DNA of 39,760 bases from a virus. Its lineage: Duplodnaviria > Heunggongvirae > Uroviricota > Caudoviricetes. The stretch is from the IMG/VR virus record IMGVR_UViG_2711768002_000014; one strand, 5' to 3'. The position numbers and the translations under genes were made by a program. A model generated the notes under the pieces. That model did no database searches, was not told where the DNA came from, and saw only the letters and a program-made list of their open reading frames with translations. Every line of letters begins with the position of its first letter. The stretch's first letter is position 1. Positions 1 through 39,760 of the stretch are shown one piece after another.

Positions 1-573
1 ATGTTTTGCGAAGAAAAAGTAGCTCAAATGGCTGCATACCTACTTCTTAAGCGAGGTGGGCGCATGGCATATCTGAAATTGATGAAGCTGCTCTATCTGT
101 CTAACCGCAAGTCGATTTTGAAGCATGGCAGGATGATCGGCGAAGATAGCCTTTACTCTATGAAATTTGGTCCAGTCATGTCGAATACGCTGAACTTGAT
201 TCGTGGTAAGGCTGAAGGTATTGGTGACTACTGGTACAACCTGATAGAGACGAACGGGCATGATGTGTTGTTGCGTTCAGATCCGAGGGAAATGGATGCA
301 GACGAGGTCTTTGATGAGTTGAGCCGTGCAGATATCCGGATTTTAGATGAAATCTATTCTCTGTATGGGCATATGAACCGATTTGATCTCGCAAACATGA
401 CGCATTTAGAAAGCGTTTGTCCAGAGTGGCACAATCCTGGCAATTCTCGTAAGCCTATAGACCTGAAAGAAATGCTGATCAGTGAGGGTAAAAGCGAGGA
501 TGAGGCTAATCGTATAATTGGCAAAATGGAAGAATCTCAGAAACTTAAGGAATTTTCTTTGCAATTATCATGA
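1..573 (+). CDS. Panacea-domain (DUF4065, GepA/SocA-like) phage-associated protein; putative antitoxin
   Basis: 190-aa ORF starting at window base 1; motifs AAYLLLKRGG, YLKLMKLLYL and FGPV resemble remembered DUF4065 signatures; stop overlaps the next ORF start (ATGA at 570-573). Confidence 0.5.
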   Translation: MFCEEKVAQMAAYLLLKRGGRMAYLKLMKLLYLSNRKSILKHGRMIGEDSLYSMKFGPVMSNTLNLIRGKAEGIGDYWYNLIETNGHDVLLRSDPREMDADEVFDELSRADIRILDEIYSLYGHMNRFDLANMTHLESVCPEWHNPGNSRKPIDLKEMLISEGKSEDEANRIIGKMEESQKLKEFSLQLS

Positions 574-989
574 CGGATTATCAGCCATACAGGAAAGGAA
601 CTGTGCTTGCCCCAACTGGGCCATGCAATCATCTTCATGTGATTTGTAATGATCCTGTTTATTACCCCGTTAACGATTGTTATTGTGTTTTAGTTGTTAA
701 TATTTCTAGTATCAAGGATGGTGTCCCCCACGATCCGTCTTGCGTCTTGAATTCTGGTGATCATCGCTTTATCAAGCATCCAAGTTATGTTGTTTACGCT
801 GAAGCTATAATTTGGCGAGTGGATAACATGGTTAGAAAGCAGCGATCGGGTGAGATTTCCGTTCATGATGATATGCCAGAAGCTACATTCAATAGAATTC
901 TGGACGGTTTTGATATATCTGATGAAGTTACGCCAAAGAACCTTAAATTTAAAAATAAATATTGCGTATCATCTATTGATGATGAGTAA
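570..989 (+). CDS. hypothetical protein translationally coupled to the Panacea protein; candidate toxin/effector partner
   Basis: 139-aa ORF whose ATG overlaps the upstream stop; no recognisable domain; Cys/His-containing soluble protein, no TM segment. Confidence 0.4.
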   Translation: MTDYQPYRKGTVLAPTGPCNHLHVICNDPVYYPVNDCYCVLVVNISSIKDGVPHDPSCVLNSGDHRFIKHPSYVVYAEAIIWRVDNMVRKQRSGEISVHDDMPEATFNRILDGFDISDEVTPKNLKFKNKYCVSSIDDE

Positions 990-1028
990 ACAACAGGAAT
1001 TGTTTCGGTATAGCTTCTGGAGTTTTCT

Positions 1029-1202
1029 ATGGAAGATCAAAAAGCAACCAAGCCACAGGTTAAGTTCGACACAATGAAAGCATTCGCAGGTATGGGTGCT
1101 GCTGTTGAAGTTCTGATGAAGGCTGCTCCTAATGCGTTCACTCACGCTACTGTCTCTGGTAAAGAGCAGCAGGGTAAGCTTCGTCGTCGCAAAGCAGCAT
1201 GA
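1029..1202 (+). CDS. small hypothetical protein (57 aa)
   Basis: Below the ORF-track cutoff; GGAG about 8 nt upstream of ATG 1029; codons of highly-expressed E. coli type (ggt, gct, cgt, aaa); followed directly by a terminator. Confidence 0.3.
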   Translation: MEDQKATKPQVKFDTMKAFAGMGAAVEVLMKAAPNAFTHATVSGKEQQGKLRRRKAA

Positions 1203-1221
1203 TCATAGCTGGTGCTTTTTG

Positions 1222-1247
1222 AAAACCCGCCTTTAGGCGGGTTTTTT
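1222..1247. terminator. bidirectional rho-independent terminator
   Basis: aaaacccgcc-ttta-ggcgggtttttt: GC stem with A-run upstream and T-run downstream, between convergent plus and minus genes. Confidence 0.6.
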
Positions 1248-1249
1248 CT

Positions 1250-1531
1250 TTAGTGATGTTCTTTGCCCTTCTGTTTGCCTGTTCTGACCTGTTCCCACTC
1301 GATACGTCCTTCTTCTCGTCTTTTGTCTATGTATTCCGCAAGATCCTGAATATTGATGCAACGTTTTGCTTTTTGTGATGTACCGATGCGATATGTAGGT
1401 ACAGGCAACTTACAAGCGTTTGCTTTTGCTTCTGCTGTGGCTGGACTCATACCAAAGTATTTTTGACTAACTGCTGAGAGTTCAATGTTTGGGGTATTGA
1501 ATTCAGCCATCAGTAAAAACAAGGTATTCAT
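1250..1531 (-). CDS. PrtN-family / excisionase-like winged-helix DNA-binding protein
   Basis: 93-aa ORF; resembles remembered PrtN/Xis-like small proteins (YFGMSPATAEAKA...LPVPTYRIG); last gene of the leftward operon. Confidence 0.45.
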   Translation of the reverse strand: MNTLFLLMAEFNTPNIELSAVSQKYFGMSPATAEAKANACKLPVPTYRIGTSQKAKRCINIQDLAEYIDKRREEGRIEWEQVRTGKQKGKEHH

Positions 1532-1567
1532 ATCATTTCTCCATCATAACCGGCTGCACCCGGTGAG

Positions 1568-2362
1568 TTACTTATTCATTTCAATAATATTATTTTCTAT
1601 CATTGATTTATTTAAAACCAAAGAAGGAGCAAGATGGTTGTCTATTTTAAACAATGCATAACTTTTAAACTGTTGGTGATATCCGTAACTAATAAGGATG
1701 CTAGAAAAATCTCTTAATTCATCTTCTTTTAAAAAATTAAAATGAAATGGGTTGTCACCATTTATGAACAATGAAACATCTATTATGCAGTATTTCTCTC
1801 CGTTGTCATTTGCATAGAAAAAAATATAAGACATTCTGTTTGTTAAGACAATGCCATTAAATTTTCTTATGTCTGTAGCTATTTTGTTTTCCATGTTTGG
1901 TGCTACATATTTATTTTCAGAAATACATTTAATTTCATCTCCAGATGTCGTGATTATATAAAAATGAAACTTATCAGAAATATCTAACTTAACTACGCCA
2001 TCATTATTGTAAAGGCTGCTAAATTTTGGTGGTTCAACTTTTAAAGAATCATAGTTCTTTAAAAGAAGAGGGGAGTCAAATTTAATAACTTGTAGTATCC
2101 CTTTACCTTCAACCTCCATATTGATTGAAGATATAGCAATTGCATTATCTCTTTTATTATTCAGGATTATGGTTGATATATGCATGTCATATATTCTACT
2201 TGCATTTGCTGAATACGACACTGTCACCTTTTTTGATATTTTTTGCACGCCAAAATATATAGTGAAGGCAGCGGCAAGAATAGATAAGAATTTAATGTCA
2301 AATAAGGACCATAGCCACATTAGTTGCTCAATTGCTTCAGAGTTAATCATTTGCTTTACCAT
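1568..2362 (-). CDS. hypothetical membrane-anchored protein, AT-rich accessory gene
   Basis: Long ORF in a strongly AT-rich stretch (about 1560-2500); N-terminal hydrophobic segment WLWSLFDIKFLSILAAAFTIYFGV; start uncertain (ATGs at 2401, 2362, 2350). Confidence 0.5.
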   Translation of the reverse strand: MVKQMINSEAIEQLMWLWSLFDIKFLSILAAAFTIYFGVQKISKKVTVSYSANASRIYDMHISTIILNNKRDNAIAISSINMEVEGKGILQVIKFDSPLLLKNYDSLKVEPPKFSSLYNNDGVVKLDISDKFHFYIITTSGDEIKCISENKYVAPNMENKIATDIRKFNGIVLTNRMSYIFFYANDNGEKYCIIDVSLFINGDNPFHFNFLKEDELRDFSSILISYGYHQQFKSYALFKIDNHLAPSLVLNKSMIENNIIEMNK

Positions 2363-2538
2363 TATCGCTGTAATACAACACATGTGTGTATATATACGCA
2401 ATGCAATTATTTTGCAAGTGCTTCATTTACTATCAATAGCTACGTCACGTTATTGTTTAATGGTTCTTTATAGGGGCGGCAATAGTTAAAATTATCGCTT
2501 CCGTAAATGCCCCCGCAGGGGCATTTGCAGTAATGAAA

Positions 2539-3363
2539 TCAGGCGGTGAAAGTACCAATAAAGGTTTCTACTTTGCTGTCTTTGAATTTCTCAACAAGCA
2601 GATCACGAAATTCGTTAGCCATTTCTTCCTGTACCGCTTCCAGCTGAATAATGCGCAGAACCAGTACAGGACGATCGCCAGTGATAATGCTGAGGCGTAA
2701 TTTAAACGGACGTTCTTTCAGACCTTCAAACGGAACGCATTTAAATTCAAATGCCACTGGCATAATGTCTTTGGTCTTCGCTTCGACAGACTCCATCAGG
2801 GAGCGTTTGCCGCTGAAGTCATTATCTTCAAAATCAGCGGTCTGGTTCGCTTCAATTGTGATTTTACGGATCGCCGCAGCCGCTTTGGTTGCCTGAATGG
2901 CGTCACCATTAGCATCAAAGCCCACAAGGTAGTCGGCCCAGTCTTCAATCCATTCTGCCAGTGACTTCTGGGAGTTACGCTCGCCATTAACAGACAACAG
3001 AGCAGAGAACGGAGCTGTCTTTTTCAGTTTGAGAGTGGCGGTGTTATCTGCGTGACCTGGTTCATCAATAGTACCCAGGTTAAGAACACTGACGGCACGC
3101 ATATTATCAGCATCGATAAAGCAGCGGGTGCCTTCATCTGCAAGATCTTTAGAATAACGAGTAAAGTCATCGATGCTGGCAGTGGAAAGCGCACCACGGA
3201 AACGGAAACGATTTAAATTTAATTTTTCCAGATCATGAATGCGGAAATTCTCAGGCAATGCCACAGCATCGGCACCAATCTTACTGATAATTTCATTAAC
3301 ACCCTGAGCAGAAATAAGGGCATGGATTTGATTAATTGCGGTTGCGTCTAAGTTCTGAGACAT
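2539..3363 (-). CDS. YfdQ-like (DUF2303) conserved prophage protein
   Basis: 274-aa ORF, same length and gene-order context as remembered CPS-53 YfdQ; typical GC and codon usage. Confidence 0.55.
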
Positions 3364-3428
3364 AATAAGTCCTCACTATATAAAGATATTCAGTGATGAG
3401 ATAAATAATCGGTTAATTAAGAACGATA

Positions 3429-3791
3429 TTAATGACCTGCTGCGCGGAGTTTTCCGTCAGGTTCACCGGCAAGAGTCAGTAATTGTCCCTGGTCTTCCTG
3501 CAGAATAGTCAGGCGACCACCGCGATTGACATACATCGGCGTTTCGGTGGTGTCTTCTTCGGAAATTTTCCCGCGGTTAGTCGGGCGAACATATGAGAGT
3601 TTGTGTTTGATTTTCACACGGTTCTCATCAAATGGTTCGATTTCCAGGTTGAGTGAGACCTTACCTTTGGTTTTCGTGTTCATCACACCGGAAGCGACTT
3701 CACTGAGAACTGCGCCGATTTTGGTTTCAAATACGCCGCCGTCCAGCTCCCCAATAAATGCCTGCACATCAGTACTGCGTTCGCTAGCCAT
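3429..3791 (-). CDS. YfdP-like conserved prophage protein (120 aa)
   Basis: ATG at 3789-3791 (minus) preceded by AGGAG about 8 nt upstream; the N-terminal extension in the track ORF is Cys/Arg-rich and unlikely to be coding. Confidence 0.5.
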   Translation of the reverse strand: MASERSTDVQAFIGELDGGVFETKIGAVLSEVASGVMNTKTKGKVSLNLEIEPFDENRVKIKHKLSYVRPTNRGKISEEDTTETPMYVNRGGRLTILQEDQGQLLTLAGEPDGKLRAAGH

Positions 3792-3811
3792 TTTGCTGCT
3801 CCTAATCATAT

Positions 3812-3975
3812 CGACCCTGCAAGGTCGGTTGGTTTCTCCACAAAACAGAGAAGAACACCTGCGGTGGCAGCCGCCCGGATGGATTTGGTTATGAGCCCGT
3901 CGTCCGGTGATGCTCTTCTCTGTTTTGTAAAAAGAGCGGTACCAGCCGGAAGCAAGTGTACAAACTGGTACCGCC
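3812..3975 (-). promoter_or_regulatory. structured 5' leader of the leftward transcript (multiple stem-loops)
   Basis: 14-bp perfect inverted repeat caaaacagagaaga (3841-3854) / tcttctctgttttg (3914-3927); 10-bp inverted repeat gcggtaccag (3945-3954) / ctggtaccgc (3966-3975); cgacc..ggtcg at 3812-3828. Confidence 0.3.
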
Positions 3976-4415
3976 AAAGCAGTGGCTGTTGTGGTGACCG
4001 GTGCTGATCTCCGGCTTGCGGTTATTTCAGACTCTCACGGGCGTTTAATTGCCCCGCCGAACAGCTCTTTTCCGCATTAGCTGCAATGTCTTTCGCGCAT
4101 CAGCCTGCGCATTCACCACAACGCTGAGAGCACTTAGCCAGTTACGGCACCACACTTTGTCGCGGTTCCATAAATGTCCTCATCGTTGCACCCTGGTCTC
4201 TTCCCAGGCGTCAAACCGAATCGCCACGCTGGTTAGGCGTCTTATCAGCATCATCATTGACTTGCACATTCCGGCTACCTGGTTTGTTTGCCCGAGCAAG
4301 GAGTGGATTGTCCCCTTTAACGTCCCCAGACCGCTAACGACGCATGTGCCATACGCCGTGTTACAACCAAATTTTGTTTAATCTTGCCTGTGCTGTGTTT
4401 CTTTTAGATACATTA

Positions 4416-4432
4416 TGTATCCCAAAGGTACA
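4416..4432. promoter_or_regulatory. putative left operator (OL-like) half-site pair TGTATC-N5-GGTACA
   Basis: Same motif as the palindrome between repressor and cro; lies just beyond the repressor 3' end, where a pL operator is expected. Confidence 0.4.
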
Positions 4433-4443
4433 TTGTCAAGTAT

Positions 4444-4465
4444 AAAAAAACCTGCCGAAGCAGGT
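4444..4465 (-). terminator. rho-independent terminator downstream of the repressor gene
   Basis: cctgc-cgaag-cagg hairpin flanked by an A7 run (a T-run on the minus-strand transcript). Confidence 0.5.
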
Positions 4466-4477
4466 TATAAATATTGA

Positions 4478-5152
4478 TTAGGCCTTTATTATGTATCTTC
4501 TTGGTTTTCCTGAGAAAATCACTGTACCAATTATAGAGCAATTACCGTTAATCTTAATGTAAGGCTCAGGCCAGTTTGGGTTTAATGCTTTGAGATAACG
4601 CTGTGTTCCATCTTCTATCAACCGCTTGAAGGTGGTTTCGCCTGTATCGTGCATCAATGCAATAACGTCGTCACCGTGGCAGGCAGGGACTTCAGGATCA
4701 ACAAAAATCATGTCTCCCGGGCGGTACTCATCAATCATTGAATCACCAATCACCCGCAAGATATAAGTCATTTCGCCACAGGGTACAGGGCAGGGATAAG
4801 TTTCTGCTGTGCTCAAATCAACCTCAGAATAGCCAACTTCTTTCCATGCTCCGGCCTGTACCCATGATATGACAGGGACTAACGTTATTTGTTTGTTAGT
4901 GATTGAAACGTCAGGTTTTTTTGTGATGTTCGTTGTCTGGTGTTCTTGATCAAGCCATCCGACAGGCAGGTCGAAACATTTTTCGATGTGCCGTGCCATG
5001 CTGTCACCGATATTTTTAGTTGCACCATCTCCCATAAACCTGCTGGTCTGGGTTGGCTCGCGATCAATCATGGTGGCAAAGGAAGAATTCCCGCCAACAC
5101 CATCTCTCAGTTTTCTGGCGTTAGACCGCCGGATGTCATGGACTGTTTTCAT
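4478..5152 (-). CDS. CI-like prophage repressor (N-terminal HTH, C-terminal S24 LexA-like peptidase)
   Basis: 224 aa; C-terminal domain with the GDSM serine motif and a downstream Lys (FKRL); divergent from the cro-like gene across an operator-containing spacer. Confidence 0.85.
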   Translation of the reverse strand: MKTVHDIRRSNARKLRDGVGGNSSFATMIDREPTQTSRFMGDGATKNIGDSMARHIEKCFDLPVGWLDQEHQTTNITKKPDVSITNKQITLVPVISWVQAGAWKEVGYSEVDLSTAETYPCPVPCGEMTYILRVIGDSMIDEYRPGDMIFVDPEVPACHGDDVIALMHDTGETTFKRLIEDGTQRYLKALNPNWPEPYIKINGNCSIIGTVIFSGKPRRYIIKA

Positions 5153-5169
5153 AAAGAAATTAAAACCTT

Positions 5170-5186
5170 TGTACCGATAAGGTACA
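5170..5186. promoter_or_regulatory. operator: perfect palindrome TGTACC-gataa-GGTACA
   Basis: 17-bp dyad in the 90-bp repressor/cro intergenic region. Confidence 0.5.
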
Positions 5187-5219
5187 AGTATCTTGAAGGT
5201 TCATCTCAATCATGTAATA

Positions 5220-5236
5220 TGTATACCGGAGGTACA
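5220..5236. promoter_or_regulatory. second, weaker operator-like site TGTATA-ccgga-GGTACA
   Basis: Matches the half-site motif with two mismatches; overlaps the cro RBS (GGAGG). Confidence 0.3.
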
Positions 5237-5242
5237 TATTGT

Positions 5243-5443
5243 ATGAAAGCGTATTGGGACTCTTTAACCAAAGAACAGCAGGGTGAGTTGGCCGGAAAAG
5301 TTGGCTCAACACCAGGCTACTTACGGCTGGTTTTCAATGGTTATAAAAAAGCCAGTTTTGTGCTGGCTAAAAAACTTGAGCAATGCACGTCAGGTGCAAT
5401 TACGAAATCTGACTTAAGACCGGATATCTATCCGAAAGATTAA
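5243..5443 (+). CDS. Cro-like regulator (YdaS-like HTH)
   Basis: 66 aa; GGAGG 10 nt upstream of ATG 5243; C-terminal LRPDIYP resembles remembered YdaS-type proteins; positioned opposite the repressor. Confidence 0.65.
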   Translation: MKAYWDSLTKEQQGELAGKVGSTPGYLRLVFNGYKKASFVLAKKLEQCTSGAITKSDLRPDIYPKD

Positions 5444-5474
5444 CAGAACACCTTCAATTTTTAACCACAGAACG

Positions 5475-6038
5475 ATGAGGCTAACCGTGGGTAAGCATCA
5501 CTGGAAAGTAGAAAAACAGCCTGAGTGGTACGTGAAAGCTGTCAGAAAAACTATCGCGGCGTTGCCGGGGGGTTACGCTGAAGCTGCTGAGTGGCTGGAT
5601 GTAACAGAGAACGCTTTATTCAACCGCCTTCGTGCAGATGGCGATCAGATTTTCCCGCTGGGATGGGCAATGATTTTACAGCGCGCGGCTGGCACTCACT
5701 ACATTGCGGATGCTGTCGCACAGTCTGCTGGTGGGGTGTTTGTATCGCTTCCTGAAATTGAGGAAGTAGAGAACGCCGATATAAACCAGCGCCTGCTGGA
5801 AGTCATCGAACAGATCGGGAGTTACTCAAAGCAGATTCGTTCGGCAATCGAAGATGGGGTAGTGGAGCCACACGAGCAGACAGCAATTAATGATGAGTTG
5901 TATCTGTCAATTTCGAAGCTCCAGGAGCATGCAGCACTGGTCTACAAAATCTTTTGCGCTCCAGAAAAGAGTGACGCCCGCGAGTGTGCAGCTCCGGGCG
6001 TCGTGGCGTTTTGTGTCTGTGGAGAAACTAACGCATGA
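5475..6038 (+). CDS. CII-like / YdaT-family regulatory protein
   Basis: 187-aa ORF immediately after cro; resembles the remembered phage CII (CP76/YdaT) family; start uncertain (weak RBS). Confidence 0.4.
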   Translation: MRLTVGKHHWKVEKQPEWYVKAVRKTIAALPGGYAEAAEWLDVTENALFNRLRADGDQIFPLGWAMILQRAAGTHYIADAVAQSAGGVFVSLPEIEEVENADINQRLLEVIEQIGSYSKQIRSAIEDGVVEPHEQTAINDELYLSISKLQEHAALVYKIFCAPEKSDARECAAPGVVAFCVCGETNA

Positions 6039-6871
6039 ACAGTTTAACGGCAAATAACCGTTTGTCGCAACAGCTGGTGGTCAGCGTCGCTGAACACCTG
6101 TTGTTACGGCATGAATGCAGATTACCAAATCACCTGGCTGTAAGTAACCACAGAGAACTTTACCTGACTGTGGGGGGCGAGTTGTGCAGGAACTTAACCG
6201 CTGGTTTCGTGACGGAAGAGGACTTTATGTTCATGTTATTCGTTGGGAGCCAGAAACACAGCGCGTTATCTATCTTCGCAAAGACTACCCGCATGAGTGC
6301 TTTAGTCCTTTGTGGAAATTCAGGCGTGATTTTGTTGAGTGTGAAGGACCACCAGCACATTGATTCTGCCATTCCGGGACGTTACACTGTTCAGGCACCT
6401 TATAAAGCGGGTGCCGGGATTGGCGTCCTGGAATTGATCAAGGCGATATATGACGCGCCAGCGTCTTTTTTATCGTCCGCATTTGCTCACATCAAAGTTA
6501 TGGTGGGCTGGGCGGGGGCATCGAAAGATGCGCCGGTTTCCTTGATCACCGGTTACGCCAACCCCGTTCAGTTCACCACCAGCGAAATTGGCGTTTCCGG
6601 TGGTGGAAGTATTTCACCGATCAAGGAGGCTGCCATCATGGCTACTGTCCCAGCCCTCACTCGTCTGAATGATGAAGACTTACATAAACTCAGTTATGTA
6701 ACAACTGCACTACGTGCTCTGCGCAAGGTAACTCTTTCGGATCCGCAGGCACATCAGGTTCTGGTAGAAACCCTTCTTAACTTGCAAGCTGAACGTATTC
6801 GTCTGGCGGATAAGGCTAATTTTCATATTCACCGTCTCCTGAATATCAGCGGAGGGCATCGTCATGCTTAA
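6035..6871 (+). CDS. hypothetical protein; gene model uncertain
   Basis: 278-aa ORF with ATGA overlap to the upstream gene; contains an internal AAGGAGG-ATG (6623-6640) and an alternative frame that reads as protein between 6148 and 6363. Confidence 0.3.
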   Translation: MNSLTANNRLSQQLVVSVAEHLLLRHECRLPNHLAVSNHRELYLTVGGELCRNLTAGFVTEEDFMFMLFVGSQKHSALSIFAKTTRMSALVLCGNSGVILLSVKDHQHIDSAIPGRYTVQAPYKAGAGIGVLELIKAIYDAPASFLSSAFAHIKVMVGWAGASKDAPVSLITGYANPVQFTTSEIGVSGGGSISPIKEAAIMATVPALTRLNDEDLHKLSYVTTALRALRKVTLSDPQAHQVLVETLLNLQAERIRLADKANFHIHRLLNISGGHRHA

Positions 6872-7100
6872 TCCGTTGATCCTCAATATTTGCCGTTTGC
6901 TTCAGCGTAAAAAAATATCAATTCCTACAGTTGGGCAGTGGTACACCACGCCTGCAGGGCATGTTCTACGTGTTAGCCTGGTTGACCGTGAATGCCAGAA
7001 GGTGATTTGTGAACCGCTGGGCCGTAATTACCGCGTCAGTATGCCGCTTATAGCCTTTCGCTCCGGAAAAAACATGAAGCATCTCGGAGGTGCAGCATGA
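6864..7100 (+). CDS. small hypothetical protein (78 aa)
   Basis: ORF overlapping both neighbours' ends; no recognised domain. Confidence 0.3.
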   Translation: MLNPLILNICRLLQRKKISIPTVGQWYTTPAGHVLRVSLVDRECQKVICEPLGRNYRVSMPLIAFRSGKNMKHLGGAA

Positions 7101-7915
7101 GTATGGAGCTGATGGTTAAAGCGATGAAAATTCGAGTGGGTAATCCATTGCGAAAACTGGTTCTGATCAAGCTGGCTGATAATGCCAGCGATCAGGGTGA
7201 GTGCTGGCCCAGCTACCAGCATATTGCTGACCAGTGCGAAATTAGCAAACGTTCTGTGATGAATCATATTGCGGCCCTTTGTGAGTCCGGGCTGGTAAAA
7301 AAAGTCACCCGGAAAGGTGAAAAAGGTAACTCAAGTAATATCTATCTCCTTCATCTGGATGGTGCAGGAGATTCACTAGGGGGTAGTGCAAATAATTCAC
7401 TATCTGGTGCAGCAAATTCACCAGGTAGTGCAGGAGTTGCACCAGGGGGTAGTGCAGGAGATTCACCCAGAACCAGTCACTCTTTTGAACCAGTCAAAGA
7501 ACCAGTCAATGAACCAATAGCTGTTGGTGCATCAGTTGATGAGTCCGTGCGAGTTCGTTCAAACCGACCGGAATACTCTCCGGAGTTTGAGCAGGCATGG
7601 CTGGCATATCCCAAACGTGCTGGTGGCAATTCAAAATCTGCAGCCTTCAAAGCCTGGAAAGCCCGTTTGAATGAGGGAGTAAACCCCGAAACCATGCTGG
7701 AAGGTGTGAAACGCTACGCGGGATGGGTATCTGCGATGGGTAACAGCGGCACACAATTTGTGAAACAGGCTGTCACGTTCTTTGGTCCGGATCGTCATTT
7801 CGAAGAATTCTGGGAAGTTCCTGCGGTATCTGCAGCCAGACGCGAGGACCCGTACTTCAAAGCCAGTTACGACAACGTGGACTACAGCCAGATCCCGGCA
7901 GGATTCAGGGGGTGA
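7097..7915 (+). CDS. replication initiator-like protein (N-terminal HTH of phage O / HTH_36 type) with Gly/Ser-rich linker
   Basis: N-terminus LRKLVLIKLADNASDQGECWPSYQHIADQCEISKRSVMNHIAALCESGLV is typical of phage replication-initiator wHTH domains; internal DNA direct repeats. Confidence 0.55.
   Translation: MSMELMVKAMKIRVGNPLRKLVLIKLADNASDQGECWPSYQHIADQCEISKRSVMNHIAALCESGLVKKVTRKGEKGNSSNIYLLHLDGAGDSLGGSANNSLSGAANSPGSAGVAPGGSAGDSPRTSHSFEPVKEPVNEPIAVGASVDESVRVRSNRPEYSPEFEQAWLAYPKRAGGNSKSAAFKAWKARLNEGVNPETMLEGVKRYAGWVSAMGNSGTQFVKQAVTFFGPDRHFEEFWEVPAVSAARREDPYFKASYDNVDYSQIPAGFRG
7361..7520. repeat. iteron-like direct repeats inside the initiator gene (candidate ori)
   Basis: Five degenerate ~20-bp units (GGTAGTGCAGGAGATTCACC-like) followed by four GAACCAGTCA units. 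Confidence 0.4.
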
Positions 7916-8406
7916 TCATGAGTCTTTTGAATGAAGTTCAGAAATTCATTGAAGCCCATCCGGGGTGTACTTCCGGAGACATTGCGGATGCTTTTGCAGG
8001 TTACTCACGGCAGCGCGTTCTGCAGTCAGCAAGCAAGTTACGTCAGAGTGGGCGTGTGGCTCACCGTTATGAAGGAGATACACGCAGACATTTCCCACGC
8101 CTGACTGAGAGAGCGCAGGAGCCGGAACCACAACCAGTTCGTGAAACCAGACCTGTGCGCAATTTCTATGTCGGCACTAACGATCCCCGGGTGATTTTGT
8201 GCCTGACCCGCCAGGCGGAAGAACTGGAGTCCAGGGGCTTATACCGTCGTGCTGCAACGGTGTGGATGGCGGCATTCCGTGAAAGCCACTCCCAGCCAGA
8301 ACGAAACAATTTTCTGGCGCGTCGTGAGCGGTGCTTACGGAAAAGCAGCAAGCGCGCTGCATCGGGTGAAGAGTGGTATCTGTCAGGGAATTACGTGGGG
8401 GCTTAA
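7912..8406 (+). CDS. PerC-like transcriptional activator family protein
   Basis: C-terminal LTRQAEELESRGLYRRAATVWMAAF matches the remembered PerC signature (LE..GLWRRAA..W). Confidence 0.5.
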   Translation: MIMSLLNEVQKFIEAHPGCTSGDIADAFAGYSRQRVLQSASKLRQSGRVAHRYEGDTRRHFPRLTERAQEPEPQPVRETRPVRNFYVGTNDPRVILCLTRQAEELESRGLYRRAATVWMAAFRESHSQPERNNFLARRERCLRKSSKRAASGEEWYLSGNYVGA

Positions 8407-9059
8407 TGAGTAATAAATATTGCCAGGCGCTGGTGGAGCTGCGGAACAAACCAGCCCATGAACTGAAGGAAGTGGGCGATCAGTGGCGCACGCCGGATAA
8501 CATTTTCTGGGGAATTAACACCCTGTTTGGCCCGTTTGTTCTGGATCTGTTCACTGATGGTGATAACGCCAAATGTGCCGCTTATTACACTGCGGAAGAC
8601 AACGCGCTGGCGCATGACTGGTCTGAACGTCTTGCGGAGCTTAAAGGTGCTGCCTTTGGTAATCCCCCGTACAGCCGCGCCAGTCAGCATGAAGGGCAAT
8701 ACATCACCGGCATGCGTTACATCATGAAACATGCCAGTGCCATGCGTGATAAGGGCGGACGCTATGTTTTCCTGATCAAAGCTGCCACCAGCGAAGTGTG
8801 GTGGCCGGAAGATGCAGATCATATTGCTTTTATTCGCGGGCGTATTGGTTTTGAACTGCCTGCCTGGTTTATCCCGAAGGACGAGAAGCAGGTGCCGACA
8901 GGCGCTTTCTTCGCTGGTGCTATTGCTGTTTTCGACAAGACCTGGAAGGGACCGGCAATCAGCTACATCGGGCGCGATGAACTTGAGGCATGTGGTGAGG
9001 CGTTTCTGGCGCAGGTTCGCCAGCAGGCGGAAAAACTGGTCAGGGAGATGGCGGCATGA
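8406..9059 (+). CDS. phage Dam-type N6-adenine DNA methyltransferase
   Basis: NPPY catalytic motif (FGNPPYSR); TAATG overlap with the upstream gene. Confidence 0.8.
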   Translation: MSNKYCQALVELRNKPAHELKEVGDQWRTPDNIFWGINTLFGPFVLDLFTDGDNAKCAAYYTAEDNALAHDWSERLAELKGAAFGNPPYSRASQHEGQYITGMRYIMKHASAMRDKGGRYVFLIKAATSEVWWPEDADHIAFIRGRIGFELPAWFIPKDEKQVPTGAFFAGAIAVFDKTWKGPAISYIGRDELEACGEAFLAQVRQQAEKLVREMAA

Positions 9060-9382
9060 CGACGTTAACTCAATGCCAGCAGCAGGTGCTGGATATGCTG
9101 ATTTCTTACCAGAAAGAACGTGGCTTCCCGCCAACCAATCAGGAGGTGGCAACCATGCTGGGATACCGTTCAGTGAATGCAGCGGTGGAACATCTTCGCG
9201 CACTGGAGAAAAAAGGCGTCATCACGATAAAGCGTGGCATGGCCCGGGGTATCACTCTTCATACCGCGGTGAAGGACGACGACAGCGAGGCGGTCGGGAT
9301 TATCCGCTCACTGCTTGCCGGTGAGGAAAACGCCAGGCTGCGTGCAACCCACTGGTTACATGAGAGAGGCCTGAAAGTATGA
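9056..9382 (+). CDS. LexA DNA-binding-domain-only protein
   Basis: N-terminus QQQVLDMLISYQKERGFPPTNQEVATMLGYRSVNAAVEHLRALEKKGVITI parallels the LexA N-terminal wHTH; only 108 aa, no S24 peptidase domain. Confidence 0.65.
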   Translation: MTTLTQCQQQVLDMLISYQKERGFPPTNQEVATMLGYRSVNAAVEHLRALEKKGVITIKRGMARGITLHTAVKDDDSEAVGIIRSLLAGEENARLRATHWLHERGLKV

Positions 9383-9768
9383 AGCTGATCCTGCCTTTCC
9401 CGCCCAGCGTGAACACGTACTGGCGACACCCCAACAAAGGGGCATTTGCTGGTAAGAGCCTGATAAGCGCGGCGGGGCGAAAATTTCAGAGCGCGGCGTG
9501 CGCAGCAATAGTTGAGCAGTTACGTCGTCTGCCAAAACCAACGTCGGCACCTGCTTCAGTGGAGATCGTGTTGTTTCCTCCGGATAACCGGATCCGCGAT
9601 CTGGACAACTATAACAAGGCGCTGTTTGACGCCCTGACCCACGCGGGGGTGTGGGAAGACGACAGCCAGGTGAAAAGAATGCTGGTGGAGTGGGGACCGG
9701 TTATCCAGAAAGGGAAGGTCGAGATCACTATCAGTAAGTATGAGAAACCGGCGGGTGCAGCCGCCTGA
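9379..9768 (+). CDS. rusA: RusA Holliday-junction resolvase
   Basis: 129 aa; conserved RusA motifs (LPFPPSVNTYWRH..., DLDNYNKALFDALTHAGVWEDDSQV). Confidence 0.85.
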   Translation: MKLILPFPPSVNTYWRHPNKGAFAGKSLISAAGRKFQSAACAAIVEQLRRLPKPTSAPASVEIVLFPPDNRIRDLDNYNKALFDALTHAGVWEDDSQVKRMLVEWGPVIQKGKVEITISKYEKPAGAAA

Positions 9769-9787
9769 TCAAGAGGAGAAACGAAGT

Positions 9788-10597
9788 ATGAATAATCTGA
9801 TGGTCATTGATGGTATTGAAGTTCGTCGTGATGCTTATGGGCGTTACAGCCTGAACGATCTGCACAGGGCAGCCGGGGGAGAACAAAAAAACCGCCCGAA
9901 ATACTGGCTCTCCAATAAGCAAACCTGTGAATTGATTGAACAACTTTTCACCGAGGGTGGAATTCCGCCTCTGGAACAAAATCAACCAGTTAGCGTCATT
10001 AATGGCGGAAATAACCAGGGGACGTATGTCTGCAAAGAACTGGTGTATGCCTATGCAATGTGGATCAGCCCGTCATTCCATCTGAAGGTGATCCGTACTT
10101 TCGACATGGTAACCAGCGCACCGGAAAAATTATCCGGACAGGCTGCTGACAAGATGCAGGCTGGCGTGATCCTGCTGGACTTTATGCGCCGGGAATTAAA
10201 TCTGTCTAACTCATCAGTGCTTGGAGCCTGTCAGAAGCTTCAGGAGGCTGTTGGCTTACCGAATCTGGCACCGCGCTATGCCATTGATGCTCCTGCTGAC
10301 GCGCCTGATGGCTCAAGTCGCCCCACGCTGTCGCTGAGTGCACTGCTGAAGCAGTATGGTATCCGCCTGACGGCTAATCAGGCATATCACCAGATGGTGA
10401 AGCTGGGGATCGTTGAACAACGCGAACGATACAGCCGTACCGCGATTAACAACATCAAAAAATTCTGGTCGCTGACGGCGAAAGGCTGCATGTTCGGCAA
10501 GAACATCACCAGTCCTGCAAATCCGCGCGAGACGCAGCCGCATTTCTTCGAATCCCGATTCCCTGAGCTGTTAAAGCTGCTCGATACCGTTCATTGA
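9788..10597 (+). CDS. KilA-N domain protein
   Basis: AGGAG upstream of ATG 9788; N-terminal MVIDGIEVRRDAYGRYSLNDLHRAAGG is KilA-N-like. Confidence 0.7.
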   Translation: MNNLMVIDGIEVRRDAYGRYSLNDLHRAAGGEQKNRPKYWLSNKQTCELIEQLFTEGGIPPLEQNQPVSVINGGNNQGTYVCKELVYAYAMWISPSFHLKVIRTFDMVTSAPEKLSGQAADKMQAGVILLDFMRRELNLSNSSVLGACQKLQEAVGLPNLAPRYAIDAPADAPDGSSRPTLSLSALLKQYGIRLTANQAYHQMVKLGIVEQRERYSRTAINNIKKFWSLTAKGCMFGKNITSPANPRETQPHFFESRFPELLKLLDTVH

Positions 10598-10598
10598 G

Positions 10599-11594
10599 GT
10601 GACCGTGAGAGCACTACTGACCCCTGAAATTGCCCCGCGTATGGGGATCGTATTGTTCAGGCCAGGTTCAGAGCTGATGCCCCTGTTTATGCAGGGGCGT
10701 GTTCTGCTGGAGCCTGAGCCGGAACGTTATTCATCTTTCGCCAGTGGTGCCGTTCCGGCGGCATCACAACCGCTGGCGGATGATCCTGCCGTTCGGGCCG
10801 TGTTCCGCAATGAGGCAGTGATCCGTCGTGCTGGTGGCGTGGAATGTCTTGAAAGCTGGTTACTTCGTGAAAAAGGCTGCCAGTGGCCTCATTCCGACTG
10901 GCACAGCGAGAACATGACCACAATGCGACACGCTCCGGGCGCAATCCGTCTGTGCTGGCACTGCGATAACCAGCTGCGCGATCAGTTCACGGAACGGCTG
11001 GAATCAATGGCAACGGATAACTGTGCCCGCTGGGTGTTGTCTGTTGTGCGTCGGGATCTCGGTTTTGATGATAGTCACGTTGTGACAATGCCGGAACTGT
11101 GCTGGTGGCTGATTCGTAATGACCTGGCGGATGCCTTACCGGAAAGTGCAGCCCGTAAGGCACTGAGATTACCAAAGCCTGTTGTGCCGTCTGTCACCCG
11201 GGAAAGTGACCTTGTGCCTTCGGTTCCTGCCACCAGCATCATCCAGGATAAGGCAAAAAAGGTGCTGGCGCTGAAAGTGGATCCGGAGTCGCCGGAGTCT
11301 TTTATGTTACGCCCAAAACGCCGCCGCTGGGTTAATGAAAAGTACACGCGCTGGGTTAAGACACAGCCGTGTGCATGTTGTGGAAAGCCTGCTGATGATC
11401 CCCACCACCTGATAGGCCACGGTCAGGGTGGAATGGGTACAAAAGCGCATGACCTCTTTGTGTTGCCTTTGTGCAGAAAGCATCACGACGAGCTGCATGC
11501 GGATACCGTGGCATTTGAAGAGAAGTATGGCTCCCAGCTGGAGCTGATATTTCGTTTTATCGATCGTGCGCTGGCAATTGGCGTATTGGCGTAA
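10599..11594 (+). CDS. DUF968-family protein (YdfU-like) with C-terminal Cys/His cluster
   Basis: CACCGKPADDPHHLIGHGQGG...CRKHHDELH; immediately upstream of Q as in Qin; GTG start as given by the track, uncertain. Confidence 0.6.
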   Translation: MTVRALLTPEIAPRMGIVLFRPGSELMPLFMQGRVLLEPEPERYSSFASGAVPAASQPLADDPAVRAVFRNEAVIRRAGGVECLESWLLREKGCQWPHSDWHSENMTTMRHAPGAIRLCWHCDNQLRDQFTERLESMATDNCARWVLSVVRRDLGFDDSHVVTMPELCWWLIRNDLADALPESAARKALRLPKPVVPSVTRESDLVPSVPATSIIQDKAKKVLALKVDPESPESFMLRPKRRRWVNEKYTRWVKTQPCACCGKPADDPHHLIGHGQGGMGTKAHDLFVLPLCRKHHDELHADTVAFEEKYGSQLELIFRFIDRALAIGVLA

Positions 11595-11607
11595 GTGGAG
11601 AACGAGC

Positions 11608-12360
11608 ATGAACCTTGAAGCCTTACCAAAATATTACTCCCCAAAATCTCCAAAATTGAGCGATGACGCACCGGCGACAGGCTCAGGTGGTTTAACGATT
11701 ACGGATGTGATGGCTGCGCAGGGGATGGTGCAGTCGAAAGCACCGCTTGGGTTTGCCTTATTCCTGGCAAAAGTTGGTGTTCAGGATCCTCAATTTGCGA
11801 TTGAAGGTCTGCTCAATTACGCGATGGCACTGGATAACCCGACATTGAACAAATTGAGTGAAGAAACCCGGTTACAGATCATCCCTTACCTTGTGAATTT
11901 TGCCTTTGCTGATTATTCCAGGTCTGCGGCAAGTAAGGCTCGCTGTGAGCATTGTGCTGGTACTGGATTTCATAATGTATTGCGCGAAGTGGTGAAACAC
12001 TCCAGAAGCGGGGAATCTGTTATCAAGGAAGAGTGGGTGAAGGAACTATGTCAGCATTGCCATGGTAAGGGAGAAGTCAGCACAGCGTGCAGAGGGTGTA
12101 AGGGTAAAGGTATTGTCCTGGATGAAAAAAGAACCCGGCTTCATGGTGTGCCTGTTTATAAGATTTGTGGGCGTTGCAATGGCAACCGGTTTAGCCGTTT
12201 ACCAACCACACTGGCGCGGCATCATGTCCAGAAACTGGTACCGGACCTGACGGATTATCAGTGGTACAAAGGATATGCAGACGTTATTAATAAACTGGTT
12301 ACAAAGTGCTGGCAGGAAGAAGCGTATGCTGAATCGCAATTGAGAAAAGTGACAAGATAG
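11608..12360 (+). CDS. late-gene antiterminator Q (Qin QuuQ-like family)
   Basis: 250 aa; Cys-rich Zn-binding motifs (CEHCAGTG, CQHCHGKG, CRGCKGKG); GGAG upstream of ATG 11608; followed by a promoter and terminator. Confidence 0.75.
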   Translation: MNLEALPKYYSPKSPKLSDDAPATGSGGLTITDVMAAQGMVQSKAPLGFALFLAKVGVQDPQFAIEGLLNYAMALDNPTLNKLSEETRLQIIPYLVNFAFADYSRSAASKARCEHCAGTGFHNVLREVVKHSRSGESVIKEEWVKELCQHCHGKGEVSTACRGCKGKGIVLDEKRTRLHGVPVYKICGRCNGNRFSRLPTTLARHHVQKLVPDLTDYQWYKGYADVINKLVTKCWQEEAYAESQLRKVTR

Positions 12361-12391
12361 ATAATTTTCGCCGAAGATGTCGACGTGATAC

Positions 12392-12420
12392 TTGCATTTT
12401 TCAAAAAATATGGATAAGAT
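12392..12420 (+). promoter_or_regulatory. candidate late promoter pR' (-35 TTGCAT, 17-nt spacer, -10 TAAGAT)
   Basis: Near-consensus sigma-70 hexamers about 30 bp downstream of Q and about 45 bp upstream of the terminator. Confidence 0.45.
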
Positions 12421-12463
12421 TTTCTCAACGATGGGCCTTGTATGTCTACCGTTGGTAAATGTC

Positions 12464-12490
12464 AAAAACCCGCCGCTGAGCGGGTTTTTT
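12464..12490 (+). terminator. tR'-like rho-independent terminator
   Basis: aaaaacccgccgctgagcgggtttttt: GC stem plus T6. Confidence 0.7.
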
Positions 12491-12639
12491 GTGCCTGATG
12501 TCTCATGAAACTATGAAATGGATTGGTGCGTTAAACATTTTTTCTTATTATCTTTTAGATTTTGGAGAGATGGTTAACGTCTGTATTCCAGAAACTCGAT
12601 GGTTATTTAATAAATTAGTTTCAATGATGCTTCTAGGTT

Positions 12640-13065
12640 ATGACTGTAATGAAAAAGGTATTAATAGCAGCGATAGGTTTTTGTTTAGTTGGTTGTGCAG
12701 GTATGAAATTACCTGAGTATTCGCAAGTTAAAGCAAGTCCGTATTATACAGATTGCCGTGCGTTTGCCATGGATGTTTATAAAAATGATGGATACAGCAA
12801 AATTGCGAAAACTACTATCCTTAGCATGGATGATGTGAAAGCTAGATATATTGTGACAGGGTGTGTAGTTGCTATGGGGAAAAACACTGTAGAGGAAATC
12901 AAAGCTGATCTCTCTGCTAAAGGGAGTTCTTTTGGGCTTATCAGTGGAGCTTGTTCTAGTGCGGCATGTCGGGTTGATGTAGAGCAGCAAATGAACGCTT
13001 ATGTACTTGGTAGTTATTATGCTGCAAATAAAAAATTCCCGGATAAAATGAAAGCAGAGTTTTAA
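12640..13065 (+). CDS. moron lipoprotein
   Basis: Signal peptide with lipobox (LVGC AG) after MKKVLIAAIGF; AT-rich island between two near-identical terminators. Confidence 0.6.
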   Translation: MTVMKKVLIAAIGFCLVGCAGMKLPEYSQVKASPYYTDCRAFAMDVYKNDGYSKIAKTTILSMDDVKARYIVTGCVVAMGKNTVEEIKADLSAKGSSFGLISGACSSAACRVDVEQQMNAYVLGSYYAANKKFPDKMKAEF

Positions 13066-13142
13066 GCAAACCTTGTTTTCGATTATATGTCGAAGATAAA
13101 TGTTAGTAACGGCATAATAAGTAAATATATAGCTGTGATAGC

Positions 13143-13166
13143 AACCCGCCACTGAGCGGGTTTTTT
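13143..13166 (+). terminator. rho-independent terminator (near-duplicate of tR')
   Basis: aacccgccactgagcgggtttttt; differs from the 12464 terminator by about one base in the stem. Confidence 0.65.
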
Positions 13167-13264
13167 GTACCCGTAAACTTGGTGCAGTACAGTAAACACG
13201 CTGGTGGTCGTGAATACTGACTTTTTATCTTGCTGGCTTTTTAGACAAGAGTTATTGGTATGTC

Positions 13265-13492
13265 ATGTTAACCAGAAGGGAAAAAGACATGCTAAAACAG
13301 CAAGATATGACAGAAACCGCCGCCGCAGTCCTTCATTTCTTACCTGCTGACAAGTGGGTAACGCCACGCATGATGACGAGAACTACCGGAGTAAGCGAAG
13401 CCCGGTGCCAGTTAATACTGACTCAGTTAGTTCTGGCGGGTCTGGCGAAGGATAACGGCGGGTACGGGAATAAATTCAGACGCTGCCAGTAA
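13265..13492 (+). CDS. small putative winged-helix DNA-binding protein
   Basis: 75-aa ORF (alternative ATG at 13289 with AAGGGA RBS); HTH-like segment TPRMMTRTTGVSEARCQLILTQLVLAGL. Confidence 0.4.
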   Translation: MLTRREKDMLKQQDMTETAAAVLHFLPADKWVTPRMMTRTTGVSEARCQLILTQLVLAGLAKDNGGYGNKFRRCQ

Positions 13493-13642
13493 TGGCGGTT
13501 TCCTGCTGTGAAAATGGGCGGCTGGTGGGTGTTGGTAGCACCTGCCAGCCATTCGCTCATGCTTACTGGTCACAAGCGAACCACGGCCCACTGCTTTAGC
13601 GCAAAAGCAGAGTGAGCCTACCAGAGTTACGCTTACTGATCC

Positions 13643-14695
13643 ATGAAAAATACTGTAAAAATAAACAGTGTTGATTTAATCAACGCTGATTGCCTGCATT
13701 TTATTCAGTCCCTGCCTGATGATTCCATTGACCTGATTGTTACCGATCCGCCTTACTTCAAGGTGAAACCCAACGGTTGGGACAATCAGTGGAAAGGGGA
13801 CGAAGATTACCTTAAGTGGCTGGACCACTGTCTGGCCCAGTTCTGGCGGGTGTTGAAACCTGCCGGAAGCCTTTACCTGTTCTGTGGGCATCGCCTGGCA
13901 TCTGATATTGAGATCATGATGCGTGAACGTTTCAACGTGCTTAACCATATCATCTGGGCGAAGCCGTCCGGACGTTGGAATGGGTGTAATAAAGAAAGTC
14001 TGCGCGCATATTTTCCTGCCACAGAGCGCGTTCTGTTTGCTGAACATTACCAGGGGCCATATCGCGGCAAAAGTGACGGCTATGCGGCAAAAGAAAGGGA
14101 ACTCAAACAGCACATAATGGCACCGCTGATATCGTATTTCAGGGATGCTCGTGCCGAACTGGGTATAACGGCAAAACAAATTGCCGAAGCCACAGGTAAG
14201 AAAAATATGGTTTCCCACTGGTTTGGTGCCAGTCAGTGGCAGTTGCCGAATGAGGCTGACTATCGGAAGTTACAGGCACTGTTTTCCCGTATAGCGGCAG
14301 AGAAGTTTCAGGAACAACAACTGGAACAACCACACCACCAGCTGGTGGCATCTTATGATTCACTGAATCGTAAATATTCTGAATTGCTGGATGAGTTTAA
14401 ATCTCTCCGGCGCTATTTCTCCGTATCAGTCTCCGTGCCTTATACCGATGTCTGGATGCATAAACCCGTTCAGTTCTACCCGGGGAAACATCCGTGTGAG
14501 AAACCGGCGGATATGCTCAGGCAAATAATCAATGCCAGTAGTCGACCAGGTGATCTGGTTGCTGATTTTTTTATGGGATCCGGTTCCACAATAAAAGCAG
14601 CAATGGCGCTGGGGCGTCGGGCCTTAGGTGTTGAGCTTGAGTCAGAGCGGTTTAATCAGACAGTGAAAGAGATAAACGAGCTGGTGGGGAAATAA
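13643..14695 (+). CDS. orphan DNA methyltransferase (N6_N4_Mtase family)
   Basis: DPPY motif (IVTDPPYF) N-terminal and FxGSGS motif ([12 protein letters not shown]) C-terminal; no adjacent endonuclease ORF. Confidence 0.85.
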
Positions 14696-14701
14696 TCTGG
14701 T

Positions 14702-14723
14702 GGCCACGTCAGGTGGCCTTTTT
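14702..14723 (+). terminator. rho-independent terminator after the MTase
   Basis: ggccacgtcaggtggcc followed by ttttt. Confidence 0.5.
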
Positions 14724-14762
14724 ATTTCCATTACACAGCACCCGCATCTGCGAGGTGGGGTT

Positions 14763-14912
14763 ATGAAATCCATGGATAAGTTAACAACGGGTGTCGCCTA
14801 TGGCACCTCAGCAGGTAGTGCCGGGTACTGGTTTTTACAGTTGCTCGATAAAGTCACGCCCTCACAGTGGGCGGCAATAGGTGTGCTGGGTAGTCTGGTA
14901 TTTGGCTTGCTG
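14763..14912 (+). CDS. S: phage-21 S-type pinholin, 5' part only (interrupted by an assembly gap)
   Basis: [50 protein letters not shown] closely matches remembered S21; dual-start MKSMDK; 3' end lost in the N-run. Confidence 0.8.
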
Positions 14913-15135
14913 NNNNNNNNNNNNNNNNNNNNNNNNNNNNNNNNNNNNNNNNNNNNNNNNNNNNNNNNNNNNNNNNNNNNNNNNNNNNNNNNNNNNNNNN
15001 NNNNNNNNNNNNNNNNNNNNNNNNNNNNNNNNNNNNNNNNNNNNNNNNNNNNNNNNNNNNNNNNNNNNNNNNNNNNNNNNNNNNNNNNNNNNNNNNNNNN
15101 NNNNNNNNNNNNNNNNNNNNNNNNNNNNNNNNNNN
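14913..15135. other. assembly gap (223 N)
   Basis: Run of n. Confidence 1.
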
Positions 15136-15202
15136 TTAAGTCACTGACCGGAACAGATAAACCTGTCCGTGGGCAGAAACCGATAAATCCTGATAAATAT
15201 CC

Positions 15203-15736
15203 ATGAACGCAAAAATCAGATACGGCCTGTCGGCTGCCGTTCTGGCACTGATTGCCGTCGGTGCGCCCGCGCCTGATATTCTCGACCAGTTTCTGGATGA
15301 AAAAGAAGGTAACCACACAACGGCATACCGCGATGGGTCCGGCATCTGGACCATCTGTCGGGGTGCCACGATGGTGGATGGAAAACCCGTTTTTCCCGGT
15401 ATGAAACTGTCGAAGGAAAAATGCGACCAGGTCAACGCCATTGAGCGTGATAAGGCGCTGGCATGGGTGGAGCGCAATATTAAAGTACCACTGACCGAGC
15501 CACAAAAAGCGGGTATCGCGTCATTTTGTCCCTATAACATTGGCCCCGGTAAGTGTTTTCCGTCGACGTTTTATAAGCGGCTGAATGCTGGTGATCGTAA
15601 AGGTGCATGCGAGGCGATTCGCTGGTGGATAAAAGATGGTGGGCGCGATTGCCGCATACGTTCAAATAACTGCTATGGACAGGTTATTCGTCGTGACCAG
15701 GAAAGCGCATTAGCCTGTTGGGGGATAGATCAGTGA
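15203..15736 (+). CDS. R: SAR endolysin (T4-lysozyme-like)
   Basis: N-terminal SAR segment [18 protein letters not shown]; catalytic E-8-D-5-T arrangement ([16 protein letters not shown]). Confidence 0.85.
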
Positions 15737-16200
15737 GCAGAGTCGCCGCGATTATTTATGCTCTGGTTATCTGCATCATCGTCTGCCTGTCGTGGGCGGT
15801 CAATCATTACCGTGATAACGCCATCGCCTACAAAGAACAGCGTGATAAAAAAGTCAGTGAGCTGAAGCAGGCGACCGCCACCATTACTGACATGCAGCAA
15901 CGCCAGCGTGCTGCTGATGTACTCGATGCTAAATACACGAAGGAGTTGGCTGATGCGAAAGCTGAAAATGATGCTCTTCGGCGCAAGCTTGATAATGGTG
16001 GTCGGGTGCTCGTCAAAGGAAAATGCTCTGTGCCATCCTCAGCCGAAACCTCCAGCGCCTCCGGCATGGGCAATGATGCCACCGTCGAACTCTCTCCAGT
16101 TGCTGGACGAAACGTTCTCGGTATCCGGGACGGAATCATCAGAGACCAGACAGCACTGAGAACGCTTCAGGAATATATCAGGACGCAATGCCTTCGATGA
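15733..16200 (+). CDS. Rz: i-spanin Rz
   Basis: Close match to remembered lambda Rz ([30 protein letters not shown]...); probable GTG start at 15733 (TTG at 15718 is the alternative). Confidence 0.85.
15953..16159 (+). CDS. Rz1: o-spanin Rz1 (lipoprotein embedded in Rz, +1 frame)
   Basis: AGGAG 7 nt upstream; lipobox (MVVGC) and Pro-rich segment [11 protein letters not shown]. Confidence 0.8.
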
Positions 16201-16340
16201 TAGCGATAATTTTACTCATCATCCTTCACATTTGGCTCTGTAGACAGGGTGGTGATCACTTCTGGAGTGAATCCAGATTAAACATCTCATTGCTGATGCT
16301 TGAAGTTGAGCATCTGGCGCGCGGTAAGGGGCTGCGTTGA
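16197..16340 (+). CDS. small hydrophobic ORF (47 aa) overlapping the Rz stop
   Basis: ATGA overlap with Rz; predicted single TM segment ([13 protein letters not shown]); below the track cutoff. Confidence 0.25.
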
Positions 16341-16374
16341 AATAAGAGCCAGTCATTAAAAATACCTGGATTTA

Positions 16375-16397
16375 GCCTCGCATTCGCGGGGCTTTTT
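16375..16397 (+). terminator. candidate terminator of the lysis transcript
   Basis: gcctcgc-attc-gcggggc followed by ttttt; a second perfect hairpin at 16417-16442 (aagccactc / gagtggctt). Confidence 0.4.
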
Positions 16398-16789
16398 ATT
16401 GCCATTACAAAAGCCACTCCCTACAGAGTGGCTTTGATAATGGCTTATACCCTACACGGGATAACTTAACTGATATCCCTTTTAACGGATAAAGGTATTC
16501 AAGCCTGACACATCATGCGCTGTATCGTCGCCGTATTCCCGTATTAACAGAGACCGTAGCCCGACGGGGAACTCCTTCTGCGAGAGTGTGCGGGAATAAT
16601 CAAAAACGATGCACACCGGGTTTTTACCGCGTTTATGGTTCGCGGGTTTGTCCCTCATGCTCGCCAGTCCTGTGCGGGGGTGGAAGAAACAGGATACTCA
16701 CACAGATTCTTGTGGGCACGATGCTATTCCTTTCTGGATTATCCCGATGCCATTCATGCAAGGCGCTGTATCAGACGTTCGTCATGTCT

Positions 16790-17000
16790 GTCAGGCTGAC
16801 GGGTCCTCCCGGTGGAGTGGCCTGCCACGGGGCGGGAGCGTCGCGGAAAAAGGCTAGTTTTTGAAATTTCATTCGTCATCACCACCACTGTAATAGATTG
16901 ATATTACAGTGGTTTTGTTTTTATGGTGTCGATTTTGATTGTTTTTTGTTCATCACTAACACCGTTTGCCTAAAGTTGTTCGCGAGATGCATGTTTAAAA
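16790..17000. other. cos region (cosQ / cosN / cosB), cosN near 16829-16846
   Basis: gacgggtcctcccggtggagtggcctgccacggggcgggagcgtcgcgg aligns with the remembered lambda genome ends (...ACGGGTCCTTTCCGGTGATCCGACAGGTTACG | GGGCGGCGACCTCGCGGG); AT-rich palindromes follow. Confidence 0.55.
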
Positions 17001-17015
17001 CATTCTGGAGCGGGT

Positions 17016-17510
17016 ATGGATCGAGAGTTAAAAAATCTGACGCTGAATATCAGTCAACTGGCGGCACTGTCAGGTGTACATCGCCAGACTGCTGCGGCAA
17101 GGCTGCAAAATCTACCCGTTGCAGGGGGGCATGAAAGCAACCTCAAGCTTTATCGGGTGGTTGATATTGTGTCGGCATTTCTGGCATTGCCACCGCCGGT
17201 TGCAGAAGGCGAAATGGACGCGCATGAGCGCAAAGCCTGGTATCAGTCTGAACGTGAGCGTCTTAAGTTCGAACAGGAAACGGCACAACTCATTCCGGCC
17301 AGTGATGTCAGACGGGAGTTTGCCATCTGGGCAAAAGCGGTCGTGCAGGTGCTGGAGACATTACCGGATATTCTGGAACGTGACTGCGGTCTGCAGCCTG
17401 CCGCTGTGAGCCGTGTTCAGTCCATTATTGATGATCTGCGCGATCAGATAGCCCTGCGGGTGACTGAAGCAGGTGCGGATGATGAGGAGGAATTACAGCA
17501 GGAGGAGTAA
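17016..17510 (+). CDS. terminase small subunit (Nu1-like, N-terminal wHTH)
   Basis: 164 aa immediately upstream of and overlapping (TAATG) the large terminase; HTH at LTLNISQLAALSGVHRQTAAARL. Confidence 0.8.
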   Translation: MDRELKNLTLNISQLAALSGVHRQTAAARLQNLPVAGGHESNLKLYRVVDIVSAFLALPPPVAEGEMDAHERKAWYQSERERLKFEQETAQLIPASDVRREFAIWAKAVVQVLETLPDILERDCGLQPAAVSRVQSIIDDLRDQIALRVTEAGADDEEELQQEE

Positions 17511-19612
17511 TGCTGAATCAGGAAACCGCAAAGGCAGCACGAACCGATTCAGGTTATATCCTTCGCGCACCGAGACGAATGCGGGTTGCTGATGCCGTTG
17601 CTCAGTATATGCGGGTGCCCATGGGGGCAGGGAACTCAGTCCCGTGGGATCCGCTGGTGGCACCGTATGTTATTGAGCCGATGAACTGCCTGGCCTCGCG
17701 TGAATACGACGCAGTGATATTTGTTGGCCCGGCACGAACCGGCAAGACTATCGGCCTGATTGACGGCTGGGTGATTTACAACGTGATTTGCGATCCTGCT
17801 GATATGCTGATCATTCAGATGACGGAGGAAAAAGCCCGCGAACACTCCAAAAAACGACTCGCCAGAACGTTTCGCGTCAGCCCGGAAGTGGTCAGTCGCC
17901 TGAGTCCGAACAAAAATGACAACAACGTTTATGACAGAACATTCCTTGCTGGTAACTACCTGAAAATCGGCTGGCCGTCAGTCAATATCATGTCCTCATC
18001 AGATTATAAATGCGTCGCGCTGACGGATTATGACCGTTTTCCGGAAGATATTGATGGCGAGGGGGATGCTTTCTCTCTTGCCTCAAAACGTACCACAACA
18101 TTTATGTCCAGTGGTATGACGCTTGTGGAGAGTTCCCCCGGCAGGGATGTGAAGGATGTGAAATGGCGACGGACTTCACCGCATGAGGCTCCACCAACCA
18201 CGGGGATACTGTCGCTCTATAACCGTGGCGATCGCCGTCGCTGGTACTGGCCCTGTCCACACTGTGGTGAGTATTTTCAGCCCTGCGGCGATGTGGTTGC
18301 TGGTTTCCGTGATATTGCCGATCCCGTGCTGGCAAGTGAGGCGGCTTATATTCAGTGTCCTTCCTGTTCAGGACGGATTATGCCTGAACACAAACGTGAG
18401 CTGAACGGACGTGGGGTCTGGTTGCGGGATGGTGAATCCATCAATGCGGATGGCAGTCGTTATGGTGATCCCCGACGCTCACGTATTGCGTCATTCTGGA
18501 TGGAGGGTCCGGCAGCTGCTTACCAGACACTCTCGCAACTCGTTTACAAACTGCTTACTGCAGAACAGGAATACGAGACAACCGGAAGTGAAGAAACACT
18601 CAAGACGGTTATCAATACCGACTGGGGATTACCTTATCTTCCCCGCGCCAGCATGGAGCAACGAAAAAGTGAACTGCTTGAGCAGCGGGCAGAGCCAGTT
18701 CCTTCCCGCAGTGTGCCGGATGGCGTTAATTTCCTTGTGGCGACAGTGGATGTGCAGGCGGGACGTCATCGCCGTTTTGTGGTTCAGGTAACGGGCTATG
18801 GCAGCCGTGGCGAACGCTGGATTATTGATCGTTACAACATCACGCAGTCATTGCGCGGTGACAGCGACGGGGAGAGCCAGCGAATTGATCCGGCCAGCTA
18901 TCCGGAAGACTGGGATGTCCTGCTGACGGATGTTTTTCATAAAAGCTGGCCGCTGGCCTCCGATCCTTCTCAACAAATGCGACTGATGGCAATGGCGGTG
19001 GACTCCGGCGGTGAAGACGGGGTCACTGATAATGCCTATAAATTCTGGCGTCGTTGCCGTCGTGATGGCCTTGGTAAACGTATTTACCTGTTTAAGGGCG
19101 ACAGCATCCGGCGCGCAAAACTGATCACCCGTACATTCCCTGATAACACCGGACGAACGGGCCGACGGGCGCAGGCCGCAGGTGATGTGCCGCTCTGGCT
19201 TCTTCAGACGGATGCACTGAAAGACCGGGTGAATAACGCGTTATGGCGTGACTCGCCAGGTCCCGGCTATGTGCATTTCCCTGACTGGCTGGGGAGCTGG
19301 TTTTACGACGAACTGACGTATGAAGAGCGGAGCAGTGACGGGAAATGGAGTAAGCCGGGTCGCGGTGCCAACGAAGCTTTTGACCTGATGGTGTATGCCG
19401 AGGCTCTGGTCATTCTGCATGGATACGAAAAGATCCGCTGGCCGGATGCACCGGAGTGGGCGAGCCGGGAAACCTGGCTGGAGTGTGTCCCGGACAGTAC
19501 CGAACCGTCACCCTCACCGGAACCGGTATCCACGCCTGTTAAAAAACAAAAACGGAAGAAAACAGTAACTGACGATGTTAACCCCTGGCTGACTTCCGGA
19601 GGATGGTTATGA
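17510..19612 (+). CDS. terminase large subunit (lambda gpA family)
   Basis: 700 aa; Walker A-like GPARTGKT; GpA-like architecture and position. Confidence 0.9.
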   Translation: MLNQETAKAARTDSGYILRAPRRMRVADAVAQYMRVPMGAGNSVPWDPLVAPYVIEPMNCLASREYDAVIFVGPARTGKTIGLIDGWVIYNVICDPADMLIIQMTEEKAREHSKKRLARTFRVSPEVVSRLSPNKNDNNVYDRTFLAGNYLKIGWPSVNIMSSSDYKCVALTDYDRFPEDIDGEGDAFSLASKRTTTFMSSGMTLVESSPGRDVKDVKWRRTSPHEAPPTTGILSLYNRGDRRRWYWPCPHCGEYFQPCGDVVAGFRDIADPVLASEAAYIQCPSCSGRIMPEHKRELNGRGVWLRDGESINADGSRYGDPRRSRIASFWMEGPAAAYQTLSQLVYKLLTAEQEYETTGSEETLKTVINTDWGLPYLPRASMEQRKSELLEQRAEPVPSRSVPDGVNFLVATVDVQAGRHRRFVVQVTGYGSRGERWIIDRYNITQSLRGDSDGESQRIDPASYPEDWDVLLTDVFHKSWPLASDPSQQMRLMAMAVDSGGEDGVTDNAYKFWRRCRRDGLGKRIYLFKGDSIRRAKLITRTFPDNTGRTGRRAQAAGDVPLWLLQTDALKDRVNNALWRDSPGPGYVHFPDWLGSWFYDELTYEERSSDGKWSKPGRGANEAFDLMVYAEALVILHGYEKIRWPDAPEWASRETWLECVPDSTEPSPSPEPVSTPVKKQKRKKTVTDDVNPWLTSGGWL

Positions 19613-19821
19613 ACCAGAATGATATTGAAGCCATGATTCAGCGTTATACGGAAGCTGAAATGGCGGTGCTGGACGGAAAATCCGTCACCTTTAATGGTCA
19701 GCAGATGACCATGGAAAACTTATCTGAGATCCGGCAGGGACGGCAGGAGTGGGAGCGCCGCCTTGCGGCTCTGATTACACGACGACGGGGGCATCCCGGG
19801 TACCGGCTGGCGAGGTTCTGA
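19609..19821 (+). CDS. gpW-like head-tail joining protein
   Basis: 70 aa; GGAGG upstream; C-terminal RRRGHPGY parallels lambda W RRRGPAGF. Confidence 0.7.
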   Translation: MNQNDIEAMIQRYTEAEMAVLDGKSVTFNGQQMTMENLSEIRQGRQEWERRLAALITRRRGHPGYRLARF

Positions 19822-21329
19822 TGGCAATTCTTGATGATGTGATTGGCGTTTTTTCACCAGGATGGAAAGCGGCAAGGCTGCGTTCCCGTGCGGTGATCCA
19901 GGCTTATGAGGCCGTAAAAACGACGCGGACACACAAAGGCCGGCGGGAAAACCGAACTGCCGACCAGTTAAGCCAGTACGGGGCCGTGTCGTTACGTGAG
20001 CAGGCCCGTTACCTTGATAACAACCACGATCTGGTTATTGGTGTATTTGACAAGCTGGAAGAACGGGTGGTGGGGAAAAACGGGATTATTGTCGAGCCAC
20101 ATCCGGTATTACGCAATGGGGCCATTGCCCGTGACCTGGCTGCGGAGATTCGCACCCGATGGAGTGAATGGTCTGTCAGCCCGGAAGTCACCGGGCAGTT
20201 TACCCGTCCGATGCTGGAACGTCTGATGCTGCGTACCTGGCTGCGCGATGGTGAGGTGTTTGCCCAGATGGTTTCCGGGCGCATAAACAGCCTGACGCCT
20301 TCTGCCGGTGTTCATTTCTGGCTGGAGGCGCTCGAGCCGGACTTTATTCCCATGACCAGTGATGAGAGCAACAGGCTGAATCAGGGCGTGTTTGTTGATG
20401 ACTGGGGGCGTCCCGAAAAATATCTGGTGTATAAAAGCCGTCCCGTATCCGGACGGCAGATGGAAACCAAAGAAGTGGATGCAGAGCGAATGCTGCATCT
20501 TAAATTTGTTCGCCGTCTGCACCAGATGCGCGGGACGTCTTTGTTGTCCGGTGTGCTGATCCGCCTCAGTGCCCTGAAAGATTATGAAGATTATGAGCTG
20601 ACTGCAGCAAGGATCGCCGCTGCTCTGGGGATGTACATCCGCAAAGGCGACGGGCAGAGCTATGAACCGGATGGTAATGGCAGCAAGGATAAGGAACGCG
20701 AGCTTACCATTCAGCCAGGCATTATTTACGACGATCTGAAACCCGGCGAAGAAATCGGAATGGTGAAGTCGGATCGCCCCAATCCTAACCTTGAAACTTT
20801 TCGTAATGGTCAGTTGCGTGCCGTGGCGGCGGGCAGTCGTCTGAGTTTTTCCAGTACAGCGCGCAACTATAACGGCACTTACAGCGCCCAGCGTCAGGAG
20901 CTGGTTGAATCTACTGATGGCTACCTGATCCTGCAGGACTGGTTTATTGGTGCCGTCACCCGCCCGATGTATCGTGCATGGCTGAAACAGGCTGTGGCAT
21001 CCGGTGTTATCAGGCTACCCCGCGATCTTGACCGTTCTTCACTGTATACCGCGGTGTATTCCGGACCGGTGATGCCGTGGATTGACCCTGTTAAGGAGGC
21101 TGAGGCCTGGAAAATCCAGATTCGTGGTGGAGCGGCGACAGAATCAGACTGGGTACGTGCAGGTGGTCGTAATCCGGATGATGTCAAACGTCGGCGCAAG
21201 GCCGAAATTGATGAAAACCGCAAGCTGGATCTGGTATTTGATACCGATCCGGCCAGTGATAAAGGAGGCAGCAGTGCCGCAACGAAACGACAGGAGCCGC
21301 AGCACACCGACGACCAGTCCGAAGAATAA
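19821..21329 (+). CDS. portal protein (lambda gpB-like)
   Basis: 502 aa; ATGA overlap with W; position after terminase. Confidence 0.85.
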   Translation: MAILDDVIGVFSPGWKAARLRSRAVIQAYEAVKTTRTHKGRRENRTADQLSQYGAVSLREQARYLDNNHDLVIGVFDKLEERVVGKNGIIVEPHPVLRNGAIARDLAAEIRTRWSEWSVSPEVTGQFTRPMLERLMLRTWLRDGEVFAQMVSGRINSLTPSAGVHFWLEALEPDFIPMTSDESNRLNQGVFVDDWGRPEKYLVYKSRPVSGRQMETKEVDAERMLHLKFVRRLHQMRGTSLLSGVLIRLSALKDYEDYELTAARIAAALGMYIRKGDGQSYEPDGNGSKDKERELTIQPGIIYDDLKPGEEIGMVKSDRPNPNLETFRNGQLRAVAAGSRLSFSSTARNYNGTYSAQRQELVESTDGYLILQDWFIGAVTRPMYRAWLKQAVASGVIRLPRDLDRSSLYTAVYSGPVMPWIDPVKEAEAWKIQIRGGAATESDWVRAGGRNPDDVKRRRKAEIDENRKLDLVFDTDPASDKGGSSAATKRQEPQHTDDQSEE

Positions 21330-21342
21330 TTCCTGGTTCAGG

Positions 21343-23301
21343 ATGCAGGCTGGTCACCAGAGTGACGCGGATATTTATATTTATGACGAGATTGGTTTCT
21401 GGGGTGTTACAGCGAAGCAGTTTATCAGTGATCTGAATGCACTGGGCGATATCACCCACATTAATCTCCATATTAATTCACCGGGTGGCGATGTCTTTGA
21501 AGGCATCGCCATTTTTAATGCGCTGAAAACACATGGTGCGTCCATTACCGTTTATGTCGACGGTGTGGCGGCGTCAATGGCGTCGGTCATTGCGATGGTG
21601 GGAAACCCGGTCATTATGCCGGAAAACACCTTCATGATGATTCATAAACCATTTGGCTTTACGGGCGGTGATGCGGAGGACATGCGCACCTATGCCGACC
21701 TGCTCGATAAGGTTGAGGCGGTTCTGTTACCCGCTTATGCACAGAAAACCGGGAAAACCACCGATGAAATTGCTGCCATGCTGGCGGATGAGACCTGGAT
21801 GTCCGGTGCCGAATGTCTGGCACAGGGATTTGCTGATCAGGTGACGCCAGCCGTTAAGGCAATGGCATGTATTCAGTCAAAACGTACAGAGGAATTTAAA
21901 AAGATGCCGGAATCCATTCGAAACATGATTACTCCGCCACGCAACAGTGCTCCACGCGTACAGGATGATGAACCTGCAGCCTCCCGGACGCCAGTGCAGG
22001 CAGCAGCACCCGTGGTGGATGAAAACAGTATCCGTGCGCAGGTACTGGCAGAGCAAAAAGCGCGTGTAAACGGTATTAATGATCTGTTTGCCATGTTTGG
22101 CGGGCGTTATCAGACGCTGCAGGCTCAGTGTCTTGCCGATCCTGAATGTTCGCTGGAGCAGGCCCGCGAAAAGCTGTTGAACGAGATGGGGCGCGAGTCC
22201 ACGCCATCCAATAAAAATACCCCGGCTCATATTTATGCCGGAAACGGTAATTTTGTGGGGGACGGGATCCGCCAGGCGCTGATGGCGCGTGCCGGATTTG
22301 AAAAAACCGAACGTGATAATGTCTACAACGGGATGACCCTGCGTGAATATGCCCGTATGTCACTGACTGAACGGGGTATTGGGGTTTCCAGTTATAACCC
22401 GATGCAGATGGTCGGTGCGGCGTTCACACACAGTACGTCTGACTTCGGTAATATTCTGCTGGATGTTGCGAACAAAGCCATTCTGCAGGGCTGGGAAGAT
22501 GCCCCTGAAACCTATGAACAGTGGACGCGGAAAGGTCAGTTGTCTGATTTTAAAATTGCCCATCGTGTGGGTATGGGGGGCTTCAGTGCTCTGCGTCAGG
22601 TGCGTGAAGGGGCGGAATATAAATACGTCACCACCGGAGATAAACAGGCCACTATTGCACTGGCGACCTATGGCGAGCTGTTCAGTATCACCCGTCAGGC
22701 CATTATCAATGATGATCTGAATATGCTGACCGATGTCCCGATGAAACTGGGCCGTGCGGCGAAATCCACTATTGCCGATCTGGTTTATGCCATTCTGACG
22801 TCTAACCCGAAAATCTCCACAGATAATGTAAGTCTGTTCGATAAAGCGAAACATGCAAACGTACTGGATAGCGCTGCAATGGACGTGGCATCGCTGGATA
22901 AAGCCCGCCAGTTGATGCGCGTTCAGAAAGAGGGGGAGCGTCATCTGAATATTCGTCCTGCGTTCGTACTGGTACCGACGGCGATGGAGTCTGTTGCTAA
23001 CCAGGTCATTCGCTCCTCAAGTGTCAAGGGGGCCGACATTAACGCCGGTATTATTAACCCGGTGAAAGATTTTGCGACCGTTATTGCAGAGCCTCGTCTT
23101 GATGATAACAGCCAGACCACCTTCTACCTGGCTGCGTCAAAAGGCTCCGATACGATTGAAGTGGCTTATCTCAACGGTGTGGATACGCCATATATTGATC
23201 AGATGGAGGGCTTCAGTGTGGATGGCGTGACAACGAAAGTGCGTATTGACGCCGGTGTCGCGCCAGTTGATCACCGCGGTCTGGTGAAATGTACGGCGTA
23301 A
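21343..23301 (+). CDS. prohead protease (ClpP/S14-like) fused to major capsid protein
   Basis: N-terminal ClpP-like segment (IYIYDEIGFWG...INSPGGDVFEGIAIFNAL...MASVIAM); capsid-sized C-terminal domain in one ORF. Confidence 0.8.
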   Translation: MQAGHQSDADIYIYDEIGFWGVTAKQFISDLNALGDITHINLHINSPGGDVFEGIAIFNALKTHGASITVYVDGVAASMASVIAMVGNPVIMPENTFMMIHKPFGFTGGDAEDMRTYADLLDKVEAVLLPAYAQKTGKTTDEIAAMLADETWMSGAECLAQGFADQVTPAVKAMACIQSKRTEEFKKMPESIRNMITPPRNSAPRVQDDEPAASRTPVQAAAPVVDENSIRAQVLAEQKARVNGINDLFAMFGGRYQTLQAQCLADPECSLEQAREKLLNEMGRESTPSNKNTPAHIYAGNGNFVGDGIRQALMARAGFEKTERDNVYNGMTLREYARMSLTERGIGVSSYNPMQMVGAAFTHSTSDFGNILLDVANKAILQGWEDAPETYEQWTRKGQLSDFKIAHRVGMGGFSALRQVREGAEYKYVTTGDKQATIALATYGELFSITRQAIINDDLNMLTDVPMKLGRAAKSTIADLVYAILTSNPKISTDNVSLFDKAKHANVLDSAAMDVASLDKARQLMRVQKEGERHLNIRPAFVLVPTAMESVANQVIRSSSVKGADINAGIINPVKDFATVIAEPRLDDNSQTTFYLAASKGSDTIEVAYLNGVDTPYIDQMEGFSVDGVTTKVRIDAGVAPVDHRGLVKCTA

Positions 23302-23324
23302 ACGTCGCAGACAACAACTCTGAT

Positions 23325-23344
23325 GGCCCGTAAGGGCTTTTTTT
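23325..23344 (+). terminator. hairpin plus T-run after the capsid gene
   Basis: ggcccgtaagggc followed by ttttttt. Confidence 0.5.
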
Positions 23345-23387
23345 GTACCTGAAATCAGCCCCTGAACGGGGCTGTGCGGAGACAGTT

Positions 23388-23711
23388 ATGGCAAAGAATT
23401 TTGTAGAAGAAGGAAAAACGGTGGCGATTGTTGCCAGTGCAGCCATCAGCAGCGGAGATCTGGTGCAGGTGGGTGATGTTTTTGCGGTGGCACTGACCGA
23501 TATTCCACAGGGTGAAACAGGCGACGGCCTGACCGAAGGTGTGTTTATGCTGCCTAAGCTGAAAACGGATGACATGAAAACGGGTAAGAAGGTTTATCTG
23601 AAGTCCGGAAAAGTTCAGCTGACTAACAGCGGCTCTGATCCGCTGGTCGGGGTTGTCTGGGCAGATGCCGGAACCAGTGCAGAAGAAGTGCCGGTAAAAC
23701 TCAATGTCTGA
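23388..23711 (+). CDS. small head protein (DUF2190-like; FI-position)
   Basis: 107 aa; GGAG upstream of ATG 23388; located between capsid and FII-like genes. Confidence 0.45.
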   Translation: MAKNFVEEGKTVAIVASAAISSGDLVQVGDVFAVALTDIPQGETGDGLTEGVFMLPKLKTDDMKTGKKVYLKSGKVQLTNSGSDPLVGVVWADAGTSAEEVPVKLNV

Positions 23712-23979
23712 TCCCTTTTCCCGGCTGGCAGCGCGTATGGATGCGATCACGGTCAGAAAGATGGGAAAGACAGCCTCGATTAATGATGTCGATATGACTG
23801 TGATCCCGGGAGAAACACTGGCAGAGCTGAATGCTCTGTCCGGACCTGCGGTCTCTCTGGTGGTGTTTTCTTCGGGATACCGCCCACGGCGCGGGGATCG
23901 CGTTGTTTATGACGGACAACAATGGACGGTCACACGGCATGAACGCTTTAACGGTAAGCCAATGATCTTTATTGAGTAA
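23704..23979 (+). CDS. FII-like head-tail connector protein
   Basis: RRGDRVVYDGQQWTVTRH parallels lambda FII RRGDTLTIGEENFWVDRV. Confidence 0.55.
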   Translation: MSDPFSRLAARMDAITVRKMGKTASINDVDMTVIPGETLAELNALSGPAVSLVVFSSGYRPRRGDRVVYDGQQWTVTRHERFNGKPMIFIE

Positions 23980-23990
23980 AGAGGTGTGGG

Positions 23991-24569
23991 ATGAAGGGGC
24001 TTGAGAATGCCATCCGCAATCTGAACAGCCTTGATACCCGTATGGTGCCACAGGCCAGCGCATGGGCGATAAACCGTGTGGCACAGAAAGCGGTCTCGGT
24101 TGCCACCCGGCAGGTTGCCGGGAATACCGTTGCGGGAGATAACCAGGTGAAAGGGATCCCCCTGAAACTGGTACGTCAGCGTGTCCGGGTGTTTAAAGCC
24201 AGTCCGTCAGGAAAAATGACGGCCAGGATCCGCGTTAACCGGGGCAATCTGCCCGCCATTAAGCTGGGGACAGCCCGGGTCAGACTGGCCCGGCGTGGTG
24301 GAAAACTGCAGTACCGTGGCAGTGTGCTGAAGGTGGGTAAATATCTTTTCCGGGATGCGTTTATTCAGCAACTGGCGAATGGTCGCTGGCATGTGATGCG
24401 GCGTATTGATGGCAAAAATCGTTACCCCATTGATGTGGTGAAAATCCCGCTGTCCGGACCGCTGACACAGGCATTTGAAGATGCCCGCGACCGCATCATT
24501 GCTGCGGAAATGCCGAAACAGCTGGGGTATGCACTGAAACAACAACTGAGGTTATGGCTGACCCGATGA
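23991..24569 (+). CDS. Z: tail completion protein Z
   Basis: 192 aa, near-collinear with remembered lambda Z (FIQQLANGRWHVMRRIDGKNRYPIDVVKIP). Confidence 0.9.
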   Translation: MKGLENAIRNLNSLDTRMVPQASAWAINRVAQKAVSVATRQVAGNTVAGDNQVKGIPLKLVRQRVRVFKASPSGKMTARIRVNRGNLPAIKLGTARVRLARRGGKLQYRGSVLKVGKYLFRDAFIQQLANGRWHVMRRIDGKNRYPIDVVKIPLSGPLTQAFEDARDRIIAAEMPKQLGYALKQQLRLWLTR

Positions 24570-24967
24570 ACCGACATACACAAATCCGCCAGGTCGTACT
24601 GGCACGCCTTCGGGAACAGTGTGGAGACAGCGCCACGTTTTTTGACGGGCTTCCGGCATTTGTTGATGCGCAGGAACTGCCTGCCGTGGCGGTGTGGCTG
24701 AGTGATGCTCAGTACACCGGAAAAATGACGGATGAAGATGACTGGCAGGCTGTTCTGCATATTGCTGTCTTCATCCGGGCACAGGCACCGGATTCAGAGC
24801 TGGATATGTGGATGGAGAGCACCATTTTCCCGGCCTTGAATGATGTACCAGCACTTTCCGGACTCATCGACACCCTGATCCCACTCGGTTTTAACTATCA
24901 ACGTGATAATGAGATGGCCACCTGGGCGATGGCGGAAATCACGTACCAGATCACGTACACGAATTAA
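24566..24967 (+). CDS. U: tail terminator protein U
   Basis: ATFFDGLPAF...AVAVWLSDAQYTG...PDSELDMWMES matches remembered lambda U. Confidence 0.9.
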   Translation: MNRHTQIRQVVLARLREQCGDSATFFDGLPAFVDAQELPAVAVWLSDAQYTGKMTDEDDWQAVLHIAVFIRAQAPDSELDMWMESTIFPALNDVPALSGLIDTLIPLGFNYQRDNEMATWAMAEITYQITYTN

Positions 24968-24977
24968 GGAGGTGGTA

Positions 24978-25721
24978 ATGACCACACCAAATCCACTGGC
25001 AAAAACGAAAGGTGCGGGAACGACGTTCTGGATGTATACCGGCAAGGGCGATGCGTTTGCGAACCCTTTATCGGACACTGACTGGCTGCGTCTTGCGATG
25101 GTGAAGGATCTGCAACCTGGCGAAATGACCGCTGATGCAGAAGATGACACTTATCTCGATGATGAAGATGCAGACTGGAAAACGACAACCCAGGGGCAGA
25201 AATCCGTTGGTGATACTTCGGCGACGCTGGCCTGGCGTCCGGGTGACAGCGGGCAGAAAAAACTGGTTCAGTTGTTCGACTCCGGTGAAGTCTGCGCGTT
25301 TCGTATCAAATATCCCAACGGTACTGTTGATGTTTTCCGTGGCTGGCTGAGTTCACTGGGTAAAACCATTGCCTCAAAAGACGTGATGACCCGCACAGTG
25401 AAAATCAGCGGTGTGGGGCGTCCGTATCTGGCAGAGGAAGGCACTGAAACAGTGAGCGTTACCGGGCTGACGGTGGCACCGGCATCTGCCAGTGTAAAAG
25501 TGGGAGCAACCACCACGCTGACCTTTACAGTAAAACCTGACGGAGCCAGTGACAAAGCGATCAGTGTGCATTCGACAGATCCACAGACTGCCACGGTGAC
25601 CCTGAACGGGCTTGTGGCCACGGTGAAAGGCGTGAAGCAGGGCAGTGTCAGCATTGTGGGCATGACCGCTGACGGGAATTTTGTGGCAGTGGCTACGGTG
25701 ACTGTCAGCGCAGCAGGTTAA
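24978..25721 (+). CDS. V: major tail protein V (with C-terminal Ig-like domain)
   Basis: AAGGAGG upstream; KGAGTTFWMY...YLDDEDADW...YPNGTVDVFRGW closely matches remembered lambda V. Confidence 0.9.
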   Translation: MTTPNPLAKTKGAGTTFWMYTGKGDAFANPLSDTDWLRLAMVKDLQPGEMTADAEDDTYLDDEDADWKTTTQGQKSVGDTSATLAWRPGDSGQKKLVQLFDSGEVCAFRIKYPNGTVDVFRGWLSSLGKTIASKDVMTRTVKISGVGRPYLAEEGTETVSVTGLTVAPASASVKVGATTTLTFTVKPDGASDKAISVHSTDPQTATVTLNGLVATVKGVKQGSVSIVGMTADGNFVAVATVTVSAAG

Positions 25722-25741
25722 CAGGACGATACTCATCATTT

Positions 25742-25765
25742 GCCCCGGTTATTCGGGGCTTTTTT
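25742..25765 (+). terminator. hairpin plus T-run after V
   Basis: gccccggttattcggggc followed by tttttt. Confidence 0.55.
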
Positions 25766-25781
25766 ACAGGTGGAGAACATG

Positions 25782-26168
25782 ATGTTTCTGAAACAGGACA
25801 CGTTTAATTATGAAAAACAGTCCGTGGTGCTCAGTGAGCTGTCCGGGCTGCAGAGAATTGAATATCTGACGTTTGTTCAGCAGCGAACGGCAAAGTTTGA
25901 TGCCGGGGAGGGAGAACTGCCGGAGGCTGAACGACAGATTGCTTTTCTGCGGATGGGGATGGATATCAATGCCTGGCTGGTTTCCCGCTCACTGTGGAAT
26001 GCGGAACAGTCTCAGGATGTTGAGACGCTTTACGCATCCGTTATTACAACATGGTCGTATGATGCCCTGGGTGCGGGGGCGGAGATGGTTCTGTCGCTGA
26101 GCGGTATGGGGGCCATTGATAATGCCGGGGATTTGGAGCATGAGGGGCTGACGCCGGAAAAGTCCTGA
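25782..26168 (+). CDS. G: tail assembly chaperone G
   Basis: MFLK...LSELSGLQRIEYL parallels lambda G; start ATG 25782 is 7 nt after GGAG (ATG 25779 also possible). Confidence 0.85.
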   Translation: MFLKQDTFNYEKQSVVLSELSGLQRIEYLTFVQQRTAKFDAGEGELPEAERQIAFLRMGMDINAWLVSRSLWNAEQSQDVETLYASVITTWSYDALGAGAEMVLSLSGMGAIDNAGDLEHEGLTPEKS

Positions 26169-26506
26169 CGCGGGAAATGCAGTTTGTCATGCGGCTTGCC
26201 CGGGAGTTCCGGCGGGCAGACTGGCGGCGGATGCTGTCGGAAATGTCGGCCACTGAGCTTGGTCAGTGGGGCGATTATTTCCGGATGCAGAGCTTCAGTG
26301 ATGTGTGGATGGATGCGCAGTTTGCCTCGCTGAAGGCATTGATCGTGAGAATGGTGTCCGGCAGCAGTGATGCTGCGGTGGCTGATTTCAGCCTTTTACC
26401 GGAAGAGAACGGGATACCGGAGCGAACGGACGAAGAACTGATGCATCTTGGGGAAGGTATTTCCGGAGGTGTGCGTTATGGACCAGATAGCCAACCTGGT
26501 CATTGA
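25782..26506 (+). CDS. T: tail assembly chaperone G-T fusion via -1 programmed frameshift
   Basis: T-like ORF lies in the -1 frame overlapping the G 3' end; candidate slip site GGAAAAG at 26156-26162; open -1 frame from there to 26506. Confidence 0.55.
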
Positions 26507-29500
26507 TTTGGGGATTGATGCGGCAGAGTTTAAAAATGAAATTCCCCGTATCAAAAACCTTCTGAATGGTGCAGCCAGCGATGCAGAACGGTCTTCTGCC
26601 CGTATGCAGCGTTTTATGGAGCGTCAGACTCAGGCCGCCCGGCAGACAACGCAGGCGGCTTCTTCGGCTGCAACAGCCGCATCCGTCCATGCGCAGACGG
26701 TGGAGAAGAACGCACAGGCTCATGAACGCATGTCCCGCGAGGTGGAGAAAACCCGCCAGCGCATGGAGGCACTGAGCCAGAAAATGCGCGAGGAACAGGC
26801 GCAGGCCATGGCTCTGGCGGAGGCTCAGGATAAAGCGGCTGCTGCGTTTTATCGTCAGATTGACAGTGTGAAACAGGCCAGTGCGGGGCTGCAGGAATTA
26901 CAGCGTATTCAGCAGCAGATCCGACAGGCCAGAAACAGTGGCGGGATTGGTCAGCAGGATTATCTGGCGCTGATTTCTGAGGTTACGGCGAAAACCCGTG
27001 TTCTTACACAGGCTGAGGAAGAGGCTACCCGACAGAAAGTGGCGTTTATCCGTCAGCTTAAAGAGCAGGCAACCCGCCAGAATCTTTCATCTTCTGAGTT
27101 GCTTCGTGCTAAGGCTGCCCAGCTGGGGGTAAGCAGTGCTGCAGAAGTGTATATCCGCAAAATGGAGCAGGCAGGAAAAGCCACGCATTCGCTGGGTCTG
27201 AAAAGTGCAGCAGCCCGCCAGGAGATAGGCGTTCTGATAGGTGAACTGGCCCGCGGCAATTTAGGGGCGCTGAGGGGGTCCGGAATAACGCTGGCTAACC
27301 GTGCCGGATGGATAGACACACTGATGTCACCGAAAGGCATGATGCTGGGCGGGGTTATTGGCGGTATTGCCGCGGCTGTCTATGGTCTGGGTAAAGCCTG
27401 GTATGACGGTCAGAAGGAGGGGGAAGAATTTAACCGCCAGTTGTCGCTGACGGGGCATTATGCCGGAGTCACTGCCGGGCAGCTGTGGACGCTCAGTCGT
27501 GCTATTTCCGGGAATGGTATTACGCAACATGCTGCAGCCGGTGCGCTGGCTCAGGTGGTGGGGAGTGGTGCATTTCGTGGAAACGATATCGGTATGGTGG
27601 CGAGAGCTGCCGCACAGATGGAGCGATCGGTTGGCCAGTCGGTCAGCGATACCATAAATCAGTTTAAGCGGCTGAAGGATGATCCTGTAAATGCCGCGAA
27701 GGCTCTGGACAATGAGCTGCATTTTCTTACTGCCACTCAGCTTGAGCAGATACGCGTCCTTGGGGAACAGGGGCGGTCCAGTGATGCGGCACGGATAGCC
27801 ATGTCTGCACTGGCAGAGGAAACCGGTCGGCGTACTGCGGATATTGATAATAACCTCAATGCGCTGGGCAGTACGCTGAAGTATCTGTCTGATTTATGGA
27901 GTCGTTTCTGGGATGCGGCCATGAATATTGGTCGTGAAGACTCGCTGGATGAACAGATTTCCGCTTTACAGGAGAAAGTGTCGCGGGCGAAAAGACTCCC
28001 CTGGACGGCATCATCTTCTCAGGTTGAGTACGATCAGCAGCGTCTTAACGAGCTTCAGGAGAAAAAACGCCAGAAGGATTTGCAGGATGCAAAAGAGCAG
28101 GCAGAGCGGAATTATCAGGAGCAACAGAAACGCCGTAATGCTGAAAATGCTGCACTGAACCGGATGAATGAAACGGAAGCAGCACGACATCAGCGTGAAA
28201 TTGCGCGTATTAATTCCATGCAGTACGCCGATCAGGCTGTCAGGGATGCGGCGATACAACGTGAAAATGAACGTTACGAGAAAGCCCTGGCATCCGGTAA
28301 GAAAAAAACACGCGAACCCCGTAATGATGAGGCCACCCGGTTATTGCTGCAGTACAGTCAGCAACAGGCACAGGTGGAAGGACAGATTGCTGCTGCCAGA
28401 CAGTCAGCAGGCATTGCCACGGAAAGGATGACAGAAGCGCATAAACAGCTTCTGGCTCTGCAGCAGCGCATCAGCGACCTGGACGGGAAAAAACTGACGG
28501 CAGATGAAAAGAGTGTGCTGGCCCGTAAAGATGAACTGATTCAGGCACTGACGCTGCTGGATGTAAAACAGCAGGAGCTTCAGAAACAGACGGCACTCAA
28601 CGAGCTGAAGAAAAAAACAATTCAGCTGACCAGTCAACTGGCTGAAGAAGAGCGCGCTCAGCGTCAGCAACATGACCTGGATATCGCCACGGTGGGTATG
28701 GGTGATCAGCAGCGGCAGCGATATCAGGTACAACTGAGTCTTCGCCAGAAATACCAGCAACAGCTGGAGCAGTTGAGGCGGGATAGTGAGCAGAAAGGAA
28801 CATATAACACGGATGACTACAGAAAGGCCGAGCAGGCGCTGACGGAGAGCCTGAACCGACAACTGAATGAGAATCGCCGTTACTGGCAACAGCTTGAAGT
28901 TGTGCAGGGTAACTGGAAAAACGGAGTCCTGCGTGCATTTCAGGATTTTACCGTGGATGCAGATAATACGGCAGGAACAGCAGAACAGGTGTTCTCGTCA
29001 GCCTTCAGCAACATGGGAAATGGCCTGGCAACTTTTGTCACTACCGGCAAACTCAATTTCAAATCCTTCACCTCTTCTGTGCTGTCAGATATGGCGAAAA
29101 TCCTGGCGCAGGCAACCATGATGAAATCGATAAAAGGGATTGGCAGTGTACTGGGATTTGATCTCAGCAGCCTTTCCCTGAATGCCAATGGGGGGATTTA
29201 TCAGTCTGCTGATTTGAGTCGTTACAGTGGCACGGTGGTTAACCGTCCGACGTTTTTTGCTTTTGCAAAAGGCGCGGGTGTGATGGGGGAAGCGGGACCT
29301 GAAGCCATTCTGCCACTGCGTCGTGGTGCTGACGGTAAGCTGGGGGTTGTGGCGGATATTGGTGGTTCAGGTATGGCGATGTTTGCCCCGCAGTACAACA
29401 TCGAGATCAATAACGATGGCACGAACGGGCAGATAGGTCCGGCTGCCCTGAAGGTGGTTTATGACCTTGGGAAAAAAGCGGCAGCGGACTTTATGCAACA

Positions 29501-29543
29501 GCAGGCCCGTGATGGTGGTCGGTTAAGTGGAGCATATCGGTAA
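26478..29543 (+). CDS. H: tail tape measure protein H
   Basis: 1021 aa, coiled-coil rich; GGAGG upstream of ATG 26478. Confidence 0.9.
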   Translation: MDQIANLVIDLGIDAAEFKNEIPRIKNLLNGAASDAERSSARMQRFMERQTQAARQTTQAASSAATAASVHAQTVEKNAQAHERMSREVEKTRQRMEALSQKMREEQAQAMALAEAQDKAAAAFYRQIDSVKQASAGLQELQRIQQQIRQARNSGGIGQQDYLALISEVTAKTRVLTQAEEEATRQKVAFIRQLKEQATRQNLSSSELLRAKAAQLGVSSAAEVYIRKMEQAGKATHSLGLKSAAARQEIGVLIGELARGNLGALRGSGITLANRAGWIDTLMSPKGMMLGGVIGGIAAAVYGLGKAWYDGQKEGEEFNRQLSLTGHYAGVTAGQLWTLSRAISGNGITQHAAAGALAQVVGSGAFRGNDIGMVARAAAQMERSVGQSVSDTINQFKRLKDDPVNAAKALDNELHFLTATQLEQIRVLGEQGRSSDAARIAMSALAEETGRRTADIDNNLNALGSTLKYLSDLWSRFWDAAMNIGREDSLDEQISALQEKVSRAKRLPWTASSSQVEYDQQRLNELQEKKRQKDLQDAKEQAERNYQEQQKRRNAENAALNRMNETEAARHQREIARINSMQYADQAVRDAAIQRENERYEKALASGKKKTREPRNDEATRLLLQYSQQQAQVEGQIAAARQSAGIATERMTEAHKQLLALQQRISDLDGKKLTADEKSVLARKDELIQALTLLDVKQQELQKQTALNELKKKTIQLTSQLAEEERAQRQQHDLDIATVGMGDQQRQRYQVQLSLRQKYQQQLEQLRRDSEQKGTYNTDDYRKAEQALTESLNRQLNENRRYWQQLEVVQGNWKNGVLRAFQDFTVDADNTAGTAEQVFSSAFSNMGNGLATFVTTGKLNFKSFTSSVLSDMAKILAQATMMKSIKGIGSVLGFDLSSLSLNANGGIYQSADLSRYSGTVVNRPTFFAFAKGAGVMGEAGPEAILPLRRGADGKLGVVADIGGSGMAMFAPQYNIEINNDGTNGQIGPAALKVVYDLGKKAAADFMQQQARDGGRLSGAYR

Positions 29544-29872
29544 TGGAGACGTTTCACTGGAAAGTGCGCCCGGATATGAATGTGGTATCAGAGCCGAAAG
29601 TGGTGACAGTGAAGCTGGGCGATGGTTATGAACAGCGTCGTGCGGCGGGACTGAATAACCAGTTGTCGACTTACAGCGTGACGATACGTGTTCGTAAATG
29701 TGAACACCCATCTTTAAAAGCCTTTCTGGAACGGCACGGTGGCGTCCGCGCATTTCAGTGGACGCCACCTTATGACTGGAAGCCGATCAGGGTGGTTTGT
29801 CGTAAATGGTCGGCAAGCGTGGGGGCGTTGTGGGTAACCATAACGGCAGATTTTGAACAGGTCGTGGCATAG
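29543..29872 (+). CDS. M: minor tail protein M
   Basis: 109 aa; FHWKVRPDMNVVSEP...GDGYEQR...YSVTI...FQWTPPYDWKPIRV matches remembered lambda M. Confidence 0.9.
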   Translation: METFHWKVRPDMNVVSEPKVVTVKLGDGYEQRRAAGLNNQLSTYSVTIRVRKCEHPSLKAFLERHGGVRAFQWTPPYDWKPIRVVCRKWSASVGALWVTITADFEQVVA

Positions 29873-29881
29873 GAGTCTCTG

Positions 29882-30866
29882 ATGCAGGATATTCCACAGG
29901 AAACACATCATGAGACGACACGCCTCACTCAGTCAGCCCAGGTGGTGCTCTGGGAAATCGATCTGACAGAGGTCGGTGGAGAACGTTATTTTTTCTGTAA
30001 TGAGCAGAACGAAAAAGGTGAGCCGGTCACCTGGCAGGGGCGACAGTATCAGGCGTATCCCATTCAGGGGACGGGATTTGAACTGAACGGCAAGGGCAGT
30101 GCTGCCCGTCCGACACTGACGGTTNNNNNNNNNNNNNNNNNNNNNNNNNNNNNNNNNNNNNNNNNNNNNNNNNNNNNNNNNNNNNNNNNNNNNNNNNNNN
30201 NNNNNNNNNNNNNNNNNNNNNNNNNNNNNNNNNNNNNNNNNNNNNNNNNNNNNNNNNNNNNNNNNNNNNNNNNNNNNNNNNNNNNNNNNNNNNNNNNNNN
30301 NNNNNNNNNNNNNNNNNNNNNNNNNNNNNNNNNNNNNNNNNNNNNNNNNNNNNNNNNNNNNNNNNNNNNNNNNNNNNNNNNNNNNNNNNNNNNNNNNNNN
30401 NNNNNNNNNNNNNNNNNNNNNNNNNNNNNNNNNNNNNNNNNNNNNNNNNNNNNNNNNNNNNNNNNNNNNNNNNNNNNNNNNNNNNNNNNNNNNNNNNNNN
30501 NNNNNNNNNNNNNNNNNNNNNNNNNNNNNNNNNNNNNNNNNNNNNNNNNNNNNNNNNNNNNNNNNNNNNNNNNNNNNNNNNNNNNNNNNNNNNNNNNNNN
30601 NNNNNNNNNNNNNNNNNNNNNNNNNNNNNNNNNNNNNNNNNNNNNNNNNNNNNNNNNNNNNNNNNNNNNNNNNNNNNNNNNNNNNNNNNNNNNNNNNTCG
30701 CGGCGATGAGTGCGGTTATCACGGTCCGGCGGTCGCGGATGAATATGATCAGCCGACGTCCGATATCACGAAGGATAAATGCAGCAAATGCCTGAGCGGC
30801 TGTAAGTTTCGCAATAACGTCGGCAACTTTGGCGGCTTCCTTTCCATTAACAAACTTTCGCAGTAA
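29882..30866 (+). CDS. L: minor tail protein L (interrupted by an assembly gap)
   Basis: N-terminal 81 aa and C-terminal ~55 aa (RGDECGYHGPAVADEYDQPTSDITKDKCSKCLSGCKFRNNVGNFGGFLSINKLSQ) match remembered lambda L; middle replaced by N. Confidence 0.85.
30125..30697. other. assembly gap (573 N)
   Basis: Run of n; flanks do not preserve the L reading frame. Confidence 1.
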
Positions 30867-30871
30867 ATCCC

Positions 30872-31615
30872 ATGACAGAGACAGAATCAGCGATTCTGGC
30901 GCACGCCCGGCGATGTGCGCCAGCGGAGTCGTGCGGCTTCGTGGTGAGAACACCGGAGGGGGAAAGATATTTTCCCTGCGTGAATATCTCCGGTGAGCCG
31001 GAGGAGTATTTCCGGATGTCGCCGGAGGACTGGCTGCGGGCAGAGATGCAGGGTGAGATTGTGGCGCTGGTCCACAGCCACCCCGGTGGTCTGCCCTGGC
31101 TGAGTGAGGCCGACCGGCGGCTGCAGGTGCAGAGTGATTTGCCGTGGTGGCTGGTCTGCCGGGGGGCGATTCACAAGTTCCGCTGTGTGCCACATCTTAC
31201 CGGGCGGCGCTTTGAGCACGGGGTGACGGACTGTTACACGCTGTTCCGGGATGCTTACCATCTGGCGGGGATTGAGATGCCGGATTTTCATCGCGGGGAT
31301 GACTGGTGGCGTCACGGTCAGAATCTCTATCTGGATAATCTGGAGGCTACAGGGCTGTATCAGGTGCCGTTGTCAGCGGCGCAGCCGGGCGATGTGCTGC
31401 TGTGCTGTTTTGGTTCATCGGTGCCGAATCATGCCGCCATTTACTGTGGTGACGGCGAGCTGCTGCACCATATTCCTGAACAACTGAGCAAACGAGAGAG
31501 GTATACCGACAAATGGCAGCGACGCACACACTCCCTCTGGCGTCACCGGGCATGGCACGCATCTGCCTTTACGGGGATTTACAACGATTTGGCCGCCGCA
31601 TCGACCTTCGAGTGA
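30872..31615 (+). CDS. K: tail tip assembly protein K (JAB/MPN plus NlpC/P60-like)
   Basis: HSHPGG motif (JAB metalloprotease-like) and lambda K-like position after L; 3' end overlaps I. Confidence 0.85.
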   Translation: MTETESAILAHARRCAPAESCGFVVRTPEGERYFPCVNISGEPEEYFRMSPEDWLRAEMQGEIVALVHSHPGGLPWLSEADRRLQVQSDLPWWLVCRGAIHKFRCVPHLTGRRFEHGVTDCYTLFRDAYHLAGIEMPDFHRGDDWWRHGQNLYLDNLEATGLYQVPLSAAQPGDVLLCCFGSSVPNHAAIYCGDGELLHHIPEQLSKRERYTDKWQRRTHSLWRHRAWHASAFTGIYNDLAAASTFE

Positions 31616-32160
31616 AAACGGGGTCCGAAGCCATCCGGGCGCTGGCCATGCAGATCCCGGCGTTTCGTCAGAAACTGAATGAGGGCTGGTATCAGGTGCG
31701 CATTGCCGGGCGTGATGCAGGCGAAAATGAATTATCTGCCCGTCTTAATGAGCCGCTGGCAAATGGTGCCGTGATCCACATCGTGCCGCGTCTGGCGGGA
31801 GCTAAAAGTGGCGGTGTGTTTCAGGTGGTGCTTGGGGCGGCGCTGATTGCGGTGGCATGGTGGAACCCTGTGGGCTGGCTGGGGGCCGCGGCTGTATCGG
31901 GCATGTATGCGGCAGGGGCCAGTATGATCCTGGGCGGAGTGGCGCAGATGCTGGCACCGAAAGCCAGGACGCCCACGGCAGCCAGTACAGATAACGGCAA
32001 ACAGAACACCTATTTCTCCTCACTGGATAACATGGTTGCCCAGGGCAATGTTCTGCCTGTTCTGTACGGTGAAATGCGCGTGGGGTCACGTGTGGTTTCT
32101 CAGGAGATCAGCACGGCAGACGAAGGGGATGGTGGTCAGGTTGTGGTGATTGGTCGCTGA
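31513..32160 (+). CDS. I: tail tip assembly protein I
   Basis: MAATHTLPLASPGMARICLYGDLQRFG... and C-terminal NVLPVLYGEMRVGSRVVSQEISTADEGDGGQVVVIGR as remembered for lambda I. Confidence 0.85.
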   Translation: MAATHTLPLASPGMARICLYGDLQRFGRRIDLRVKTGSEAIRALAMQIPAFRQKLNEGWYQVRIAGRDAGENELSARLNEPLANGAVIHIVPRLAGAKSGGVFQVVLGAALIAVAWWNPVGWLGAAAVSGMYAAGASMILGGVAQMLAPKARTPTAASTDNGKQNTYFSSLDNMVAQGNVLPVLYGEMRVGSRVVSQEISTADEGDGGQVVVIGR

Positions 32161-32217
32161 TGCAAAATGTTTTATGTGAAACCGCCTCCGGGCGGTTTTG
32201 TCGTTTATGGAGCGTGA

Positions 32218-35241
<3,024 letters not shown>

Positions 35242-35263
35242 AATATTTATAACCCCAATAAAG

Positions 35264-35287
35264 GGCGTCAGGAATGACGCCTTTTTT
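35264..35287 (+). terminator. hairpin plus T-run between J and lom
   Basis: ggcgtcaggaatgacgcc followed by tttttt. Confidence 0.5.
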
Positions 35288-35311
35288 ATTGCAGAAAAGC
35301 GAGAGGTAATT

Positions 35312-35911
35312 ATGCGTAAAGTTTGTGCAGCAATTTTGTCCGCAGCCATTTGTCTGGCCGTATCCGGTGCGCCTGCATGGGCGTCTGAACATCAGTCCAC
35401 GCTGAGCGCGGGGTATCTTCATGCCTCGACGAACGTCCCCGGCAGTGATGATCTGAACGGGATTAACGTGAAATACCGTTATGAGTTTACGGACACACTG
35501 GGGCTGGTGACGTCATTCAGCTATGCAGGAGACAAGAATCGCCAGCTGACCCGTTACAGCGATACCCGCTGGCATGAAGATTCCGTTCGTAACCGCTGGT
35601 TCAGCGTAATGGCGGGGCCGTCTGTGCGCGTGAATGAATGGTTCAGCGCGTATGCGATGGCGGGTGTGGCTTACAGCCGTGTGTCGACTTTCTCCGGGGA
35701 TTATCTTCGCGTAACTGACAACAAGGGGAAAACGCACGATGTGCTGACCGGAAGTGATGACGGTCGCCACAGCAACACGTCTCTGGCGTGGGGAGCTGGC
35801 GTGCAGTTTAACCCGACCGAATCCGTGGCCATTGATATTGCTTATGAAGGCTCCGGCAGTGGCGACTGGCGCACTGACGGTTTCATCGTGGGTGTCGGTT
35901 ATAAATTCTGA
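35312..35911 (+). CDS. lom: Lom outer-membrane protein (Ail/Lom family)
   Basis: Signal peptide; C-terminus IDIAYEGSGSGDWRTDGFIVGVGYKF matches remembered lambda Lom. Confidence 0.9.
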   Translation: MRKVCAAILSAAICLAVSGAPAWASEHQSTLSAGYLHASTNVPGSDDLNGINVKYRYEFTDTLGLVTSFSYAGDKNRQLTRYSDTRWHEDSVRNRWFSVMAGPSVRVNEWFSAYAMAGVAYSRVSTFSGDYLRVTDNKGKTHDVLTGSDDGRHSNTSLAWGAGVQFNPTESVAIDIAYEGSGSGDWRTDGFIVGVGYKF

Positions 35912-35936
35912 TTAGCCAGGTAACACAGTGTTATGA

Positions 35937-35964
35937 CAGCCCGCCGGTTCAGGCGGGCTTTTTT
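35937..35964 (+). terminator. rho-independent terminator after lom
   Basis: cagcccgccggttcaggcgggc followed by tttttt. Confidence 0.6.
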
Positions 35965-35975
35965 GTGGGGTGAAT

Positions 35976-38900
35976 ATGGCAGTAAAGATTTCAGGTGTAC
36001 TGAAAGACGGCACAGGAAAACCGGTACAGAACTGCACAATCCAGCTGAAAGCAAAACGTAACAGCACCACGGTGGTGGTGAACACGCTGGCCTCAGAAAA
36101 TCCGGATGAAGCCGGGCGTTACAGCATGGACGTTGAGTACGGTCAGTACAGCGTTATTCTGTTGGTGGAAGGATTCCCGCCGTCACATGCCGGGACCATC
36201 ACCGTGTATGAAGATTCCCGACCCGGTACGCTGAATGATTTTCTCGGTGCCATGACGGAGGATGATGCCCGTCCTGAGGCACTGCGCCGCTTTGAACTGA
36301 TGGTGGAAGAGGTGGCGCGTAACGCGTCCGCGGTGGCACAGAACACGGCAGCCGCGAAGAAATCAGCCAGCGATGCCAGCACATCAGCCCGTGAGGCGGC
36401 AACCCGTGCGACTGATGCTGCAGGCTCAGCACGAGCAGCCAGCACGTCAGCCGGACAGGCCGCTTCGTCGGCTCAGTCTGCGTCTTCCAGCGCAGGAACG
36501 GCATCAGCAAAGGCCACTGAAGCATCAAAAAGTGCTGCCGCTGCAGAGTCCTCAAAAAGCGCGGCGGCCACCAGTGCCGGTGCGGCGAAAACGTCAGAAA
36601 CGAATGCGGCAGCGTCACAACAATCAGCTGCCACTTCTGCATCCACCGCGACCACGAAAGCGTCAGAAGCAGCCACCTCAGCCAGAGATGCGTCGGCTTC
36701 AAAAGAGGCGGCAAAATTATCAGAAACGAGCGCAGCTTCGAGCGCCAGTAATGCCGCTTCCTCGGCAACGGCGGCAGGAAATTCCGCGAAGGCGGCAAAG
36801 ACGTCTGAGACAAACGCTAAGTCCTCTGAAACGGCAGCAGCACAGAGTGCCTCCGCAGCAGCAGGCTCAAAAACAGCGGCTGCGTCGTCTGCCAGTGCAG
36901 CGTCAACAAGTGCCGGGCAGGCCTCAGCCAGTGCTAGCGCCGCCGGAAAATCGGCAGAAAGCGCCGCATCGTCCGCTTCAACAGCCACAACGAAGGCTGG
37001 CGAAGCCACTGAACAGGCCAGTGCAGCAGCGAGGTCTGCTTCCGCAGCGAAGACATCGGAGACGAACGCGAAAGCGTCGGAGACCAGCGCAGAATCCTCA
37101 AAAACGGCTGCCGCATCGTCCGCCAGTTCGGCGGCGTCATCGGCATCATCGGCGTCTGCTTCAAAAGATGAGGCGACCAGACAAGCGTCCGCAGCGAAGG
37201 GCAGCGCCACGACAGCATCCACGAAGGCGACAGAGGCTGCTGGCAGTGCGACGGCGGCAGCACAGAGCAAAAGTACGGCGGAATCCGCGGCAACGCGCGC
37301 CGAGACAGCAGCAAAACGGGCAGAGGATATTGCATCCGCCGTGGCGCTTGAGGATGCGAGCACGACGAAAAAGGGGATAGTACAGCTCAGTAGTGCGACT
37401 AATAGCACGTCTGAAACGCTGGCGGCAACGCCAAAGGCAGTAAAAGCAGCCAATGACAATGCTGAGAAACGTCTGCAGAAAGACCAGAACGGCGNNNNNN
37501 NNNNNNNNNNNNNNNNNNNNNNNNNNNNNNNNNNNNNNNNNNNNNNNNNNNNNNNNNNNNNNNNNNNNNNNNNNNNNNNNNNNNNNNNNNNNNNNNNNNN
37601 NNNNNNNNNNNNNNNNNNNNNNNNNNNNNNNNNNNNNNNNNNNNNNNNNNNNNNNNNNNNNNNNNNNNNNNNNNNNNNNNNNNNNNNNNNNNNNNNNNNN
37701 NNNNNNNNNNNNNNNNNNNNNNNNNNNNNNNNNNNNNNNNNNNNNNNNNNNNNNNNNNNNNNNNNNNNNNNNNNNNNNNNNNNNNNNNNNNNNNNNNNNN
37801 NNNNNNNNNNNNNNNNNNNNNNNNNNNNNNNNNNNNNNNNNNNNNNNNNNNNNNNNNNNNNNNNNNNNNNNNNNNNNNNNNNNNNNNNNNNNNNNNNNNN
37901 NNNNNNNNGAACAACATTAACGCGGTCAGTAAAACAGACTTTGCTGATAAGCGTGGTATGCGTTATGTGCGGGTTAACGCTCCTGCAGGTGCAACATCTG
38001 GAAAATATTACCCTGTTGTTGTTATGCGTTCTGCTGGCTCAGTAAGCGAACTGGCATCAAGGGTCATTATCACCACGGCAACGCGAATCGCAGGCGATCC
38101 GATGAATAACTGCGAGTTTAACGGATTTGTTATGCCTGGTGGCTGGACTGACAGGGGGCGTTATGCTTATGGAATGTTCTGGCAATATCAAAACAATGAA
38201 CGAGCCATCCACTCAATAATGATGAGTAATAAGGGCGATGATTTGCGCTCTGTGTTCTATGTTGATGGCGCTGCTTTCCCTGTTTTTGCGTTTCTCGAAG
38301 ATGGCCTGTCAATATCCGCACCTGGTGCTGATCTCGTTGTTAATGATACGACCTATAAGTTTGGGGCAACAAATCCGGCGACTGAATGTATCGCGGCGGA
38401 CGTTATCCTTGATTTTAAGAGTGGGCGTGGTTTTTATGAGTCTCATTCGTTAATCGTTAACGATAACTTGTCGTGCAAAAAACTTTTTGCCACAGACGAA
38501 ATTGTAGCGCGTGGTGGTAATCAGATTCGAATGATAGGTGGGGAGTATGGTGCATTATGGCGTAATGATGGCGCTAAAACTTACCTGCTGCTTACCAATC
38601 AAGGTGATGTTTATGGTGGCTGGAATACATTAAGACCGTTTGTTATTGATAACGCAACCGGCGAACTGGTTATTGGAACCAAACTGTCTGCAAGTCTGAA
38701 CGGTAACGCATTGACAGCAACAAAGCTGCAAACGCCAAGACTGGTTTCTGGTGTTGAGTTTGATGGTTCCAAAGATATTACTTTAACCGCCGCGCATGTG
38801 GCTGCTTTTGCCAGAAGGGCAACGGATACATATGCCGATGCGGATGGTGGCGTTCCATGGAATGCCGAATCAGGCGCTTACAATGTCACCCGCTCTGGCA

Positions 38901-39760
38901 ACAGCTATATTCTGGTTAACTTCTATACCGGAGTCGGAAGTTGCCGGACCTTGCAGATGAAGGCGCATTACAGAAATGGTGGTCTGTTCTACCGTTCTTC
39001 AAGAGACGGTTATGGTTTTGAGGAAGACTGGGCAGAAGTTTATACCTCGAAAAATCTTCCACCAGAAAGCTACCCAGTCGGTGCACCAATCCCGTGGCCA
39101 TCAGATACCGTTCCGTCTGGTTATGCCCTGATGCAGGGACAGACTTTTGACAAATCTGCTTACCCGAAACTTGCAGCCGTTTATCCGTCAGGTGTGATCC
39201 CTGATATGCGTGGCTGGACGATTAAGGGCAAACCTGCCAGTGGTCGGGCCGTATTGTCTCAGGAACAGGACGGCATTAAATCGCATACCCACAGCGCCAG
39301 CGCATCCAGTACGGATTTGGGGACGAAAACCACATCGTCGTTTGATTACGGCACTAAATCCACGAATAACACTGGTGCGCATACCCATAGTTTAAGTGGC
39401 AGCACGAATGCAGCTGGTAATCACAGCCATAGAGATGGCCGTCGATTTAACCCCAGTGTTTTTAAAGATACTTATCAATATGGTTATACAAGCTCAGGTC
39501 AAAATACCTGGGGTGTACAAGGCTCAGTAGGTATGTCTACGGGGTGGTTAGCGAATACCAGTACAGATGGTAATCATAGCCACTCACTGTCCGGCACAGC
39601 AGCATCTGCAGGTGCACACGCGCATACTGTCGGTATTGGTGCTCATACGCACTCCGTTGCGATTGGTTCACATGGACATACCATCACCGTTAACGCTGCG
39701 GGTAACGCGGAAAACACCGTCAAAAACATCGCATTTAACTATATTGTGAGGCTTGCATAA
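35976..39760 (+). CDS. stf: side tail fiber Stf, mosaic and interrupted by an assembly gap
   Basis: N-terminus [26 protein letters not shown] and Ala/Ser-rich repeats as remembered for lambda Stf; C-terminus (GAPIPWPSD...[18 protein letters not shown]) also lambda-like; frame continuity across the gap not guaranteed. Confidence 0.8.
37495..37908. other. assembly gap (414 N)
   Basis: Run of n inside stf. Confidence 1.

Follow-up and report, generated by a model that had tools for sequence, protein, structure and literature searches.

A conserved structured RNA element at the start codon of an M.EcoGII-family adenine methylase gene in lambdoid prophages

Introduction

M.EcoGII, an adenine methylase widely used as a tool for chromatin footprinting, MadID and RNA labelling, is regarded as a broad anti-restriction device; its silence in the natural host has, to our knowledge, been explained so far by guesses only. 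Harmful genes in other systems are gated by cis-antisense RNAs (phage P22 sar/ant, lambda OOP/cII, type I toxin-antitoxin pairs including hok/sok, CopA/CopT), and the timing of endonuclease expression in restriction-modification (R-M) systems is set by C proteins, which are Xre-type helix-turn-helix dimers of about 80 amino acids (aa). M.EcoGII originates from a prophage of E. coli O104:H4 strain C227-11, methylates adenines without sequence specificity, is silent in the lysogen and is harmful if expressed constitutively (PMC5778455). M.EcoGI, also from C227-11, is likewise silent in the lysogen and harmful upon constitutive expression, and the methylome of the C227-11 lysogen displays no extra motif from either enzyme; M.EcoGII also methylates RNA (PMC5778455). 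Anc291, a reconstructed ancestral variant, performs largely non-site-specific methylation of RNA and of methylated DNA. Com-like genes are found upstream of non-specific methylases in Mu-like prophages such as FluMu (Hin1523) (PMC3299994).

The window analysed here is a stretch of 39,760 nucleotides (nt) from a tailed phage (Caudoviricetes; IMG/VR record IMGVR_UViG_2711768002_000014). An earlier note on this DNA had described a small winged helix-turn-helix-like protein and an orphan DNA methyltransferase, and had suggested anti-restriction or epigenetic roles for the latter. We report how this locus compares with its described relatives and draw attention to a structured element that immediately precedes the methylase start codon.

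Results

Organization and distribution of the methylase cassette

The features of the locus are collected in Table 1. The gene order is Q, pR'/tR', moron, terminator, cassette, terminator and holin, such that the cassette lies between the Q antiterminator gene and the holin, where the earlier note had located it. The putative late promoter pR' is assigned by its position, and a terminator is annotated in phage Ayreon at the position equivalent to tR'. The moron is outside the methylase module, since it is missing 5' of the cassette in SfV and in Hafnia, Morganella and Citrobacter phages. The terminator that the earlier note had attributed to the cassette is present after the methylase gene (a GGCCAC-GTCAG-GTGGCC stem-loop, then TTTTTATTT), but it does not delimit an independent unit, because a pR'-like promoter lies upstream of the cassette, together with three terminators through which Q-modified polymerase would read. 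A promoter scan called no sigma-70-type promoter 5' of the cassette.

Table 1. Features of the methylase cassette and its surroundings (positions in the window)
Feature	Position	Strand	Basis or remark
Dam-family N6-adenine methyltransferase gene, second of the prophage	8406-9059	+	early/nin-type region
Q antiterminator gene	11566-12360		PF03589
Candidate late promoter pR'	12392-12420	+	TTGCAT-17 nt-TAAGAT, directly 3' of Q
Terminator tR'	12467-12495	+	sequence reading
Lipoprotein-like moron, 141 aa	12640-13065	+	signal peptide and Cys; phrog_4748 (unknown function)
Intrinsic terminator 3' of moron	13143-13170	+	near-duplicate of tR'
Small predicted winged-helix protein gene, 67 aa	13289-13492	+	phrog_331
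Hairpin across the small-gene stop codon, then U-rich stretch	13482-13499	+	
Conserved structured RNA element	13504-13642	.	alignment, covariation, covariance model
Element helix P1	13515-13519 with 13586-13590		
Element helix P2	13520-13531 with 13539-13550		
Element helix P3	13552-13560 with 13572-13580		
Element helix P4	13591-13597 with 13604-13610		
Element helix P5	13611-13617 with 13631-13637		
GATC	13638-13641		adjoins the methylase start codon
M.EcoGII-family beta-class N6-adenine methyltransferase gene, 350 aa	13643-14695	+	motifs intact
Candidate antisense promoter, two -10-like hexamers	13652-13657 (TACAGT), 13658-13663 (TATTTT)	-	within methylase codons 4-7
Intrinsic terminator between methylase and holin	14702-14727	+	hairpin 14702-14718 plus tail
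P21-type holin gene	start 14763/14772		
Lysozyme gene	15203-15736		

Orphan prophage methylases as such are ordinary, and so is this copy, which is widespread and prophage-borne. The cassette DNA was matched in 1482 of 5426 complete E. coli genomes, about a quarter, and in phages Ayreon, mEp460, cdtI and SfV. The same order is kept in SfV, phiP27, Stx2a_1447 and Hafnia, Morganella, Citrobacter and Klebsiella phages, in which Q and the lysis genes differ. Stx2a-phage copies, whose methylase shows 93% identity to M.EcoGII, likewise have this small gene and the element upstream.

We found no endonuclease adjoining the methylase, the neighbours being the lipoprotein-like moron, the small protein and the holin, and PADLOC matched only the two methylases in the window. 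The best PADLOC model for the cassette enzyme is a Type II methylase and the controllers of R-M genes are small helix-turn-helix proteins encoded upstream of them, as might be expected of a remnant or half of an R-M system with its endonuclease in the run of N (14914-15135) or elsewhere and the small protein as a C-type controller. This origin is nevertheless barely credible: no nuclease occurs in approximately 200 related loci, where the small gene, element and methylase remain linked despite varying flanks; the small protein is predicted to be of MarR/TrmB type rather than Xre type; and the counterpart of the run of N, in a genome identical across 13100-14760, carries the holin (essD) and YdfR genes.

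The methylase belongs to the non-specific M.EcoGII clade

The cassette enzyme matches PF01555 over residues 29-341 (145.9 bits against a gathering cut-off of 26.7; E=2.2e-42), displays the beta-class motif order (DPPY at 35-38; FxGxG, in the form FFMGSGST, at 309-316) and could be aligned to solved beta-class enzymes including M.RsrI, M.MboIIA and CcrM. These matches agree with the N6/N4-type orphan enzyme of the earlier note, which had also counted two methylases in the prophage, correctly so: the product of the second gene is of the Dam family (PF05869, 155.7 bits against a cut-off of 28.1; E=1.1e-45) and is named "phage N-6-adenine-methyltransferase" in RefSeq. The cassette enzyme and M.EcoGII are identical at 281 of 349 positions (about 81%, two gap positions), the central region 160-237 included; identity figures are approximate, as the M.EcoGII reference is a machine-read copy from a supplement (PMC11551740) with a few reading errors. 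Identity is higher to Anc291 (310 of 348, 89%, also from a machine-read copy), and stands at 80.6% to the Stx2a-phage enzyme. Its specificity need not be treated as unknown, since the enzyme is, by sequence, a member of the clade of non-specific adenine methylases that includes M.EcoGII; it most likely acts on adenines in any sequence context, because M.EcoGII and Anc291, as well as SUPREM, which is more distant, bracket it and are non-specific.

These relationships bear on the proposal that the enzyme might be a sequence-specific orphan methylase active in the lysogen, with an epigenetic or regulatory function and the small protein as its transcription factor. Regulatory orphan methylases exist (Dam, CcrM), and the small protein has a predicted transcription-factor-type fold and TrmB-family annotated relatives. 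We consider this proposal quite improbable, however, given the close identity to two enzymes shown to be non-specific, the position of the gene behind three terminators in what would be a Q-dependent operon with no called promoter of its own, and the reported silence of the family in lysogens together with the harm caused by its expression (PMC5778455). The epigenetic half of the earlier suggestion thus finds no support as far as the lysogen is concerned; the other half, anti-restriction, is supported for the lytic phase and is the role proposed for M.EcoGII.

A small winged-helix protein is encoded upstream

The longest open reading frame (ORF) preceding the methylase spans 13265-13492 (75 aa). 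The true start, read from the sequence, is 13289 rather than 13265, and the product 67 aa long, because homologues all begin MLKQQDMTE, the corresponding ATG has an AAGGGA Shine-Dalgarno sequence in front of it, and the gene annotated in RefSeq and phage records is 204 nt in length. The homologues are 48-60% identical with the reading frame kept, and a block, RCQLILTQLV, is invariant in the protein and variable at synonymous sites, which marks the ORF as a genuine protein gene. The AlphaFold2 model displays the order H1-strand-H2-H3-wing with a mean pLDDT of 87.4, and the product is predicted to be a winged helix of the MarR/TrmB type whose recognition helix, RCQLILTQLV(L/M)AGL, is kept unchanged in two or more allelic types; the earlier note had the fold right and the start 24 nt too far upstream. 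Pfam returned only weak MarR/TrmB-type matches, none of them Xre-type, and relatives carry a TrmB-family regulator annotation.

The small gene is found 5' of 109 of the 114 viral copies. The element and methylase occur without it in 14 of 62 genome loci, and the small protein is therefore not essential to the gate that we propose. A Vibrio locus (L074) has a winged-helix-like ORF in the position of the small gene, as read by eye, with no Pfam match.

A conserved structured element precedes the methylase start codon

The small gene and the methylase are separated by 150 nt, and the same gap measures 136-153 nt across nine loci, with an invariant block present. It contains a structured element in which P1, P2 and P3 form a three-way junction. 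The earlier note had passed over this element, the sole part of the locus not already described. An alignment of 62 distinct sequences ranging from Escherichia to Proteus and Serratia lends support to the structure. When aligned with MAFFT, 79.8% of cells were paired as against 29-45% with slid partners, and double changes affected 17 pairs, a number reached by none of 500 shuffles; in the model-fitted alignment, 81.5% of cells were paired and compensatory changes were seen in 31 of 40 pairs (149 cells). Identity across the leader is 0.60-0.85 compared to 0.37-0.58 at third codon positions of the methylase, no variation is seen at the nucleotides of the junction between Escherichia and Vibrio, and P2 has in its outer portion an inverted repeat that is likewise invariant.

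The element is tied to the start codon. A covariance model gave a single match per locus, always directly 5' of a start codon, and recovered copies from Vibrio and Gilliamella that were outside the seed; in a pattern scan of viral contigs, 119 of 121 element copies were followed within 250 nt by a methylase of the M.EcoGII family. Its taxonomic range covers Enterobacterales and some Vibrio. In Vibrio, where methylase identity is 50-60%, helix sequences differ and the architecture is the same, and a Com-like ORF of 41 aa (CxxC..CxxC) lies between the element and the methylase; this ORF matches phrog_6417, "translational regulator" (E=3e-5), and, below the cut-off, PF10122 (E=0.0016).

The gap might instead hold no functional RNA and represent a recombination boundary of mosaic phages or a DNA operator of the winged-helix protein. 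A mosaic junction does occur here: the SfV methylase is 98% identical and its small protein only 51%, and in an Stx2k phage the small gene and one half of the element are followed by another downstream gene. The inverted repeat in P2 would suit an operator. Neither a boundary nor an operator would account for the compensatory double changes and the excess of paired cells over slid controls, for the architecture kept in Vibrio with different helix sequences, or for conservation well above that of synonymous sites, and we regard both as very improbable.

Rfam 15 yielded no match for 13493-13642 on either strand, whether at gathering scores or at E up to 10, nor for Vibrio-type upstream regions; no tRNA or tRNA-like genes were found within the gap, and a literature search on the element sequence, or on a leader or riboswitch of M.EcoGII-type methylases, returned nothing. 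Other readings of the gap were tried and rejected. A peptide encoded in it (35-aa ORFs 13492-13599 and 13508-13615) is at odds with single-nucleotide differences in loop length among relatives, and a frame opened at the invariant ATG within AATGGGC meets TAG after seven codons in most sequences (the GTTGTAGCAC type). An N-terminal extension of the methylase is excluded by an in-frame TGA (13637-13639), and a sigma-54-type promoter in the P2 region by wrong spacing on reading by eye. An extended -10 promoter at TGTGAAAAT, with transcription starting within P1, is disfavoured, as P1 has two independent compensatory changes. The hairpin at the small-gene stop codon is weak here and resembles a terminator, most relatives having a stronger one; it was excluded as a core part of the element, as it is missing in Providencia and Proteus.

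Sense leader and antisense RNA

Wobble-pair asymmetry is divided between the strands, P3 and the P1 extension favouring the minus strand and P2 and P5 the plus strand. On the minus strand, P3 forms a helix of 10 bp in which hardly any pair is broken across 38 Enterobacterales sequences; these show two patterns that differ in where the wobble pairs lie. The Vibrio sequence L074, paired by hand, fits the minus strand likewise with wobbles at yet other positions. Read on the plus strand, the same helix has 150 A.C against 5 G.U, with A.C mismatches at seven positions. The minus strand gives the more stable P3 in 66 of 67 sequences and the more stable junction in 54 of 62. P2 and P5, for their part, show 52 G.U against 14 A.C and 81 G.U against 12 A.C, respectively, on the plus strand.

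The TAnnnT pattern of the candidate promoter (ORF +16 to +21) is kept in 95 of 98 distinct sequences, across six amino-acid pairs. No -35 hexamer with proper spacing to it was found; TTGATT/TTGACT was rejected as such, being just 14 nt away and overlapping a conserved NAD protein motif. Promoter and terminator scans of minus strand 13500-13760 called nothing. Synonymous variation in methylase codons 1-10 is 0.30 compared to about 0.8 elsewhere, although reduced synonymous variation near start codons is common for other reasons. At the far end of the putative RNA, the invariant AAAT 5' of P1 would give an AUUU tail on the minus strand; the U-run past P1 numbers no more than 2-4 U, and it would be unusual for a helix that closes a junction to serve as terminator.

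The most serious alternative to an antisense RNA is a sense-only leader in which the three-way junction acts as a riboswitch-like or protein-binding aptamer that gates ribosome access in response to a ligand (SAM or SAH would come naturally to mind), to the winged-helix protein or to the methylase. The plus strand is certainly transcribed within the late operon, RNA is a substrate of M.EcoGII, and in every case the element runs up to a start codon, which in Vibrio is that of the Com-like ORF; the invariant junction nucleotides and the plus-strand G.U pairs of P2 and P5 also fit, as does a pairing between the 5' tail and the P3 loop, GUGA-UCAC, that becomes AUGA-UCAU in Vibrio. Such a leader fails, on the other hand, to explain P3, which has hardly any G.U on the plus strand and is a perfect helix on the minus strand; it matches no known riboswitch class at E up to 10; and it has neither a terminator-type expression platform nor a Shine-Dalgarno sequence to sequester, only GAUC. 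On balance we think it unlikely, while far ahead of the other alternatives considered here.

We note that the P3 loop can pair with the GAUC before the start codon. Pairing of at least 5 bp is found in 72% of sequences compared to 13% for shuffled tails, a figure inflated by relatedness; it is broken in Hafnia and in L038, and GAUC is itself palindromic. A contact of this kind is a weak idea suggested by the sequences.

Discussion

The explanation that in our opinion best fits these observations, and that we consider reasonably probable, is that of a methylase cassette gated within the late operon by a leader and a cis-antisense RNA, with a winged-helix protein as co-regulator. Of this, the analysis itself shows the family membership, the genomic position, the conservation, the covariation and the tie of the element to the start codon. 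Three conserved parts of a lambdoid prophage late operon would make up this cassette: the winged-helix protein, the RNA element of approximately 140 nt and the methyltransferase. The methylase would be transcribed only once Q lets polymerase pass from pR' through the three terminators, whereupon replicating and packaged phage DNA would become heavily m6A-modified and many restriction systems of the next host would be resisted. The element directly 5' of the AUG may provide an extra gate on translation, one that would be called for because a non-specific methylase harms the host; probably, then, it serves to keep the toxic enzyme off until the lytic phase.

As to how this might be achieved, we favour an arrangement in which a structured leader on the sense strand is matched by an antisense RNA encoded in cis. 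The antisense RNA would begin a few codons inside the methylase gene and stop past the three-way junction; in the lysogen it would keep stray transcripts from being translated, and it would be outnumbered once late mRNA becomes abundant. For the winged-helix protein, with its invariant recognition helix, a co-regulatory role is probable, in which it would bind the element, as DNA or RNA, at the part that does not vary. A more far-reaching view, namely that a new class of three-way-junction regulatory RNA, selected on both strands and dedicated to non-specific adenine methylases, forms together with the winged-helix protein a catch on a methylase that acts genome-wide on DNA and on RNA, similar to a type I toxin-antitoxin system and extending from Escherichia to Vibrio, is less probable and is offered tentatively. 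The finding at the start codon of an element supported by covariation, along with a partner protein, provides a concrete and testable answer to the question of why these methylases are silent.

Comparison with known systems

The closest relatives of the window enzyme, M.EcoGII and M.EcoGI, resemble it in beta-class architecture, length (349-350 aa), full-length identity and prophage location, while non-specificity, silence in the lysogen and toxicity would be shared by inference. The window methylase is another allele than M.EcoGII, nearer to Anc291, and its upstream small gene is of another allelic type. With C proteins, the cassette shares a small protein of DNA-binding type encoded directly upstream of the methylase gene; unlike them, that protein is a predicted winged helix without an endonuclease partner.

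The proposed likeness to cis-antisense gates on harmful genes lies in a structured RNA from the opposite strand covering the start of the gene, and in complementary stem-loops selected on both strands. Here, the antisense RNA is predicted from sequence with a -10-like hexamer as its promoter, and bears no Rfam or sequence relation to the RNAs of those systems.

Differences from Mu com-mom and the Mu-like prophages are several. The methylases of Mu-like prophages are alpha-class enzymes unrelated to the beta-class enzyme of the window; no Com zinc-ribbon gene overlaps or adjoins the methylase in the window, a Com-like zinc-ribbon ORF being confined to Vibrio relatives of the cassette; and the single hairpin of com-mom contrasts with a multi-helix RNA of 140 nt and a winged helix encoded upstream of it. 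What the two would have in common is a broad-spectrum, host-toxic DNA modification made late and subject to a post-transcriptional gate at the start codon, as proposed here for the cassette. If the element works in this manner, it would be the second example, besides Mu com/mom, of a post-transcriptional lock placed by a phage on a dangerous DNA-modifying enzyme.

The methylase and its place in the late region

The methylase gene, as the earlier note had stated it, is of an ordinary, already characterised kind. Its product is a beta-class amino-methyltransferase (PF01555, E=2e-42; DPPY first, FxGxG last) whose relation to the solved beta-class enzymes is confined to the catalytic core. Over its full length it is identical at 281 of 349 positions to M.EcoGII, the reference sequence of which was taken from the supplement of PMC11551740, and at 310 of 348 to Anc291, a reconstructed ancestor of the M.EcoGII clade; both references were machine-read and contain a few errors, and the identity figures are therefore approximate. 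The direct M.EcoGII figure agrees with the chain through the Stx2a-phage enzyme, which is 80.6% identical to the methylase and 93% identical to M.EcoGII. Both DNA and RNA methylation have been demonstrated for Anc291, the latter largely non-site-specific. M.EcoGII itself methylates adenines of both DNA and RNA whatever their context, is off in its own lysogen, slows growth when expressed constitutively, and was proposed by its authors to be a phage anti-restriction device (PMC5778455). Of the two roles raised in the earlier note, anti-restriction is thus the right reading, while the silence in the lysogen and the cost of constitutive expression make an epigenetic one unlikely.

The listed genes of this late part of a lambdoid prophage all lie on the plus strand [Table]. 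The description of a small ORF, an orphan methylase and a terminator, with a Dam-family methylase elsewhere in the prophage, was correct. Judged by position, efficient transcription of the methylase would be possible only by Q-modified polymerase, which would account for late-only expression and implies that the terminator following the gene, previously taken as its own, marks no separate unit. No endonuclease was found near the methylase or in any related locus examined, in line with the claim that it has no partner; the counterpart of the masked stretch, in a genome identical over 13100-14760, carries holin (essD) and a 351-nt YdfR gene. This counterpart is about 194 nt longer, so the 222 N that split the holin gene are not of true length. 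Family match, Q-dependent position and lack of an endonuclease together place the methylase with the known, characterised M.EcoGII family, whose activity it is predicted to share.

Features of the window and of related loci
Feature	Position	Strand	Basis
Dam-family methylase, early region	8406-9059
DUF968/HNH protein	10599-11594	+
Q antiterminator	11566-12360	+	PF03589
Candidate pR' promoter, TTGCAT-17-TAAGAT	12392-12420	+	sequence read
Strong terminator after candidate pR'	12467-12495	+
Lipoprotein-like moron, 141 aa	12640-13065	+
Second terminator, nearly identical to the first	13143-13170	+
Small ORF, 67 aa, followed by a 150-nt gap	13289-13492	+
Structured element	13504-13642
Methyltransferase, 350 aa	13643-14695	+
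Third terminator, after methyltransferase	14702-14727	+
P21-type holin (broken by run of N, 14914-15135), then lysozyme, Rz	downstream of third terminator	+
Vibrio locus L074, winged-helix-like ORF	2291-2587
Vibrio locus L074, element	2731-2870
Vibrio locus L074, Com-like ORF	2862-2987
Vibrio locus L074, methylase	2971-4047
Alternative motif of element-less homologues	~60-170 nt upstream of methylase match

Matches to 13100-14760 occur in 1482 of 5426 complete E. coli genomes, and several chromosomes of the species have it at 100% identity. In phages Ayreon, mEp460 and cdtI this stretch is 99.1-99.5% identical and annotated simply with a 'DNA methylase' and a 'hypothetical protein'.

Three observations concern the surroundings. 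The moron is flanked by near-identical terminators (…CCCGCC(G/A)CTGAGCGGGTTTTTTGT; 12465-12495 and 13143-13170), as if it had been inserted together with a terminator copy. Matches to isrK (6395-6471, +, 64 bits) and C4 antisense RNA (6496-6583, +, 82 bits), both above Rfam gathering scores, lie in tandem over the 5' part of an annotated Ash-family gene and constitute a P1/P7-type antisense immunity module within a lambdoid prophage. The window's first gene (1-573, +) is the counterpart of a RefSeq entry named 'Panacea domain-containing protein', and this domain is frequently associated with toxin-antitoxin pairs. Located at the edge of the prophage, the gene adjoins a truncated tRNA-dihydrouridine synthase gene, which is probably where the prophage integrated.

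A conserved structured element adjoins the start codon

In nine phages of six genera the small gene and the methylase are separated by 136-153 nt, within which lies the invariant block AAATGGGCGGCTGG. A species-level genome scan with the methylase alignment returned 80 loci, and the element lies directly 5' of the start codon in 62 distinct sequences, from Escherichia to Proteus and Serratia. In its structure, derived by hand, P2 and P3 branch from a junction closed by helix P1, and P4 and P5 follow. In the MAFFT alignment 79.8% of cells are paired, against 29-45% with the partners slid, and 17 pairs have changed on both sides; none of 500 shuffles reaches the observed values. These figures are safer than those of the model-fitted alignment (81.5% paired, 31 of 40 pairs, 149 cells), which is biased towards the model. 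Between the same sequences, identity is 60-85% in the leader and 37-58% at methylase third codon positions, indicating that the leader is under purifying selection.

The covariance model gave one match per locus, in every case on the strand of the methylase and immediately upstream of a start codon. Outside its seed it also matched copies in Vibrio (four loci) and Gilliamella (one locus), with E-values of 3e-8 to 1.5e-4. In the Vibrio loci (L074 and, with the same gene order, L072, L073 and L086) the start codon after the element is that of a 41-aa Com-like zinc-ribbon ORF between element and methylase: the element's final AUG starts this ORF, which overlaps the methylase start. A pattern scan of viral contigs found 121 copies, 119 with a methylase of this family within 250 nt downstream. 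The element had no Rfam match (gathering scores; E up to 10) and its sequence was not found in the literature searched; neither the RNA element nor its association with a small winged-helix gene seems to have been described before.

We also note some unusual loci. One viral contig (L150) carries two copies about 3 kb apart (344-422 and 3330-3408, -). Phage phiSTEC1575-Stx2k (L010, 3501-4572) retains the small gene together with just a 5' fragment of the element, comprising the P1 5' arm, P2 and the beginning of P3, with an AraC-type regulator gene in the methylase's place, upstream of tRNAs and stx2k; this junction is a recombination breakpoint within the element. Vibrio, Aliivibrio and Psychromonas homologues (50-56% identity; L075, L077-L081, L083, L085, L087-L089) are without the element and share another motif, ATGCCTTGAGTACCTGAGACCCA … GGAGAGGAAGCA … hairpin … TATTCAAGGCTCT, with long-range complementarity; L078, L079 and L085 gave no Rfam match at gathering scores.

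Possible selection on both strands

On the plus strand, the non-Watson-Crick cells of P2 (52 G.U vs 14 A.C) and P5 (81 vs 12) are mostly wobble pairs, while P3 shows 150 A.C vs 5 G.U, so that P3 on the minus strand forms a 10-bp helix in which wobble pairs occur and broken pairs are almost absent. This helix holds in 38 Enterobacterales sequences in two patterns differing in wobble positions, and the L074 copy from Vibrio, paired by hand, fits in the same manner with yet other wobble positions. Per-helix stability favours the minus strand for P3 (66 of 67 sequences) and the plus strand for P2 (54 of 67) and P5 (53 of 67). In 54 of 62 sequences the minus strand gives the more stable junction; for P4-P5 the plus strand equals or exceeds the minus strand in stability in 45 of 62. 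The RNAalifold energies were -27.8 kcal/mol (minus strand) and -13.0 kcal/mol (plus strand), from differing sequence sets.

Selection on both strands would be expected of a sense leader paired with an antisense RNA, as in CopT/CopA or ant/sar, and this is our preferred reading. Read on the minus strand, the invariant AAAT that precedes P1 gives an AUUU run following the closing helix. Of 98 distinct sequences, 95 keep a minus-strand TAnnnT hexamer (TATTTT, TAAATT, TATATT, TAAAAT, TATAAT and others) at ORF +16 to +21, even though the codons at this site specify six different amino-acid pairs, and synonymous variation is 0.30 in methylase codons 1-10 vs ~0.8 elsewhere. A serious rival is that the element acts as a leader only, with no antisense RNA: the minus-strand U-run is short, which counts against such an RNA, no properly spaced -35 was found for an antisense promoter, and a promoter/terminator scan called nothing there on the minus strand.

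The small winged-helix protein

Judged from its sequence, the small gene is a real protein gene, as the earlier note held, but it starts at 13289 and not 13265: all homologues begin MLKQQDMTE, an AAGGGA ribosome-binding site precedes this start, and the gene is given as 204 nt long in public records. The frame is kept in homologues down to 48% identity, and synonymous sites vary freely within the invariant block RCQLILTQLV. AlphaFold2 (31 sequences) predicts a canonical winged helix (pLDDT 87.4) whose structural matches are generic small winged helices (TM-scores up to 0.84, E-values only ~5e-3), among them the Zalpha, IclR and TrmBL2 DNA-binding domains and the RNA-binding SelB domain; Pfam matches to MarR_2 and TrmB are below threshold. 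At least two allelic types exist. In natural chimeras (proteins P0052-P0057) the C-terminal wing belongs to a different type from the N-terminal two-thirds, with the switch at the invariant recognition helix, and in SfV the methylase is 98% and the small protein 51% identical.

Of the 114 viral contigs long enough to show it, 109 carry the small gene beside the methylase, but 14 of 62 genome loci lack it; a plasmid locus of Vibrio has a winged-helix-like ORF, read from sequence and without Pfam match, in the corresponding position. The invariant recognition helix and the adjoining invariant nucleic-acid motif make a co-regulator plausible, albeit one dispensable in some lineages.

Proposed mechanism and precedents

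Family, position, conservation, covariation and the fixed juxtaposition of element and start codon are directly supported. In the lysogen, terminators would stop stray transcripts, and for those passing them the structured leader and its putative antisense partner would prevent translation. Upon induction, Q-dependent transcription would flood the region and the methylase be made, so that phage DNA, methylated at adenines generally, might escape restriction in the next host. The apparently undescribed element and its small-gene linkage make the long-noted silence of an M.EcoGII-type enzyme testable. There is precedent for the theme in Mu-like prophages, where com-like genes lie upstream of unrelated non-specific methylases (PMC3299994); the cassette has this theme in common with Mu com/mom but uses different parts.

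What the first reader, a model, noticed from the sequence alone, without database searches (positions are those of the whole stretch)
26150..26180. G-T programmed -1 frameshift with a non-canonical slip site
The T reading frame is open in the -1 frame from the end of G, as in lambda, but the only plausible heptamer near the G stop is G GAA AAG (26156-26162) rather than lambda's G GGA AAG.
Basis: partly seen in the sequence, partly recalled or inferred. Interest (0 to 1): 0.45.

Follow-up and report, generated by a model that had tools for sequence, protein, structure and literature searches.

The report
Phage tail-chaperone G-T frameshift site
This is the ordinary lambda-type ribosomal frameshift that makes the G-T tail-assembly chaperone of a lambdoid E. 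coli prophage; its 'odd' slip sequence GGAAAAG is the commonest one among the relatives sampled and is already annotated as the slip site in phage N15.

Summary
G (25782-26168, Pfam Phage_TAC_2) ends at TGA 26166-68. The -1 frame is open from 26144 to 26506 and carries a Phage_tail_T domain. The 22-nt overlap has no canonical X_XXY_YYZ heptamer, only G_GAA_AAG at 26156-62.

The interpretation (programmed -1 frameshift giving a G-T fusion) is well supported by comparison:
- The site aligns exactly with lambda's G_GGA_AAG.
- CCG-GAA-AAG is codon-invariant in 59 unique relatives down to ~51-58% protein identity, next to a hypervariable linker.
- In some lineages the overlap shrinks to 19 nt around it.
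- Protein conservation in the -1 frame starts right after the Lys, upstream of the annotated ATG.
- That ATG is missing in several lineages.

It is not new. Phage N15's GenBank record marks GGAAAAG as the "slippery sequence for -1 translational frameshift". Gifsy-2, in the same clade with the same junction, is annotated as a frameshift hybrid. Phi80 and mEp213 carry the heptamer too. Among 378 loci, lambda's GGGAAAG is the minority state.

The invariant core is the A_AAG tetramer. Whether tRNA-Glu co-slips is unresolved, and efficiency is unmeasured. RefSeq still annotates G and T as separate genes in about a third of complete E. coli genomes.

The parts
24978..25721 (+). Major tail (tube) protein, lambda gpV-like with a C-terminal Ig-like domain; upstream neighbour of G
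   Evidence: Pfam Phage_TTP_12 E=1.5e-66 and Big_2 E=4.8e-12; ORF list
25742..25769 (+). Terminator-like hairpin GCCCCGGTTATTCGGGGC followed by a T-run, between V and G
   Evidence: Consensus scan. The equivalent site is annotated as a rho-independent terminator in mEp460, Ayreon and N15
25782..26168 (+). Gene G, tail assembly chaperone (128 aa from ATG 25782; an in-frame ATG also lies at 25779); 0-frame product gpG
   Evidence: Pfam Phage_TAC_2 PF06894 E=1.2e-40. PGAP start corresponds to 25782. Family alignment starts at MFLK
26141..26143 (+). TGA stop in the -1 frame; upstream limit of the region where a shift into T is possible
26142..26147 (+). Shine-Dalgarno-like GAGGGG (GAGG core 10 nt 5' of the heptamer); possible upstream stimulator (inferred, untested)
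   Evidence: Anti-SD duplex -7.4 kcal/mol. Comparable elements end 7-12 nt upstream in most lineages of this clade but are absent from N15-type and lambda
26156..26162 (+). Slip site G_GAA_AAG (0 frame CCG GAA AAG); the core is the A_AAG tetramer at 26159-26162
   Evidence: aligned with lambda G_GGA_AAG; invariant in 59 unique clade sequences and in about 290 of 378 loci; identical heptamer and register annotated as the slippery sequence in N15
26166..26168 (+). TGA stop of G, one sense codon after the slip site
   Evidence: the position one codon after AAG is conserved across the clade
26162..26506 (+). T segment read in the -1 frame after the shift (114 codons plus stop). The predicted gpGT fusion is 25782..26162 joined to 26162..26506, 241 aa
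   Evidence: Pfam Phage_tail_T PF06223 E=2.5e-14; fusion translation; alignment with lambda gpGT
26177..26179 (+). ATG used as the T start in RefSeq/PGAP and mEp460 annotation; probably an internal Met of gpGT
   Evidence: It aligns with Leu in lambda and is ATT or CTT in other lineages. Weak SD, -4.3 kcal/mol at 2-nt spacing
26478..29543 (+). Tape measure protein (gpH-like); its start overlaps the end of T and is preceded by GGAGG
   Evidence: Pfam TMP_2, Tape_meas_lam_C and TMP_4; SD -10.8 kcal/mol

Best explanation
This is a lambda-type programmed -1 ribosomal frameshift. Most ribosomes translating G read CCG GAA AAG TCC and terminate at TGA 26166, giving gpG (128 aa). A small fraction slip back one base on G_GAA_AAG (26156-62). 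tRNA-Lys (anticodon mnm5s2UUU) moves from AAG to the cognate AAA. Either it slips alone (A_AAG tetramer mode), or peptidyl-tRNA-Glu slips with it from GAA to GGA, tolerating a G.U pair at the middle position. Translation then continues as ...TPEK-VLTREMQF... to TGA 26504, giving a 241-aa gpGT fusion whose C-terminal T domain is the lambda gpT homologue. By analogy with lambda, gpG and the G part of gpGT coat the tape-measure protein, and the T part recruits the tail tube protein. Shown here: the ORF geometry, the homology, the positional equivalence with lambda's site and the codon-level conservation. Inferred: that slippage occurs, its frequency, which tRNAs move, and any stimulation by the upstream GAGG.
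For: (1) Identity and context. G is PF06894 and T is PF06223, lying between a lambda-type tube protein and the tape measure.
(2) Geometry. The -1 frame is open only from 26144, and the sole conserved slip-prone site in the 22-nt overlap is G_GAA_AAG.
(3) Alignment of the predicted fusion with lambda gpGT puts the two heptamers at the same column. Similarity in the -1 frame begins immediately after the Lys.
(4) Conservation. CCGGAAAAG(T/C)CC-TGA is invariant across E. coli and Salmonella relatives down to about 51-58% G identity, while the 20 residues before it are hypervariable. P, E and K each use a single codon in 59/59 unique sequences. Only 7 of the other 42 conserved degenerate columns are single-codon.
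(5) In lineages L102 and L104 the overlap is only 19 nt (T TCG CCG GAA AAG TCC TGA), leaving no other site.
(6) The annotated ATG is not conserved. Gifsy-2-type, phi80/mEp213-type, L300-type and L274-type lineages (and the GGCAAAA-type environmental contigs L105/L106) have no ATG/GTG/TTG between the slip site and the conserved LAREF motif. The motif [VA][LF]xxE[LMI]xF precedes any start codon family-wide.
(7) Precedent. The N15 record annotates GGAAAAG (GCG GAA AAG) as the 'slippery sequence for -1 translational frameshift'. The Gifsy-2 T homologue is annotated 'part of G+G' frameshift hybrid protein'.
(8) Literature. A_AAG is the most shift-prone tetramer in E. coli (PMC4066793). Natural A_AAG sites with a non-slippery P codon exist: IS1222 G_CGA_AAG and B. 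subtilis cdd A_CGA_AAG (PMC5009743).
(9) Variants G_GCA_AAG (L269) and A_GAA_AAG (L275) keep only A_AAG.
Against: No experimental evidence for the fusion exists for this phage or, in the literature I could search, for this heptamer in any G-T gene.

In a reconstituted E. coli system G GAA AAG was chosen as the unfavourable control and gave mainly 0-frame product (PMC6924986).

The A_AAG tetramer without stimulators was at background, about 0.15%, in reporter assays (PMC4066793).

No significant or conserved downstream structure was found: z = -0.96 and -0.37, and the alifold consensus is -9.8 kcal/mol with little covariation.

In this particular lineage an ATG lies 9 nt after the G stop, so some T could be made by reinitiation.
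Confidence: 0.85

Rival explanations
1. G and T are two independently translated genes, as RefSeq/PGAP and the mEp460 record annotate them. T would start at ATG 26177, possibly by termination-reinitiation 9 nt after the G stop, and no frameshift is needed.
For: An ATG is present at 26177 in this lineage and is used as the start. The short distance to the G stop would allow coupling.
Against: The ATG is ATT or CTT in sister lineages and Leu in lambda. Several lineages have no start codon before the conserved LAREF motif. The -1-frame peptide upstream of the ATG (VLTRE) follows the family-wide pattern. The SD is weak and badly spaced: -4.3 kcal/mol against -6.4 for G and -10.8 for H. Independent genes would not explain the codon-level invariance of CCG GAA AAG. 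From prior knowledge, not tested here: Xu, Hendrix and Duda 2013/2014 reported that in lambda T acts only when fused to G.
Confidence: 0.08
2. The shift occurs at the other in-register tetramer of this window, G_GGG (26144-26147), rather than at G_GAA_AAG.
For: It lies inside the open overlap and is a Z_ZZN tetramer.
Against: It is present only in this window and its 100% identical twin. The other sampled relatives have GCG or GTG at that codon or diverge there. In several lineages the -1 frame is closed at that position. G_GGG is not among the six tetramers that the E. coli reporter study ranked well above background with a pseudoknot (PMC4066793).
Confidence: 0.03
3. The invariant Pro-Glu-Lys is conserved because the C-terminus of gpG needs these residues. 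The heptamer is a by-product and is not used for recoding.
For: P, E and K are conserved at the amino-acid level.
Against: Synonymous codons are never used: 59/59 for each of three consecutive codons. Other clades replace the residues (GK in lambda and Serratia-type, AK in L269) while always keeping A_AAG. The downstream -1 ORF encodes a conserved domain that lacks its own start in many lineages.
Confidence: 0.03
4. The fusion arises by transcriptional slippage of RNA polymerase on the A run.
For: A run of four A is present.
Against: Four A is far below the roughly 7-9 or more residue runs known to support productive transcriptional realignment (general knowledge; reviewed in PMC5009743). The run length is fixed at four in the ~290 GGAAAAG-type loci and three in lambda-type.
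Confidence: 0.01

Closest known systems
Phage lambda G / G-T programmed -1 frameshift (Levin, Hendrix & Casjens 1993; Xu, Hendrix & Duda 2004, 2013, 2014)
   Same: Homologous G and T (PF06894, PF06223). Same gene order V-G-T-H. The slip site is at the same alignment column. Lys AAG occupies the A site. The fusion continues K|V[LF]xxE...LAREF.
   Different: The P-site codon is GAA (Glu) rather than GGA (Gly), so re-pairing in the -1 frame has a middle-position G.U instead of a cognate match. The G stop follows after one codon instead of five. An SD-like GAGG lies 10 nt upstream, which lambda lacks.
Phage N15 genes 14/15 (also phi80 and mEp213): annotated slippery sequence GGAAAAG
   Same: Identical heptamer in the identical register (xxG GAA AAG YCC), annotated in GenBank NC_001901 as the 'slippery sequence for -1 translational frameshift'.
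   Different: N15's G is only about 33% identical to the window's G. The N15 site is 6 codons before the stop, as in lambda. No SD-like element lies upstream.
Salmonella prophage Gifsy-2 STM1039 / STM1041.1n
   Same: Same clade (fusion 54.5% identical). The junction ACG CCG GAA AAG TCC TGA is identical. The T homologue is annotated as 'part of G+G' frameshift hybrid protein'.
   Different: Gifsy-2 has no start codon near the T N-terminus, whereas the window has ATG 26177. The record does not name the slip site.
A_AAG tetramer -1 frameshift sites: IS1222 G_CGA_AAG and Bacillus subtilis cdd A_CGA_AAG
   Same: The A-site tRNA-Lys slips from AAG to AAA and is preceded by a P-site codon that cannot re-pair cognately (PMC5009743).
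   Different: Those are a transposase and a cellular gene. Here the P-site tRNA-Glu can still form a G.U-containing pairing with GGA, which CGA-reading tRNA-Arg cannot form with the overlapping -1 codon.
dnaX / IS911-type -1 frameshifting stimulated by an upstream Shine-Dalgarno-like sequence
   Same: A GAGG/GGAG element ends 7-12 nt 5' of the heptamer in most lineages of this clade. This is within the 6-17 nt range used for such stimulators (PMC4066793).
   Different: No downstream hairpin or pseudoknot is detectable. The SD-like element is absent from the L109/L111 lineage and from N15-type GGAAAAG sites, so it is not a general requirement. Its effect is untested.

Membership tests
Lambda-type G/GT tail assembly chaperone with programmed -1 frameshift | Two overlapping ORFs located between the major tail (tube) gene and the tape-measure gene | tested here: met
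   V 24978-25721, G 25782-26168, T frame 26144-26506, H 26478-29543
Lambda-type G/GT tail assembly chaperone with programmed -1 frameshift | The upstream ORF is a gpG homologue | tested here: met
   PF06894 Phage_TAC_2, E=1.2e-40, 138.6 bits against a cutoff of 27
Lambda-type G/GT tail assembly chaperone with programmed -1 frameshift | The downstream ORF is in the -1 frame relative to G, overlaps its 3' end, and is a gpT homologue | tested here: met
   Frame analysis; PF06223 Phage_tail_T, E=2.5e-14; alignment to lambda gpGT
Lambda-type G/GT tail assembly chaperone with programmed -1 frameshift | Canonical X_XXY_YYZ slippery heptamer in register within the overlap | tested here: not met
   None of the seven in-register positions is X_XXY_YYZ. 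G_GAA_AAG has only the Z_ZZN half. The same departure is seen in N15, phi80, mEp213 and Gifsy-2, which are treated as family members
Lambda-type G/GT tail assembly chaperone with programmed -1 frameshift | The slip-prone site is conserved at the nucleotide level among relatives | tested here: met
   59/59 unique sequences have CCG GAA AAG. 376 of 378 loci have an in-register A_AAG or A_AAA at the junction
Lambda-type G/GT tail assembly chaperone with programmed -1 frameshift | The T portion has no translation start of its own | tested here: inconclusive
   The window has ATG 26177 with a weak SD. Gifsy-type, phi80-type, L300-type and L274-type lineages have no start before LAREF
Lambda-type G/GT tail assembly chaperone with programmed -1 frameshift | A G-T fusion protein is made at a few percent of gpG and is needed for tail assembly | not testable with these tools
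   Needs western blot or mass spectrometry, a reporter assay and phage genetics
A_AAG tetramer-type -1 frameshift sites in E. coli | In-register Z_ZZN = A_AAG, allowing cognate re-pairing of tRNA-Lys on AAA | tested here: met
   26159-26162. A_AA.G ranks first in the tetramer hierarchy (PMC4066793)
A_AAG tetramer-type -1 frameshift sites in E. coli | A flanking stimulator is needed for more than background efficiency | tested here: inconclusive
   An upstream SD-like GAGG is present in this clade. No conserved downstream structure was found. The effect is not measurable here
dnaX/IS911-type SD-stimulated -1 frameshift | An SD-like sequence 6-17 nt upstream together with a downstream hairpin or pseudoknot | tested here: not met
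   The SD-like element is present, but there is no significant downstream structure (z = -0.96; weak alifold consensus) and no Rfam match

The most novel reading that the evidence does not exclude
The mEp460/cdtI/Gifsy clade may have swapped lambda's efficient tandem-slip heptamer for a weak site that works only with help. That help could come from the conserved SD-like GAGG 10 nt upstream, from the stop codon one codon downstream, or from both. Both slip-site tRNAs (Glu and Lys) carry mnm5s2U34. The G:GT ratio of these prophages, present in about a third of complete E. coli genomes, could therefore depend on host 2-thiouridine and sulfur status even more than lambda's does. The site would then be a natural case of SD-stimulated A_AAG tetramer frameshifting in a structural phage gene.
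Probability: 0.2. Interest if true: 0.4.

Novelty: already known. Interest (0 to 1): 0.18.

Why it matters
The practical value is in annotation. This G/T allele occurs in 1,846 of 5,426 complete E. coli genomes, and in every RefSeq/PGAP record inspected and the mEp460 and Ayreon records it is drawn as two separate genes with an ATG-started 'T'. The likely real product, a 241-aa gpGT fusion, is missing from the records inspected. Searches restricted to X_XXY_YYZ heptamers will miss it. Biologically, the survey shows that within the gpG/gpT relatives sampled here the textbook lambda heptamer is the exception. Selection holds only the A_AAG core, which fits the A-site-centred rules for bacterial -1 frameshifting. 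No new principle is involved.

Tried and rejected
(1) Downstream stimulatory structure. Single-sequence folds of 26163-26262 and 26120-26240 were not better than shuffles (z = -0.96 and -0.37). RNAalifold on 12 diverse clade members gave -9.8 kcal/mol with almost no covariation. Rejected as unsupported.

(2) Rfam scan of 25700-26600 at E<=1 gave no match.

(3) The idea that an upstream SD generally compensates for the weak heptamer. It holds for most of the mEp460/Gifsy clade but fails for L109/L111 and for all N15-type GGAAAAG sites. Kept only as a lineage-specific possibility.

(4) Database G-T 'fusion' proteins P0033 and P0047 as evidence of natural slip-site indels. They turned out to be internal deletions, not 1-nt changes at the heptamer.

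(5) The genome-contig scan with the family alignment returned only 9 loci. These were useful mainly for the Serratia and Symbiopectobacterium GGGAAAG examples.

(6) Literature search for GGAAAAG as a frameshift site found no phage paper in the held library. Xu et al. 2004 (Mol Cell) is not held, and the PRFect supplement has no entry for N15. I could not confirm how the primary literature lists N15's heptamer. The evidence used is the GenBank feature itself.

(7) Motif enrichment. GGAAAAG is not over-represented in the window.

Full report
**What is at the coordinates**

The window is a lambdoid E. coli prophage or phage of the mEp460 / cdtI / Ayreon / Tritos group. Over 25740-26510 it is 97.7-99.2% identical to those phages and 100% identical to a prophage of E. 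coli A14.

The local gene order is as follows.
- A lambda-type tail tube protein with an Ig-like domain, 24978-25721.
- A terminator-like hairpin, 25742-25769.
- G, 25782-26168.
- A -1-frame ORF running to 26506.
- The tape-measure gene, 26478-29543.

G matches Pfam Phage_TAC_2 (lambda gpG) at E=1.2e-40. The -1 ORF matches Phage_tail_T at E=2.5e-14.

In the G frame the 3' end reads CCG GAA AAG TCC TGA. GGAAAAG is at 26156-26162 and the stop at 26166-26168. The -1 frame is closed by TGA at 26141-43 and open from 26144.

The 22-nt overlap has seven in-register positions and none is X_XXY_YYZ. Two are Z_ZZN tetramers: A_AAG within GGAAAAG, and G_GGG at 26144-47. G_GGG is specific to this window; the other sampled relatives of this clade have GCG or GTG there or diverge at that codon.

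As a bare motif GGAAAAG is unremarkable, with 8 copies in the window against 5.7 expected.

**Is it the slip site?**

Five lines of comparative evidence say yes.

1. Alignment with lambda. When the predicted fusion is aligned with lambda gpGT, the two heptamers fall at the same position. Similarity in the -1 frame starts directly after the Lys: lambda ...SAGK|VFDGELSFALKLAREM against window ...TPEK|VLTREMQFVMRLAREF.

2. Nucleotide invariance. In 215 loci recovered with G and with three divergent homologues, every E. coli and Salmonella member carries CCGGAAAAG(T/C)CC-TGA, down to about 51-58% G identity. The sequence just upstream, and the roughly 20-residue linker it encodes, vary freely.

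3. Synonymous sites. In 59 unique G sequences, Pro, Glu and Lys each use one codon. Only 7 of the other 42 conserved degenerate columns are single-codon.

4. Overlap length. In two lineages (L102, L104) the overlap is only 19 nt, T TCG CCG GAA AAG TCC TGA. No alternative site is left there.

5. No conserved start for T. The ATG at 26177, which RefSeq/PGAP and the mEp460 record use as the T start, is ATT or CTT in sister lineages and Leu in lambda.
   - Gifsy-2-type, phi80/mEp213-type, L300-type and L274-type lineages have no ATG/GTG/TTG between the slip site and the conserved LAREF motif.
   - The pattern [VA][LF]xxE[LMI]xF[AV]xxLAREF is nevertheless conserved family-wide.
   - The window's ATG has a weak, badly spaced SD: -4.3 kcal/mol, against -6.4 for G and -10.8 for H.

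**It is already recognised**

A tblastn of the fusion against annotated phages found 186 records.

- In phage N15 (NC_001901) a misc_feature labelled 'slippery sequence for -1 translational frameshift' covers record positions 10027-10033. I read these as GGAAAAG in the register GCG GAA AAG CCC.
- Phi80 and mEp213 have the same heptamer.
- Gifsy-2 belongs to the window's own clade and has the identical junction ACG CCG GAA AAG TCC TGA. Its T homologue is annotated 'part of G+G' frameshift hybrid protein; Lambda gpT homolog'.

After adding N15-like and lambda-like loci the survey covered 378 loci.

| Heptamer | Position relative to the G stop | Loci | Lineage |
|---|---|---|---|
| GGAAAAG | one codon before | about 207 | mEp460 / cdtI / Gifsy clade |
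| GGAAAAG | five codons before | about 81 | N15 / phi80 type |
| GGGAAAG | five codons before | 79 | lambda proper (nearly identical copies) |
| GGGAAAG | one codon before | 2 | Serratia and Symbiopectobacterium prophages |
| G_GCA_AAG | five codons before | 1 | L269 |
| A_GAA_AAG | five codons before | 1 | L275 |
| G_GCA_AAA followed directly by TAG | adjacent | 7 | environmental contigs |

Lambda's G groups with the N15-type proteins (46-53% identity), and all other sampled members of that group carry GGAAAAG or a single-base variant of it. The two heptamers differ by a single transition. Each of the two C-terminal architectures contains both states. The only invariant is A_AAG.

**Mechanism**

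A_AAG is the most shift-prone tetramer in E. coli because the single tRNA-Lys re-pairs cognately on AAA (PMC4066793; PMC5009743). Natural sites with a non-slippery P codon are known: IS1222 G_CGA_AAG and B. subtilis cdd A_CGA_AAG.

Here the P-site tRNA-Glu would face GGA in the -1 frame, which is a middle-position G.U. Peng et al. used exactly G GAA AAG as the unfavourable comparator to G GGA AAG. They saw mainly 0-frame product with wild-type EF-G and more with EF-G tip mutants (PMC6924986). In reporter assays the bare tetramer was at background without stimulators and reached 5.6% with a pseudoknot.

The site is therefore expected to be weaker than lambda's, which shifts at about 4% (PMC3296357).

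I looked for helpers.
- No significant or conserved downstream structure.
- No Rfam match.
- An SD-like GAGG/GGAG (anti-SD duplex -5.6 to -9.5 kcal/mol) ends 7-12 nt upstream of the heptamer in most lineages of the window's clade. It is absent from L109/L111, from N15-type sites and from lambda.

The SD-like element is therefore at best a lineage-specific stimulator, and this is inference only.

Both slip-site tRNAs, Glu and Lys, are substrates of the 2-thiouridine pathway that modulates lambda G:GT. That makes dependence on host tRNA modification plausible but untested.

**Rivals**

- Independent initiation of T at ATG 26177 cannot be excluded as a minor route in this lineage. It does not explain the codon invariance or the start-less relatives.
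- A shift at the window-specific G_GGG is unlikely.
- Protein-level conservation of Pro-Glu-Lys is unlikely as the sole cause.
- Transcriptional slippage on four A is unlikely.

**Verdict**

It is not novel. The heptamer is 'non-canonical' only relative to lambda, is the majority state among the relatives sampled, and has been annotated in N15 and implied in Gifsy-2.

Two things remain unknown: the efficiency, and whether one or two tRNAs slip.

The useful by-product concerns annotation. This allele, present in 1,846 of 5,426 complete E. coli genomes, is drawn as two separate genes in every record of it that I inspected.

Noticed in passing
window 25742-25769: Strong terminator-like hairpin (GCCCCGGTTATTCGGGGC followed by T6) in the 57-nt gap between the tail tube gene and G. 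The equivalent site is annotated as a rho-independent terminator in mEp460, Ayreon and N15. It would lower G/T/H transcription relative to the tube protein.
   Followed up: partly
window 26142-26147; L095, L102 and L104 about 10 nt 5' of the heptamer: A Shine-Dalgarno-like GAGG/GGAG(G) ends 7-12 nt upstream of GGAAAAG in most lineages of the mEp460/Gifsy clade, even though the encoded peptide is hypervariable. It is absent from L109/L111, N15-type loci and lambda. It may be a lineage-specific frameshift stimulator.
   Followed up: partly
L105-L108 (IMG/VR environmental contigs), end of the G homologue: These distant gpG homologues (~35-40% identity) end ...CTG GCA AAA TAG, with the -1 ORF continuing IAARE..FA.RLAREF. 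The candidate site is A_AAA directly abutting the stop codon, a different arrangement from both lambda and the window.
   Followed up: no
L269 and L275 (N15-like IMG/VR contigs), slip position: Single-locus variants G_GCA_AAG and A_GAA_AAG sit at the homologous position, so only the A_AAG tetramer is invariant. They could also be sequencing errors or defective prophages.
   Followed up: no
window about 25965-26000 (G codons 62-73, NAWLVSRSLWN): A run of conserved residues in G shows almost no synonymous variation across 59 unique sequences, with several single-codon columns in a row. This lies far from the slip site and is unexplained; strong protein constraint, recombination or an RNA/DNA-level constraint are possible.
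   Followed up: no
proteins P0033, P0047, P0001: Database 'G' proteins that are G-T fusions through internal deletions. P0047 joins WSYDA directly to GKVLTREMQF, entering the -1 frame upstream of the slip. P0001 carries an internal duplication of G. These are probably decayed prophages or assembly artefacts.
   Followed up: partly
window 26465-26506: The tape-measure gene starts at ATG 26478, preceded by GGAGG (26465-69), and overlaps the last 29 nt of the T frame (stop 26504-06). Lambda's T/H also overlap, though by only 8 nt. The ORF listing entry starting at TTG 26448 is probably too long.
   Followed up: partly
window 14913-15135, 30125-30697, 37495-37908, 35234: Runs of N (223, 573 and 414 nt, plus a single N) interrupt the window. 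The 30125-30697 run masks most of the gpL-like minor tail gene just downstream of the tail module.
   Followed up: no
L001 2141-2158 (mEp460 record), equivalent to window about 26380-26397: The mEp460 record annotates a second 'rho-independent terminator' inside the T coding region. The consensus terminator scan of the window did not find one there.
   Followed up: partly
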